DNA of 64,000 bases from Chamaesiphon sp. Its GTDB lineage: Bacteria > Cyanobacteriota > Cyanobacteriia > Cyanobacteriales > Chamaesiphonaceae. The stretch lies in contig CBDFFH010000009.1 of the NCBI GenBank assembly GCA_965246715.1, positions 64,001-128,000 on the forward strand, written 5' to 3'. The notes under the pieces were generated by a model. The model worked only from the letters and a program-made list of their open reading frames with translations. It had not been told where the DNA came from and made no database searches. This document shows positions 1 through 64,000 of this stretch, one piece after another (position 1 is the stretch's first letter; every line of letters begins with the position of its first letter). A program made the position numbers and the translations under genes.

Positions 1-678
1 GAAAGTCTGAAAACGCATAGCTTCAGCAGTAGAGAGATGAATAGAGGTAGAGAGGAAACTCGTAATTACCTAATGATATCAGACATTGCAACATCAATAG
101 ATCCATTGCTAAAATGGCAAAATCTGACTAGTATTTGCATGGTAGAATCAGTTCGAGTTGTCAATGAAAAAACCAGCGTAGAAGCTCGTTATTTCATCAG
201 TAGCTTAGAAGATAATGTTGAAAAACTAGCAGAAGCAATCAGAGGTCATTGGTCGATAGAAAATTCACTCCATTGGGTACTTGATGTTATTTTCAAAGAA
301 GACATTAGTCGAATTAGAAAAGATAATGCTCCAGCTAATTTTGCTGTTTTAAGACATATAGCAGTTAATATAATGAGTCAGAACAAGAGTCGAAAACTAA
401 GTGTTAGGAAGAAGCGATTTATTGCGAGCCTTGATGAAGAATATTCGCGCGAACTTCTAGAGGCTATTTTAGCCTAAATTTAACTAACCCCAGAGTATGA
501 ATTTGGCTAAATATCTTTAGCCGCACTTTTGCCGGACTAAATTGAGTTAATTTAACCTCGTCTTTGGTTTCGATTTTATTGATATTGTCGTAATTGTAGT
601 TAAGCAATCGAATATCATTAATCGCCTATTTTAGTGGCTCTCGATCGAAATAAATCCTGTTTTGATGCGTTCACCCTG
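1..678 (+). mobile_element. ISAs1-family IS, right part (left part outside window); near-identical to copy at 57563-59050
   Basis: Transposase C-terminus (RGHWSIENSLHWVLDV) at 37-477; terminal IR TTTGATGCGTTCACCCTG ends at 678; matches reverse complement of 57563-58240. Confidence 0.93.
37..477 (+). CDS. ISAs1 transposase, C-terminal part (5' end outside window)
   Basis: Same as C-terminus of the 57764-58903 protein except one residue (I/L). Confidence 0.92.
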   Translation: MNRGREETRNYLMISDIATSIDPLLKWQNLTSICMVESVRVVNEKTSVEARYFISSLEDNVEKLAEAIRGHWSIENSLHWVLDVIFKEDISRIRKDNAPANFAVLRHIAVNIMSQNKSRKLSVRKKRFIASLDEEYSRELLEAILA

Positions 679-3028
679 GGTACTCGGGGAAAGTCGATCT
701 TGAGAAATTCGGCGTAGCGGCTGCGGTAGCTGGGCGAGTGGAAGATGGCGTAAATATAGTAAAAGATGGCTTCGGGGGTGGGGAGATAGCCGAGATTTTG
801 TTCGATTTTGGTGAGAAATTCTGACTTGAAATTTGTGGTGCGTTTTGATTTTATAATTGACTGCTGATTATTTTCATCATTTTCATCCAAACAATAAAGT
901 GGAAATACACTTTCTCTGCCTTTGTTGTCAATGGCAAATGAACCATCGATTACAAGAGTATTTGACACACAAAACCATGTGTAGTCAGAATTTTCATTTG
1001 CTTGTCTTTTTGCTATTAACGCAATGTTATTAGACAATAAATGGCGCATGGTTTTTGCACCAGGAGTTCCAATGAACCCTCGACTTTTGCCACTGTACCA
1101 TGTCTGTCTAATATCAAATGGTCGGTATAAAATTGGATGGAAAGAGTTTCTATCTTTGTTTGTCAATAAATCTGCTCTAGCATTTGAGACCTTCCAATCT
1201 CTACTATCTTGACCGAGAGAATATTTGTTTAGGAGAATAAAGTCATCTAGTGATTGAAAATCATGTACAGATTCTTCTATTCCAAGACGATCGAAATGTA
1301 TGGAAACTTTGTCTCTTTCTGTTTTTACCCCTGACCCTAATATGTGAAAAATGTCTTTCAACGAAGTAAATTTGGTATATTCAGGCTCTAATGAAAAGTC
1401 TTTTGGTACGAAGAAAAAATGAGTTTTTGCGGGGGAAATTACATTCCAGCTAGTAGTATGAATGGACATCTTTTGAAGTGCAGAATATTTTTCAATTCTA
1501 AGTCCTTGCATACTTGAATGTTTTACAGTACAGTGCTTAACTGATTGTAAGCATCGAGAAAATATGTTGATTGATACGTAAGCTCTCAATAAAAGCTGGC
1601 AGCCAAAAAAGCTGGTCGTGATAAAGACCAAAAATAAATGTACTCGCGAAAATAGTTTCCGAAAAAAGCCTAAATCGGAACGAGAATCTTCGCCGCAGCT
1701 TTAGCTCTAATCACATCGAACAATGATAGTACTTGCTCATTGCCATGTAATCTAGATGTGAGATAATTCCAAAACGAAATTCCTAACTTCCGGCAAGTCT
1801 TTTTCAAGCCAACGAATGTATCTCTAGCTTTTCTGCCTAGTTCAGAGCGTGTGCCGCCACTAATTTTCCGGCGAGTGACATATTCTCTAATATCGGTTTC
1901 TGCCGCATTGTTATGTAAGGGGAATTCTGGGCAATCTAGTACCTGTAGTAGTTCAATCTTATGATTTCTGATTTGATTAAGGACACCATTTAATAGCCCG
2001 TGACGAATATAACAACGCCCAAATACTTCATCAAATTTACTCTGTAAACTTAATGAAAATTCTCGGTTATGCTGCTGTTGATACTGTTTTAGCTCTTGAT
2101 AGTAGTTCCACTGGACTTGGCCGAACCTGCTCTTTTATCCGATTTTATCTCTTTCTCTTCGGGCTGATTTAGCAGACTGGCACTTAGTTTTGGCTTTCCT
2201 TTTAGTTTCTTTTTTGCTCTTAATTCTGCTTCTAATTGTTCTATTCTTTCTTTCTGATTTGTCAGTTGCTTGGATAGTTTGTCAATGAGCTTTCTTTGTT
2301 CTTCTACCAGCCGCCGCAAACCTTCTACCTCTGTGGCTAGGGTATTTGTTTGGGCTGGACTAGTTTCGCTGTTTATACTCATCTCTTTGTTAAACCAGAT
2401 TTTTGCTCTTTTGGCAACCCCCTAATTTACCAGCGTTTATTGAGACGTTACATTGATACCCCTTGCTGAATGTTAAATATATTTTCGTCTTTCGATCCAT
2501 CAGGGCATTTTTCTTTTTTCTTTGTACTTCCATGTAAGTCAAGTATCCAAATATCATCAAAACTATTCATTAAGCTTTCACGCATTCGCCTATGTGTTAT
2601 ACCATCTAAAAAAGTGTTATTGGAGATAAATGACACAATGCCATGACCAGTAAAATCAATTCGCCATTGAGCAGCTCTAATGAACTTAATAAAATCATCG
2701 TCTAAGTTAATCTTCTTCTCAATTAAATCTTTCTTATAATCTTTGATTAAATTACTAATTCATTCGCTAGAATTTGTAGAGCTAACAGAGTAAGGAGGAT
2801 TACCGATTACAACCATGATTGGTTTTTCTTGTTTGATATCGGCTGCTTGACTAGATTCTTCTGAAATAAAGCCTTCAATTAGTAACTCACTTTTCTTAGT
2901 AGGCGCATCCAAAGTATTAGTTAGATAAACGCCCAGCCTTTTACCAGCATTAAACTGATAACCAGTCTCCTCTAAAAACAATCCTAACTTGAGATGAGCG
3001 ATCGCATAAGGAGCCATTAACAACTCAA
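679..3028 (-). pseudogene. Fragmented N6-adenine methyltransferase / Type IIG-ISP-like restriction-modification enzyme
   Basis: Same-frame fragments FELLMAPYAIAHLKL, VVIGNPPYS (motif IV), LDLHGS, YRPFD, YRSRYAEFLKIDFPRVP; internal TGA at 2760-2762, IS66 at 1578-2451, ISAs1 at 3' end, N-terminus missing. Confidence 0.88.
1578..2451 (-). mobile_element. Internally deleted IS66-family element (874 bp)
   Basis: 22-bp IRs GTAAGCTCTCAATAAAAGCTGG / GTAACGTCTCAATAAACGCTGG; 8-bp TSD ATTGATAC (1570-1577, 2452-2459); coiled-coil N-terminal ORF 2089-2382 and C-terminal remnant HNNAAETDIREYVTRRKISGG. Confidence 0.88.
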
Positions 3029-3366
3029 ATCAAGAAGGTGCTGGGACTGCCTGGTAAAAATAATAATGCAGCCGTTGCTACCGTATTTATTGAATTAATC
3101 AATGAAGCTTTTAAACAGCATCGGCTCTGGCGAGAAGATGGTGATTTCTCCACCTATTATCCATGGGCTGTTGAATTCAAAGCAAGATTGAATCAATCTC
3201 TGCAAACTTGGCTCTCTCAGGTTGGTTGTGCTGCTGGTTTATTGCTTAAATCCTTACGCGATAAGGCGGAACAATGGTGGTATTTTCTGGATGACCCCTC
3301 TGTTCCACCTGATAACAATTTGGCTGAACGTTCTCTTCGCCTAGCTGTAACTAAACGCAAAGTTTC

Positions 3367-4802
3367 GGCTCTTCACTAGTTAGTATGCCAAATTAATGAT
3401 TGAAGTGCCAATTAAGCAAGCATCTATTTCGGAAATTCTCAAAATTAGTAAATCCATATGCTGAACGTTTGATTAGTTTTAGCTTGTTATTAATTCCCTC
3501 CACTACTCCACTAGTTGTTCCATTGTCAAAATAAGCCAGTATTTCATCAAACCATCGATAAATTGTCCCTTGACTTTTGACAAAATATTTTTGAGCTTTT
3601 GACAGCCATTCCCCTAAGCCTAGTAATCCCTCATTCCAGTTTTCCTTTTTCTCAAATATTTCTCGAAAATCCTCTTTCAATTGATGCATTTTTCCGAGCT
3701 GACTTGATACATTTTTTACCTGAGCTAGCTTGTCTTTCTGTTCTTCATTTAAGTCTTCTTCGTTTTTCAATATTGGATACTTACTATTAGTTATTCCTGC
3801 TAATATAGCCGCTTTCTCCGCTTTTTCTTCTGGGGTTTTTGCTTGCTTTATTTCTGCTTCGATTTTTCGCTTCTCCTTCTTTCTTTCTCCATCTAATTCT
3901 TGATTTATTTGTACCATTATATGGAATCGATCTGCTACTATCTGAGCTTTTGGCATCATTTCTATTGCTAGACTTTTATATCCCTGCCATAAGTCTATGC
4001 TTACTTCTTCGATTCCTTCTAATACCTCTGACCCCCACTCTCTCAGGACTTTCTTAATTTCTTCTTTGGTTCTTCCCTCGATAATTGCCAATAATTTAGA
4101 ACGATCTATGTCTATTAATACTGCACAATATTTTCCCTGCCCTTTAATCAATGCTATTTCGTCTATCCCTAATCTTTTTAATCCTATTGGTTTTATTTTT
4201 GATAAATCTCCTGATGCATCCTTTAGCATTCTTTCTATTTCTTTCTCTGTTACCTTCCCCTTCTTCGCTACACTCCTAATGTCATCTGCTAATACTTCTT
4301 CTATTATCCGATCTGCTAATCTTTTCGTGTATCTTCTTCTTGACTTGACAAATTCTAATTCTTCGCTAAATGGTTTCTGGCATTTTTCGCAGTTGAATTG
4401 TCTTCTATTTATTTCTAAAAATACCGCTTGCCCTCCCCAATCCAAATCTTTGATTATTTGCCGATGGTTTTGGTGTAACTTGTCGCTTTTCAAACCACAG
4501 CGTTGGCAAACACTTATTTTTTCGCTCGACTCAACTCCTAAAATTATTCCAATTCCTTCATGTTGGTGCTTGGCATTTACTTTTACTCCCGCTAGATTTA
4601 GTACTTCTGTTAGTAGTTGTATTTCCTTTTTGGTGAGCATTTTCTTCTGGTTTGTCTCAAGATCGCTTTCAATTAGATTATACTTAATAACAAAATGCCC
4701 CCAATGTCAATTATCACTCCACTTTTATGGCAATTTCACATATTGATTAATTTCTATTTGCCACATTTGCTATCGATCGAGCATACTAAGTAGTGAAGAG
4801 CC
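3367..4802 (-). mobile_element. ISL3-family IS
   Basis: IRs GGCTCTTCACTA(G/C)TTAGTATGC; 8-bp TSD AAAGTTTC (3359-3366, 4803-4810). Confidence 0.93.
3393..4640 (-). CDS. ISL3 transposase
   Basis: CxxC zinc finger, LGIDEIA, VSIDLW, ADRFH, EGINNKLKLIKRSAYGF motifs. Confidence 0.93.
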   Translation of the reverse strand: MLTKKEIQLLTEVLNLAGVKVNAKHQHEGIGIILGVESSEKISVCQRCGLKSDKLHQNHRQIIKDLDWGGQAVFLEINRRQFNCEKCQKPFSEELEFVKSRRRYTKRLADRIIEEVLADDIRSVAKKGKVTEKEIERMLKDASGDLSKIKPIGLKRLGIDEIALIKGQGKYCAVLIDIDRSKLLAIIEGRTKEEIKKVLREWGSEVLEGIEEVSIDLWQGYKSLAIEMMPKAQIVADRFHIMVQINQELDGERKKEKRKIEAEIKQAKTPEEKAEKAAILAGITNSKYPILKNEEDLNEEQKDKLAQVKNVSSQLGKMHQLKEDFREIFEKKENWNEGLLGLGEWLSKAQKYFVKSQGTIYRWFDEILAYFDNGTTSGVVEGINNKLKLIKRSAYGFTNFENFRNRCLLNWHFNH

Positions 4803-5003
4803 AAAGTTTCTAGCGGCTCTCGTTCGATGGCTCGATTTCAACAAACTGCTGATTTGCTCAGTGTTATTCAAACTTGTCGCTTTCAATCTCGTTCTGCAAT
4901 GGCTTTTTTCCGTGAGGCTATTTCTGCCCATTCTTGTCACTTAGCTATGCCCTCTCTCATTCCCCTTTCCTCAACCTGAATCCTTACGGAGAAATCAGCA
5001 CAG

Positions 5004-5771
5004 CTACCACGGTAAACGGCTACCATCCCAATTAAAGAATTCACCACTATCCGTAGATTCTAACCGATCGATGACTGCCAATAATTGTGCCACAGTACGA
5101 TCGACAGAAAATAGTTTCTCTGGCGGGACATTGCGTTGAAATGGTAGCGATAATTGAGTATCTGTCGTACCGGGATGTAGGGCGATGACAATTGCTTGGG
5201 GACAAGTGCGTTTATACTCGATCGAAGTTGTTTTGATAAACATATTCAGTGCGGCTTTTGATGCCCGGTAGCCATACCAACCGCCCGCTTGATTATCGCC
5301 AATACTACCAACTTTAGCGGAAATAGTCGCGACGATCGATCGATGTTCGTGTTTTAATAATGGCTGAATGTATTTAAACAATAACATCGCACCAATACTA
5401 TTTACCTGAAAATAACGTAACAGTCGATCGGCATCAATCTGACGCAAACTTTTCTCAGGTTGGATTTCGCCTTCATGCAAGATCCCGACTGAATTAATTG
5501 TATAGTGCAGCGTTTCCGTCTCGGATTGAATTTTGGCGATCGTTGCGGCAATTTGGGATTCATCGGTAATATCCATTTGGATACACTGCAATCTATTGTC
5601 GGTAATTGTCAGTAATTCCGTGGCTGATTCTAGCTGTCGATATGTGGCATAGATCCGGCTGAGATCTTTTCTAGCTAAGAGTTGACGGACGAACCCCAAC
5701 CCGATTCCTCTCCCACCACCTACAACTAATGCTGTTTTTAAAAACTTGCTATCTTCAACTAAATTCAACAT
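5004..5771 (-). CDS. SDR oxidoreductase, CsgA/C-factor-like
   Basis: GGGRGIG, SAKVGSIGDN, YRASK, LHPGTTDT. Confidence 0.9.
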   Translation of the reverse strand: MLNLVEDSKFLKTALVVGGGRGIGLGFVRQLLARKDLSRIYATYRQLESATELLTITDNRLQCIQMDITDESQIAATIAKIQSETETLHYTINSVGILHEGEIQPEKSLRQIDADRLLRYFQVNSIGAMLLFKYIQPLLKHEHRSIVATISAKVGSIGDNQAGGWYGYRASKAALNMFIKTTSIEYKRTCPQAIVIALHPGTTDTQLSLPFQRNVPPEKLFSVDRTVAQLLAVIDRLESTDSGEFFNWDGSRLPW

Positions 5772-5774
5772 ATT

Positions 5775-7205
5775 TTAAACTCCAGATCGAATCTTATTTA
5801 ACAGCGCATTAAAAGGTTCCCAATCATTATTTTGAGCGATCGGTTCCCAAATTGCTTCGATTTGCGGGCGTAGTAAAATAGTCTGGGGATTCGATCGGCT
5901 TAAAATATTTCCGACCGAGTTAAGCTCGGATTCAGACAACTCGCTCAGTACCTGATGATAAAGTTGCAGCCAATTTTGATGTTGAGAATTTGCAATAACT
6001 TCTGGCAGGAGTTCGGTTTCATTTAACACATAATTGAGATCGTTCTGCCATCTGCAATTGAATGCCTGGGACAAATCGAAGAAAAACTGATGATATCCGA
6101 CCTGAGTATCGGATAATAGTTGCAATGTCGCAACTAATAAGTCGTCGCGTTTAGGTGTGGTGGCACCTTCTAACCCCAACTTTTGCAACATCAATTGTTT
6201 ATAAGCTGTAAAATAATACTCCTCAAATTTTGCCAAAGTTACCTGCATCTCTGCTTTGTCGATAACTGCACCTAGCGGCTGCTGGAGTAGTTCTAAATTG
6301 AGCTTACAGATGCCAGGTTGGTTGCCGTAACTGTAACGGCTATAATAGTCGAAATAGGCGGCAGTAAATTCAGGATTATAAGTGGGTAAAAAGGCATAAG
6401 GCCCATAGTCGAAACTCTCCCCCGTAATCGACATATTATCGGTATTGAGTACTGCATGACAAAAACCAGCAGCCATCCATTGCGCCACCAAGTTGGCAAC
6501 TCGCCGAACTAATTCATCATAAAATCTGGCATAGCGATCGGTTGCGGGGACTGCGACCAGATGTGGATAATAGTAAGTAATCACATGGTCTAATAACTTG
6601 CGAATCAGATCTGGACGCTTGAGATAATTCAATCGCTCGAATGTCCCAAAGCGAATGTGCGATCGACTGAATCTCACCATCACTGAAGACCGCGTCGGCG
6701 AAGGTTCGTCGCCACGCCATAAGTCCAAACCTGTCTCTACCAGACTCAAACAGCGCGAAGTTCTCACCCCCATTCGATGCAAAGCTTCCGCCGCTAACAC
6801 CTCCCGCACGCCGCCCTTGAGCGTCAACATCCCATCGCCACCGCGTGAGTATGGCGTGCGTCCCGAACCTTTAGTCCCAAAATCATAGAGTTCGCCATCG
6901 ATTCCGCGTACTTGTCCGTACAAAAATCCCCGTCCGTCGCCCAATCCAGGATTGTATTCGCCAAACTGATAACCGTGATAGCGTAAAGCGAGGAATGAAT
7001 GTGGTGGATTTTCGAATTTCCCAAACGCTTCAACAAAATGCTCGTCGCTTACCTGTTGGGGGTCTAGTCCCAGTTTGACTAATACATCATCATTGCGAAA
7101 GCGTAAGATCTGTTTGGGAAAGTCGGCTGCTACTACGTCATCATAGTAGTCGGTACCCATCGATTCCATTGCTGGTTCGTAGTTGAGTGCGAGAATAGGA
7201 TTCAT
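5775..7205 (-). CDS. selO: Protein adenylyltransferase SelO/YdiU family
   Basis: [50 protein letters not shown] at 7205 preferred as start. Confidence 0.9.
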
Positions 7206-7316
7206 GAGTTCGGGGATAGGATAGAGATTGGGGGATAATAGTTTAAAAGAGTTAATGATTAATTGTAGACAAGTAGTTATCATCAGCCTAATTCATAATT
7301 CATAATTCATAATTTT

Positions 7317-7574
7317 ATGTCTGACTCTTTAATGTTCGATAATGATGCTTATGTCTTATTAGAAACAGATCGGCCGGAGCAACTACTGACTCCAGCAGAA
7401 ATGTCCGATAAGCTTAAAGAAATTGTTGTTAAATTTACTGACGATCTGCCTGAAGATGTCCGGCGGATCGCTGGTGTAGACGAGCGCGTGCGATACCTCT
7501 TAGATACCAGCTGTGAGCTAAATCTAGCACCAGGAGAATATTTGCAATGGTATGCAGTTAGGTTGGAAAAGTAA
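7317..7574 (+). CDS. crr7: Chlororespiratory reduction protein 7 (NDH-1 assembly)
   Basis: YVLLE...EQLLT and C-terminal GEYLQWYAVRLEK. Confidence 0.85.
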   Translation: MSDSLMFDNDAYVLLETDRPEQLLTPAEMSDKLKEIVVKFTDDLPEDVRRIAGVDERVRYLLDTSCELNLAPGEYLQWYAVRLEK

Positions 7575-7579
7575 TTAAA

Positions 7580-8134
7580 TTACGTGGCTGAATCGACGAT
7601 TAGCGTAACGCTAACTTCTTCATCTTCATCGGTTGGTGCGATCTTAGCCTTAACACCAGGGCCAAAGAATTTAGCGATTTTCTCGCATTTATCTTGCCAA
7701 ATATCAATTTTAAAAAAAGGAGAATAAAACTCTAGAATTAGGGCATAAGCACCATCGATCTCGGTTTCTTGAATTCCTTTTAAAATCGGTCGATCGTCAT
7801 CGCTGGGCGCGAGACCTAATTTTTCTAAAGCTACATCTAAATGAGCTTCTTGACCGTACCGAAATCGGGTAACATCTTTGCGTAATTGATTGAGCGTAGG
7901 TGTCGCTTGTCGATCGCGCAGTTTGAGCAGGCTCGGGGTGGTAAGTTGCGTAAAGGGGACGGGTTCGAGTTCGGCTGACTTGAGTGCCAGACCGCCAAGG
8001 AAAATCGGAATGCCGTAGAAGAAGCCGATTAGATTGAAGGTCGGGTCGTGAATCGCATAGGCAAAAAAGCCAATGAGTGCGAGCAACCCACCAAAATTTA
8101 TCAGGACTAAACTAAGTGGAATTTGACTGAACAT
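7580..8134 (-). CDS. DUF2854-like thylakoid membrane protein
   Basis: Two TM helices, LGGLALKSAEL, RKDVTRFRYG. Confidence 0.8.
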   Translation of the reverse strand: MFSQIPLSLVLINFGGLLALIGFFAYAIHDPTFNLIGFFYGIPIFLGGLALKSAELEPVPFTQLTTPSLLKLRDRQATPTLNQLRKDVTRFRYGQEAHLDVALEKLGLAPSDDDRPILKGIQETEIDGAYALILEFYSPFFKIDIWQDKCEKIAKFFGPGVKAKIAPTDEDEEVSVTLIVDSAT

Positions 8135-8334
8135 ATCGATCGAATTTAAGACTAAAGCCTTTTTATTATCAACTAACTCGCACTGCTGTTGCTAGCGAAC
8201 ACTCATAGATCGACAAATAGTAAATAAAAAATTATCGAGATCGAGCTTTTCGGGACTAATTTGGGAAAAATCTAAATATGGGCGGTGCCTTGGGCACATC
8301 ACCTGTCACCCACCAATTTTTGGACACAGCAATC

Positions 8335-11088
8335 ATGAGTGTAGATCCCCAAACTCAGCGCTTATTTGACGCGATCTCAGCAGCTAATTACGATCGCGTC
8401 AAACACTCGATCGATTCAGGAGCCTCAGTCAATCGCCCAAATGTTTTGGGACAGACACCTTTAGCGATGGCTTGCCAGCAAAGTAATCTGCAGATCGTCG
8501 ATCTGTTAGTCGCGGCTGGCGCTCAAATGCAGGTGGATCGAGCTTCAACTCAGTCAATCCAAGTCACATCTGCTGGTGCCCCGGCACAACCTGTGTCAGC
8601 AGCGACAGATAAACTGTCCCCGTCAGAGCCGCCGCGCCAATACCAACAAGAATCCACTTTACCCACAATGCCCACTGCTCGGGAAGATCTGAGCATTAGC
8701 GGGCTTCCAGAGGGAAGTAAGGAAATTGCTTATGATAATTTGATCGATCTCATCCATCAACCCACCAAAAATAGTCCGACGGAAATTGATGAGTCGATCC
8801 AAAATGATAATTTAATTTCTCCACTCGATCGACCCCTCGTACTAGATCGCGAACCCACACCTCCAGCAGGTAGCTTACCAACTTTACAGTCAGCGCTAAA
8901 CCATGCTGCAATTTCCAACCAGAATTTTACCCAGGCAGAGCGACAGTGGGAAGATTTTAGTTCCGATTCTGAAACTACTTATACCTTCGATCTCGATGCT
9001 GTCTTTGCGGAGCGCGATAATGCAACTATGGCAGATTCGCTCGCAGATCTCCGCGCAGACGTATTTGAGCAAGAACTAAAGATAACTTCGATTTCACCTA
9101 CCCCAACCACATTAGCCGCAGGTGAAACCCCAGCTTTCGATCTCAGTCCCGACTTCGCGCAATTGATGGCTGAGGGACAAGTAGCCGCTGACGAGAGATC
9201 GCTCTCCATGGGCGAATGGGAAGCGGAGGAGACTTATGCGATCGGACTAGAAGACTTCGAGGGATTGGGATCGCTGCGAGTGACCGAACACGATCGGGTT
9301 GTCGATGTATCGCGGTTATTATTAGCCGATGACGATCGCTTTTTACCCGCCGATGCCTTTGAAGAAGGTGAGACTTATGCGATCGATCTCGACGATCTCG
9401 CATCTTACGAATTGGTGGATGGCAATACTAGCGTTCGGGTCGAGCGGCACTTGCTAGCCGATATTGATTCGAGCCTGTTTCCCGCTCTGGGCGGCGAAGA
9501 TGGGGACGAACGACCAGATTTCGATCCAGACACTCAAACTAGTACGGATATCTTCGGACAGAGCAAAGACGACAGTGGCGATCTGGCGACCATCGATAAC
9601 GAACACGCCACCAATACCTCATTAATGGCAGCAATCGTCGAAGGGGATCTCGAACTCGCTCAACAAGCGATCGAAGCTGGAGCTAATCTAGATCGTTACG
9701 ATTGGCATCTGGGTTATTCACCCCTGGGAATGGCGATCGATCGCGGACATGTCGAGATCGTGGAATGCCTGCTAACTGCTGGAGCTAACGCTCACTATGG
9801 GAGTACTGCCAGCACGGCATTAGGTCTAGCAGCAGAACGCGGGGAGGTGGAGATCGTGCAAATGCTCTTACCTCGCGGTATCGATATCAACGAACCTGTC
9901 GGTCTCGATAACTGGACGGCTTTATTAGCCGCGATCGAGCACGGACATAAATCAGTCGTGCAATTATTAGTAACTGCTGGTGCAAATGTCAATATTTGGA
10001 GTCGGGGACAAACACCAATTCTCCTAGCCGCTAAACAGGAAGAACGCGAGATTTATAACTATCTATATCCCCTCGTCAATACCTCGATTCGACTGTATGC
10101 CGATCGCGATGGCGAGCAATTGCTCCAATCGACCCGCAAACGCCGGATTCGCGAACAAAATCGCCCGATTGAAAAGTTTATCAGTATGGCGCTGGAAGGG
10201 AATATCGATGAGGTCGAGCGGGCGATCGAGATCGGCATCGAAATCGATGAATTAGGTGCTAGAGGACATACCGCACTGATGGCGGCAGCTTATTACGGGC
10301 ATAAATCGGTTGTCAAGCGGCTGCTGGAGGCGGGAGCCAATCCCAATATCCTTAGCGATGATGATGGTTTGGGTAAGGGCATGACGGCACTGATGCTCGT
10401 GGCGGGAAGTTTCTTTGCTAGCAATCGTCAAGCGATCGCTAAACTACTAATTGCCAATGGTGCCGATGTCAATCAACAGGGGCTACGCGGTAAAACGGCG
10501 ATTGTTTATGCGGCATTGGCTGGTTCGGGATATCGGGACTGTGTCGAGACATTGATTGCGGCGGGTGCCGATCTCGATCTCCGAGACGATCGAGGGCATA
10601 CCGTACTGACATTGGTAGCTGCTGCGGAAAATTACCAGTTGCTCAATCTGCTGATTCAAGCTGGAGCCTCCACCGCCGGACTGGAATCGATTCAATTGAT
10701 TCAGGCTGCCACGGTGGGGAATGTCGAACGCGTCCGCTCGCTCCTAGCTACCAACAAGGTAAATCTCGATCTCGATCGAGGTGCGGCTATTGGCAATGCC
10801 GCCGCTGCAGGACATACTGAGATTGTCGAGCTATTGATTCAAGCTGGCGCGAATGTCAATTTAAGCAATCAGGCTGGCTTTACACCGATTGCTAGTGCCG
10901 CTTATGCAGGTTATGGCGAAATCGTCCGGCTCTCGATCGAGGCTGGTGCCGATATTCAAGCTCCTGCTAGTGAATCTCACAGTTATTCGGCACTAGAATA
11001 CGCTCAAATGGGGATGTATCAATTCGATCGAGAGGATCGCCAACACGCTCAGATCGTGCGACTGCTAGAACATTTGGAAACACTGTAA
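8335..11088 (+). CDS. Large ankyrin-repeat protein with acidic low-complexity linker
   Basis: Many G.T.L..AA..G...V..LL.AGA.N repeats; start 8278 or 8335. Confidence 0.85.
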   Translation: MSVDPQTQRLFDAISAANYDRVKHSIDSGASVNRPNVLGQTPLAMACQQSNLQIVDLLVAAGAQMQVDRASTQSIQVTSAGAPAQPVSAATDKLSPSEPPRQYQQESTLPTMPTAREDLSISGLPEGSKEIAYDNLIDLIHQPTKNSPTEIDESIQNDNLISPLDRPLVLDREPTPPAGSLPTLQSALNHAAISNQNFTQAERQWEDFSSDSETTYTFDLDAVFAERDNATMADSLADLRADVFEQELKITSISPTPTTLAAGETPAFDLSPDFAQLMAEGQVAADERSLSMGEWEAEETYAIGLEDFEGLGSLRVTEHDRVVDVSRLLLADDDRFLPADAFEEGETYAIDLDDLASYELVDGNTSVRVERHLLADIDSSLFPALGGEDGDERPDFDPDTQTSTDIFGQSKDDSGDLATIDNEHATNTSLMAAIVEGDLELAQQAIEAGANLDRYDWHLGYSPLGMAIDRGHVEIVECLLTAGANAHYGSTASTALGLAAERGEVEIVQMLLPRGIDINEPVGLDNWTALLAAIEHGHKSVVQLLVTAGANVNIWSRGQTPILLAAKQEEREIYNYLYPLVNTSIRLYADRDGEQLLQSTRKRRIREQNRPIEKFISMALEGNIDEVERAIEIGIEIDELGARGHTALMAAAYYGHKSVVKRLLEAGANPNILSDDDGLGKGMTALMLVAGSFFASNRQAIAKLLIANGADVNQQGLRGKTAIVYAALAGSGYRDCVETLIAAGADLDLRDDRGHTVLTLVAAAENYQLLNLLIQAGASTAGLESIQLIQAATVGNVERVRSLLATNKVNLDLDRGAAIGNAAAAGHTEIVELLIQAGANVNLSNQAGFTPIASAAYAGYGEIVRLSIEAGADIQAPASESHSYSALEYAQMGMYQFDREDRQHAQIVRLLEHLETL

Positions 11089-11108
11089 AAGCAATTCCTC
11101 CGTTGGTA

Positions 11109-11186
11109 GTAGGGGCAATGTCTTGTCGGTTTTTTTATTCGGAGGGAACCTCCGAATAAAACCGCCGCTTCATGAATTGCCCCTAC
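11109..11186. repeat. GTAG-type REP palindrome interrupted by a 50-nt hairpin insertion
   Basis: Removing 11119-11168 restores the perfect palindrome GTAGGGGCAATTCATGAATTGCCCCTAC. Confidence 0.8.
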
Positions 11187-11227
11187 CAACGACCAACGAT
11201 TGGGTCTCATGCCTAACACCAAAAACA

Positions 11228-11261
11228 AACCCCGATCGAGAATTTAGTCTCGATCGGGGTT
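11228..11261 (-). terminator. Intrinsic terminator hairpin downstream of ssrA
   Basis: AACCCCGATCGAGA / TCTCGATCGGGGTT stem followed by T-rich run on - strand. Confidence 0.75.
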
Positions 11262-11271
11262 GATTTGGTAG

Positions 11272-11665
11272 TGGAGCTGGGCAGAGTCGAACTGCCGTCC
11301 GCCCTGGGTATTAACTTTCCGCTCATTCACAGGTATAGTCTATCTAATCCTCAAGACGGGAGTGACCAATTATCCCAGGTCGCAGGATGCTCTGATGAAT
11401 CTTAGCTAAATAATCTACCAGAGACGATTATTTAGAGCATCCGTTGAGGGTTATCTATAGTACTTAACGGAGTCGTACTATAAATGCTCGGACTTAGAAA
11501 TTAATCTTAAGTGTTTTTAGGCAGCTACAGGAGCGGCTTTACGAGCGAAAGGTACAATGTTGTTTGCATCTATATTTAGTTGAGCCGATATTAACGAGAG
11601 TGGACTCCCTCTCGACCTGTATCACAGTGCAGCGTTCGCCAACACGTCGAAACCTTTACAGCCCC
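11272..11665 (-). ncRNA. ssrA: tmRNA
   Basis: 5' GGGGCTGTAAAGGTTTCGAC, 3' GTTCGACTCTGCCCAGCTCCA; tag ORF 11567-11517 encodes ANNIVPFARKAAPVAA*. Confidence 0.97.
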
Positions 11666-11865
11666 AAGTCTTTCTATTATAGGATATTTTTAGATGTTTG
11701 TGGGAGGGTAATTTTGAATTTTGAATTTTGGATTTTGCGGCTGAAATCACGCGGAGGGAACCTCCGCATGTGTTTCAGTCAAGACAGGATTTTGGATTAA
11801 AAATACATCTAGCCCCTAGCCCATATCTACTATTCACTATTCACTGATTCCCTATCCCCTAATTC

Positions 11866-13140
11866 ATGAAACTCCTCTGTATCAGCAACGGACACGGTGA
11901 AGACGCGATCGCATTACCCGTATTACAGGAGGTGCGAAAGTTAGCCGAGTTGCCAATAGAAATAGTTACGTTACCGATCGTGGGTGTGGGCAAGGCTTTT
12001 AGCGACAATAATTTTGACATTATCGGTACGGTGCAGACGATGCCATCGGGGGGATTCAATCAAGACAGTCGTCAACTGCTGCGAGATCTGCGGGGTGGGC
12101 TGCTGGGACTGACGATCGACCAAATCGAAACCGCCCAAAACTGGGCGAAATCTGGGGGTAAGATCCTGGCAGTCGGTGATATCGTGCCATTAGTTTTTGC
12201 GTGGTTGAGTGGTGCGGACTATGCCTTTATCGGTACTGCCAAATCAGAGTACTATATTCGCGATCGTCAGGGGCAAATCTTACCCTCGCAGCGCAATAGT
12301 CTGGAAGTCAAAACTGGCTCCTATTATTTTCCCTGGGAACGATGGTTGCTGGGTCGGAGTAGATGTAAGGCAGTGTTTGCTCGCGATCGATTGACGGCGG
12401 AAATCCTCCAACAGCATCACATTCCGGCGTTCGATTTAGGTAATCCGATGACAGATGGAGTCGCAATAGATTTCCGTCAGCCGAGATTTTATGGAGCTGA
12501 ATCAGTCAAACGCGAACGCGAACGTCCCCTAACTGTCACGCTGTTACCTGGATCTCGGCCACCAGAAGCGTATGCCAATTGGGAGCAGATCGTTATCGCC
12601 GCAAATAGCCTCCTTCCGCTCTGCAATCAGCGTTCGTTGGTATTTTTAGCCGCGATCGACCCCAAATTAGATTTGGATACCTTACAGCAGATTCTTCGCG
12701 CGCGAGGATGGACTGTGCAAGCTAATCCAGAGCGGAATTTTATCGATAACATCACCGATCCAAGCGCGATTTATTACCAACAGGGGAGTACGATCCTGAC
12801 GATCGGCACTCAATCCTATCGGCAATTTATGCATTTGGGCGACTGTGCGATCGCGATGGCGGGTACGGCGACGGAACAATTTATCAGCTTGGGGAAACCT
12901 GCCGTTATCATCCCTGGCAAAGGACCACAATTTACACCAGCCTTTGCTGAAGCGCAAACTCGATTATTGGGCGAGTCGGTGATTTTAGTGCCCCAGGCGC
13001 AGGAGGTGGGGCAAGAGATCGATCGATTATTACAGCAGCCAGATCGATTACAATCGATCGCCAAGAATGGTTTGTTGCGAATGGGTACGCCTGGTGCGGC
13101 AAGACGGATTGCCGAACATTTGCTGGAGATAATGCTCTAA
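11866..13140 (+). CDS. Lipid-A-disaccharide synthase-related protein
   Basis: SNGHGED, MPSGGF, LLPGSR, AMAGTATEQ, GPQFT. Confidence 0.85.
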   Translation: MKLLCISNGHGEDAIALPVLQEVRKLAELPIEIVTLPIVGVGKAFSDNNFDIIGTVQTMPSGGFNQDSRQLLRDLRGGLLGLTIDQIETAQNWAKSGGKILAVGDIVPLVFAWLSGADYAFIGTAKSEYYIRDRQGQILPSQRNSLEVKTGSYYFPWERWLLGRSRCKAVFARDRLTAEILQQHHIPAFDLGNPMTDGVAIDFRQPRFYGAESVKRERERPLTVTLLPGSRPPEAYANWEQIVIAANSLLPLCNQRSLVFLAAIDPKLDLDTLQQILRARGWTVQANPERNFIDNITDPSAIYYQQGSTILTIGTQSYRQFMHLGDCAIAMAGTATEQFISLGKPAVIIPGKGPQFTPAFAEAQTRLLGESVILVPQAQEVGQEIDRLLQQPDRLQSIAKNGLLRMGTPGAARRIAEHLLEIML

Positions 13141-13248
13141 ATTCTGTAGGGGTGAATTTATTACAATTAATCCTCGCGGAGCCTTAATCCCGCTCCGAGA
13201 ACAAACGAAAACCCGATCGCGTCGTAAAATAGGTTATCTATCGATCGA

Positions 13249-14985
13249 GTGGGTCTTTTGAAAAAGCGTTCTACCTATTGGCAACTTCTCCCTTATCTCA
13301 ATCCTTATTGGCAGACGATCGGTTTTGGGTTATTTTGCGTCATTCTATTTAGCCTACTATCGCCAGTTTTGGCCTATTTGGCACGGGATTTGTCGGAATA
13401 TATCAGCAAAGGTAACGTTCCCGCATTGATTCAATTGTCATTGATTGGTGCGGGGGTATTTGTTGTCAGGGGACTCGCTCAATATGGGCAAGACGCGCTG
13501 ATGGCGAAGGTGTCATTTGCAGTGACGTTAGATTTACGCAAAAAGATTTACGCGCATTTGCTCCAAGTTGGTGAGGCTTATACAGATAAATTACGGTCGG
13601 GAGATTTATCTTATCGGTTGACGGAAGAAATCGATCGAGTTGCCGAAGTAATTTACAAAATTTTTCATCAGTTTATTCCTTGCATCATTCAATTAGTCCT
13701 ACTTTTGGGATATATGATCTGGATTAACTGGCCACTGACGATTACCGTATTTCTGATCGCGCCAATTATTGCCTTGTTAGTTGGTTGGTTTGGCGATAAG
13801 TTACACAAATTTTCGCTGCGCAGCCAAAATCGGATCTCCGATCTGTCTTCACTTATTGCTGAATTTGGTGGGGGGATGCGGTTGATTCAAGCCTTCGCTG
13901 CCGAAGATTATGCTAATTTTAGATTTGGGCAGGAGTCGGAACTAAATCGTCAAGCAAAATATAGTACCGAAAAGCTCAAAGCAATCCAATTTCCAGTAAT
14001 TGGATTTATACAAGCTGCGAGTATTTTATTCTTATTTACGATCGCCGGATGGCAAATTTCATTAGGGAATTTGACTGGCAGTCAATTTGTGAGTTATGCC
14101 ACCGCAATCGCGTTGTTAATCGATCCGATTTCGCTGACAACTAGCAATTTTAATGAAATCAAACAAAGTGAAGCGTCAGTCGATCGCGTGTTTGAATTAC
14201 TAACTATTCCCATCTCGATCGTCGAACGTCCCGATGCGATCTCCTTACCACCGATTTCTGGTCTAGTTGAATATCGGCATGTCAGCTTCGGTTATACAGC
14301 CGATCGACCGATTCTCAAGGATTTCGACCTCACAGTAGCGCCAGGCGAAACGATCGCGCTAGTGGGGGCTTCTGGTGCTGGTAAAAGCACAATTTTAAGC
14401 CTCTTAAATCGGTTTCATGATGTGACTGGTGGGAGCATTGCGATCGATGGAATCGATATTCGCGATGTCACGCTCAAAAGCTTACGCCGTCAGATTGGCA
14501 TCGTCCCTCAAGACAACATGTTATTTTCGGGATATATCGCCCAAAATATTGCTTTCGGACAGACCGAATTCGATATTGAAGCAGTTGAGAAGGCGGCTAA
14601 AATTGCTAACGCTCATCAATTTATCTCACAACTTTCACAAGGTTATTATACATTTGTTGGCGAACAAGGTACTACGTTATCGGGAGGACAAAAACAACGC
14701 ATTGCGATCGCCAGAGCGGTATTATTTGACCCCCAAATCCTAATTCTCGACGAAGCAACGTCGGCATTAGATTCAGAATCAGAAGCCTTGGTGCAAGAGG
14801 CATTAGAGCGAGTAATGGCCGATCGAACGGTATTTATTATCGCTCATCGTTTGGCGACGGTAAGAAAAGCCGATCGAATTTTGGTAGTGGAAGATGGTCG
14901 AATCATTGAGGCGGGTACCCATAGTGAATTACTTGCAAAAACCGGAAGATATGCCAAGTTTTACGCGCAACAATTTAGTGAGTAG
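13249..14985 (+). CDS. ABC transporter permease/ATP-binding protein (MsbA-like)
   Basis: TMD plus GASGAGKS, LSGGQKQR, ILDEATS. Confidence 0.92.
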   Translation: MGLLKKRSTYWQLLPYLNPYWQTIGFGLFCVILFSLLSPVLAYLARDLSEYISKGNVPALIQLSLIGAGVFVVRGLAQYGQDALMAKVSFAVTLDLRKKIYAHLLQVGEAYTDKLRSGDLSYRLTEEIDRVAEVIYKIFHQFIPCIIQLVLLLGYMIWINWPLTITVFLIAPIIALLVGWFGDKLHKFSLRSQNRISDLSSLIAEFGGGMRLIQAFAAEDYANFRFGQESELNRQAKYSTEKLKAIQFPVIGFIQAASILFLFTIAGWQISLGNLTGSQFVSYATAIALLIDPISLTTSNFNEIKQSEASVDRVFELLTIPISIVERPDAISLPPISGLVEYRHVSFGYTADRPILKDFDLTVAPGETIALVGASGAGKSTILSLLNRFHDVTGGSIAIDGIDIRDVTLKSLRRQIGIVPQDNMLFSGYIAQNIAFGQTEFDIEAVEKAAKIANAHQFISQLSQGYYTFVGEQGTTLSGGQKQRIAIARAVLFDPQILILDEATSALDSESEALVQEALERVMADRTVFIIAHRLATVRKADRILVVEDGRIIEAGTHSELLAKTGRYAKFYAQQFSE

Positions 14986-15036
14986 TTGTGGGGAATCAAC
15001 TATCTGAATTTCCTCCCTCTCTTGAAAATTATTAGC

Positions 15037-15167
15037 AGAGTGGTTTCATACACCGAAAGAAAAATCTCTTAGTTCACTTCAGTGAACTTTTGCTGTTAGC
15101 CCGAACTTACAGTTCAGGGCGGTGCCTGAGCGAAGCAAATCAATTTTCCCTATCCCGAACTGACGTT
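15037..15167. repeat. Miniature element carrying a two-hairpin repeat; its two ends match two different MITE termini
   Basis: Left end resembles reverse complement of 21718-21803; right end CCCGAACTGACGTT equals the end at 26828-26841. Confidence 0.65.
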
Positions 15168-15169
15168 AC

Positions 15170-16783
15170 TTAACTCACCTTAAATTGCACCGTTGCTGAC
15201 TCAAGATGCTTAATCAAAGTAGCTTGAGGCAATGGCCCTTGAATGTGCTGCCAAGGTAACACCTGACTCGTCTCCCACTCCTCATGTACGTAAAAAGCCA
15301 TCGGCGCAATCTGTCCCCGTAACTCCTTAAATGCCCGTCGATAACTCCCGATCGAATCCCCATAACTCCGAGTTAATTCGAGTAAATAAGATACCCGGCG
15401 ATCGCCTCGCGAAATTAACGCCTGAATTACCGACCAGTTATAACTTTCTGGGCGAAAATCGATCCCGTTCGGGGTCAGCCGTTTTTGAAGCAATTGCAAT
15501 CGTTTCTCCGCATCCTTATTCACTCCCAACCATTGGAATGGTGTATGTGATTTCGGGACAAATGTACTGCATCCAAAGGTCAACCGTAACCCTGGAGCGG
15601 CTTTCTTTAGCGACTTTAGCATCGCCACAGTCTTATCGAGATCCGCTAATTCCTCACCAGGAATTCCCGCCATTCCATACAGTTTTAATCCCTTCAAACC
15701 GCCAGCTTTTGCATTAATTGCCGCTTGGACGATCTCTTCAGTTTCGAGCTTTTTGTTGACAATCTTTCTGACTCGTTCCGAACCACTTTCGACGGCGATC
15801 GTAATTGATTTACTATCGCGTTTAGCCAGCGTTTCAGCTAATTGGACGGTGAGGGTATTTGTCCGCACTGAAGATACACTCAAGCGAATATCATCGTATT
15901 TTGGCTTGCTGAGATGTTCTAATAGGGCGGGAAACTCTGGATGTTGAGTCACCGAAGCACCGAGTAACCCCAATCTGTCGGTTACTTCCAAACCGCGATC
16001 GATCGCTGGAATGAGCGAATCTGCTACGTCAGCAACGCGAAATGGTAAAGTCAGATAACTTGCCAAACAAAACCGACACATTTCAGGGCAACTCCGGACG
16101 ACTTCGACCATGAAAATGTTTTCCCATGCCGCTTTTTCGGTGACGACGGAGGAGACAGAAAGGGTATTGCCGCGATAGGTTTGTTTGGTAATAGTTGCGG
16201 GAATATTACTCGAGATCGGCGTAATACTGGCAAGGAGATCGCCTTGATACTCTACCTGATATAAGCTGGGAATATAAATTCCGGGTACCTGTGCTAACCG
16301 TTGTAATTTAGTAGCTCGATCTGCCGTCCGAACTTCTTGATACGCATTAATAAAATTGCCGAGTAAATCCTCACCATCGCCGACTAAAATTACATCAAAG
16401 AAATCAGCAAATGGTTCGGGATTGGCACTCAAAACGGGGCCACCTCCAAAAATTAGTGGGTCGTTATCGCCGCGTACCGCACTCCGGAGCGGGACTTCTA
16501 GAAATTCTAATAAATTGAGAATATTGACATAATCTAACTCCCAAGACAGCGAAAAACCGACTAATTCTGGCGATCGAGGTAAAGACTCATGCACGTCGGT
16601 AAATAATCGACTCACATCTAAATCCGCTCGCATGGCTAAAGTCGCCCACACTACCTGATAGCCTAAACTGGTAATCCCCACCGTATACTCATTGGGAAAA
16701 GCAAAGATCGTCGGAATCGCCGCTCGCTCGGGTGATGCTGGTGTAAATAATAACTGTTCGGCAGCGAAGACAGAGTTTGACAA
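15170..16783 (-). CDS. B12-binding radical SAM protein
   Basis: CPEMCRFC (CxxxCxxC), FPNEY, GGGPV, FVPKSHTPFQW. Confidence 0.88.
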   Translation of the reverse strand: MSNSVFAAEQLLFTPASPERAAIPTIFAFPNEYTVGITSLGYQVVWATLAMRADLDVSRLFTDVHESLPRSPELVGFSLSWELDYVNILNLLEFLEVPLRSAVRGDNDPLIFGGGPVLSANPEPFADFFDVILVGDGEDLLGNFINAYQEVRTADRATKLQRLAQVPGIYIPSLYQVEYQGDLLASITPISSNIPATITKQTYRGNTLSVSSVVTEKAAWENIFMVEVVRSCPEMCRFCLASYLTLPFRVADVADSLIPAIDRGLEVTDRLGLLGASVTQHPEFPALLEHLSKPKYDDIRLSVSSVRTNTLTVQLAETLAKRDSKSITIAVESGSERVRKIVNKKLETEEIVQAAINAKAGGLKGLKLYGMAGIPGEELADLDKTVAMLKSLKKAAPGLRLTFGCSTFVPKSHTPFQWLGVNKDAEKRLQLLQKRLTPNGIDFRPESYNWSVIQALISRGDRRVSYLLELTRSYGDSIGSYRRAFKELRGQIAPMAFYVHEEWETSQVLPWQHIQGPLPQATLIKHLESATVQFKVS

Positions 16784-16823
16784 AGTAATATTTAATAAAA
16801 TCGGTAGGTCAGAGCTGGATATT

Positions 16824-16956
16824 TAACCTAGGTTTCTACCTATACTCGAAGTGGTTAAAACCACTCCTCGTGATGCTATAGTCCGCGTAGGCGGACTATA
16901 GTATTGTTAGCCACGATTTCAATCGTAGGCATTTCGGTAGGTAGCAACTTGGGTTA
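16824..16956. repeat. MITE-like element with imperfect TIR TAACCCAAGTTGCTACCTA
   Basis: Ends 16824-16842 and 16938-16956; right end identical to 26957-26975; internal AGTCCGC..GCGGACT hairpin. Confidence 0.65.
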
Positions 16957-17096
16957 GTTAGGCGATCGTCGCAGTTTCAATTAGTAAAATTCTTGCTGGG
17001 GATATCCTCATTTTAGATGGTTCGTCTCAAATTTCACACCCTCACCGATCGAGCGCTGCTTGTTCTCCAGAGCCGATCTGCGCGTTGTTGAGGTAA

Positions 17097-17810
17097 TTAC
17101 CCTAGCAATACTTGCCAACTAATTATCTGCAGAGCTAAATCTGCTGCTAGATGGCTGATGTAGCACGGGAGGATCGATCGATAGATCGCAAAACAGCGCG
17201 CCCAGATTACCCCTGCCAAAAATACTGCAATTGCACCGATCGCGACTAATTTTAGATCGTTACAATAGGCGATGAGCAAAATCACATGATGCAGGGTAAA
17301 AAAGAGTGCAGAGAGCCAAACTGCAACTCGTTTACCGACTAATACTTCACATTTTTGATAGACAAACCAGCGCCAGACATATTCCTCGACAAACGAATTA
17401 ATCAGCGTTTGAAAAGTGCCGAAGCCAAATATCATCAACGGTACATTCATCTGCATTCGATCTACTCTAGCTCGAATATCGGCAAGATCCAACCAATGTT
17501 GACCGATTGCGTAATAACTACCTAAAATAATCCCAAACATCGCCACTCCCAGTAGAATTCCTACTACTAAACCACTACCTGCTTTAGTCAGCTTGAAATC
17601 CAACGGTTGGCGATCGATAAATCGATGCCAATAAATGGGAAAAATTACCATCCAAACCCCACAACAGATCGCAATCGATTGTCCGACGATCCCTGGCGCG
17701 ATGAAAGTGGATGCAATGGCACCGATGCTAGTCGCTGGGACAATAGCGACAAGCGGGAGACACGCTCGAATAAAGTTGCGGTTAGCGAACCGAGATTGCC
17801 GAAATTTCAC
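17097..17810 (-). CDS. CPBP-family intramembrane metalloprotease (Abi/CAAX)
   Basis: EEYVWR, FFTLHH, SHLAAD motifs; multiple TM helices; start uncertain. Confidence 0.85.
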   Translation of the reverse strand: MKFRQSRFANRNFIRACLPLVAIVPATSIGAIASTFIAPGIVGQSIAICCGVWMVIFPIYWHRFIDRQPLDFKLTKAGSGLVVGILLGVAMFGIILGSYYAIGQHWLDLADIRARVDRMQMNVPLMIFGFGTFQTLINSFVEEYVWRWFVYQKCEVLVGKRVAVWLSALFFTLHHVILLIAYCNDLKLVAIGAIAVFLAGVIWARCFAIYRSILPCYISHLAADLALQIISWQVLLG

Positions 17811-18383
17811 GATCTTTGCCTTTGAAAAGATACTTATCAGACTACCGAGACAACTTGATGTTCGGCTCGATCCTCGTGACAGTTATTCGATCGTCCATAA
17901 CCAAATTCAGATACAAACGTCTGGCAAACTATGATGAGTTTGTCAAGATTCAAGCTCACATATAATCAAAGATTTAAGTATCTTAACGAACATCTTCGTA
18001 AAGATACCGAGTTAGTAACATTTGTGGCTGCATCGAGCACCAAATCGATCTTTCTTTTTAATTAGCGTTAAAAGTCCCCCGTAGTAGACAGGATCCGATT
18101 GTCAATTTTTTATACTACATCAATAATTAGCAAAGGAAAATTAAGCGATCTTGCCGATCGCGATCCACTCGTCCCAAAAGTAGAATGATAGGGAGGCTGA
18201 AGCTTAGGCTGCAAGATCGTTCGGCTAAATGTTAAGTCGATTGGTTCTGTAAGAATGCAGATTTAAAGATGCATGACGATCTTCGATTGGTATGCAAAAT
18301 TAGCTTGTAAACTAATGAGCTAAGGCTCATTTAACTCTCATCAAGTATCCTGTTAATCGATCGCTGAAAAAATTGATATTTTT

Positions 18384-18560
18384 ATGAAGACACAGATAAA
18401 TTATCTTAATGCGGTGCGAGCTTTAATCGGTGAGAACAGACAATTATTAAACGACTGGGATATAGTAGTACAGCATAATTTAGCTCGTGGCGGATTAGAT
18501 ATCAACGTTCTCGCCTACCGCTGGTTAGCTGAATATTATCTGATGTGCAAAAATAGATAA
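18384..18560 (+). CDS. Possible 58-aa small protein (below ORF-track cutoff)
   Basis: ATG...TAA encoding MKTQINYLNAVRALIGENRQLLNDWDIVVQHNLARGGLDINVLAYRWLAEYYLMCKNR in a 1.1-kb gap. Confidence 0.35.
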   Translation: MKTQINYLNAVRALIGENRQLLNDWDIVVQHNLARGGLDINVLAYRWLAEYYLMCKNR

Positions 18561-18928
18561 TCTTTCTTCCTCAACTGCCAACATCAGCTCATTTTGATAC
18601 TGTTGGGATTCCCCATCGGCAAAATTTATCGCATTAAGTAATGCCCCTACATTCACAGAACTTGTGAGCGGGTTATTACCACAACCAAGTGTAATGCTTT
18701 GGGCCGCGATTTTTTTGTGGCATGGCAGCAACAAGACCGCCGACAAGCAATTTTGGCGGACACAGTCGTGCCAGCCGAGCGTCGGTTCGCGCTAGATCGA
18801 GCGGCTATTTGTTTAAGCTTTGTTACTGGGAGTCTCAAATAGGACAGAATTTACCGAAAATAAGAGCGATCGCTAATCGTAGCTGAATCCTTTTCAAAAT
18901 CAATTACTTAAAAATAGGAAAAGTAACT

Positions 18929-19210
18929 ATGGCACTCCAACGTGGGTCGAAAGTTCGCGTCCTTCGCAAAGAATCCTACTGGTTCCAAGATGTCGGTAGC
19001 GTCGTATCGATCGACCAAAGCGGCATCAAATATAACGTCATCGTCAGATTTAACAAAGTTAACTACTCTGGCTTCAGCGGTAGTGCTGGTGGCGTTAATA
19101 CTAACAACTTTGCTGTTAGTGAATTGGTAGAAGTGGAAGCACCGAAAGCAGCGGTTAAAGTCCCCACTCCAGCTAAAGACTCCACCGTATCCGTTAAAGC
19201 TAGCAAATAA
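18929..19210 (+). CDS. psaE: Photosystem I subunit IV
   Basis: [15 protein letters not shown]...VNY...TNNFA. Confidence 0.97.
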
Positions 19211-19308
19211 AGCTAACGATCCGACTGGTGAGCGGAGAGTGGCGATCGATCTCGGCCGATTTCGGTAAGATGGACTTTACCATTCTCTAGTTACCAGTCT
19301 TTCCCTTC

Positions 19309-20172
19309 ATGCCAGAATTACCTGAGGTTGAAACAGTCCGCCGGGGTTTAAATCAACACACACTCGATCGATCGATTACTGGCACTGAGGTATTATTACC
19401 ACGGACGATCGCTTATCCCGATACGCCGGACGAGTTTATCGCGGCATTGCATCACACTCAAATTCGGACTTGGCACCGGCGGGGCAAATATTTATATGCT
19501 GAATTAGTCTCAGCAGCCACTCAGCAGCCTGCTGGCTGGTTGGGGGTGCATTTACGCATGACGGGACAATTGCTATGGGTACAGCCCCAGACAGACCTTC
19601 AGAAACATACTCGCGTGCGCCTGTTTGTGGGCAAGGATTGGGAATTGCGCTTTGTCGATCAGCGCACATTCGGACAGATGTGGTGGATTCCACCCACTAA
19701 ACAGCTAGAGCAGGTGATGACTGGGTTGAGTAGATTAGGGCCAGAGCCTTTCGATCCGACTTTTAGCGTCGAATATTTTGCGGCGAAACTGCAGAAATCC
19801 CAGCGTAATATCAAAACCGTCATCCTCGATCAAGCTCTCGTCGCTGGAGTAGGCAACATTTATGCCGATGAAGCGTTGTTTTTGAGCAAAATTCATCCCA
19901 AGACACAGGCAAACGCGCTCACGCCAATCCAAATTGCGGCATTGCATGAGTCCACCATAACTGTCCTCAAAACCTCGATCGAGCAAGGCGGCACTACTTT
20001 CAGCAATTATCTCAGCATCGAGGGCACTAACGGCAATTACGGTGGCATAGCGTTGGTTTACAATCGCACCGGTCAACCCTGTCGCATCTGCCAAACCCCG
20101 ATCGAGAAAATCCGACTAGGGGGTCGCGGCACTCATTATTGTCCTCACTGTCAACCAGATCCGGAATCGTAA
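19309..20172 (+). CDS. mutM: Formamidopyrimidine-DNA glycosylase
   Basis: MPELPEVE, HLRMTG, GVGNIYADE, C-terminal zinc finger. Confidence 0.97.
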   Translation: MPELPEVETVRRGLNQHTLDRSITGTEVLLPRTIAYPDTPDEFIAALHHTQIRTWHRRGKYLYAELVSAATQQPAGWLGVHLRMTGQLLWVQPQTDLQKHTRVRLFVGKDWELRFVDQRTFGQMWWIPPTKQLEQVMTGLSRLGPEPFDPTFSVEYFAAKLQKSQRNIKTVILDQALVAGVGNIYADEALFLSKIHPKTQANALTPIQIAALHESTITVLKTSIEQGGTTFSNYLSIEGTNGNYGGIALVYNRTGQPCRICQTPIEKIRLGGRGTHYCPHCQPDPES

Positions 20173-20263
20173 AGTTCAAACCTAGCTCGGTAACGTCAAT
20201 TCGGGTTAAGGATTTCCCGTTTAGGCCATTCTTTGACTAGTGCTTGGTCTTAAGTGTCGTCCC

Positions 20264-20416
20264 AGTAGGGTGGGCAGTGCCCACCCTACTGGGTTTGAGC
20301 GAATATTCTCTAAGCTATCTGCATGAGATAATCGATTTGCCAATAGCCTGTCTACATAAATATTTATGAGAATAGAATAGCCTCAATCCTAGCTGGTGGG
20401 CACTGCCCACCCTACT
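20264..20416. repeat. GTAG-family REP palindromes GTAGGGTGGGCA(G/C)TGCCCACCCTAC
   Basis: Full palindrome near 20264-20290 and partial copy 20396-20415; same REP at 45480-46230. Confidence 0.75.
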
Positions 20417-20499
20417 TTCTACGTTCTCTAACCCCTATCCTCTCTTCCCTATCCCCCGATCGGGTAAGATGAAAAATTGCTTATATAAATAACCCTAAA

Positions 20500-21564
20500 A
20501 TGACCGATCTAAATCAAGAGCCTTTATTATTACGCGCTGCAAAGGGTGCAACTTTAGACCGTCCGCCAGTCTGGATGATGCGGCAGGCGGGACGATATAT
20601 GAAAGTTTATCGGGATCTGCGCGACAAATACCCCTCATTCCGCGATCGATCGGAAAAAGCCGAACTCGCGATCGAAATTTCGCTCCAACCCTGGCGCGCG
20701 TTCGAGCCGGATGGGGTAATTATGTTCTCGGATATCCTCACGCCCCTCCCAGGGATCGGGATTCCCTTCGATATCATCGAGAGTCGCGGGCCGATTATCG
20801 AGCCAGCAATCCGCTCTCAGGCGCAAATCGACGCACTTCATCCCCTAACTCCCGACGAATCACTACCATTCATCAAGGAGATCCTGGGCACGTTGCGACG
20901 GGAAGTCGGTAACAAATCTACAGTTCTCGGTTTTGTCGGCGCACCTTGGACGTTAGCAGCATATGCGATCGAAGGTAAAAGCTCGAAGGACTATGCCAAT
21001 ATCAAGGGGATGGCCTTCCGCGAACCGGCGATGCTCCATAGCTTACTATCCAAAATCGCCGATGCGATCGCGGTTTATGTGCGTTATCAAATCGATTGTG
21101 GCGCTCAAGTGGTGCAAATGTTTGATTCTTGGGCGGGACAACTCAGCCCCCAAGATTATGAGACTTTCGCGTTACCTTATCAGCAGCAAGTAGTGCGTCA
21201 AGTCAAAGCAACTCACCCGGATACACCACTGATTCTGTATATCAGTGGCAGTTCTGGTGTCTTAGAACTGATGGGTAAATCTGGTGTCGATATTGTCAGT
21301 CTGGATTGGACTGTGGATATGGCAGTGGGCAGGCAGCGGATTGGAGCGCATTTGGGCGTACAGGGTAATATGGACCCTTGTGCGTTATTTGGTTCTAAGG
21401 ATTTTATCCGCGATCGGATTATCGATACGGTGCGGAAGGCTGGCAAAACTGGGCATATCATGAATCTCGGGCATGGGGTTTTACCAACCGTTCCCGAAGA
21501 GAATGTCGCACATTTCTTTGAGACTGCCAAGCAGGTGGATAAATTAATCGCTGCTGCTGGTTAG
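20500..21564 (+). CDS. hemE: Uroporphyrinogen decarboxylase
   Basis: [31 protein letters not shown]. Confidence 0.97.
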
Positions 21565-21574
21565 GATTGATTAA

Positions 21575-21893
21575 CTCATATCTTGCACCAATACAGAAAG
21601 ACTAGTAAAAGCAGAGATCTGAGGATACCCACAAGGGGCCCCCCTTCAGGATTAATTGCGCAGGGTGGTTTCATACAAGAAAATAAAAATGCAAGAACCT
21701 TAGTGCTCAGTCTTCAACCGCCCTGAAATGAATTTCGGGCTAAGAGCAAAAGTCCACTGCAGTGGACTGAGCGATTTTTCTTTCGGTGTATGAAACCACC
21801 CTGCCTACAGGATTAATTGCGTAGGGGTGCCCCTTGTGGGTACCCTGGATCTAAGCCAAGCAATAGTATATTAAAACTGGTGCAAGATATGAG
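21575..21893. mobile_element. Nested MITE: outer TIR CTCATATCTTGCACCA with TTAA flanks, containing a REP pair and an inner MITE at 21661-21803
   Basis: Perfect 16-bp TIRs 21575-21590 / 21878-21893; inner 16-bp TIR CAGGGTGGTTTCATAC. Confidence 0.8.
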
Positions 21894-21960
21894 TTAATCG
21901 ATCTCAGCTTAGTGCTTTCACTAAATCGATCGAGTCGAATCATCGATTCGTCAGACTAAC

Positions 21961-21997
21961 AAAGGCAGGATGTAGTTGTAACTACATCCTGCCTTTA
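21961..21997. terminator. Hairpin terminator between convergent hemE and vipp1
   Basis: AAAGGCAGGATGTAGTT..AACTACATCCTGCCTTT. Confidence 0.7.
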
Positions 21998-22034
21998 CTA
22001 ATAGCATGTCCAGAGGAGAGGGTGAGATCGCCGC

Positions 22035-22832
22035 TTACAAGCTATCGATTTGTTTGCGTAAAGCTTCTAATTCGCGTTCTTCGGCAGTCATTAACCGATC
22101 GGCAGTTGGGGGCGTTGTGGGCGCAGCAGTAGGCGATACAGTGCCTTGTGGTAGCGAAGCTGCGGGCTTGCTACCGCCGAGCATTTGCTGTTTCATGGCT
22201 GCGAGTTCGTCATCTACGTCGCTACCTGCGGATAGTGCGGCAAATTTGCTTTCCAAGTCTGCTCCAGTAATTTCTGCGGCAGCTTGAGATTTGGCTTCTT
22301 GGAGGAGAACTTTTTCTTCCATCCGCTCGAAGGCAGACATCGCGCTGTTGTTGCCGATGCGTCCGACTGCACCTTGAAGTTGTTCTTGCGCTTTGGCTGC
22401 TTGAGCGCGCGACTTGAGCATGTCCTTCTTGGTTTTGGCTTCGGAAATCTTGCCTTCAAGCTGGATCAAGCTTTTTTTCATCGTATCGACAGTTCCGGCT
22501 TGCCCGTCTAATTGGGCTTTGAGCGCGGCAGCAGTTTCGCTGTAGTTTTTCTTGCGGACTAGCGCTTCGCGAGCGAGATCTTCATCGCCTTTTTGGAGCG
22601 CTAATTGCGCTTTACCCTGCCAGCTATTGGCATCAGCCATGGCTTTATTGTATTGTTGCTCGGTGCGTTTTTGGTTGGCGATCGCACTGGCAACTGCTTG
22701 ACGAAGTTGCACCAAGTCTTCTTGCATATCCATTACCGCCTGTTCCAGAATTTTTTCTGGATCTTCGGCTTTGCTCACCATATCGTTGACATTCGCCCGC
22801 AGCAGTCTGCTCACCCGATCGAATAATCCCAT
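22035..22832 (-). CDS. vipp1: PspA/IM30 family protein Vipp1
   Basis: MGLFDRVSR..KAEDPEKILEQ, AFERMEEKV, plus Vipp1-type C-terminal helix ELEALRKQIDSL. Confidence 0.92.
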   Translation of the reverse strand: MGLFDRVSRLLRANVNDMVSKAEDPEKILEQAVMDMQEDLVQLRQAVASAIANQKRTEQQYNKAMADANSWQGKAQLALQKGDEDLAREALVRKKNYSETAAALKAQLDGQAGTVDTMKKSLIQLEGKISEAKTKKDMLKSRAQAAKAQEQLQGAVGRIGNNSAMSAFERMEEKVLLQEAKSQAAAEITGADLESKFAALSAGSDVDDELAAMKQQMLGGSKPAASLPQGTVSPTAAPTTPPTADRLMTAEERELEALRKQIDSL

Positions 22833-23039
22833 ATTACTATCCTCTTAATAGTTTCCTTTACTAGAATCCCAGTACTTAGCTCGCGCTGGAGCTAACACTT
22901 TAACTTCACGATTTAAAAATACAACCTAGTAATTATGATAGCTGTTGGATCTACCGATCGGGCAGTACTGATTTAGGAATTAGTCACCGACCAGAGCGTC
23001 ACCAGGCGCGATCCACGCACAGCTAAATTATAAATTAAT

Positions 23040-24110
23040 CTAACGTCTCAACCCTGGTTGTGCGGCTGGATACCGAGTTTGTTTGGCAGCAGTGTGAAAA
23101 TTCGGGGGTAGGAGCGATCGGATCAAGCTATCTGCCAGTCGTGGTTGCGCGACAATCGGTGCTGGGGCTACGGGAGCCGTACTCATGCCGTTATAGGGAA
23201 TCGCTACTGGAGCGCCTGCTGGCGTTGGGTTGGCGATCGAAGTTGGAGTAGTGCTGGGATTCGCCGTTGCGGTTGGTGGCATTTTTACCGTTGCGATCGT
23301 ACTTAAATTAAGGTCGGTAAATTCAGTAGCCGCTAAATTCGGACTCTGAATCGATTGTCCTAACGAACTACTAGTTGCCACCGGAACGCTCGGTTTGGTA
23401 GCCATCAGTGGAGCCAAGATCGCGGGATTGAGATAAACGTAAGCCGCGCCACCTGCGAGCGCACAAACTGCGGCTAACGAACCGATTTTTACTGGCGTAA
23501 ACAGTTTGCGTTTTTTGGCAGGAACTGGTGCAGGCTGCGGCTGAGGAGCAAAATTATCGGCTGGTGTCGTGTATCCCGATTGGATCTGTCGCAGCAATTC
23601 TTGCGACGAGGCTGAATATTCGCGATCGTATGCGGCGATCTCACCTCTTGGGGAAAAGTTTAAATCCAGGTTCTCATGCGAAGAAGAGATATCTGTTGGC
23701 GAGGACGAGTGCGTAGCTCGCTCGACATGCGTAATCGCGGAGAGATTGTCTTGTGGCGGATAGATCCCATTGATAATCACAAATCCACCCGCCTGTGGTA
23801 GCGCTGGCTGAGGATCGTTTATATTAGTGTTCGAGATCGCCGATCTCACGATTTCTCCTGTGACTATCTCGCTATCGGGATCGTCTCCAGATTGCTGTTC
23901 CCAAGTTGTCGCACTTGCTACCATCGATTGGTGCTCGTCAGTGAGATCTGCCTGTTTGGCTCTAAATCTAGTAAGTTCGTCTTCCAATTTAATATCTAAA
24001 CAACCAAGAGCTTGCTGGAGTGAAAGGTTGAGCCGCTCGGGAATCCGATCTGCTACGGCTTGACTGGATGGGGATGCATTGGCGTTATCGCCTGATGGGT
24101 GGTCGTTCAT
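23040..24110 (-). CDS. Hypothetical membrane-anchored protein
   Basis: 356-aa ORF, conserved-looking LQQALGCLDIKLEDELTRFR, one TM helix, Pro/Thr-rich tail. Confidence 0.75.
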   Translation of the reverse strand: MNDHPSGDNANASPSSQAVADRIPERLNLSLQQALGCLDIKLEDELTRFRAKQADLTDEHQSMVASATTWEQQSGDDPDSEIVTGEIVRSAISNTNINDPQPALPQAGGFVIINGIYPPQDNLSAITHVERATHSSSPTDISSSHENLDLNFSPRGEIAAYDREYSASSQELLRQIQSGYTTPADNFAPQPQPAPVPAKKRKLFTPVKIGSLAAVCALAGGAAYVYLNPAILAPLMATKPSVPVATSSSLGQSIQSPNLAATEFTDLNLSTIATVKMPPTATANPSTTPTSIANPTPAGAPVAIPYNGMSTAPVAPAPIVAQPRLADSLIRSLLPPNFHTAAKQTRYPAAQPGLRR

Positions 24111-24402
24111 AACTCACTTTAAAACACAGATATTTCTAGAGATGTCAGTCGAAATAAACTAGATCGATAGCAACTTATGCTCTTAGATTACCCACTATTG
24201 CTGTTGCTGGCGACAATTATTTCGGACGAACCGATCGGTCATCAGCTAGGGTTGGCGATCTATGCTTGGACTGGCAGATAGCGGGAGATTTTCTCAGTTG
24301 CTATTTTCACGAGTCATTGCTGTGTCATTAATATATTCCAAAATTTAGTCGATTCACCAAAAGTCAGAAATTTGACCGAGATGTCACTATTACCTGAGAG
24401 CT

Positions 24403-24873
24403 ATGTCACTAACATCGATTTCTACGATTACTAGCGATCTGCAAAACCAGCCTGGATGGGAAGGCGTTCGCGATTGGGGGCTAATCGTCCGTGCCTGGTT
24501 TACGATCGTCTCGCCGACTATTGCCAGTCACAGTCGCCCAAAATCTCTTGCTAGAGGCATCCTCACGATCGCCACCAATAGTTCTAGCCTAGCTCATCAA
24601 CTCACTTTTGGGCGACAAGCACTCTGCAAACAATTAAATACGCAATTAATTGTACCAGTGACGGATCTGCGCTTCGTGCCCGTCGGTTATCGCAGCCAGC
24701 ATCTACCGACAGCCACCGATCTCGATGGCATCGCGATCGATGCCGGTGAGATTGTTGTTTGTACCCATTGTGATTGCCGCGCCCGCCAGGGGGAATTGCT
24801 CCGGTGGGGAGTATGTCAGTTTTGTGCGATCGATCTGGGAATCGTCGGAGGTAAAAGATCTCCCAAAATGTAG
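24403..24873 (+). CDS. DUF721/DciA-family protein with Zn-ribbon tail
   Basis: W..IV...IA.HSRP...G.L.IAT.SS..A.QL; CxxC...CxxC. Confidence 0.8.
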   Translation: MSLTSISTITSDLQNQPGWEGVRDWGLIVRAWFTIVSPTIASHSRPKSLARGILTIATNSSSLAHQLTFGRQALCKQLNTQLIVPVTDLRFVPVGYRSQHLPTATDLDGIAIDAGEIVVCTHCDCRARQGELLRWGVCQFCAIDLGIVGGKRSPKM

Positions 24874-25236
24874 ATATTTTATCATTTTTGCTATTTAGTT
24901 AGATAAAATTGCCGATCGTTTGAAAATTTTTTAGCACATGAATATACGATTACCGCGATCGGTTATTTTTGGTTTTCAGCGATCCCTTCTGGTTTTAGAT
25001 GAATTAGTTCTAGGATCGACCATGAATAAATTTACTCCGTGTATGTACTGAACGCTTCCACAAATGTATCTTTCCATAAACTGAATCTAAAGAGAATATA
25101 AAATTCAAATGTGCTCGGGGATCGCTAAAAAGGAGATGGCATATTCGTTTGCTACTACTTTTGGCCGATCGGGTAACAGCGACAATGGAAGTCAAGAGAG
25201 AATTGAATTTAGTGCTCTCCCAAAAGGGTAACGCCG

Positions 25237-25518
25237 ATGAACGACCGAAATTGTCTGACTACTGCCTGTCGCTACTGTCGCTTTTACCAGCCAGACGGAC
25301 TCCACCGTGGTGCTTGTCAGCAACTTAACGTATCCGTCAATAGTGACTGGAAGGCATGTCAGCTCGCTCTCCCCGCATTTGCCAACACCTGGGAAAATGC
25401 TGAAGAACTCACCCATGCCAATTGGCAAGCAGAATTACCACAAGTAATTCAGAGTACACCACAGTTAAATATTGTCAGCTTGGAACTAAGTAGTAATTCG
25501 CTCAGTGTAAATAATTAA
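25237..25518 (+). CDS. Small Cys-rich hypothetical protein
   Basis: CRYCRFYQPDG...G.CQQL...WKAC. Confidence 0.7.
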   Translation: MNDRNCLTTACRYCRFYQPDGLHRGACQQLNVSVNSDWKACQLALPAFANTWENAEELTHANWQAELPQVIQSTPQLNIVSLELSSNSLSVNN

Positions 25519-25622
25519 TGAGTTTTTAGATATTGGGCTTGCGCTCTGACCTCGATCGGTGAGAAGATCGATGCTCTTAACGATTCTTTTTTCTAGTTAA
25601 GATCGCAAATTGGTACTTGCCA

Positions 25623-25992
<370 letters not shown>

Positions 25993-26052
25993 AACGCTTT
26001 GCGCCCACTTATCACTTTATAGTTCCAACTATCCACATGCCCATCTATCCAT

Positions 26053-26355
26053 CTACCAGCTAGATTTGACTACGCCAGGTAGTAAGCCTTGGTGTGCCCA
26101 TTCACGTAAGACGTTACGGGACAGACCAAAATCGCGGTAGTAACCACGCGGACGACCAGTTACCCAGCAACGGTTGTGCAACCGAGTGGGCGCACTATTG
26201 CGGGGTAATTGCTGGATTTTGCGATGAATTGCGAATCTCGCTTGGGGAGTCGTTGCAGCTCTAAACTCTTCGAGCAGAGCTTCGCGTTTGTCTGCATATT
26301 TTGCGACTAGACGCTCGCGGTTTTTTTCCCGCTGGATCGTACCTTTCTTTGCCAT
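26053..26355 (-). CDS. rpsN: 30S ribosomal protein S14
   Basis: [23 protein letters not shown]...LPGVVKSSW. Confidence 0.98.
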
Positions 26356-26541
26356 GTGGATAAATTTCTCTAATTACAAAAACCCGAACGCTCTCATGTA
26401 ATTACGCGATCGTCGTGAGACGATGCGATCGCTTCGCCCTAGAGCGTCGCGCCAGCTTCGCTAATGCAGCAAATTACAAGAGTGTCAAACACTCAATTAT
26501 ACACTATGTCAGGTCTATTTACCTAAGATCGATTATAGATA

Positions 26542-26975
26542 TAACCCAACGTCAGTTCGGGATAAGGAGCGGTAAGTTGTTGTACTAAGCAGAGTGGCAA
26601 ACGATGTATGCTAGTTGGCCTCGATTTTCCTAGTGGGGGCAGAACCCGGATCTGGGGGTGCCGACCCCCAGACCCCCCGTTGAGAGGCGGAACGCCGCCT
26701 CTCAAACTCTCCTGCGTAAGGTTCGATTTGTGTGAAGCGCAGTGCGGCATTCACTCCACCTGAGATTTTAGTTGGAGATTATTAGACTAAAATCTCAGGT
26801 GGAGCTTTCTTCTCAAGATATTCTTAACCCGAACTGACGTTACCCCAAGTTGATATCTATAAAAATGCCAACGATAGTCCGCGAAGGCAGGCTTTTGCCG
26901 CGAGCGGCAACAACCGGACTTTGCATTACGAGCAGCGGTTTTAACCGCTGGAGTTGTAGGTAGCAACTTGGGTTA
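26542..26975. mobile_element. MITE with TIR AACGTCAGTTCGGG (26548-26841) inserted at the left terminus of a second MITE ending at 26975
   Basis: 14-bp TIRs; ACCC on both flanks; outer element related to 16824-16956. Confidence 0.7.
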
Positions 26976-26994
26976 GATACACTGTCAGATCGAA

Positions 26995-28062
26995 TTAGGA
27001 AATCGGATCGATAATCCCGCCACCCAACAAGATATCACCGTCATACCAGACCGCAGCCTGACCGGGCGTAATCCCAAATTGAGGCTCATCAAATACCAAT
27101 CTAACTTTGCCTCCAGCTAGCGGGATAACGCTGACGGGTACTGCTTCAGAACGGTATCTTACCTGAACTTCTGCCCTAATCGGGGCGATCGGTTGGACGA
27201 TCGACACCCAATTGACCCGATCGACGGTACACTCAGGACTGTGAGTTTCTGCCCGCGAACCGACGACAACCCGATTTTTAATCGCATCGAGGGCGACGAC
27301 ATATAGCGGTTCTGGTGCCGCTAGTCCGATGCCTCGGCGTTGCCCGATCGTATAATGATGGATGCCCAGATGTTGACCTAGCACTTCACCTTGAGTATCG
27401 ACAATATCGCCTGGACGTTGGTTAATATACCGATCGAGGAAGGTTTTCATCGAGCCATGTTTTTCTACCAAACAGAGATCTTGGCTTTCCGGTTTGTCAG
27501 CAGTAGAGAGATTCAACCCCGCTGCCAGTTCCCGCGTCTGCGTCTTGAGCGTATCGCCGAGTGGGAAGACAGTAGCACCGAGAATATCTTGCTCTAAATC
27601 GTACAGGAAATACGTTTGATCCTTCGATCGATCGATCGCCCGTCGCAATTGATAGCGTTGCAGATTATCGTCGTAGGTAATCCGGGCATAATGTCCCGTA
27701 GCGATATAATCAGCACCCAATTCTTCCTTGGCGTATTTCACCATCGGCCCAAATTTCACCGCTTTATTGCACTGCGAACAGGGCAAGGGTGTAATCCCCG
27801 CTTCATAACCAGTGACGAGATAATCGATAATATATTTCTCAAAGGTATCGCGACTATCGACAATCTGATGGGTAATCCCCAACTGTTCGCAAATCCGCGC
27901 TGCATCGACCATTCCTTCCGAGCAGCACTGACCCTTACCCCGCATCAACCAGAGGGTCAAACCGAGAACATCATAACCTTGCTCGCACAGAATCGCAGCG
28001 GCGACAGAACTGTCTACCCCGCCGGAGAGTCCGACAACGACTTTTTTCATAGTGGACGGCAT
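26995..28062 (-). CDS. mnmA: tRNA 2-thiouridylase
   Basis: [34 protein letters not shown]. Confidence 0.96.
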
Positions 28063-28214
28063 AACATTCGCGCCATAATTTGCCCATATCTAAGGTAGCA
28101 TTTCTCGATCTACTTTGGATTGAGAATATATCCTCGAAAGAGTTACGATGGATTTGAAGATCTCCATCCGCACAACTAGAATGGTAAATCTATGATTGCT
28201 GTAAACAACACCCC

Positions 28215-29725
28215 CAGGTTAAACGCACTTAAATTTGTTATTACTAAAAACTTTGACGATCGAATGAATAAATAGCATCTAGAAATCTTGTAATTACTGC
28301 TAGGTAATAGTTAGAGCTAATTAACTATGTTAGAATTTAACAAATTTAATTTAACTAAAATGAAGCTGAAGCCAAAATATAGTATTATAGAACACTTCGA
28401 GAGTGTAGAAGACTACAGGACAGAGCGCGGGAAAAAGCATAAATTAATTGATATCATCACCATTACCATTTGTGCTGTAGTATCTGGAGCTGATACATGG
28501 ATAGATATAGAAATTTATGGTTTGGCGAAGAAGGAATGGCTAGGTAAATTTTTAGAGTTGCCGCATGGTATTCCATCACATGATACATTTGGAAGGGTAT
28601 TTTCACGAATTAATCCTGAAGAATTTCAAAAAAGTTTCCTGAGTTGGGTTAAAGGAATATCTAAAATAACAGCAGGAGAAATAATTGCACTTGACGGCAA
28701 ACAATCTCGAAATTCAGGAGATAATACTAATGGACAAGGTGTACTAAATACTGTTAGTGCATGGGCTGTAACTAATAGATTAGTATTAGGACAGAAAATG
28801 GTTGAGGGCAAATCTAATGAAATCACAGCACTTCCTGAATTAATTAAAGTTCTAGATTTAGCCGGATGTATAGTTACCATTGATGCAATGGGATGTCAAA
28901 GAGAAATAGTAAAAAAAATTGTTGAAAAAGATGCAGATTATGTAATTGCTGTGAAAAAGAATCAACCAAGTTTATACGACCAAGTAGAAAGGCTATTTAA
29001 ACAGGCTATTGCAACTGGTGGCGCAGGTTTCAATCTGAGTGATTTCAGGACTAAGGAGATTAATGGGGGTAGGGAAGAAATCCGTAATTATTTAATGATA
29101 TCAGATGTTGCCGATCGAATAGATTCATCCCATAACTGGATGAAATTGACTAGTATTGCGATGGTTGAATCAGTAAGAACTATTGGGGATAAAACCACCA
29201 TAGAGACTCGTTATTTTATTAGTAGTTTAGCTAATAATGCCAAGAGAGTCGCCGGAGCAATTAGAGGTCATTGGGGGATAGAAAATTCACTTCATTGGGT
29301 ACTTGATGTTTCTTTAAGAGAAGATTATAGTCGAATTAGGAAAGATAATGCGCCAGCTAATTTTGCAGTATTACGGCACATAGCTATTAACTTAATTAGT
29401 CAAAATAAAAGTCGGAAATTAAGTGTGAAAAGCAAGAGATTTCTAGCAGGTATAGATGACAAATACTTGGCTGAAATTTTAGAAGGTATTTTATAATTTA
29501 CGAACTATTGGTTGAAATCAAATTACTTCTATAATATATCGACGATTTAAGTTATTCCTTCGATCGACTACTTTATATTGCATTAAATTAAATAAATATT
29601 GCCTTATACTATACATCAGTTCTAATTGAATTCGTCGTAAATGTATTTAGTTCATAAATACTGCTTAAGTTGTATGTATTATTGAATTCGATCGCCTCAT
29701 ATCAAGTTTTGATGCGTTTAACCTG
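28215..29725 (+). mobile_element. ISAs1-family IS (second subtype)
   Basis: IRs CAGGTTAAACGCA; 10-bp TSD ACAACACCCC (28205-28214, 29726-29735). Confidence 0.93.
28360..29496 (+). CDS. ISAs1 transposase
   Basis: PSHDTFGRVF, IALDGK, KSNEITA, TIDAMGCQ, HWGIENSLHW. Confidence 0.93.
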   Translation: MKLKPKYSIIEHFESVEDYRTERGKKHKLIDIITITICAVVSGADTWIDIEIYGLAKKEWLGKFLELPHGIPSHDTFGRVFSRINPEEFQKSFLSWVKGISKITAGEIIALDGKQSRNSGDNTNGQGVLNTVSAWAVTNRLVLGQKMVEGKSNEITALPELIKVLDLAGCIVTIDAMGCQREIVKKIVEKDADYVIAVKKNQPSLYDQVERLFKQAIATGGAGFNLSDFRTKEINGGREEIRNYLMISDVADRIDSSHNWMKLTSIAMVESVRTIGDKTTIETRYFISSLANNAKRVAGAIRGHWGIENSLHWVLDVSLREDYSRIRKDNAPANFAVLRHIAINLISQNKSRKLSVKSKRFLAGIDDKYLAEILEGIL

Positions 29726-29944
29726 ACAACACCCCTAACCTAGTTTTGAATTTAGAACCAAAGCTCAAACTTTGGACGGTGGCTGAATACCACCGGATGA
29801 GTGCGTTGGGAATGCTCGATGCTGATGGAAGAACCGAACTAATGGCTGGGGAAATTTTACTAATGGCTGCGAAAGGAACTCCCCACGTTGTTGGATTACA
29901 ATTATTAGCAATTTCTCTGTCCGAACAACTGCAAGATAGTGATT

Positions 29945-31170
29945 GGGAGCATCCCACTTTTTATTAGTTTTATGTAGATAAAGCGTATGTACTAGTATGG
30001 CGATCGAGAAATCTGGTGAAAATAGCAGCAGAGGGAGCATAATCTTGAGATAATGGGGTCAAGTAAACTAAGGTAGTGTAATGAGTCCAGAAGAGCAAAA
30101 AGAACTCGATCGACACACAAAAGCTATTGCCAAAATATTGTATAAAAATACACCAAAAGAAGAACTAACAAGCTTAGGAAAAATCGAAGAAGCGGTGAGA
30201 GCGAGAATGCAAGAGTATGTGATGCCATCCGTCGGAATTTTTTTATCGAAAATGTCACAGTCGAAACTGGAGGATATAAAAGACAGATCCAAAGCATAAT
30301 TGGAGAATTAGCAATCACAAGCAAACAGGCAGCCAAGCTAAATATCAAAAGTCATACCCAAATCAGTCCGTATTTGGAAGCTTGTTGCTTGCGTATAAGT
30401 GCATCAATTTCTTACGAAAGGACAACAGAGGAAGTCAAATATTTAACTGGAGTGGAGATATCAAAAAGTGCCCAACAGAGGTTAATTCACAGACAAGAAT
30501 TTGAATTGCCTCAAGCTGAGACACCCGTGGCAGAATTGAGTGTAGATGGGGGGAATATTCGAGTGAGAACCCCAAAGGGAGAGGTGTGTAGCTGGAAAGG
30601 ATACAAAGCAACAGTACTACATCAACAGCAAAAAATTGCATCATCATTTCAAGAAAATGAGACGATCGTTAATTGGGTAAATAGTCAAGAATTAGCTCCA
30701 GTTGTTACTTGCTTAGGTGATGGCCATGACGGGGTATGGAATATCATCAAGGAATTTGTACCTATTGGTGAAAGAAGAGAAATTCTCGACTGGTTTCATT
30801 TGATGGAAAATCTCCATAAAATTGGCGGTTCCAACCAAAGATTATTTGCAGCCAGAGAATTACTCTGGTACGGAAAAGTTGATGAGACGATTAAGTTGTT
30901 TGGTGATTGTAATCTCAAGCAAGCTGAAAACTTTTGTGCTTATTTAGAGAAACATCGTCATCGGATAATTAATTATTATTATTTTCAAGCCGAACAAATC
31001 TGCTCTATTGGTTCTGGTTCCATTGAGTCTACAATTAAACAGATCGATCGCCGGACTAAAATTTCTGGAGCGCAGTGGAAATCTGAAAATGTTCCTCAAG
31101 TATTAGCGCATCGCTGCGCCTACCTCAACGGGTTAATTTGCGACCGCTAAATAAAAAGTGGGATGCTCCC
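29945..31170 (+). mobile_element. ISKra4-family IS
   Basis: Perfect 21-bp IRs GGGAGCATCCCACTTTTTATT; no target duplication. Confidence 0.88.
30081..31150 (+). CDS. ISKra4 transposase, two ORFs joined by a -1 frameshift at T7 (about 30238-30244)
   Basis: SVDGG, CLGDGHDGVWN, LDWFHLMENL, IGSGSIES; -1 frame open from the T-run to 31150. Confidence 0.8.
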
Positions 31171-31423
31171 AACGAAAAGCTTGTCGCGCCAATTCCCCAA
31201 CAGCATAATAACGATCGTCGATTCCTACAACACAGTATTTAGCCGGATCGACTTTAAATGCACTACGATACTTCTCGATCGCATCTGCTGAAACCTCGAT
31301 TACTTCTGGACTCATGGTGAAATAGTGAGGATTTTCAGATTTAGGATGTTCGTTAATTTCTTTGGTAAAAGCTACTTTTAATGACGAACTCCCGTAATCT
31401 ATAACGGCATACAGATATTCCAT
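31171..31423 (-). pseudogene. ParM/StbA actin-like segregation ATPase, N-terminal fragment cut by ISKra4
   Basis: Phosphate-1 motif VIDYGSSSLK and YAVGELA; ORF runs into the IS IR. Confidence 0.7.
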
Positions 31424-31427
31424 CGGT

Positions 31428-31844
31428 CTAATCCTCTAACTTCATAATTCTCTCGATCGTTACGAATGGTGGCTCATCATCGAATACATCCTCCTCTAAC
31501 TCATCGCGATCGTCAAATCGCTCGGTGTTTGCTCGATTACCCTGCTGTCGATCGATGCTTGGTTGTAGTTGTCCCTCAACGCTAGTAGTCACATTTGCAT
31601 CCACACCCCTTCCTGCATCGAGCGACATGATTCTTACTCTCGATCGGAGAATATCGATCGACCTTTGATATGCTTTCTGAATTTCTAAAGGTGAAGCATT
31701 GATGTGTTCGAGAGCGTAGGGCAAATAGAATGCCTCTAATGCTTGCGTTACTTTGTCTTTCATCCGACTAAGGCTTTTCAAGTATTGGTAGAGTCTCACA
31801 TCTAACTCATTGCTATCGTAAATCGTCCACGACCACTTAGGCAT
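31428..31844 (-). CDS. Hypothetical protein directly upstream of the parM-like gene (candidate adaptor)
   Basis: 138 aa, 4-bp gap to next ORF, acidic C-terminus. Confidence 0.6.
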   Translation of the reverse strand: MPKWSWTIYDSNELDVRLYQYLKSLSRMKDKVTQALEAFYLPYALEHINASPLEIQKAYQRSIDILRSRVRIMSLDAGRGVDANVTTSVEGQLQPSIDRQQGNRANTERFDDRDELEEDVFDDEPPFVTIERIMKLED

Positions 31845-32055
31845 GATATTAATCTCAATTTACTACTGTTTTCGGGTGTCTAATAACCACCTAGTCGTAG
31901 GGTTAGCAGTTAGTTATTAACTGCTTATCAACCGCCTAATAGTTAGTTATTGGGTGACTATACTATCATCGATACTCAAAACAAGAATTTTATCGGGTGG
32001 TTGTCGAACGGTTATTAGGTGCTTATTAAAAGCTCAGAATCCGATCCCCTTTAGC

Positions 32056-32090
32056 GCGCACAGTACGCATTTACTACAATAACTGTAAAT
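32056..32090 (-). other. Candidate MobF oriT/nic
   Basis: Minus strand ATTTAC-N10-GTAAAT inverted repeat running into TGCGTACTGTG, similar to R388 TGCGTATTGTCT; about 100 bp upstream of the relaxase. Confidence 0.5.
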
Positions 32091-32191
32091 TGGTCGATAA
32101 TAGAAGGCATGAGGGAAATTAATGCTCAAAATAGTTTTCAGATCGACTTGAGAGTAGTGGAAATAAAATTAATAATGTTACAGCGAGATAG

Positions 32192-33481
32192 ATGCTGACA
32201 GCAAAAAATTGTCAAGCTAGTACGGCGGTGCAGTATTTCACTGACGATTACGATCGAGGGCAGACGCGATGGTTTGGGAAAGGTGCTGCCAAACTGGGAT
32301 TAGTCGGTGAAATCGATTGCGCTGGGCGCAGGCTTCGCCAACGAGAATCATTCGAGCATATTTGCTACGGTCGATCGCCAGATGGGACTAAATATCTGGG
32401 TACTAAAGGCGACCCTGACAAACGCCGTGCGGGAACGGATTTTACATTTTCCGCCCCGAAATCTGTGAGTCTAACTGCATTAGTCGGCGGGGATACCCGC
32501 TTAGAAGTCGCCCATCGCATCGCCGTCGAGAAAACTCTGGCACTAATCGAATCACGCTACGCACAAACCCGTATTACCAAAGATAAGAAAGTAGCAGAAG
32601 TCAAAACTGGAAGCCTCGTCGTAGCTCAGTTCGACCATATTGAGAGTCGCGAACTCGATCCGCACCTGCATACTCACGCCCTGGTTTTGAACCTAACTCA
32701 AGCAGAGAGCGGTAAATGGTATGCCAACGACAACGATCTAATTTTTCAGAACAAGAAACACTTGGGTACGATTTATCAGGCTTACCTAGCAGCCGAAGTC
32801 GATCGACTGGGTTATGAGATCGAGCCTCGTCCCCACGGGATGTTTGAGATTAAAGGTTACAAGCGGGAGAATTTAGTCGAGTTTAGCAAACGCCGGATGC
32901 AGATTCTCGCTCAGTGTCCAAGTAATAGCACTTGGCAGACGCGGGAGGATAGTTGGGAACGCACTCGCAAGCATAAAGAACGCATCCCCTCAACTGAGTT
33001 AAAAGCACGATGGCAGCGGGAAGCTAGCGATTTAGGCATTGAAATCGTCAAAGCTGGAGTGCTGCCAGTTGCCCAGTCGATTCGGCAGAGCCGACGCTTC
33101 GCGAACGATTCAGAAAAAACGGAACGGTTCATCAACGATGCGATCGCTCATTGCTCCGAGCGGAGCGTTGACTTTAGAGTTGAAGACATTGAGAAATTCA
33201 TAATCGCCCAACGATTGCCGCTCGATATTGCTGAGATTAAATCTCTGTGCGACACTCGATCGGATTTAATTAAGATCGATCGGCACTACACCACTTTGAA
33301 GGCACCAATACAAGATGAAGTTGACGACCGGATACAGGTTGAGCCGTTGCTAGATAATGTACATGAAAGCGAAGCTGAATTAGCTCGGCAAGAAGGTGTC
33401 AAGGTGCCTACTCATGGTGGCGGTGTGAGGGTTCCAGTATCTAGGGAAGATAAGCTTGACACTACTCTCGTTCGATCATAA
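32192..33481 (+). CDS. MobF/TrwC-family relaxase (relaxase domain only)
   Basis: N-terminal Y(F)..DY, W.GKGA, DFTFSAPKSVS, H..SRELDPHLHTH, EFSKRR. Confidence 0.92.
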   Translation: MLTAKNCQASTAVQYFTDDYDRGQTRWFGKGAAKLGLVGEIDCAGRRLRQRESFEHICYGRSPDGTKYLGTKGDPDKRRAGTDFTFSAPKSVSLTALVGGDTRLEVAHRIAVEKTLALIESRYAQTRITKDKKVAEVKTGSLVVAQFDHIESRELDPHLHTHALVLNLTQAESGKWYANDNDLIFQNKKHLGTIYQAYLAAEVDRLGYEIEPRPHGMFEIKGYKRENLVEFSKRRMQILAQCPSNSTWQTREDSWERTRKHKERIPSTELKARWQREASDLGIEIVKAGVLPVAQSIRQSRRFANDSEKTERFINDAIAHCSERSVDFRVEDIEKFIIAQRLPLDIAEIKSLCDTRSDLIKIDRHYTTLKAPIQDEVDDRIQVEPLLDNVHESEAELARQEGVKVPTHGGGVRVPVSREDKLDTTLVRS

Positions 33482-33625
33482 CCGAGCTAGCGAATTTGCT
33501 ACTTCATTGAGTGAGCTTGCAATTGATATCTGGTATCGGTCGATCGAAGTCGATCGATCGAAATGATTGAGGAAATTTGAGAGATCTAGAACGAGGGGGA
33601 GAAGATCGTGCATCGGATGAAATAG

Positions 33626-34213
33626 TTACCCCTCCTCTAAATACCTCAGAGCGGCGACCTTCACCCAGTCAGACCAACTACCATCATCTAGCTCGACTAT
33701 TGCCTTTGTGCGACCTCGATGCCACTGCCCTAATCTGCCCCGCTCGCCCGTAGCGACAATTTCGACCCGTTGGCCTAGCCTCAGCTTTGCTGAATCGCCG
33801 AGCCTTAACTCTCTTGTAGTTAATGGTGGTGGCAGTGGTCTAATACTGCCGAGCGTATCCAGATCCTCAAACCTAATCCAGCTAGTCACCCGTCCGTCAG
33901 TTTTGAGACAAGCATAGCCATCGCCGTACTTGGAGATCTCCCAGATTTCTAGTACTCCTGCATATTGCCGCTGGAGGTTGGGATTTGTGCCGATGTACGT
34001 GACGCGATTGCCTAGCTGGAATTGGGCGATTCCGCCAAGCGGAGGCTTCGCCAACGGCTTGGGTGGTTCGACACTCAGAACCCGATCTATAGAAGTTTTT
34101 CTTTGACCGCTGGGGGTTTCGATGGTAATGGTATCACCATCGATCGCTAGCACTTTGCACCCTACCCCAGCCAACCCGTAAACAACCGATCCGAGCGTTA
34201 CCTTAGAATTCAT
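33626..34213 (-). CDS. Hypothetical protein with repeated small beta-barrel (SH3/KOW-like) modules
   Basis: Three LG..V.. modules; overlaps the rep stop, suggesting translational coupling. Confidence 0.65.
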   Translation of the reverse strand: MNSKVTLGSVVYGLAGVGCKVLAIDGDTITIETPSGQRKTSIDRVLSVEPPKPLAKPPLGGIAQFQLGNRVTYIGTNPNLQRQYAGVLEIWEISKYGDGYACLKTDGRVTSWIRFEDLDTLGSIRPLPPPLTTRELRLGDSAKLRLGQRVEIVATGERGRLGQWHRGRTKAIVELDDGSWSDWVKVAALRYLEEG

Positions 34214-36938
34214 CTTCGGTAGCCTCTGGGATGTCGTCTAAATTAGAAACTTTTTCTGGCTGCTTAGACAATGGCAATTTTTTATCGTCTGTATCGTCTG
34301 TATCGTCTGCCGAATCCTGAAACCTTTGTTGTAACTGGCTTTGATGGCAGACGATATCGTCTTTGGGTATCGTCTGCTTATCGTCTGCCTTTATAATACC
34401 GTCCGCTATATCGTCTGTATTATCGGCTGCTTTTACAGGTATCGTCTGCTGATCGTCTGCCTTAAAACCTTTATCCTGAAAAGGTTCTGGTGTCATGGCA
34501 GACGATGCAGACGATACAGACGATATTTTTACGACTTTCTCTATGCAGATAAGTCGCGTACATTCTTTTCCTGCTCGGAAATACCCAACTTCGATCCCTA
34601 ATGCCTTGAGATCGGGAGCCAATCGAGTTAGTTGACGGCTGAGGCTGTTGGAAGCCTTTGGGAAATATCGCGATCGATAGGTGGCTTCGTCGGTATGCTG
34701 TTCTAATTCATTCAGCAGTTGCGAAGCTGTGCCCTTCCAAACTAGGGGGGTGTTCTCCATCAGTTGGATAATTGCCTCACCTACAGGCGACGACTCGATT
34801 ACCACCTGGCGAGATTCTTCGCGGCTCTGGCTGAAGGCTTCCATAAACTCACCCTTTCTCAATCCCAAGGCTTTCTCACTGGCAATCGCAAACTTGGCAT
34901 AGTCAGCCATCCGAGGCAGTTTATCTGGCTTGATATCGGGTAACGCTGCTAAGGTTTGACTCAATGCCGTCAACAGTGCCCCTAGGATACGCGGACGCGC
35001 CGCTTCAACTTTGGCCGTTAATTCGGCTTGGGGTAGTCGTTTTTCTTCAGTTATTTCACCCAGTTGTACCATCAGGACTCGATCGGCTAAGTCATCGCGA
35101 GTCACTAAAGAATCGATCGCCGTGATAATCTGGGGACGAGCAAACTCAAAGGTAGTTTCTTCGTCAGTGCTAAATAAAGTGCGGGTACTGTAGCCGAATC
35201 CCGTTGCAATCCGACACAGATCGTCCGATTGGTCGGCACTAATATGTCCTACATTATCGTAAACCATCAATAGCCGACGGGAAGCCGCAACCGCGAGCTT
35301 ATGGGTATCCCCTTGCAGCTTAATGAGTGGTGCTTTCCCAGGATCGATCAGACCTTTGAGCATTTCTGCGGCAACGGTTTTGCCGCTCCCTCTGTGCGCC
35401 GATAGTACTAATACTGGATAGGTCTTATTCGGACAGAAGCAGAATAATAGGAATGTGATAGTGAGAACCCATGCCGAGTCATTGACATTTAGCAAGTCTC
35501 TCAATTCTGTTAAGCTTCCCCCTACAACGGGATCGGGGAGCGGACGCAGTGAATCCGGTCGCCAAAATCGCACGGGTGGATCTACGATCGTCCGCCAGCC
35601 AGTAGGATCGATCTCGATCGCTTTCCAGTCTGGAGTACCCAAGTCGAGATAAATTTTCTCTTGGTGTTGGGCGATACGGAGATGAACTTCGCGAGTCTGT
35701 GAATCCTGCCCGTACAGAGCGATAGCTTCGAGGGTTGAAAGCGTATCTTGCATCGTTTGAGAACCAATTCCTTTCCCCTCGACATTAAAATACATCCCAG
35801 CCAGCCACATCCTAAAAGCTCTGGAGCGGACGGCATAAGTGTGACAGTTGCCAGCAATCGTGATATCGGCATAAGCAATGCGATCGGGTGTTTGGAAGTA
35901 AGTAGCCGTTCTACCGATCTCCAGCAACCGCTCTGCAACTGACTTGAGTGGCTTTTTTCCACTAGAGGCTTCATCATCTATTGCCGCTGTCTCAAACGGT
36001 TTTGCACTATCGATAACTTGATGGAATGCTTCGACTCCACAGTTAAAGATTAAGTCGTCGATACCTTTACCTCGATTGCTACTCCAATCGGTCAAATACA
36101 CTTGAGAATCTGCTGCCATTAATAAACCAGCAAATCTTTTAATGGCAGCACGAACCATATTTATCGTTTTAGGTTTGCTGTCCTTGTCAAATGCAATAGT
36201 TATCCTTCTGTTAGGGGTAGAAATTAACTGTAAATCGTTAATTAACGTATAGTCTTTTTCGCCTTTATTTAGTTCGGGACAGCCATTCCAAACCCCAGTT
36301 AACGAGATACAAATTTCCCCAGTACTAATCCCGCTTAATGCTTTTTTTGCTCCTTCAGTGATGGTTACAGGGATTCTTGAATCTTCCCCAATCCATTTTA
36401 AAAACTCTAGGCTGAGTCGTTGGCATTCATTTCGCCATTCATCCGAGCCGATATCTGCTAATTGCCATTGCCTAGTAACTAAATCGGTGGGTAAATCTAC
36501 TCTTACACGCACTGATATCGCTTGCCATGTTTCCAGATCGATTATCGGCAGGAATGCCTTGCAAGGCTTTTTCGTTGGATGCTCGTATTTAATCGCTTTG
36601 CCTTCTTTGTCTAGTCGCGGTTGGAGCGGTTTGAAACTAGTACAGCTAGCAATACGTTGGCGGAGCCTATCGGAACGATAATCGCGTTCGATATCGATGC
36701 CAGTATAGGATGTACCACCATGCTCGACGATCGAGGCGTATGTATCCCGATATCCCTTCTTTAACGTCCCGTTGTTATTATGGATTTTCACTTCCCCTAA
36801 TAGTTCGCTAATTGCTTTATCACCGTTGAGAAACTCAGCATTGAGCAAACACAATCGGGGATCGATCGCACTAGCGTAGAATTCTTCAATGACACTTTCG
36901 GGGAAGTATTCGGTCAGAATAGAGTAGTCATAATTCAT
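34203..36938 (-). CDS. Primase-helicase replication protein (DUF3854 TOPRIM-like plus NTPase)
   Basis: IKYEHP, ITEGAKKA, IAFDKD, GKGIDDLI; Walker A AHRGSGKT, YDN, RTLFS, DLADR. Confidence 0.85.
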   Translation of the reverse strand: MNYDYSILTEYFPESVIEEFYASAIDPRLCLLNAEFLNGDKAISELLGEVKIHNNNGTLKKGYRDTYASIVEHGGTSYTGIDIERDYRSDRLRQRIASCTSFKPLQPRLDKEGKAIKYEHPTKKPCKAFLPIIDLETWQAISVRVRVDLPTDLVTRQWQLADIGSDEWRNECQRLSLEFLKWIGEDSRIPVTITEGAKKALSGISTGEICISLTGVWNGCPELNKGEKDYTLINDLQLISTPNRRITIAFDKDSKPKTINMVRAAIKRFAGLLMAADSQVYLTDWSSNRGKGIDDLIFNCGVEAFHQVIDSAKPFETAAIDDEASSGKKPLKSVAERLLEIGRTATYFQTPDRIAYADITIAGNCHTYAVRSRAFRMWLAGMYFNVEGKGIGSQTMQDTLSTLEAIALYGQDSQTREVHLRIAQHQEKIYLDLGTPDWKAIEIDPTGWRTIVDPPVRFWRPDSLRPLPDPVVGGSLTELRDLLNVNDSAWVLTITFLLFCFCPNKTYPVLVLSAHRGSGKTVAAEMLKGLIDPGKAPLIKLQGDTHKLAVAASRRLLMVYDNVGHISADQSDDLCRIATGFGYSTRTLFSTDEETTFEFARPQIITAIDSLVTRDDLADRVLMVQLGEITEEKRLPQAELTAKVEAARPRILGALLTALSQTLAALPDIKPDKLPRMADYAKFAIASEKALGLRKGEFMEAFSQSREESRQVVIESSPVGEAIIQLMENTPLVWKGTASQLLNELEQHTDEATYRSRYFPKASNSLSRQLTRLAPDLKALGIEVGYFRAGKECTRLICIEKVVKISSVSSASSAMTPEPFQDKGFKADDQQTIPVKAADNTDDIADGIIKADDKQTIPKDDIVCHQSQLQQRFQDSADDTDDTDDKKLPLSKQPEKVSNLDDIPEATEDEF
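34284..34524. repeat. ATCGTCTG octamer iteron array inside the rep 3' end (candidate origin)
   Basis: 8 direct and 4 inverted exact copies plus variants in 240 bp. Confidence 0.75.
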
Positions 36939-37212
36939 GAGATCTTCTCTTTGATAATGTCAAGCTTTATTTTTATTAAATTTTCAAGCGGCGCGTAAAT
37001 AGTTGTCATTTATCCAATACTTGTTGTTTTCTCACAACAAAATAACCATCCGACTATCTCTTCAGAATGTCGGTGACAAAGCAAGATTACACAAATCCTA
37101 TTAGAGTTTCATAAGTTTAAAAACACTAGTTTCGGATTTGTAGACGCGAATTTATCGGGACAAAAAAGCCTACCCCACTAGTAGATTTTCAACCTACTAA
37201 TGGGGTATTGTC

Positions 37213-37479
37213 TTAGCTCACTGATGGCAACGTTGCCAGGTACTCTTCAACTAAGATTTGATGTTCTGGTCGATCGCCAGAAGTTAAGTAATCGATTAAC
37301 AATATTAGGTTCCAGAGGATCTTGCCCCTCTCTACTGGCTGAATCCAGTAGATCCCCTTGGGTAACTTGGATCTTAACTGCGCTGATTGCCAAGTAGAGA
37401 TATCGAAACGCTCTTCTCTGATTGCCGCCTCTGACAGAAATTTGAAGCAGCGGGATTTGGCTTTGGTTGACGTTTTCAT
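37213..37479 (-). CDS. Small excisionase-like DNA-binding protein
   Basis: 88 aa between int and rep; GIYW...ILWNL.LL.DYL....PEHQ..VEEYL resembles small ORFs beside cyanobacterial integrases. Confidence 0.55.
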   Translation of the reverse strand: MKTSTKAKSRCFKFLSEAAIREERFDISTWQSAQLRSKLPKGIYWIQPVERGKILWNLILLIDYLTSGDRPEHQILVEEYLATLPSVS

Positions 37480-38021
37480 AGCACTGACGAACGTGGGATA
37501 ATAGTGGTGTTTTGTTTTTAGTCTTAATCGGAAGACAAAATTTAATTTTGTCTTTCGATTAATTCTTTTCTATTGCATAACTTGTCGAACGAACTGTTTA
37601 ATCCAGTTAATTCACTGATGCAGTGGCGGAACCGCCACGGTTTTTTAAGGTCTAAACTTTGACTAGCGACAATTAGCGGCAATCATCACTATCGGCTTTG
37701 GCTGTTTTACTTGCGGGAAGGGTTAGTAACAAATAAGCTTAGCAAGGCTGATAATTGTAGTTTAGTACAGATCTACTATTGTGGCAACAGCTATTTATTT
37801 TCTTTCCCGTTTTGGCAAAAAAATGATTAAATTGTATCGAAAAGACTTGACAATTACAGTTGCTATCGATCGACATAATTGCGATCGTTTATACTCACAA
37901 ATATGCCCACGCGCTCGACTGCGTGGGCGTATATCGTTCTAGCCTTGCCATGACCTTTAGGGTGATACGTTGTTATGAAGGGGATTTATGCCCCCGTCAC
38001 AACAACAAACTTCTGACTTCG

Positions 38022-39152
38022 TTAAGTAATTTCGATTGCCCCAATATCTACAAACAAACATTCACTGCCGATCGCATGAGCATAGGTAGACAGTAGAACG
38101 CGCTTATCATGTCCTGTCTGTTCTGCCAACGCGATCGGGTTAGCTCCTTGAGCTAAGGCATGGGAAGTGGCTGAATGTCTCAAGTTGTAGGGCTTTCGGT
38201 ATTCGATCTGGCAACTGACTAAAATAGTTTTCCAAGCTCGATTACAAAAATTGTGGTCATCGATCGCGACACCCTTGGGACTAGGAAAGACTAGATCGTC
38301 TGGTTGAGGTTTAATCCGTTCGTACCGATTTACCAACATGCTTTTAATTACTGGGTTTAGCTGAATAGTTCTTGCCTTACCCGTTTTCGTGTCTTTCTGA
38401 TTCCTGCGGCTGATAGATTCACCGATCCAAGCGGTCGTATAATCCGCTCCTAAATGCTTCCATCTCAAGCCAACAGCCTCACCAATTCTGCAAGCTGTGT
38501 TCGTCAGGAAGATTACAAACTCAGTGTAATGAGAGTATTGGGGATGGCTGCCAAATCCACTAATAATTGCTTGAAGTTCGGCAATAGTGAATGGTTTAGG
38601 ATGTTGCTGGGGATAGACTTTAACCCGATCGATACAGTTTTCCCACGGGTTAGAGCCTTCTGCTAAGTGGTATTTACCCTTTGCCCATTCCCAGCAAGCC
38701 CGAATCAGGAATAAATAGGTTTTAACTGTTTGTCCTGAGAGGCTCCCTCCCATCATCGCTACAGCATTTTTCGCAATCGACTCGGAGACTTGGTGAGCGG
38801 GTTTATCCATTAGACATTCTCGCAGCTTGGACGCGATCGCTTTATATCGGTGCATCGATCCAGGGGCTAACCCCTTATCCTTGATGATGAACGCTGTGTA
38901 CTTTTCAAATAGTTCTACAGCGGTTAATTCAGTGGGATTAGCCCCAAGCTTGCGCGATCGGTACTTTAGCCGTGTAGGGTCGTAATGACCAGAGATCAGA
39001 TCCATTGAGATCTCTGACATCTTTTTAGCTGCGAAAGCCCTGCCAACGGGAGTATCGGTAACTCCTAGAGATAAACCTTGCTTTTTACCTTCGTAGTTCC
39101 ATCTCAGTCTGAGGGTATTGCCTGTCTTCTCAATCCAAATTTTTTCGTTCAT
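38022..39152 (-). CDS. Tyrosine recombinase/integrase with N-terminal arm-binding domain
   Basis: LRLRW N-terminus; ACRIGE, TKTGK, YNLRHS, TGH, TYAH catalytic residues. Confidence 0.93.
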   Translation of the reverse strand: MNEKIWIEKTGNTLRLRWNYEGKKQGLSLGVTDTPVGRAFAAKKMSEISMDLISGHYDPTRLKYRSRKLGANPTELTAVELFEKYTAFIIKDKGLAPGSMHRYKAIASKLRECLMDKPAHQVSESIAKNAVAMMGGSLSGQTVKTYLFLIRACWEWAKGKYHLAEGSNPWENCIDRVKVYPQQHPKPFTIAELQAIISGFGSHPQYSHYTEFVIFLTNTACRIGEAVGLRWKHLGADYTTAWIGESISRRNQKDTKTGKARTIQLNPVIKSMLVNRYERIKPQPDDLVFPSPKGVAIDDHNFCNRAWKTILVSCQIEYRKPYNLRHSATSHALAQGANPIALAEQTGHDKRVLLSTYAHAIGSECLFVDIGAIEIT

Positions 39153-39294
39153 TTTTCTGGTCTTAGATCTGGTCTTATATAACCCACAAACCAGTCATAA
39201 CAGCCCATATCTTACTATTGACAGACAGCAAAAAACGACTCTCAGGACATAGTTTGTCTTCTGAAAGCCTTACTCTGCTTATGCTTCTAACCCA

Positions 39295-39366
39295 AGCCTG
39301 TGATGAGGATTGAACTCATGACCTCTTCATTACCAATGAAGTGCTCTACCACTGAGCTACACGGGC
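39295..39366 (-). tRNA. trnT: tRNA-Thr(GGT)
   Basis: GCCCGTGTAGCTCAGTGGTAGAGC...CTTCA-TTGGTAA-TGAAG...GTTCAATC. Confidence 0.95.
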
Positions 39367-39377
39367 GATTGTGAAAG

Positions 39378-39458
39378 TGGGCCGAGCTGGATTTGAACCA
39401 GCGTAGCTCTCGCAGCAGATTTACAGTCTGCCTCCATTAACCACTCGGACATCGACCC
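39378..39458 (-). tRNA. trnY: tRNA-Tyr(GTA)
   Basis: GGGTCGATGTCCGAGTGGTTAA...GCAGA-CTGTAAA-TCTGC, long variable arm, GGTTCAAATCC. Confidence 0.95.
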
Positions 39459-39513
39459 ATTTGTCCCACGATTACTAATCATAGCATGGATGCCTCGAAT
39501 GTCCAAGCAATTT

Positions 39514-39996
39514 CTAAATATTTTTTGCTGGGGCTGATTCTAAGTGTGAGAGCAGTCCACCACAGGCATCGGTGAGGAGATCGATAACATAGTCAAAGCC
39601 ATCAGCACCACCATAATAGGGGTCGGGAACCTCTTTGTCAGCGTGATGGGTAGCAAAGTCGCACATGAGCTTAACTTTGTCGCGATATTGCCCTTGGGGG
39701 TCGAGGGTGAGGATCTGGTGATAGTTTTCGCGATCCATTGCTAAAATCAGGTCGAAGGCGAGGAAATCAGCTTTGGTAAATTGTCGAGCGCGACCAGTCA
39801 TCGGAATATTGCGGCTGGCGGCGGCGGCTTGCATCCGCCGATCGGGTGGATTGCCTGTATGATAACTGGCAGTGCCAGCAGAGTCACATTCAATCTGGTT
39901 GGCGAGATCGGCTCGCGCGGCCAGATGATTCATAATATTTTCTGCTGCTGGAGAACGACAGATATTGCCGAGACAGACAAATAACAATTTGGTCAT
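39514..39996 (-). CDS. Low-molecular-weight protein tyrosine phosphatase
   Basis: VCLGNICRS, DPYYGG. Confidence 0.95.
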   Translation of the reverse strand: MTKLLFVCLGNICRSPAAENIMNHLAARADLANQIECDSAGTASYHTGNPPDRRMQAAAASRNIPMTGRARQFTKADFLAFDLILAMDRENYHQILTLDPQGQYRDKVKLMCDFATHHADKEVPDPYYGGADGFDYVIDLLTDACGGLLSHLESAPAKNI

Positions 39997-40041
39997 AAAT
40001 TTTTTTGAATTACTGACGAGTCGATAAGTTGCTGCCAGCGG

Positions 40042-40974
40042 CTATTTCACTTGTGCTCGAATGAACGAACCAGGCAAACACCATAACTTCTTCGGGGTGC
40101 TGACATACGCGCGCCGATTGAACACATCATAGTCATTGCGCTCGATCGAGTCTAAAATCTGTTGGTAAAGCAATAAAGCTGCCCAAACAGGCCAGCGGAC
40201 ATCGGGACTGAGCCGACCGATCCCTCTTTCTGCTTGTTTGTAATATTTGCGGGCGCGTTGAATCTGAAACCGCATCAATTCTCGCCAGTTGTCATTGACA
40301 ACTTTATTGATTAAATCTTGTTCGCTGTAGTTAAATAAGGCTAATTCATCTAGCGGTAAATAAATCCGTCCGCGCTCGGAATCCTCGCCGACATCGCGCA
40401 GAATATTAGTTAACTGTTTGGCAATGCCTAAGGCTACTGCTTCCTCGGTCGGAATCTGGATATTATTGCAGTTCCAGGGGGCGGTAAATTGACTGAGATC
40501 GACACCAACGATCGCATTGGACATTTGCCCGACTGTGCCCGCAACGCGATAGCAATAGAGCGATAATTCTTCAAAGCTCTCGTACCGATTCTTGAATAAA
40601 TCCATTCTTTGTCCGGCAACCATATCTCGAAATGGTTGAATCTGCAAATCTGGAAATCTAGCGATCGTATCTACTAGCGCTACATCAAAGTTATCCGTTG
40701 GTTTACCCCTAAACATCGCTTCTAGTCGGCTTTCCCAAAGATCGAGTGTTGCGGGGGTCGTCCCCACTGCTTCGGCTCCATCTACCAACTCATCGATGTT
40801 CCGACACCAGGCATAGATTGCCCAAATCGCCCGCCGCTTGGGGACTGACATCAGTAGTGTCGCCAAATAAAAGGTTTTGCCGTATTCAGCAGTTATTTGA
40901 CGACAGAGTTCGTATGATTCCTCGGTCGATGTTAGCATTGTCACGATCGGTAGGGACTTTTCCAGTTGCAGCAT
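40042..40974 (-). CDS. crtB: Phytoene synthase
   Basis: YAWCR..DELVD, YCYRVAGTVG, QLTNILRDVGED. Confidence 0.96.
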   Translation of the reverse strand: MLQLEKSLPIVTMLTSTEESYELCRQITAEYGKTFYLATLLMSVPKRRAIWAIYAWCRNIDELVDGAEAVGTTPATLDLWESRLEAMFRGKPTDNFDVALVDTIARFPDLQIQPFRDMVAGQRMDLFKNRYESFEELSLYCYRVAGTVGQMSNAIVGVDLSQFTAPWNCNNIQIPTEEAVALGIAKQLTNILRDVGEDSERGRIYLPLDELALFNYSEQDLINKVVNDNWRELMRFQIQRARKYYKQAERGIGRLSPDVRWPVWAALLLYQQILDSIERNDYDVFNRRAYVSTPKKLWCLPGSFIRAQVK

Positions 40975-40978
40975 TTAC

Positions 40979-41032
40979 GGGGGATAGGGATTAGGGGATA
41001 GGGATTAGGGGGTAGGGATTAGGGGGTAGGGT
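40979..41032. repeat. Heptamer tandem repeat TAGGG(G/A)N, STRR-type
   Basis: Alternating TAGGGAT / TAGGGG(A/G) units. Confidence 0.8.
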
Positions 41033-41130
41033 GTTATTGGAACGTACAGCGCACGGCCAAAATCTACGCAACAGCTACGATTGATGGATTTATCTATTGT
41101 TACTATCCCCGATCCTCGATTCCCTATTCC

Positions 41131-42537
<1,407 letters not shown>

Positions 42538-42684
42538 TTATTAGTACTACCTCTATACAATCGATTTAGTGATTAATCCTTGTATATTATTTTAAGCATA
42601 TTTGCATTTCTTTACAATTGAAATTTTTTGGCGGTAATCGGGCATCAGTGGAGATAGCTTCTTTCGCACAGGAAAACATCATCA

Positions 42685-43257
42685 ATGGCATCATTTATCG
42701 GACATAGCTTGGCAGGATTGACCGCACATGCGATCGGCCAAAAATTACAGCCAAATAGCCAGGAGCGGATCTCTTGGCAGGCTCGGTTGTGGTTGATGAG
42801 GTTGGTAACGATCGCTTCGATTCCAGATCTCGATTATCTAATTCCGGCATTGAAGTTGCAACATGCAGGTCAAACATTGCGGATTACACATTCATTTTTG
42901 GGAGTGCTGTTACTCCCGATCGGTACGATTTTATCGCTCAGATTGACAGGTAGTTGGGGGAAATCTTTCGCTCTGAAGAGTTATCAATTAGTTGGAGTTG
43001 GACTAACGCATTTGTGCTTCGATTTGCTGACGGGAGTATTTCCAGAACCGTTGTTTTATCCATTTAGCGAGCAAACTTTCAGACTGCCGTTTGAACTACT
43101 GCCGAGTGCTGGGAAAATTCAGCTAACTAACTATTTATTTTATCGTAACCTGCTCATCGAGATGGGCGTAATGCTGCCACTGGCGCTGTGTTTATTTCTA
43201 AGTGTGAGTAATTCAGTAAAATCGAGCGCCGAGCGAGTATTGCGATCGGAATATTAG
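42685..43257 (+). CDS. Membrane-bound metal-dependent hydrolase (YdjM-like)
   Basis: GHSL, PDLD, RITHS, HLCFD. Confidence 0.8.
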   Translation: MASFIGHSLAGLTAHAIGQKLQPNSQERISWQARLWLMRLVTIASIPDLDYLIPALKLQHAGQTLRITHSFLGVLLLPIGTILSLRLTGSWGKSFALKSYQLVGVGLTHLCFDLLTGVFPEPLFYPFSEQTFRLPFELLPSAGKIQLTNYLFYRNLLIEMGVMLPLALCLFLSVSNSVKSSAERVLRSEY

Positions 43258-43449
43258 TTTCTAGTTGCTTGATGCTGTGGGCGGCTAGTTTGAGCCGATA
43301 GTCATCTAGTGCTGGTAGTTGAGAGATAATTTTTACCCTAAAGTTAAGATTTTATACTCGATCGGGAGCCTTATCAAAATTTAACCGGAATTTAGCTGAA
43401 ATCTGATGTATATATAATTGAGAACATCTTTACATATCGAACTAACTAT

Positions 43450-44406
43450 ATGCGTACATCCGATCGTTTAGCAGCAATGTTGACAGGAACGGCGGTGGTC
43501 AGTGCCATTGTCATAACTATGCCCAGTTCTGCTAGCGCCCTTTCTGGTACACAAGTAAATGATATTGCGCGTGAAGTGACCGTACTCATTCGTGGGGAAC
43601 AGGGGCATGGTTCCGGGGTAATTATTCAAAAAAGTGGGAACACTTACTATGTTTTGACGGCGGAACACGTAGTTAGAAAAAAAGACGATTTTAAACTCGT
43701 CACCGCAGATAAACAAGCCTATGCGGTAGATTACAGTCAGATTCAGAAGATAAATGGAGTCGATTTGGCGATCGTTAAATTTACGAGCGACAAAAATTAT
43801 CAAGTTGCCAAAATGGGTACCGCCAAAACTAATGAGGGACAAGATGTCTATGTATCGGGTTGGCCTTCTAATGGCGCAATCGGCGCTGCTGCGGGTGGTG
43901 AATTAATCAGACAGTTTACCAGCGGCAGTATTTCTGGTTTTCTGCCCAAACCGCTCAATGGCTACAGTATGATTTATACCAACGTCACTCGATCGGGGAT
44001 GAGCGGTTGCCCGGTATTGGATACTGCGGGTAGATTAGTCGGGATTCACGGGATGGGAGACAAGGAAGATGCCCGTCAATTGATCGAATCTGGCTTGAGC
44101 CAGGAAGCAGCGATCGGGTTGGCTGCTAAAATCAAACCTGGGTTTAACTACGCGATCCCAATTAGCGTATTCCTCCAAAAATCTCAATCTGTCGGGATCG
44201 GTGCCAATTCACTCGCGATCGATAAATCCGCAGCCCCCGAAGCTGGTGCGCCATATGTTGCGAGCGCTCAAGTTGATTCCCGCGATAAAATCGATGATAT
44301 CCGCGCGACACTCGGCACTGTCAAGAATGTAACTAATACCGTCCGCGAAACTCGCGACACGATTCAAGATTTCCGGAATGTCATCAAGAATCCCTTCGGT
44401 TTCTAG
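43450..44406 (+). CDS. Secreted trypsin-like serine protease
   Basis: Signal peptide; GSGVII, LTAEHV, DLAI, GMSG. Confidence 0.88.
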   Translation: MRTSDRLAAMLTGTAVVSAIVITMPSSASALSGTQVNDIAREVTVLIRGEQGHGSGVIIQKSGNTYYVLTAEHVVRKKDDFKLVTADKQAYAVDYSQIQKINGVDLAIVKFTSDKNYQVAKMGTAKTNEGQDVYVSGWPSNGAIGAAAGGELIRQFTSGSISGFLPKPLNGYSMIYTNVTRSGMSGCPVLDTAGRLVGIHGMGDKEDARQLIESGLSQEAAIGLAAKIKPGFNYAIPISVFLQKSQSVGIGANSLAIDKSAAPEAGAPYVASAQVDSRDKIDDIRATLGTVKNVTNTVRETRDTIQDFRNVIKNPFGF

Positions 44407-44519
44407 TTAAGAGTTAAATAACGATGTGACCGCTCGGAGATTGCGATCTGCGAGCGGTTATTGTTTTATACTCGATCGAGGACAACTGCTCTGGGCTAGC
44501 GGGATTTAGTAGCATTAAC

Positions 44520-44795
44520 ATGAAAAACTTGGTTTTCTTCACCCTCATCATCATTCCAGGTTCGATCGGCGCGATACTTTCTGGCTATTGGGGATATGCT
44601 GATTGGATTAGACTCGCCGAAGCCGAACGCAATTTCCAACAATTAGTGATTAGCAAAGCCAACCAACGAGAGTTATTTATTGCCGCTCATCGCGAAAATA
44701 TCCATCGCCTCAATGTTGCTGCCGAAGGCGTTTGGATCGGGTTGGGACTAATTACAACTGGAATAGGATTAATCGGGATAATCGATAGAGAGTAG
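44520..44795 (+). CDS. Small two-TM hypothetical protein
   Basis: HRLNVAAEGVW between two hydrophobic segments. Confidence 0.7.
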   Translation: MKNLVFFTLIIIPGSIGAILSGYWGYADWIRLAEAERNFQQLVISKANQRELFIAAHRENIHRLNVAAEGVWIGLGLITTGIGLIGIIDRE

Positions 44796-44890
44796 GGCAA
44801 GTTCTATGTCTTGATTCAGAGTTATTAGTTAGTAATTTATATCCCCAAATAATCGCTATTCGCTAACCACTATTCACTAATTACTATCCT

Positions 44891-45469
44891 GTGCCGCAAG
44901 TTTCTTTAAATCAGTTAATTAATGCAGCTCAAGCTGGCGAGCTAATTAGTTTTCCTACCGATACAGTTCCGGCATTGGCGACACTTCCAGACCGCGCTGA
45001 ATTAATCTTTCAAGCCAAACAGCGCAGTCAAGATAAGCCGTTGATTTTAATGGTAGGGGAAGTAGCAGACATATGGCAATTTACCAATGGAACCGATCGC
45101 GAGTTGGCGATTTGGCGCACGATTGCCGATCGATATTTACCAGGTGCGCTGACATTAGTTTTACCAGCATCCGATCTCATTCCTGCTGTTATGAATCCAC
45201 TGGAAAATAACACGATCGGTTTGCGAGTTCCGGCACACGATTTGGCTCGATCGATCCTGCGGGAAACTGGTGCTTTAGCAACTACCAGTGCTAATTTATC
45301 TGGGCAGCCACCATTATTGACGATGGCAGAGATCGGTCGGTATTTTCCGCAAGTTGTTGTTTTAGATAACGATGGCGAGGCGCTCGATCGCGGACAACCT
45401 TCGACAGTTATAAAATGGCATGAATCTGGATGGCAATTATTACGCCAAGGCGCGGTTGTATTTACATAA
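44891..45469 (+). CDS. tsaC: Threonylcarbamoyl-AMP synthase (Sua5/YrdC)
   Basis: FPTDTV, K.R...KPL, PGALT, TTSANLSG. Confidence 0.92.
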   Translation: MPQVSLNQLINAAQAGELISFPTDTVPALATLPDRAELIFQAKQRSQDKPLILMVGEVADIWQFTNGTDRELAIWRTIADRYLPGALTLVLPASDLIPAVMNPLENNTIGLRVPAHDLARSILRETGALATTSANLSGQPPLLTMAEIGRYFPQVVVLDNDGEALDRGQPSTVIKWHESGWQLLRQGAVVFT

Positions 45470-45471
45470 TT

Positions 45472-46230
45472 GTAAAATTGTAGGGTGGGCACTGCCCACA
45501 GCATCGATTTTGGTTATGCAAATAAATGTAATCTGCTCGTTAATATGGAGATGGATATTATCTCGATCGAGATAATAAATTCTATTCACTTATTGTTTGA
45601 AAACGGTTTAAATTCTGCTGCTGGGTATCGCGATTGACGCTGTGGGCACTGCCCACCCTACGGAATGAAATGACTTATCCATAAACCTGAAGCTGACCGA
45701 AAATATTTAGTCAAAACTGACAATACAAAACGTCAGGCTGATATAAATTCAATTATAACTGTTGGTAAAGTCGCACTCTTTTTTAAATTTGATTGGGGAT
45801 TTCTCGCTCCATTAATTTCTCAATACATCAGGATAAATCACCATAAAATTGACTATTATATTCGTGGTCTGGATTTCTACGATCGATATCTAGCTAAAAG
45901 TTGAGGAATGCTTGTCACCCCTTCAGCTTAGATTCTACTGGTGGATATCGCGATTGACTGCTGCTCTAAAAAATAATATCATCAATATCAATTATATTTT
46001 CTTGATTGTTATTACTCTCAATATCTCAAAGATAAGAATAGTAAAATTGTAGGGTGGGCACTGCCCACAGCATCGATTTTGGCTGTACAAATAAATGTAA
46101 TTCGATCGTTAATATGGAGATGAATATTGTCTCGATCGAGGCAATAAATTCTATTCAACAATTATTTTAAAACGGTTTAAATTCTGCTGTTGGGTATCAT
46201 GATTGATGCCGTGGGCAGTGCCCACCCTAC
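45472..46230. repeat. Two about 185-bp direct copies, each bounded by inverted GTAG REPs (REPIN-like)
   Basis: 45480-45661 and 46049-46230 are highly similar; ends GTAGGGTGGGCACTGCCCAC / GTGGGCA(C/G)TGCCCACCCTAC. Confidence 0.85.
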
Positions 46231-46573
46231 AGAATAAAATAACTGGATAATTTGGCAGTTCTCTAAAGAGAACTTTAGCTATTAGCCCCAAATTCATTTG
46301 AGGGCGGTGCAGAAACGAAGCTAGGAGTCATTAAGCAAAAATCCTTAACACCAACCAAATAATGCCATATGACCGATCGCTCATGTATAATTTCAGACAA
46401 ATTGCCGATTGTGACAACCCATTACACTGCGCTAGGATAGGCAGCATCGGACTGGCAACTGTAGTTAGTTTCTCGATACCAGTAAATTCTCAGTTCCGTA
46501 GATGAGCCGAAATTAGCTACAATGGGAGGCTGTGTCGTAAATCCACGATCGGTATTCAATTAGGAGGTATTTT

Positions 46574-46810
46574 ATGTCTCGCGTATGTCAACTGACAGGT
46601 AAAAGAGCCAACAACGCTATGGCTGTGTCTCACGCCCACAACCGTACCAAAAAACTGCAACAAGTTAACTTGCAGTGGAAACGCGTCTGGTGGGCTGAGG
46701 GCAATCGCTTCGTCCGTCTGCGTCTATCTACCAAGGCAATCAAAACCATCGAACTCAAAGGTTTAGTTGCAATGGCAAAGGCAGCAGGTGTCAACCTCAA
46801 CAAATGCTAG
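46574..46810 (+). CDS. rpmB: 50S ribosomal protein L28
   Basis: [10 protein letters not shown]...VSH.HNRTK..Q.VNLQ. Confidence 0.98.
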
Positions 46811-46858
46811 ATAACTAGATCCCCCGCTGGGGGTATCTGGCTGTCAGTTTCCGCCTTT

Positions 46859-47449
46859 ATGCTCCAGCCCCAGCGACTTCAATTATTGTCCGACGCTCCC
46901 AGAACCAAACGATATGTCATCAGCCGTTATCTGACCGCTGAAGCTGGCTTTACCATGTCCGAGGTGATTTTAGCCATTTTACTCGTTACTACCTTTGTTG
47001 CAGTTACTTTACAGGGGATGGCGATCGCAATGTTGCTCAAGTCGAAAACCTTGCAGCTAGCTGAAGCCAGTCGGTGGGTGCAAATGGATATCGAGAGCAT
47101 TCGATCGAGCATCACTAGCAGCCACTTACCATTTGGCGCGAATCAGAACTTATGTCATCCGCACACAGCGGATTTAGGATTCGCCGATCTGATTAGAGAT
47201 AATTTAGCTGGGGGAAATGTTACAGGGACTGCTGACTATGATTTAGTGCCGTTGGTAACCACCAGTGTCACGAGCAAGACGTTTCAAATTGCTCGGAAGC
47301 TGAGTATCCCCACAACTCCAGAAAATGCTGATGCCAAAATTATCGGCATTGAATATACCGTTAGCCCCAGTAATGGCGCTAATCTAGAGCAGCCAATTTT
47401 CCACTTTTATACTGAGGTAATGCCCGATGCTGCACTCCAATGTCAGTAA
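46859..47449 (+). CDS. Type IV minor pilin (prepilin cleavage site)
   Basis: G|FTMSE followed by hydrophobic helix. Confidence 0.8.
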   Translation: MLQPQRLQLLSDAPRTKRYVISRYLTAEAGFTMSEVILAILLVTTFVAVTLQGMAIAMLLKSKTLQLAEASRWVQMDIESIRSSITSSHLPFGANQNLCHPHTADLGFADLIRDNLAGGNVTGTADYDLVPLVTTSVTSKTFQIARKLSIPTTPENADAKIIGIEYTVSPSNGANLEQPIFHFYTEVMPDAALQCQ

Positions 47450-47918
47450 AGATCGTGGCTTTACTTTAATGGAATCATTAATCGTACTCGCGATCGTCGG
47501 GATTTTATTGGCGATGGGGATTCCGAGCCTACTCGCCGCTCAAAATCGGGCTAAGTTGGCACAATCCACAGATATGGTAGTAGCCAGTCTGCAAGAATCG
47601 CAGCGCGAAGCCATTCGTCGCAATAAAAGTTGCATTCTCACTTTAGATAAAGTTAATAACAAAATTGTCGGCGATGATGGCTGTTTATTAACTGGAAATC
47701 GTCAGTTACCAGATGCGATCGATCTCGACTATACAGGTGCCGATGGTAATATTCGCTATGGAATTCGGGGTAATACGACCAATAATAAGTCTGTAATTTT
47801 AAAGGTTAAAGATAGTCCAACTAATTCACGCTGTTTGACTGTTTCGGCACCGTTGGGAATTATTCGCTTGGGTAGTTACGATGCAGGGACTAATGCATGT
47901 CGGAAGCTGAGTAATTAA
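47427..47918 (+). CDS. Type IV minor pilin, FimT/GspH-like
   Basis: G|FTLME...GIPS; Q.EAIRRN. Confidence 0.85.
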   Translation: MLHSNVSKDRGFTLMESLIVLAIVGILLAMGIPSLLAAQNRAKLAQSTDMVVASLQESQREAIRRNKSCILTLDKVNNKIVGDDGCLLTGNRQLPDAIDLDYTGADGNIRYGIRGNTTNNKSVILKVKDSPTNSRCLTVSAPLGIIRLGSYDAGTNACRKLSN

Positions 47919-48044
47919 TGAGATCGTGTCAATAGCCATTTGACATAATTATACATCATCGATCGATCGATTAATTCAGATAAATTACAATTTCTACAAA
48001 TATTATATAAACGTATAATATTTAGAAATCTAGTAAATATTGAG

Positions 48045-49400
48045 ATGAATATCGGCAGAGCGGGGTCGAAGTTGCGATCGAAATACGATCTAGCAGTCGT
48101 TAGAATTCGCCATAATTTGCGCGGTTCGCATCAGTCACAAGCTGGCTTCACCATGCCTTTGGCACTGGGGATGGGATTGATGATGATAATTGTCGCAGCT
48201 AGCATCATCGGACGCTCGCAAAGCGATCGAACGACCACTAATTTCCAAAAAGAAAGTCATCGAGCATTAAATGTCTCTGAAGCTGGCATCGTCAGAGTCC
48301 AATCGTTTCTCGATCGCCACAAATTTTTAGCAACTAAAAATTTAAATACTTGGGTAAATACACTCGATCTATTACCATCTACTCAGGCAGGATGTGGATC
48401 GATTAATTTTACACAGGCAAGACAACAAGCACAATTATTTGAAAATGGTAACTGGCTCGATCTCGATGCTACCAATCCTAAGAAAGGCCGTTATAAAATA
48501 ATCGATTATCAATATCAAAATGGCAGCGCTAAATTAACTATTGCCAGCGAGATCGCTCCTTATAATAGTACTCAAAATAGTTCTGGTAGTAGACTGCTCG
48601 TAGAAATTCCGATCGGGAGTGAGTCCGCGAATATTTCACCACCAGCATTATGGGCGAATACATTCAATCTCAGCTCGGCTCAAAAAATTACTGGACAAAT
48701 TAGAGCGGTGACTTGTCCGTTACCACCACTGAGCGATCCTGATGGTGTGGTAGGAGTAGACCAAAGTAATCTTAACCTCATTAGTGGATTACCGATTGGC
48801 AAGATTATCGCCGATCCATTTACTGCAATTCCGCTGCCTAAAGTTGCACCCACTACAGCAATTTTAATCCCGGCAATTACCAGTTCGATTCAATTTCCGC
48901 GAATTGGATTTACCGATTTGCCCGATGCGAATAATGAATATCATTATTTAGTAGATATCGATAGTCTGAGTTCTGGATATTCGATTAAATTGCAGGATAT
49001 CGATACGCTCAAAATTAATGTGTTACCCAACCATAAAGTCAATCTTTATCTCAAGGGTAATATCGCGCTAGCTGGCAGTCAGACGATCGGTGTCGATCCG
49101 ACTCATCCTAATCTCCGCATCTATGGTAGCAGCCAAACGACCAAATTAACGATTAAAAATAATGCAGCGATTACGGCATTTATCCATGCACCGCTAGCCG
49201 ATGCTCAAAGTCTTAGTGCCACTCCCAGCCTCGGTAGTGGGATCAGAGGGGCAATCTGGGTCAAAAGTTGGGACTCGGTTACAAGTGCGAACGATCTGCC
49301 GATTATTCAAACAGGCACTTGGGCAGATTTGGGCTTGAAAAAAGTAGAACAACCACCCCAACTCAGTCCGATTAGTTATTGGCATCGATTAGAAAATTAA
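48045..49400 (+). CDS. PilX/GspK-like large minor pilin
   Basis: G|FTMPL lacking Glu5; ALNVSEAGI. Confidence 0.75.
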   Translation: MNIGRAGSKLRSKYDLAVVRIRHNLRGSHQSQAGFTMPLALGMGLMMIIVAASIIGRSQSDRTTTNFQKESHRALNVSEAGIVRVQSFLDRHKFLATKNLNTWVNTLDLLPSTQAGCGSINFTQARQQAQLFENGNWLDLDATNPKKGRYKIIDYQYQNGSAKLTIASEIAPYNSTQNSSGSRLLVEIPIGSESANISPPALWANTFNLSSAQKITGQIRAVTCPLPPLSDPDGVVGVDQSNLNLISGLPIGKIIADPFTAIPLPKVAPTTAILIPAITSSIQFPRIGFTDLPDANNEYHYLVDIDSLSSGYSIKLQDIDTLKINVLPNHKVNLYLKGNIALAGSQTIGVDPTHPNLRIYGSSQTTKLTIKNNAAITAFIHAPLADAQSLSATPSLGSGIRGAIWVKSWDSVTSANDLPIIQTGTWADLGLKKVEQPPQLSPISYWHRLEN

Positions 49401-49459
49401 TAGTTACTAGCAACTTAACACTCGAACTAAAGTTATTGATATGTATGCAGTTATTTAAT

Positions 49460-50173
49460 ATGAAGAAGTGCCAGCACGATCGAGGATTTACCTTAGTTGA
49501 ATTGTTAGCAGCATTAACAATTACGGGATTGGTGCTTAGCTTGGCTGGCAGCGGTTTATATAACCTAATGAAAGCGAACGAACGCAATCAAGCAGAGATA
49601 ACAGAGCGATTGGAACTCGAACAAGCATTAGCTTTTATGACGGATGAGATCGGCATGTCGCAACAAGTTGCCACTAATATTCCGACTCCACCAGCGAATA
49701 TCACTGGTTTTCAAGCAGCATCCGGTGCCAGTAACATCCAACCTATTTTAGTCCTGAGTCCCCCTGCAACTAGTAGACTAGACAAACCGATCGTGTATTA
49801 TTTAGCCGATCCGCCCAATAGTAGTGTCTGGCTGGGGCCGAGAGTTATTTATCGTTGGGGGCCGACACTGCTCCAAAATGGTAATTATAGCGATGGTAAT
49901 GGGGTGGAAGCGGCGACACTGGCACCGGGTTCGCCAGTATCATATTATAACGAGGTAGTAGTCGATCGGATGAGCGATGTCGCTCCAGCTTCAGCCAATA
50001 TTCCCTGTGAGACTAGTTATAGTTATGCTACACCTGTGTTGACTAATCGTTTGGGTTTTTATGCTTGTGTCGCACCCGATCGCAAGTCGGTGAAGTTATG
50101 GATGTATAAACAGCCAAATTCATCCGGTCGAACTCAATCTATTAATGCTTTAGTATTAACTCGCAGTAATTAA
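49460..50173 (+). CDS. Type IV minor pilin, PilW-like
   Basis: G|FTLVELL; ATG at 49460 preferred as start. Confidence 0.82.
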   Translation: MKKCQHDRGFTLVELLAALTITGLVLSLAGSGLYNLMKANERNQAEITERLELEQALAFMTDEIGMSQQVATNIPTPPANITGFQAASGASNIQPILVLSPPATSRLDKPIVYYLADPPNSSVWLGPRVIYRWGPTLLQNGNYSDGNGVEAATLAPGSPVSYYNEVVVDRMSDVAPASANIPCETSYSYATPVLTNRLGFYACVAPDRKSVKLWMYKQPNSSGRTQSINALVLTRSN

Positions 50174-50316
50174 TCGGGAGTATACCACTCGATCGAATCC
50201 AGCAGGAGAATTGTGATTTTGGAACAGCGTCTCGCTCTCGATTGACTTAGATTGCTGTTGTAGATAGCAAGCTATTAGGGAACACTCATTGTATCCGCCA
50301 ATTTCTCAGTTTTACC

Positions 50317-51309
50317 ATGTTGCAACCCAAGCCTAGTGAAGATGATGCCATTTTAGGTGGACAAACTCCACCACCTATAGATGCTGCTGTTTTAGGTGGT
50401 GGTATTGTTGGAGCAAAATTACAAATAGCAAATGAATGGGGAATGAGTTATGAATTAGTAAATAGATTGAGCCAGACTCATCAAATATTTAGCTTTGAAA
50501 CAGTAAAGGTTAGTGAGTTTGGAGAGATTGTTCAACGCACAAAAAAATCTGCATTTTATTACACAGAAAATATCGGAAATGAGATCGCATTAGATATGGT
50601 ATACGTTCCGTCGGGAAGCTATATAATGGGTTCGCCAGCAAGGAAGAGTGATGATGACGATAACAACGAGATAATTAGCTATCGAGAAACCCCTCAGAGG
50701 TTAGTTAATATCCCCGCTTTTTACATGGCAAAGCATCTAACTACTCAAGAACAATATCAAGCTATAATGGCAGAGAATCCATCTAAATTTAGAGGTAATA
50801 AACGTCCCGTAGAACAAGTTGATTGGTCTAAAGCAAGACAATATTGTAATAACTTAAAACAAAGGACTAACAAAAAATATGTTCTACCTAGTGAAAGTCA
50901 GTGGGAATATGCCTGTAGAGCTGGAACGGATACATTGTTTTATTGTGGTGATATAATAACTAACGATTTAGCTAATTACAATAGCAAATTCAGTTGTAAC
51001 AATCAACAACTAGGAGTGAATATACCACAAACAACCGACGTAGATAAGTTTCCGCCTAACAGCTTTGGTTTGTATGATGTACATGGAAATGTATCAGAAT
51101 GGTGTGCAGATTTACGGAGTACAACTTATCAAAATGCGCCGACAGAGGTACATGAAGATAGTTGGTGGTCTGTGTGGAATAGAGGCGATCGTATGTTACG
51201 AGGTGGTTCTTGGTTTAGTGGGTTAGATGATTGTCGTTCAGCCTCTCGAACTAGTGGGTTTCAAATTCCTAGCCATGTAGGATTTCGAGTTGCGTGTCTT
51301 TTAGAATGA
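50317..51309 (+). CDS. Formylglycine-generating enzyme (FGE-sulfatase) domain protein
   Basis: LPSESQWEYACRAGT, NSFGLYDVHGNVSEW, RGGSW, GFRV. Confidence 0.9.
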   Translation: MLQPKPSEDDAILGGQTPPPIDAAVLGGGIVGAKLQIANEWGMSYELVNRLSQTHQIFSFETVKVSEFGEIVQRTKKSAFYYTENIGNEIALDMVYVPSGSYIMGSPARKSDDDDNNEIISYRETPQRLVNIPAFYMAKHLTTQEQYQAIMAENPSKFRGNKRPVEQVDWSKARQYCNNLKQRTNKKYVLPSESQWEYACRAGTDTLFYCGDIITNDLANYNSKFSCNNQQLGVNIPQTTDVDKFPPNSFGLYDVHGNVSEWCADLRSTTYQNAPTEVHEDSWWSVWNRGDRMLRGGSWFSGLDDCRSASRTSGFQIPSHVGFRVACLLE

Positions 51310-51400
51310 ACAAATTAGACAGATAGAACAATCGTGATACTGTTTCCTTGACGATCGGGCACAATAAAATAACCGAAGCAATCCCAAATCTCAAATCCCC

Positions 51401-51502
51401 ATGCTTCCCCCCAGCAATCAAGAAATCGTCGATCGACTAGACCTCATGCTGCGGGCGCGGTATCTGTTGATTTATATCGTCGGTGCCGAAGAAGAACCGA
51501 TC
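51401..51502 (+). pseudogene. Diverged duplicate of the first about 100 bp of the AAA ATPase gene at 52638
   Basis: Shares CAAGAAATCGTCG...ATGCTGCGGGCGCGGTATC...TATATCGTCGGTGCCGAAGAAGAACCGATC. Confidence 0.85.
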
Positions 51503-51524
51503 TATTTTCCCTAGCACGATCGAT

Positions 51525-52530
51525 ATCCGCGCTGAAATGGAATTTCGCGCTCATAGCTAAAGTTATCTGAAGATAACTACACAGATCTCTAGAGTTCGTG
51601 TCAACGAACTTATGCTCTCAGCCCCAAATTCATTTGAGGGCTTGGATCTATGCTAAATTCTAGCAGTTATTAGCGAGATCGACTGCAATGGGACATGCCC
51701 ACGATCGCCTTATCCAAATCCAATTTCAAATAATTTGTTAACATTCGATCGAATCTTGGGCATATTAACAAACGAAATGCCAATATTTTATACATGCCGC
51801 TTTGGAGATTATTCTATCATCTGGCTTGGGCGACTAAAGATCGACAACCACTAATTAGCCCACACCACGAACGAATCCTCTATCCACATATTCAAGGAAA
51901 AGCTGATTTTCTCGAATGTCAATTACATGCGATCGGTGGTATCGAAGACCATATTCATCTCATTGTTTCAATCCCACCTAAGCTATCTATTTCAGATTTT
52001 GCCAAACGGATTAAAGGTAGTAGTTGCCGTTATTTAAACCAAGAGATTGCAGAAGATAGCTATGTATTTGCATGGCAACATGAATATGCGGTGTTTTCGT
52101 TGGGCGAACAAAGATTAGAATGGGCGATCGCATATGTTGAAAATCAAAAACAACATCATGCAGCCGAAAAGCTAGTCAAAGTACTAGAACAAACAGAGCC
52201 AAGTTGAGGGGTATTAGTGGGATGCGACATCCGCGCTGAAATGGAATTTCGCGCTCACAGCCAAAGTCATCTGAAGATAACTACGCAGATCTCTTAGTTC
52301 GTTTCAACGAACTTACGCTCTTAGCCCCGAATTCATTCGAGGGCTTAGATCTCCACTAAATTCTATCGGCTATTAGTGGGATGCGACATCCGCGCTGAAA
52401 TGGAATTTCGCGCTCATAGCCAAAGTTATCTGAAGATAACTACACAGATCTCTTAGTTCGTGTCAACGAACTTACGCTCTCAGCCCCAAATTCATTTGAG
52501 GGCTTGGATCTCCACTAAATTCTAGAGACT
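51525..52530. repeat. Three copies of a multi-hairpin repeat flanking tnpA
   Basis: Copies start at 51525, 52229 and 52388 (159-bp tandem period). Confidence 0.9.
51794..52207 (+). CDS. tnpA: IS200/IS605-type Y1 HUH transposase, no tnpB
   Basis: YHLAWATK.R, DHIHL (HUH), IKGSS, WQ..Y..FS, YVENQ. Confidence 0.9.
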   Translation: MPLWRLFYHLAWATKDRQPLISPHHERILYPHIQGKADFLECQLHAIGGIEDHIHLIVSIPPKLSISDFAKRIKGSSCRYLNQEIAEDSYVFAWQHEYAVFSLGEQRLEWAIAYVENQKQHHAAEKLVKVLEQTEPS

Positions 52531-52637
52531 ATTGGCGCGATCGCCAACCAATTCGATAGCATTTCGCCCCCAACAGGGCAGAATAACTCCAGCATCTAAA
52601 ATAATAATTAGGCTCAATCCAAAATCCAACATCCAAA

Positions 52638-54233
52638 ATGTCCTTCCCCCCCAGCCATCAAGAAATCGTCGAAAAAATAGACCTAATGCTGCGGGCGCGG
52701 TATCCCCTGATTTATATCGTCGGTGCCGAAGAAGAACCGATCGAAACCGTACTCATCCAAGTAGCTGACAAATCCCAACCAGCGCGAGAACTCCGATTTT
52801 GGGATATCGTCAGAGGTTGGAGCGACAATGGAGCCGATAAAGGTTCGGCAATTGCCGCATTAGGGCGAGTTGCTAAAGCTCCCGCCGATAAACCCGCGAT
52901 CTTTGTCTTGCAAGACTTGCATCCCGTCTTGAAATCTCCCCTCCAGCCGCCCCACGTTCCGATCGTGCGGGAGATCAAGAACCTCACCCGCGAACTCAAA
53001 CGCAGCCGAAAAACGCTGATTTTAACCAGCTATTCCCTCGACGTACCGCCAGAATTTATTGAAGAGACAACCACGATCGATTTTCCGCTCCCCGATGCTA
53101 GTGAAATCGATTATCTGATCTCCCAATTAGTCGTCCCCGATCGACTCAAACTCTCCCCGCTCGGGAGAGAGCAATTAGTCAAAGCCTGTCAGGGATTGAG
53201 TCGGGCGCGGATTCAACGCGTCTTAGCTGCCGCCCTCGCCGCCAAACAGCAGGTGACGGAACAAGATATCGATCGAGTGTTGGAAGCCAAGCAACAAGCC
53301 ATTCGCCAAACCGGAATCCTCGAATTTTTTACCACACAAGAATCGCTCAAGAGCGTCGGCGGCTTGGATAACCTCAAACAATGGGTGCGGATGCGTCAGG
53401 ATGCCTTTACAGAGGAAGCTAGGCGCTATGGAATACCCAATCCCAAGGGGGTGCTACTCGCAGGAATCCAGGGTACAGGGAAATCCCTCTCAGCAAAAAC
53501 GATCGCGCATGAGTGGCGATTGCCCCTATTGCGGTTGGATGCGGGGCGGTTATTTGGCGGGTTGGTGGGGGAGAGTGAGAGCAAAGTCCGTCAGATGATT
53601 CGGATTGTCGAAGCTGTCGCGCCTTGCGTGTTGTGGATGGATGAAATCGACAAGGCGTTTGGGAATATCAATGGGGGGTTCGATGGCGATTCGGGGACGA
53701 GTCGGCGGGTATTTGGCAGTTTGATTACCTGGATGCAGGAAAAAACCAGTCCGGTATTTATCGTCGCGACGGCGAATAACGTTCAAATTTTACCTGCGGA
53801 ATTGTTACGCAAAGGACGATTCGATGAGATCTTTTTCTTGAATCTACCGACAGAAACCGAGCGGTTAGAAATCTTTCGCGTACATCTTCAAAAACTCCGC
53901 CCCAGTAGATTGCGCGAATTTAACCTCGAATTATTAGCCCGACATTCGCTAGATTATAGTGGTGCCGAAATCGAACAAGCGATCGTCGAAGGAATGCAAC
54001 AGGCGTTTAGTCGCGGCACGATTGGCAATCGATCGGATTTCAATACCGAAGATATCATCCGCGCCTTAGAAGAAACTGTACCATTAGCCTCGATCGCGCG
54101 TCCACAAATCGACGCACTCAAACAATGGGCAGCTACCGCTGGCGCACGTCCAGCTTCGATCGATCGGAAGTTAGCTGAAGAGCTACGGCAAGTTAGCAAA
54201 AGGCGGGGCATCGATCCTCTGGAAGTCGATTGA
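52638..54233 (+). CDS. AAA+ ATPase, Ycf46-like
   Basis: GIQGTGKS, LWMDEIDK, LLRKGRFDEIFF. Confidence 0.9.
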   Translation: MSFPPSHQEIVEKIDLMLRARYPLIYIVGAEEEPIETVLIQVADKSQPARELRFWDIVRGWSDNGADKGSAIAALGRVAKAPADKPAIFVLQDLHPVLKSPLQPPHVPIVREIKNLTRELKRSRKTLILTSYSLDVPPEFIEETTTIDFPLPDASEIDYLISQLVVPDRLKLSPLGREQLVKACQGLSRARIQRVLAAALAAKQQVTEQDIDRVLEAKQQAIRQTGILEFFTTQESLKSVGGLDNLKQWVRMRQDAFTEEARRYGIPNPKGVLLAGIQGTGKSLSAKTIAHEWRLPLLRLDAGRLFGGLVGESESKVRQMIRIVEAVAPCVLWMDEIDKAFGNINGGFDGDSGTSRRVFGSLITWMQEKTSPVFIVATANNVQILPAELLRKGRFDEIFFLNLPTETERLEIFRVHLQKLRPSRLREFNLELLARHSLDYSGAEIEQAIVEGMQQAFSRGTIGNRSDFNTEDIIRALEETVPLASIARPQIDALKQWAATAGARPASIDRKLAEELRQVSKRRGIDPLEVD

Positions 54234-54298
54234 TTGGGGATTGGGGATTGGGGATTGTGGATTGGGCATTTTACGTTTAGATGTCAAGATTTGGGTTT

Positions 54299-54685
54299 AT
54301 GAATCAGCAGGAGTTTAAGAATAGGACTAAACAGTTGGCGATAAGAACAATTAAGATGGTTGAATCATTGCCTCAAACTACCACAGCACAAGTTATTGGT
54401 AAACAGGTCTTGAGATCGTCTACATCTGTTGGTGCCAATTACAGAGCAGCGTGTAGAGCAAAGTCTACACCAGATATGCTTTATAAACTTGCCATCGTTG
54501 AAGAAGAGGCCGACGAAACCTCATATTGGTTAGAATTATTAGTAGAAGCACAAATCGTCCCCACAGCCCGGCTTAAAAACCTGATGTCCGAAGTTGATGA
54601 AATCACCGCCATGATTGTCTCCTCCATCAAAACCCTCCGCCAAAAGTCAAAAGTATCTAACCCCAAATCAAATAATCTTCGTTAA
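54299..54685 (+). CDS. Four-helix-bundle protein (23S rRNA IVS-protein family)
   Basis: KQVLRSSTSVGANYRAACRA...EEEADETSYWLELL. Confidence 0.9.
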   Translation: MNQQEFKNRTKQLAIRTIKMVESLPQTTTAQVIGKQVLRSSTSVGANYRAACRAKSTPDMLYKLAIVEEEADETSYWLELLVEAQIVPTARLKNLMSEVDEITAMIVSSIKTLRQKSKVSNPKSNNLR

Positions 54686-54726
54686 AACTCACTCTTTCAA
54701 TCTGCAATCCCAAATCCGAAATTCCT

Positions 54727-55110
54727 ATGTCTCATTTTACAACCATTAAAGTCCAAATCAAAAACGGTGAAGTGCTAGCTGATGTTCTTAACGAATTAGG
54801 TCATAAAGTAGAAACAAATACACAAGTACGTGGTTATCAAGGCGATCGAATTCAGGCTGAATACGTCATCCGCCGTCAAAATGGTTATGACATCGGCTTT
54901 CGCAAAGAAAAAGATGATGACGATAACTATGAAATCATTGCTGATTTCTGGGGTACGCAGCTAAATCAAACCCAATTTGTCAACGAAATCCAACAAAAAT
55001 ACGCTCACAAAATGCTGCTAACTACAGCGGCAAATCAGGGCTATACGATCGAAGCAGAAGATGTATTAGCAGATGGTACGGTGCGGGTTGTGGTTGGACG
55101 ATGGATTTAA
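54727..55110 (+). CDS. DUF1257/Ycf35-family protein
   Basis: MSHFTTIK, VRGYQG, YDIGF, ADFWG, QKYA. Confidence 0.9.
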   Translation: MSHFTTIKVQIKNGEVLADVLNELGHKVETNTQVRGYQGDRIQAEYVIRRQNGYDIGFRKEKDDDDNYEIIADFWGTQLNQTQFVNEIQQKYAHKMLLTTAANQGYTIEAEDVLADGTVRVVVGRWI

Positions 55111-55133
55111 AGCGTAATTTCTTGGGGGGTGAG

Positions 55134-55412
55134 CCTCGGATAATTGATAAATCTCTAATTAATATGTGACTAGTTTGATGAACTGTATCTGTGTAACTTT
55201 GACAATTAGGGCAGTTAATACCCTCGTTAGTTAGCTGTAAATGGAGAAATATAAATCCAGCTTCTTTATCGCAAGTGAAAACGGTGGTATTCGGTAAATT
55301 TAATAAAGAGTTTAGGTGAAAGTCCATATTGAGGAGAGGTGTAAAATGTAGCTTTCGCTACATTTTACACTATTTAGCGGAGAGATCCCTAACTGGAATT
55401 GTCAGACCGAGG
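55134..55412 (-). pseudogene. ISL3 remnant (N-terminal zinc-finger part of transposase)
   Basis: MDFHLNSLLNLP...CPNC...IRDLSI then breaks off; CCTCGG / CCGAGG at the ends. Confidence 0.7.
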
Positions 55413-55428
55413 AAGGCATAGGTTTCAC

Positions 55429-56022
55429 CTATTTATAAAGATTGAAGTATTGTCCACAAACCAAGTATGCCGTACCTTTCACCTTAAAGTTTTTAGTGTA
55501 TTGTTTTGCCTTTACATATATCTTTTCAAATGATGAATATTTCAACAACATATCTTCGCCACCGAAGTAAAGAACTACGATATCCTTAAATCCATTTGTT
55601 CGATCGGAAGTAACAATAAATCTACTAAAAGATAAGAAAGAGTCGATTAGTGAATATTGACTGCCGTTATGTTTTAAAATCTCAATCGGACAACCACCCA
55701 TATCACATAAAAATGGAGAGGGAGATGAAAAGATTCTAAGTAATATCTCAGGTTGGCCATCTCCATCAAGATCGACTTTGTTATACGAGTATAAAACAGA
55801 ACCTTTAGAATATAATATTCCTGAATGCTCTGTTCGGATATATTGCTCGATTTTATTATCTCTAGAAGAAAAATTCTTAGCAACTTTTACTTCGCTGACA
55901 TCAATCCCAGATCGAGTTGAAAGAGAGCATTCATCTTCACTCCGAACAGAAGTGGTGGCAATAATCAAACAAATGATTGTTGATAGGATAGCTAACTTTT
56001 TTGCAACTTTAGGATATATCAT
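55429..56022 (-). CDS. Putative secreted protein (DLDGDGQPE Ca-binding-like motif)
   Basis: Signal peptide, VDLDGDG, C..GGC; AT-rich. Confidence 0.7.
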   Translation of the reverse strand: MIYPKVAKKLAILSTIICLIIATTSVRSEDECSLSTRSGIDVSEVKVAKNFSSRDNKIEQYIRTEHSGILYSKGSVLYSYNKVDLDGDGQPEILLRIFSSPSPFLCDMGGCPIEILKHNGSQYSLIDSFLSFSRFIVTSDRTNGFKDIVVLYFGGEDMLLKYSSFEKIYVKAKQYTKNFKVKGTAYLVCGQYFNLYK

Positions 56023-56086
56023 AATTTTCGATTACAGACTGGATAAGATGGCTGCACTAGCATATAGCAGCCAAAGCGACTTGAGA

Positions 56087-57022
56087 TCATGCAGTAAACT
56101 TGCGGACTATTTCTGACTCTCCCAGCCCTAATTCCACAGTGAATTCTTCACCAAGTTCTGCGGTAAAATTTAGCTGATTCCAATTGTCACCTGGTTTAGA
56201 AGTGACGGCGATCGATTCTCCCGATCGATCTGTGAGGGTTAACTTTACGCCAACGGGTAACTCTGTCTGTCCGACTGGATAAACTTGGATGAGAATATCT
56301 AACTCCAAGGGATTTTCGGTCGAGCAGAGATCGACAACCAAAATTAGCGAGTTAACGCCTACTTGGAGCGCGAAATCAAACTTTTGACCCCGCTTGATAC
56401 TGAGTCCGCTCCGACACAATCTCAGTTGCTCTGGACTTAATAAGCGATCGAGTGTTTCCCAGCCACTGTCGATCTGTCGCTCCAACCATTGCCCTAACTG
56501 GACGATGGGCGGACGTTCTAGGTTAGTTAAATATTCGATCGAACTCTCTAGATCGACCAATTTAGTAAGTTCGATCGATCCAGTCTGTTGGCGACTAAAA
56601 CCCAAGATCGTTGCTTCAGTTTCCGTCTCATTCAATCGCACGGGAAGATAGCCGATGCGCTCGCGTTCGGATTCGGGGGGAATAGTGCAGGTGGTAAGAT
56701 TTGGAGCTACTGGAATACATTCTAATTTACCGATGCCTTCAACGATCAAGTCAGCAACATTGGTGAGTTTGACGAGTAATGGGTTGCGACTGTCGCTGTG
56801 CGGCCAATCCGTGGCAAATCCCAAACAGCGGAGGTAATAATCGACAGCATACACGGCTAAAGCGTTGCGATAGACGAGATCGAATTTAGATCGATCGGTT
56901 ATCCCTTGCGCCGATGTTTGGGCGAGTGCGTGGGCATCTTGGGGTAAGGTAACTGTAAAGGTAAGTAATTTACTATCGAGATCGTGCATTGCGAGAGCCT
57001 CTTGAAATAATCTGTTCGACAT
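56087..57022 (-). CDS. DUF1822-family protein
   Basis: VYRNALAVYAV..YL, VADL, GKLEC.PV, RIGY, LGQWL. Confidence 0.85.
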   Translation of the reverse strand: MSNRLFQEALAMHDLDSKLLTFTVTLPQDAHALAQTSAQGITDRSKFDLVYRNALAVYAVDYYLRCLGFATDWPHSDSRNPLLVKLTNVADLIVEGIGKLECIPVAPNLTTCTIPPESERERIGYLPVRLNETETEATILGFSRQQTGSIELTKLVDLESSIEYLTNLERPPIVQLGQWLERQIDSGWETLDRLLSPEQLRLCRSGLSIKRGQKFDFALQVGVNSLILVVDLCSTENPLELDILIQVYPVGQTELPVGVKLTLTDRSGESIAVTSKPGDNWNQLNFTAELGEEFTVELGLGESEIVRKFTA

Positions 57023-57562
57023 TCGAGCGATATTTAATAATTTTAATCAGAGTTATTGACGCTCTAATCGGCTAGTAGTAAGTATAAATAATGAAAATAA
57101 CCGCTACTGTAAATGATTCTGGAGATAGGGTAGATAATTACGCAAATTGCGCTGATAAAAGCTCGATGCTGTCGGGATCGATGTGTTGAGGGCAGTAGCG
57201 ATTTCTTGCCAACTTTTCCCGCCGCAGACCATTAATAGAATCGCTTGAAATGTAGCATCTGGTAGAGTTTGAATGTGCTCCTTGGCAAGTAATCCATCGG
57301 GGTCGTCGGTGATAAAATCGACTAGTAATTTGAGATCGTTATCCCCAGCCTCTGGTTGAGGGATCTCGCGCGTGCTAGTCGTCGCATCGTGGGAATTAAC
57401 CGTTCGATCGGTTTCCTGCCATTGAATGCGGGCTTGCCTGGGGAGATTGGTGATGCCTCTTTTTTGATACTTTTGATAGACATCTTGAAACCGAAAATTA
57501 AAGATATTATTTACCCAGGCCATTACCGAATATTGGGGGTTGTAAGTAGCGATTTTGCGACA

Positions 57563-59050
57563 CAGGGTGAACGCATCAAAACAGGATTTATTTCGATCGA
57601 GAGCCACTAAAATAGGCGATTAATGATATTCGATTGCTTAACTACAATTACGACAATATCAATAAAATCGAAACCAAAGACGAGGTTAAATTAACTCAAT
57701 TTAGTCCGGCAAAAGTGCGGCTAAAGATATTTAGCCAAATTCATACTCTGGGGTTAGTTAAATTTAGGCTAAAATAGCCTCTAGAAGTTCGCGCGAATAT
57801 TCTTCATCAAGGCTCGCAAGAAATCGCTTCTTCCTAACACTTAGTTTTCGACTCTTGTTCTGACTCATTATATTAACTGCTATATGTCTTAAAACAGCAA
57901 AATTAGCTGGAGCATTATCTTTTCTAATTCGACTAATGTCTTCTTTGAAAATAACATCAAGTACCCAATGGAGTGAATTTTCTATCGACCAATGACCTCT
58001 GATTGCTTCTGCTAGTTTTTCAACATTATCTTCTAAGCTACTGATGAAATAACGAGCTTCTACGCTGGTTTTTTCATTGACAACTCGAACTGATTCTACC
58101 ATGCAAATACTAGTCAGATTTTGCCATTTTAGCAATGGATCTATTGATGTTGCAATGTCTGATATCATTAGGTAATTACGAGTTTCCTCTCTACCTCTAT
58201 TCATCTCTCTACTGCTGAAGCTATGCGTTTTCAGACTTTCACCACGAGTTTTAATCGCCTGTTTGAATAGCTGTTCTACCCTTTCATATAAACTTGGTTG
58301 ATTCTTTTTGACAGCAATTACATAATCTGCTTCTTTTTTGACAATTTTCTTGACTATTTCTCGCTGACATCCCATTGCATCAATTGTCACTATACATCCA
58401 GCTAGATCTAAGGCATTAATCAACTCAGGCAATGCAGTAATTTCATTTGATTTACTCTCGACTTTTGTTTGTCCTAATACTAATCTATTACTTGCTGCCC
58501 AAGCACTGACCGTATTAATTACTCCTTTACCATTTTTTTCGTCTCTTGAATTTCGAGATTGTTTTCCATCAAATGCGATTATCTCTCCTGCTGTTATTTT
58601 ACTTATTCCTTTAATCCAATGCAGGAAAGATTTATTGAATTCTTCAGGATTAATTTGTGAAAATACCCGTGCAAATGTATCGTGAGATGGTATCCCATTC
58701 GGTAATTCTAGAAATTCCTCCAGCCATTTTTTTCTGGTGATGCCATACAGCTCTATGTCTTCCCATCCATCTGCTCCACATACTACTGCACAAATCGAGA
58801 TCGTGATAATATCGATTAGTTTGTGTTTTTTCCCCCGTTCAATTCTAATGTCTTTTATGTCACCAAAGTGTTCTGCGATACTATGCCTTGGCTTTAGCTT
58901 CATTTGACGCGATCTGAATTTCCAATAAATATAACATAATTAACTGGCTATACTTGTTTACCATTAAAGCTTTCATACTTTTCGTAATTCAAATCTGCAA
59001 CTGATTTGCGAGGATTTTAAATAGTAGGAAATTTAAGTGCGTTCACCCTG
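57563..59050 (-). mobile_element. Complete ISAs1-family IS
   Basis: IRs CAGGGTGAACGCA; 10-bp TSD TTTTGCGACA (57553-57562, 59051-59060). Confidence 0.95.
57764..58903 (-). CDS. ISAs1 transposase
   Basis: PSHDTFARVF, FDGK, KSNEITA, HWSIENSLHW. Confidence 0.94.
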   Translation of the reverse strand: MKLKPRHSIAEHFGDIKDIRIERGKKHKLIDIITISICAVVCGADGWEDIELYGITRKKWLEEFLELPNGIPSHDTFARVFSQINPEEFNKSFLHWIKGISKITAGEIIAFDGKQSRNSRDEKNGKGVINTVSAWAASNRLVLGQTKVESKSNEITALPELINALDLAGCIVTIDAMGCQREIVKKIVKKEADYVIAVKKNQPSLYERVEQLFKQAIKTRGESLKTHSFSSREMNRGREETRNYLMISDIATSIDPLLKWQNLTSICMVESVRVVNEKTSVEARYFISSLEDNVEKLAEAIRGHWSIENSLHWVLDVIFKEDISRIRKDNAPANFAVLRHIAVNIMSQNKSRKLSVRKKRFLASLDEEYSRELLEAILA

Positions 59051-59257
59051 TTTTGCGACAGATTTCCAGCAGCGTCTCGTTGAGAGCTTCATCATAAATA
59101 TCTTGAAAATTGGGAATGTTCGACCAGTTACGTTGTCTGGCGATACTGTCAGATTGACGAATGGCACTCATTAATTTTGATAAAGCAATCCGCCGTTGCG
59201 AACTGCGATCGGGAGCTGTTTGGGCTTGTGCTACTAGTTGGCGTAATTCATCCATAT

Positions 59258-59725
59258 TTAACATCTCGCGCTTAACTGATGTAACATCGGGCCGACTTGT
59301 TGCATCGAGCCACTAGTAGCGTAATTTCTGCCTAAAATCGCCATGTTGGGGGTGGAGTCAAAGGCTTGTTTGAGTTTAAAAATCTCTGTGGTGGTATAGA
59401 TTGTCTCATCGGTCGCGATCGAGTATGCACCATAAGTAAGTTCGATTTTCCAGCGATCGTAACCTTGATGTCGATATCCCAAGCCGATCGTCCGCTCGAT
59501 CGGAATCGATAACGCTCGAAAGTTCTGGAGTTGTTTTTGTTCGATCTTCGGGATCCGTTCGGCTACTACTTGTTGCAACTTTGGGGAGATAACGACCTTG
59601 CCAGTTTGAATCTCGATCGTTTTAGTCTGTGCGGGTTGTTGGACGTAGGCAACAATTGCTAAATCGGGGCGGGTCAATCGATTGCAGAAGGTAAAATGCT
59701 CGATCGGTAAGATGGTTGCTAACAT
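59258..59725 (-). CDS. Hypothetical protein
   Basis: 155-aa ORF abutting the sigma-like gene start. Confidence 0.55.
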   Translation of the reverse strand: MLATILPIEHFTFCNRLTRPDLAIVAYVQQPAQTKTIEIQTGKVVISPKLQQVVAERIPKIEQKQLQNFRALSIPIERTIGLGYRHQGYDRWKIELTYGAYSIATDETIYTTTEIFKLKQAFDSTPNMAILGRNYATSGSMQQVGPMLHQLSARC

Positions 59726-59923
59726 AAATTTTCAATACAGCAGTCGATATTACTAATTCATGTCAGACTCAAGCTTTTTATGCGTCAGCAGCTCGAAAAT
59801 CTCGATCGATCTCATTATTCATAGCTTTGTAACAAGGGTTATTTATATTAAAGGGTACGAGGAAAACGAGTCATACAAATAGCAACTTGGAATATCGATT
59901 TGGTAGTTAGCGATCGATCGAAT

Positions 59924-60736
59924 CTAGAATTCACATACAGATGCTTTAACTGGATAAACTTTCGCACTAATTTGATTTGAATCGAGAGTGAGATCTGTCA
60001 ATTTAGTCAACCCAGACAATGGCTTGACATCACCGATCTGATTTGATATGAGGATGAGAGCTTTCAAGTTAGTCAACTTAGCTAATGGCTTAACATCACT
60101 AATTTTATTTGAATCGAGGAAGAGAGCTTTCAAGTTAGTCAACCCAGCTAATGACTTGACATCACTAATTTTATTTGAACTGAGGTGGAGATAGACTAAG
60201 TTAGTCAACCCAGCTAATGGCTTGATATCACCGATTTGATTTGAACTGAGGGCGAGTTCGGTCAAGTTGGTCAAACTAGCTAATAGCTTGCTATCACTGA
60301 TTCGATTCTCGCTGAGGTCGAGATAGGTTAACTTAGTCAACCCAGCTAATGGCTTGACATCACCGATTTGATTTGAACTGAGGTCGAGTTCGGTCAAGTT
60401 GGTCAACCTAGCTAATAGCTTGATATCACCGATTCGATTCTCGCTGAGGTCGAGATAGGTTAACTTAGTCAATCCAGCTAATGGCTTGATATGACTGATT
60501 TGATTCGATCTGAGGTCGAGTTTGTTAAGACTTCTAAGTTTAGAGTCGGCTGCTTGACAATTGTTAGTACCAGCTTTTTTCAATAAAACATCGATCGTGT
60601 GTCTGGTTGCCGCAGGGACAGATGATTTCTGTTGACACCACTGAGCAAAGCTTTTCGTTTGTGCGGAAGCTGTTGAGACAAGTGTAGCTTGGACTAGAAG
60701 TGTTAATCCGATCGCAAGGAAGAAGAGTTTTTTCAT
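59924..60736 (-). CDS. Secreted internalin-like leucine-rich-repeat protein
   Basis: 22-aa LRRs L.L.SNQI.D.KPLAGLT.L; signal peptide; N-cap F.QWC. Confidence 0.9.
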   Translation of the reverse strand: MKKLFFLAIGLTLLVQATLVSTASAQTKSFAQWCQQKSSVPAATRHTIDVLLKKAGTNNCQAADSKLRSLNKLDLRSNQISHIKPLAGLTKLTYLDLSENRIGDIKLLARLTNLTELDLSSNQIGDVKPLAGLTKLTYLDLSENRISDSKLLASLTNLTELALSSNQIGDIKPLAGLTNLVYLHLSSNKISDVKSLAGLTNLKALFLDSNKISDVKPLAKLTNLKALILISNQIGDVKPLSGLTKLTDLTLDSNQISAKVYPVKASVCEF

Positions 60737-60787
60737 GAGTTGGGGAATTGGATAAATTAGCAATATTTGGTGGTTCAAAAAAAGCCA

Positions 60788-60822
60788 GGGCATAATTCGG
60801 TGATTTCCGCCGAATTATGCCC
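60788..60822 (-). terminator. Hairpin terminator
   Basis: GGGCATAATTCGG..CCGAATTATGCCC followed by T-run on - strand. Confidence 0.65.
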
Positions 60823-60880
60823 TCAAGACATTAGATTTAGCTTCAGAACCAGCTATTTTTAATTACACTATCAATGACTG

Positions 60881-61396
60881 CTATTGAGGCGGGGGCATCT
60901 TATATTCCGACTTTGGCGTGTAATAACTCATATTGCAGAACCACTTGCCAAAAGTATCTTGCACGCAGACACCAACGCTCTCAGGTACGCGCGAAACCGT
61001 GCAGTTGCCTCCTGCTGGATGTACGCCGCTAATGGTATAACAGAGGTAGTGAACTACACTACCTTGGAGATCGTATGCAGGCTTGGCTGTATCGATATTG
61101 TTAAAAATTCGGAAATCATTGCTACGAACCTGGCGCGGTTTGGAAACTTGCAAGTTGAGGATGTCCATGAATTGTGTTGAGTAATTGCGTTGGTATCCAC
61201 CACTTTCTCGATCGCAAGCAGCATAGATCGCTGCTTGTCTAGCACCGATCGCACCGCTTGTTGGTGCCATTCTCGATCCACAAGCCCGAGACTGGCGGTT
61301 GGTACCGATATTACGAGATTGAGCGGTGACGAGGCAGGGACTTAGTAGTGTCAGCAGCGCACAGCCGACGATCGCGAGCGTGATTCTTGATTTCAT
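60881..61396 (-). CDS. Secreted Cys-containing hypothetical protein (paralog of 61542-62060)
   Basis: Signal peptide; shared VCVQDTFGKWFC-type motif. Confidence 0.8.
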   Translation of the reverse strand: MKSRITLAIVGCALLTLLSPCLVTAQSRNIGTNRQSRACGSRMAPTSGAIGARQAAIYAACDRESGGYQRNYSTQFMDILNLQVSKPRQVRSNDFRIFNNIDTAKPAYDLQGSVVHYLCYTISGVHPAGGNCTVSRVPESVGVCVQDTFGKWFCNMSYYTPKSEYKMPPPQ

Positions 61397-61541
61397 ATTG
61401 AGTTTAGATGTGGATTGGACGAGAGTAGATTAGGCTTCGTAACCTAAATGAACTTTTACAGATTTTTAGATAGTCGGATCTTAAAATCGGCTATTTTTAC
61501 TAAAAACTAGAGTTGGCTAAATTATCCGTAATCTATGATTG

Positions 61542-62060
61542 CTATTGAGGCGGTGGCATGTGATAGTCCGGCGTTGATGATAACGTGCTCATAGCGCAGA
61601 ACCATTTGCCAAAAGTATCTTGCACGCACGTACCAATGCTTTCAGGTACGCGCGAAATCGTGCAGTTCTGTCCTGCTTTATGCACATTGTCATCAATGTT
61701 ATAACAGCGGTATTGAACTACGCTGCCTTGGAGATCGTATACAGGCTTGGTTGTATCGATATTGGTGAAACTTCGGAAATCGTTACTATTAACCTGACGC
61801 GGTTTTGCAACTTGCAGACTGAGGATATCAATAAAGAGTGTTTCGTAATTTGCGTGGTATCCATCACTTTCTGTATGACAAGCAGCATAAATTGCGGCCT
61901 GTCTAGCACTTATGGCACCTCGTGTTGGTGCCGTTCTCGATGGACAAGTCCGAGGTTGGCGGTTGGTACCAATGTTGCGAGCTTGAGCGGTGAGGATGTA
62001 GGGATTTAGTAGTGTCAGCAGTGCACAGCCGACGATCGCGAGCGTGAGTCTTAATTTCAT
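61542..62060 (-). CDS. Secreted Cys-containing hypothetical protein (paralog of 60881-61396)
   Basis: Signal peptide; same Cys pattern, ends MPPPQ. Confidence 0.8.
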   Translation of the reverse strand: MKLRLTLAIVGCALLTLLNPYILTAQARNIGTNRQPRTCPSRTAPTRGAISARQAAIYAACHTESDGYHANYETLFIDILSLQVAKPRQVNSNDFRSFTNIDTTKPVYDLQGSVVQYRCYNIDDNVHKAGQNCTISRVPESIGTCVQDTFGKWFCAMSTLSSTPDYHMPPPQ

Positions 62061-62250
62061 ATCTTGGATGCTTTATAGAGTTTGCGTAAATGCCAAACAG
62101 TGGCAATGGAATCAACGATACTAAGATCGATCGTTGGTAGAGATGCTTAAAATAAGCGATCGATTATCTCTATACGATCGATTCATGCAAGCGTATTGCT
62201 GTTTATGCGATGGGTGAAGATTATTAATATTTCTTAATAGTTATTGGAAT

Positions 62251-64000
62251 TTAGGGATTATTATTTCTGATTACTAATGCTTTAATTTTGGGATCGTTCA
62301 TTAACTTTTGAGTATCAGCGAGCAATCGATCGCCCCAATTTTGTTCTTTGAGCGATTGAATATTTATATCACGAGAGACTGAGAGCGCACGCTCGGCATT
62401 AGCATAAGCTTGAGTTTTTTTTCCTTGGGCGAATAGCGCAACAGCAAGGGCTAATAGCTCTGAATTTCTGAGCACCTCGTTGCCCCACACGATCGACTGT
62501 TGCCAATCTTTTATGGCTTTATCGCGATCGCCCATTTCATAGTAAATATGCCCCCGATTGATATAAGCCTCGTCAAATCGGTCTTGAAGTGCGATCGCCT
62601 TTGTATAGTCAATTAGGGCTTGCGAGTACTGTTTTTGGAGGCGGTAGATATTTCCCCTATCGAAGTAATGACTGGCAGTTTTGGGGTCGAGTCGGATTAC
62701 TTTTGTATAGTCAATTTGTGTTTGTGAGTATTGTTTTTGCAGGCTATAGAAATAGCCTCGACTATGGTAGGCATCGACATTTTGGGGATCGAGTTGAAGT
62801 GCTTTGGCATAGTCAGCTAATACTTGTGAATCTTGTTGGTTATTTTTGGTATAGCTAGAGCCAAGTTGCCGTTGCTGTAATTCTATATGCATACGGTAAA
62901 AATTACCTCGATTGATGTATGTATCTGCATTTTGAGGTTCGAGTTCGATCGCTTTGTTGAGGTCAGCTAATGCTTGCGGAAATTGTTGTTGGTTGCGATA
63001 GATATTGCCCCGATTGATATAGGCATCTGCATTTTGGGGATCGACTTGGATCGCTTTGTTAAAGTCGGCTAGTGCTTCTGGGTATTGATTATAACGATCT
63101 CGGTAGAAAATCCCCCGCTGGATGTAGGCATCGGCGTTTTGAGGATCGATTTGAATAGCTTTCTTGAGATCGTCAATATCGCCAAGAAATAACGCACGAC
63201 TGATGTAAGCATCGGCATTTTGGGGATCGATTTGAATCGCTTTATCAAAGTCAGCTCGTGCTTGCAAGTATTTGTTTTGTAAGCTATGGATATTCCCGCG
63301 ATTTATATAAGCATATGTATCTTGAGAATCGATTTGGATCGCTTTATTAAAATCGGTTAGTGCTCGTGAATATTGTTTTTGTAATTGGTACAGTTGACCA
63401 CGATTGATATAAGCACGTGTATTTTGAGGATCGAGTTGAATTGCTTTATTAAAATCGGTTAGTGCTTGTGGATATTTTTTTTGTAGGCGATAGAGATTTC
63501 CTCGCTGATTGTAGGCAGAGATATTTTGCAGATCGAGTTGGATTGCTTTATTAAAGTCTGCTAATGCTTGTGGATAGTACTTTTGTAAACTGTATAATTC
63601 GCCGCGATTGATGTAAACAGATATATCTTGAGGATCGAGTTGGATTACTTTATTAAAGTCTGCTAGTGCTTGTGGATATTGTTTTTGTAGGCCGTAGATA
63701 TGCCCTCGCTGGTTGTAAGCAATAGTATTGTTAGGTCTATCTTTAATAAATCGATCGGTTGCGACGATCGCTTCTGAATACCGTTTGAGATGTTGTAAAA
63801 TTATCCCTTTTATCATGTACAGCGAGCTATTATTCGGCTTTAACTCGATCGCTACTTCTATCGCCTTCAAGGCCTCAATATTTCGGTTTAAGCCTCCTAG
63901 ATACCCAGCTAGACTACGCCATGCAGGCATAAATGTATGATCGACCTTAGTAGCTTGTTGAAAGGCAATCACAGCTAGCTGCTCTTGTTTAGATTGCCTA
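62251..64000 (-). CDS. Tetratricopeptide-repeat protein (5' end probably outside window)
   Basis: Many 34-aa AY.NRG..Y..QKQY.QALADFNKAIQLDP repeats. Confidence 0.9.
   Translation of the reverse strand, partial: RQSKQEQLAVIAFQQATKVDHTFMPAWRSLAGYLGGLNRNIEALKAIEVAIELKPNNSSLYMIKGIILQHLKRYSEAIVATDRFIKDRPNNTIAYNQRGHIYGLQKQYPQALADFNKVIQLDPQDISVYINRGELYSLQKYYPQALADFNKAIQLDLQNISAYNQRGNLYRLQKKYPQALTDFNKAIQLDPQNTRAYINRGQLYQLQKQYSRALTDFNKAIQIDSQDTYAYINRGNIHSLQNKYLQARADFDKAIQIDPQNADAYISRALFLGDIDDLKKAIQIDPQNADAYIQRGIFYRDRYNQYPEALADFNKAIQVDPQNADAYINRGNIYRNQQQFPQALADLNKAIELEPQNADTYINRGNFYRMHIELQQRQLGSSYTKNNQQDSQVLADYAKALQLDPQNVDAYHSRGYFYSLQKQYSQTQIDYTKVIRLDPKTASHYFDRGNIYRLQKQYSQALIDYTKAIALQDRFDEAYINRGHIYYEMGDRDKAIKDWQQSIVWGNEVLRNSELLALAVALFAQGKKTQAYANAERALSVSRDINIQSLKEQNWGDRLLADTQKLMNDPKIKALVIRNNNP

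Follow-up and report, generated by a model that had tools for sequence, protein, structure and literature searches.

Elhai et al. are said to have found in 2008 that the repeats SDR4, SDR5 and SDR6 share a two-hairpin fold that is kept by compensatory changes. SDR5 is given as 21 nucleotides in length (PMC13756078) and as inserted between nucleotides 3 and 4 of HIP1 (PMC4390886), and SDR-like repeats are stated not to be found outside the Nostocaceae (PMC5861425). IS200/IS605 elements and REP/REPIN sequences have small hairpins, a fixed adjoining tetranucleotide, structure kept over sequence and hundreds of non-autonomous copies (PMC6006769, PMC8266576, PMC3116915), and in all these respects they resemble the inserts described here.

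The window (the whole stretch of 64,000 nucleotides from Chamaesiphon sp. that was analyzed) carries five inserts that are very probably mobile inserts of the SDR5 type. The likeness to SDR5 lies in the same HIP1 bond (nucleotides 3/4; on the other strand GCGAT^CGC), the lack of a duplication and the two small hairpins. The differences are that the Chamaesiphon inserts are 24 nt long (also 22, 23 and 25 nt), that their first stem has 4 to 5 bp, that they split the hexamer CGATCG and not the SDR5 octamer GCGATCGC, that the HIP-flanked copies do not have the 21-nt length, and that they are abundant in a genus outside the Nostocaceae. As with IS200/IS605, a conserved tetranucleotide adjoins the inserts, without duplication. 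However, they are far shorter than IS200/IS605 or REP/REPIN sequences, are common within ORFs and are aimed at a host palindrome, and they have neither the GTAG/GTGG foot nor the adjoining cognate tnpA of REP/REPIN.

Five 24-nt inserts in an integrative mobilizable element

A re-check reproduced exactly the coordinates, strands and sequences that an earlier note had given for the five 24-mers. In silico removal of each leaves an intact CGATCG without duplication, and all five keep the reading frame. The inserts are thus genuine, and the observation as a whole is confirmed. The note had also predicted 8-residue gaps in homologous proteins, and homologs are indeed about 8 residues shorter at all five sites, at site 4 only in a homolog of 52% identity.

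Table 1. Inserts, host genes and neighboring features in the window
Feature	Position	Strand	Remarks
MobF/TrwC relaxase, 429 aa	32192..33481	+	Host of inserts 1 and 2; PF08751, E=2e-83; NF041492 MobF
Insert 1, 24 nt, CGAT^CG	32318..32341	+	In relaxase gene; adds CAGRRLRQ; 8-aa gap versus homologs
Insert 2, 24 nt	33082..33105	+	Relaxase linker region
195-aa ORF	33626..34213	-	Host of inserts 3 and 4; no Pfam match
Insert 3, 24 nt	33770..33793	-	In 195-aa ORF
Empty near-HIP site CAAT^CG	34005..34010	-	Filled in the paralogous element by a nested family insert of 102 nt
Insert 4, 24 nt	34031..34054	+	Antisense in 195-aa ORF
DUF3854 replication/primase-type protein, 911 aa	34203..36938	-	Host of insert 5; PF12965, E=5e-37
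Insert 5, 24 nt	36657..36680	-	Rep/primase gene; 8-aa gap versus homologs
Tyrosine integrase adjoining tRNA-Thr	38022..39152	-	PF00589
tRNA-Thr	39295-39366		Beside the integrase gene
Multi-hairpin repeats flanking TnpA(Y1) gene	about 51523-51650, 52227-52545		
TnpA(Y1), subclass 1.2	51794..52207	+	Candidate mobilizer only; DHIH / WQ / YVENQKQHH motifs

Insert 1 is absent from 13 of 15 homologous loci (6 read CGATCG, 6 CGAGCG and 1 CGATCC) and present in the other two, which are of other haplotypes and one of which has a single change. Insert 2 is also found in an in-genome paralog and in genome G020, and an identical 24-mer occurs at an unrelated site elsewhere in the genome; the remaining homologs are 8 aa shorter, yet diverged at the junction. 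The sole homolog found for insert 3, the in-genome paralog, is empty, reads CGAG^CG and gives an exact 8-aa gap. The paralog shares insert 4. For insert 5, nine homologous loci comprise one filled and eight empty (1 CGATCG, 2 CGATTG and 5 more distant). Folding of the five window copies is no better than that of shuffled versions (z -1.5 to +0.5).

The integrase beside tRNA-Thr, together with the relaxase and Rep, constitutes an integrative mobilizable element, in which the DUF3854 protein probably acts in replication. No repeat of at least 12 nt from the tRNA-Thr was found as an attachment site, and an Rfam search over 30-54 kb returned two tRNAs and no other match. The label "SH3-like" that the note had attached to the 195-aa ORF receives no support from Pfam. 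Normalized per CGATCG, the element (31.1-39.3 kb) has 5 of 39 sites filled versus 0 of 229 outside it (Fisher p=5e-5; outside set 1-28 kb plus 39.3-64 kb, with 28-31.1 kb excluded).

Copy number, fold and distribution of the insert family

A scan of the 6.1-Mb genome for the strict geometry (5-bp stem/3-nt loop, 3-bp stem/3-nt loop, AA) between CGAT and CG yielded 97 copies, all of which lie between nucleotides 3 and 4 of HIP1. The same pattern gave no match in any of five block-shuffles, in the reversed genome or at the four other cuts of CGATCG, and 0.01 matches are expected analytically. When 22- to 25-nt forms are taken together, the family has 207 copies at CGAT^CG (24 nt, n=129; 22 nt, n=59; 25 nt, n=11; 23 nt, n=8). 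The fold is constant over variable sequence. Among 115 24-mers there are 92 distinct sequences. When the search left stem 1 free, 46 of 79 distinct arms still paired perfectly, as in the fold ascribed to SDR4/5/6; exchanging arms at random among the copies gave a mean of 4.5 and a maximum of 11. Chance or assembly artefact is ruled out by the shuffles, the off-site controls and the stem covariation. Scan, covariation and empty sites therefore agree with the view, already put forward in the earlier note, of a structure-defined micro-insertion family that is aimed at the HIP1 core and related to a Nostoc repeat.

The target is the hexamer CGATCG, which is over-represented in this genome (28,367 copies), and not the Nostoc octamer. 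Indeed, G precedes only 82 of the 207 copies and C follows only 36, and column counts return CGAT ahead of the hairpins and AACG behind; on the 3′ flank, A is favored and T avoided. Identical 24-mers recur at unrelated sites, one of them five times within at least four unrelated flanks. Family copies also occupy non-HIP sites and are nested within one another. Among the non-HIP targets, the chief recurrent one is a single arm of a repeat that is built like the repeats flanking the subclass-1.2 TnpA(Y1) gene; 26 of its 62 copies are filled, versus 0 of 118 GTAG-type REP copies. These 26 may trace to as few as three events plus amplification of the repeat.

Half of the 24-nt copies (64/129) lie in ORFs versus 4 of 78 copies of other lengths, with no bias between sense and antisense (36 versus 28). 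The five window inserts are in frame, as noted earlier, but the system as such does not have this feature. The 22-, 23- and 25-nt copies and the ORF counts by length rule out an in-frame design, and because the non-24-nt forms are almost absent from ORFs, the in-frame length is a survival effect; only the triplet length survives there.

The placement of the inserts on mobile DNA held in part. They are strongly enriched on accessory and mobile DNA but are not confined to mobile elements, a restriction ruled out by the 69 of 96 matches on the 4.75-Mb main contig of the related genome G011 and by host genes that include MenD-like, MsrB and TamB. All 24 genus genomes searched carry inserts, with 25-172 copies each and none in control columns; for this reason, the passage through another host that had been suggested is not required.

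Named matches fall in Chamaesiphon (51/119 loci), Moorena, Phormidesmis, Leptolyngbya and others, and order-wide, at least 15 copies of related inserts occur in each of 28 of 151 genomes. Related inserts extend to many families beyond the Nostocaceae. Length classes at the CGAT^CG bond are lineage-specific. In two Nostoc genomes, the dominant HIP1-splitting insert is 21 nt long with a 2-nt tail and TNC loops; it shares the bond, the 3′ hairpin and the two-hairpin layout with the Chamaesiphon inserts, and a few copies of the 24-nt form are present as well. The Chamaesiphon inserts are thus very probably longer cousins of SDR5. Carriage by phage was rejected, as none of seven viral-contig matches has a perfect first stem, and non-cyanobacterial pattern matches (1-3 of 5 pairs) were likewise taken as chance. 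A literature search found no publication joining Chamaesiphon, HIP1 and a mobile element, and nothing on SDR4/SDR1 in Nostoc punctiforme.

Filled and empty alleles at HIP sites

Comparison with G011 (97% identical; 2.39 Mb of about 5.1 Mb covered) revealed recent presence/absence polymorphism, with 27 empty sites that are clean and unique. A spanning match was obtained for 66 of the copies in G000; 18 of these sites were empty, 22 filled and 3 other, and 23 were excluded for flank identity below 90%. At a shared filled site in the MenD-like gene, hairpin 1 has three differences, and the flanks are 99.5% identical. No RNA run is listed as containing the sequence, and no listed joint among sequencing-run contigs skips exactly 24 nt, which is uninformative either way.

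Although in silico removal restores CGATCG at the five window sites, the true empty allele is in many cases not CGATCG but a near-miss. CGATCG is read at 16 of the 27 empty sites versus 23.9 expected (p=1e-4), and a near-miss at 11, where about 3 are expected, a roughly 3.5-fold excess. The expectation derives from identity-matched background conservation of 84-95% (lowest bin 76%), which is alike in ORFs, non-coding DNA and small contigs. The near-misses (CGATTG/CAATCG, 6; CGAGCG/CGCTCG, 4; one double mismatch) fall mostly into two variant classes that are among the three most frequent in the background. This excess hints that insertion accompanies HIP creation.

The same figures, including the variant classes, would suit a reading in which the inserts are a by-product of a host pathway that makes or maintains HIP sites. 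A CGAT-insert-CG strand would occasionally template the nick-directed conversion of a near-miss, and inserts would land where HIP sites arise, above all in newly arrived DNA. The choice of this genome's over-represented hexamer and two predicted m5C methyltransferase genes point the same way, and PMC4390886 proposes that HIP sites are created by a methyl-directed repair ratchet. We consider this reading possible but rather unlikely. Gain versus loss is not polarized by an outgroup, some of the "empty" partners are paralogs and not orthologs, and divergence is 7.0% right beside empty sites versus 5.7% further out, such that local divergence may contribute to the excess. Moreover, inserts in non-HIP sites and nested in one another do not follow from it, and templated repair alone leaves selection on the hairpin fold unexplained.

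Possible routes of insert mobility

We lean, somewhat more than not, toward non-coding 24-nt inserts of the SDR5 kind that a trans-acting enzyme, most plausibly of the HUH/Y1 type, copies in the form of folded single-stranded DNA. The folded strand would be the form copied to new sites, and a strand-transferase acting in trans would join it into exactly the CGAT^CG bond, with no duplication of the target. Enrichment on mobile DNA might then come from relaxed selection together with more exposed single-stranded or newly arrived DNA, and exposure of the targets during a single-stranded phase is plausible. Insertion beside a fixed tetranucleotide is consistent with IS200/IS605-type chemistry (PMC6006769).

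On the minus strand, loop 2 with its closing pairs reads C-GNA-G in 83 of the 97 strict 24-mers (with loop letters unconstrained and any base allowed in the middle); among 55 22-mers, loop 1 is GNA in 53. The conserved loop of this one strand corresponds to the GCGNAGC DNA mini-hairpin, for which PMC13037366 gives a much less stable RNA counterpart (tetraloop form) and cites as natural uses the N4 promoter and the priming sites of phages and plasmids, but not mobile inserts. This signature of a DNA mini-hairpin would favor an ssDNA route, and the mini-hairpin probably has a functional role in the inserts. Loop conservation could also reflect protein reading of the plus strand or, in part, descent. 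A reading of the plus-strand loops as UNCG RNA tetraloops is ruled out, since the stems register as triloops, and folding energies revealed no preference for either strand.

The inserts could also move by way of RNA with the help of a borrowed reverse transcriptase, a route reportedly proposed for SDR elements by Elhai et al. in 2008. The genome has 22 reverse transcriptase gene matches, and the precise insertion of short structured elements at a nick is reminiscent of target-primed reverse transcription. We find this route improbable given that G.U-type wobbles are not in excess on either strand (14 versus 16), orientation relative to host genes is unbiased, target duplication is absent, the loops fit a DNA mini-hairpin and the Rfam search of 30-54 kb matched tRNAs only. 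That the copies descend from a small number of old insertions, carried around by homologous recombination and by horizontal transfer of host genes, with hairpin-promoted template switching perfecting the stems and mobility now over, is highly improbable and already largely refuted: the site-1 insert in three flanking haplotypes and the altered hairpin at the shared MenD-like site would suit it, but identical inserts within unrelated flanks, the 27 precise differences between genomes 97% alike, the sequence diversity of the 24-mers and the lineage-specific lengths at one bond argue against it.

Some results speak against the favored single-strand route and others for it. IS200/IS605 elements favor the lagging strand, whereas on the main contig of G011, which has 69 copies, no such bias was detected (61% at the best split; p=0.54 by permutation; assuming a circular contig with symmetric replichores, origin position not known). 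Neighbors within 10 kb have the same orientation in 58 cases versus 39 (p=0.07). The candidate mobilizer in the window was assigned to TnpA(Y1) subclass 1.2 by the motif table of PMC6006769. The earlier note had proposed testing co-occurrence with HUH nucleases. In favor of the route, this subclass co-occurs with the inserts (19 of 28 insert-rich versus 14 of 79 insert-poor genomes), but the association is weak within families (p=0.17, or p=0.045 when only close homologs are counted). A subclass-2.4-like RAYT, used as a control, has no link (14/28 versus 39/79) and was rejected as mobilizer. The recurrent non-HIP target, built like the repeats beside the subclass-1.2 gene, also speaks for the route. 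Against it, a single subclass-1.2 query found no match in nine insert-rich genomes, and 10 of 27 genus genomes gave none. None of the six Y1 genes is flanked by the insert family as its own repeat, other repeats being found instead; the inserts near Y1 genes occur singly, and two of these lie at CGAT^CG. A search for an enzyme, intermediate or autonomous element of the family found none.

We know of no mechanism proposed and established for SDR5-type repeats since 2008, and to our knowledge the origin of HIP1 is still an open question. The genus supplies hundreds of copies per genome and precise filled/empty pairs among close relatives, and the target hexamer of the inserts tracks the host's own HIP variant. 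The 24-nt class gives rise to 8-residue loops in proteins, including the relaxase, Rep and a MenD-like enzyme. Three leads emerge, namely the mini-hairpin signature for an ssDNA route, a candidate enzyme subclass, and the near-miss excess, which may tie insertion to the making of HIP sites. It is conceivable, although we judge it unlikely, that the inserts are footprints of HIP-site building, wherein a phylum-wide family of 21-25-nt mini-hairpins would be handled by subclass-1.2 TnpA(Y1) and pasted preferentially into near-miss or new CGATCG, leaving perfect HIP halves. If true, this would link the smallest known mobile DNA to the origin of HIP1 and name an enzyme to test.

The five inserts and their empty counterparts

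Direct inspection of the window sequence upheld the coordinates and strands that the earlier note gave for five 24-nt double hairpins (inserts 1 to 5, beginning at 32318, 33082, 33770, 34031, and 36657). As claimed, removal of each in silico restores CGATCG, the core of the cyanobacterial palindrome HIP1, with no duplication. A pattern scan of the 6.12-Mb genome for the strict geometry (a 5-bp stem with a 3-nt loop, a 3-bp stem with a 3-nt loop, then AA) recovered 97 copies between CGAT and CG, and 160 matches once the flank requirement was dropped. Chance does not explain the pattern, which was absent from five block-shuffled genomes and from the reversed genome (analytic expectation 0.01), and it is specific to CGAT^CG, with no copies when the hexamer is cut at any of its four remaining positions. 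The fold is conserved. When stem 1 was not imposed, 91 of 127 copies paired perfectly there, as did 46 of 79 distinct stem-1 arms versus a shuffled mean of 4.5.

At each of the five sites, homologous elements show the expected gap, of about 8 residues. Insertion was precise: site 1 is empty at 13 of 15 homologous loci (six CGATCG, six CGAGCG, and one CGATCC) and filled at two, site 5 is empty at eight of nine (one CGATCG, two CGATTG, and five more distant), and the lone homolog of site 3 is empty, reading CGAGCG. No clean nucleotide-level empty allele was found for sites 2 and 4 among the homologous loci. The genome holding the window (G000) was also compared with a close relative (G011), 97% identical in housekeeping DNA, over 2.39 Mb of roughly 5.1 Mb. 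A spanning hit in G011 was obtained for 66 of 207 HIP-flanked copies (18 empty, 22 filled, 3 other, and 23 excluded because flank identity fell short of 90%), and the reverse comparison gave hits for 42 of 102 copies (10 empty, 20 scored as filled, 1 other, and 11 excluded). Both directions together yielded 27 unique empty sites. The hairpin difference at the MenD-like site (table) may represent replacement, re-insertion, or hairpin hypermutation.

CGATCG stands at 16 of the 27 empty sites versus 23.9 expected from the matched background (p=1e-4), a count in which gain and loss are unpolarised and the partners include some paralogs; an earlier, smaller set gave 16 of 24. Background CGATCG conservation is 84-95% (76% in the lowest bin) and is alike in ORF, non-coding, and small-contig classes. 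These near-miss sites bear on the possibility that the inserts are a by-product of HIP-creating repair, an explanation that we regard as unlikely though worth serious attention.

Host element, distribution, and length

Because a MobF/TrwC relaxase and a DUF3854 protein adjoin a tyrosine integrase and tRNA-Thr, the insert-bearing element is an integrative mobilisable element. CGATCG occurs 28,367 times in the genome, whose commonest octamer is TCGATCGA; passages of PMC4390886 report this signature from Chamaesiphon and Geminocystis.

Features of the insert-bearing element and of other loci
Feature	Position	Observation
MobF/TrwC relaxase ORF	window 32192-33481	hosts inserts of the five; TrwC domain and short tail only; paralog similarity ends near 33435
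195-aa ORF		insert host; without Pfam hit
DUF3854 protein		insert host
Tyrosine integrase, tRNA-Thr		adjoin insert-bearing genes
Rep gene, 3' end	window 34280-34526	9-nt tandem repeats and a 29-nt inverted repeat pair
Left edge of element	window 28327-31150	two transposase regions; the second abuts the 96-aa ORF and recurs, nearly identical, at about ten further places
96-aa ORF	window 31133-31423	
Second integrative-element copy (L028)	G000:C9:8188-16200	same contig; 87-93% identical, mosaic; has inserts 2, 4, and 5, lacks 1 and 3; at the window's CAAT^CG it carries a nested in-frame insert of 102 nt
tmRNA gene	window 11271-11665, minus strand	
Subclass-1.2 tnpA region	window 51523-52545	gene flanked by three copies of a multi-hairpin repeat
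Subclass-1.2 tnpA of a relative (L316)	G042:C303	in-frame 24-nt insert at CGAT^CG just before the HuH motif
647-aa ORF (L293)	G000:C55:171299-173242	fuses type II/IV secretion ATPase and GrpE domains; hosts a 24-nt insert
MenD-like gene site	G000:C14:14976	compared with locus L226; filled in G000 and G011; hairpin 1 differs at 3 positions, flanks 99.5% identical

Every one of the 24 genus genomes contains the pattern (25-172 copies each; control 0), which reaches 0-3 copies in 16 other families. Chamaesiphon accounts for 51 of 119 named pattern hits in a scan of 2 of 64 parts and, given the octamer signature as well, is probably the genus of the window. A slightly wider pattern matches in 53 of 401 phylum genomes. 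Within the order, the general form (20-25 nt allowed) matches in 104 of 151 genomes, and 28 of these hold at least 15 copies; its low counts are near noise because controls give 0-2. Sister families across the genome have the 3' hairpin in common, but their first stem base is the T of the target itself, and they produce net insertions of 21 and 24 nt at T^CG. Many of the copies sit within one another's loops, in either orientation.

HIP-flanked copies are 22 (59), 23 (8), 24 (129), or 25 nt (11) long, and length is under selection: crude ORF calls, which contain 72% of intact CGATCG, hold 64 of 129 24-mers versus 4 of 78 copies of other lengths (p=3e-12). The five inserts are in frame as claimed, but other lengths exist, and the in-frame copies are thus survivors. 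Density per CGATCG, the normalisation that had been proposed, differs strongly between contigs (chi-square p=4e-29). In G011, two small contigs, possibly plasmids judging from size only, carry 27 of 96 matches (74 per Mb), and the main contig carries 69 (14.5 per Mb). Ten G011 tiles were picked regardless of inserts; in the G000 DNA syntenic with them, none of 839 sites carries an insert. The inserts are enriched on accessory DNA but not restricted to mobile DNA: among the 40 of 68 ORF-hosted copies scanned for families, hosts are mostly accessory families or lack a hit, but MenD-like, MsrB, and TamB genes also host copies. Relaxed selection and the greater exposure of DNA that is single-stranded or has newly arrived may account for this accessory-DNA enrichment.

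Clues to the intermediate and a candidate enzyme

With loop letters left free, 83 of 97 strict 24-mers have C-GNA-G as loop 2 on the minus strand, and 53 of 55 22-mers have GNA as loop 1. Judged by sequence, the loops correspond to the mini-hairpin motif GCGNAGC, whose RNA counterpart is much less stable according to passages of PMC13037366. Neither a wobble preference in single stem mismatches (14 versus 16) nor an orientation bias of inserts in genes (36 versus 28) was seen. The original study of SDR5, a small dispersed repeat of Nostocaceae, reportedly contained a structure model and an RNA proposal, and movement by an RNA/RT route is a rather improbable explanation, not mutually exclusive with HIP-creating repair. 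Mobility has been recent, with identical 24-mers in unrelated flanks, and passive spread of old insertions is very hard to credit.

We give a little better than even odds to the reading, mechanism included, that the insert is a non-autonomous micro-insertion of the SDR5 type and that a strand-transferase, acting in trans, likely moves it in the form of folded single-stranded DNA. Against the single-stranded DNA route, computed folding energies prefer neither strand and no replichore bias was seen.

The candidate enzyme is a subclass-1.2 Y1 transposase. The insert was not found as the own repeat of any of the six Y1 genes in the genome. The suggested co-occurrence with HUH nucleases emerged across genomes, with subclass-1.2 homologs in 19 of 28 insert-rich versus 14 of 79 insert-poor genomes and a flat trend for the subclass-2.4-like control, but most of this link lies between families (rho 0.61); within families it is weak (p=0.17; p=0.045 for close homologs). 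Subclass-1.2 hits occur in 17 of 27 genus genomes.

Outside HIP sites, the chief target that recurs is one arm of a multi-hairpin repeat with the same build as those flanking the subclass-1.2 gene. Its filled copies (26 of 62, with one junction base rewritten) may represent few events, amplified. Elsewhere, inserts fill 3 of 94 copies in a second multi-hairpin family and none of 118 GTAG-type REPs. At 12 genus loci, the repeats beside the subclass-1.2 gene are unfilled. A subfamily related to these flanking repeats is dispersed through the genome in about 90-115 copies, with compensatory changes. Because passages of PMC6006769 describe subclass 1.2 as generally without typical IS200 terminal structures, the multi-hairpin repeats may be undescribed cognate repeats of subclass-1.2 tnpA.

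Relation to SDR5

Passages of PMC4390886, PMC5861425, and PMC13756078 describe SDR5 as 21 nt long, inserted between nucleotides 3 and 4 of HIP1, and found in Nostocaceae only. The HIP1-splitting insert that dominates in two Nostoc genomes (130 and 85 matches, versus 0 and 1 in the control) is 21 nt long and has the same 3' hairpin as the 24-mers; the 24-nt form has 8 copies in one of these genomes, 4 after CGAT. The window insert therefore acts like SDR5, but it departs from three features reported in passages citing the original, which may already list a 24-nt form: length, octamer, and host range. PMC6006769, PMC8266576, PMC3733652, and PMC3116915 offer REP and IS200/IS605 parallels. Literature on Chamaesiphon inserts or a named enzyme was not found in the sources covered, which exclude most subscription journals. 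The inserts are real and belong to a kind known yet unexplained. The weight of the finding lies not in their existence but in the mini-hairpin motif of the loops, the surplus of near-miss empty sites, and an enzyme candidate open to testing.
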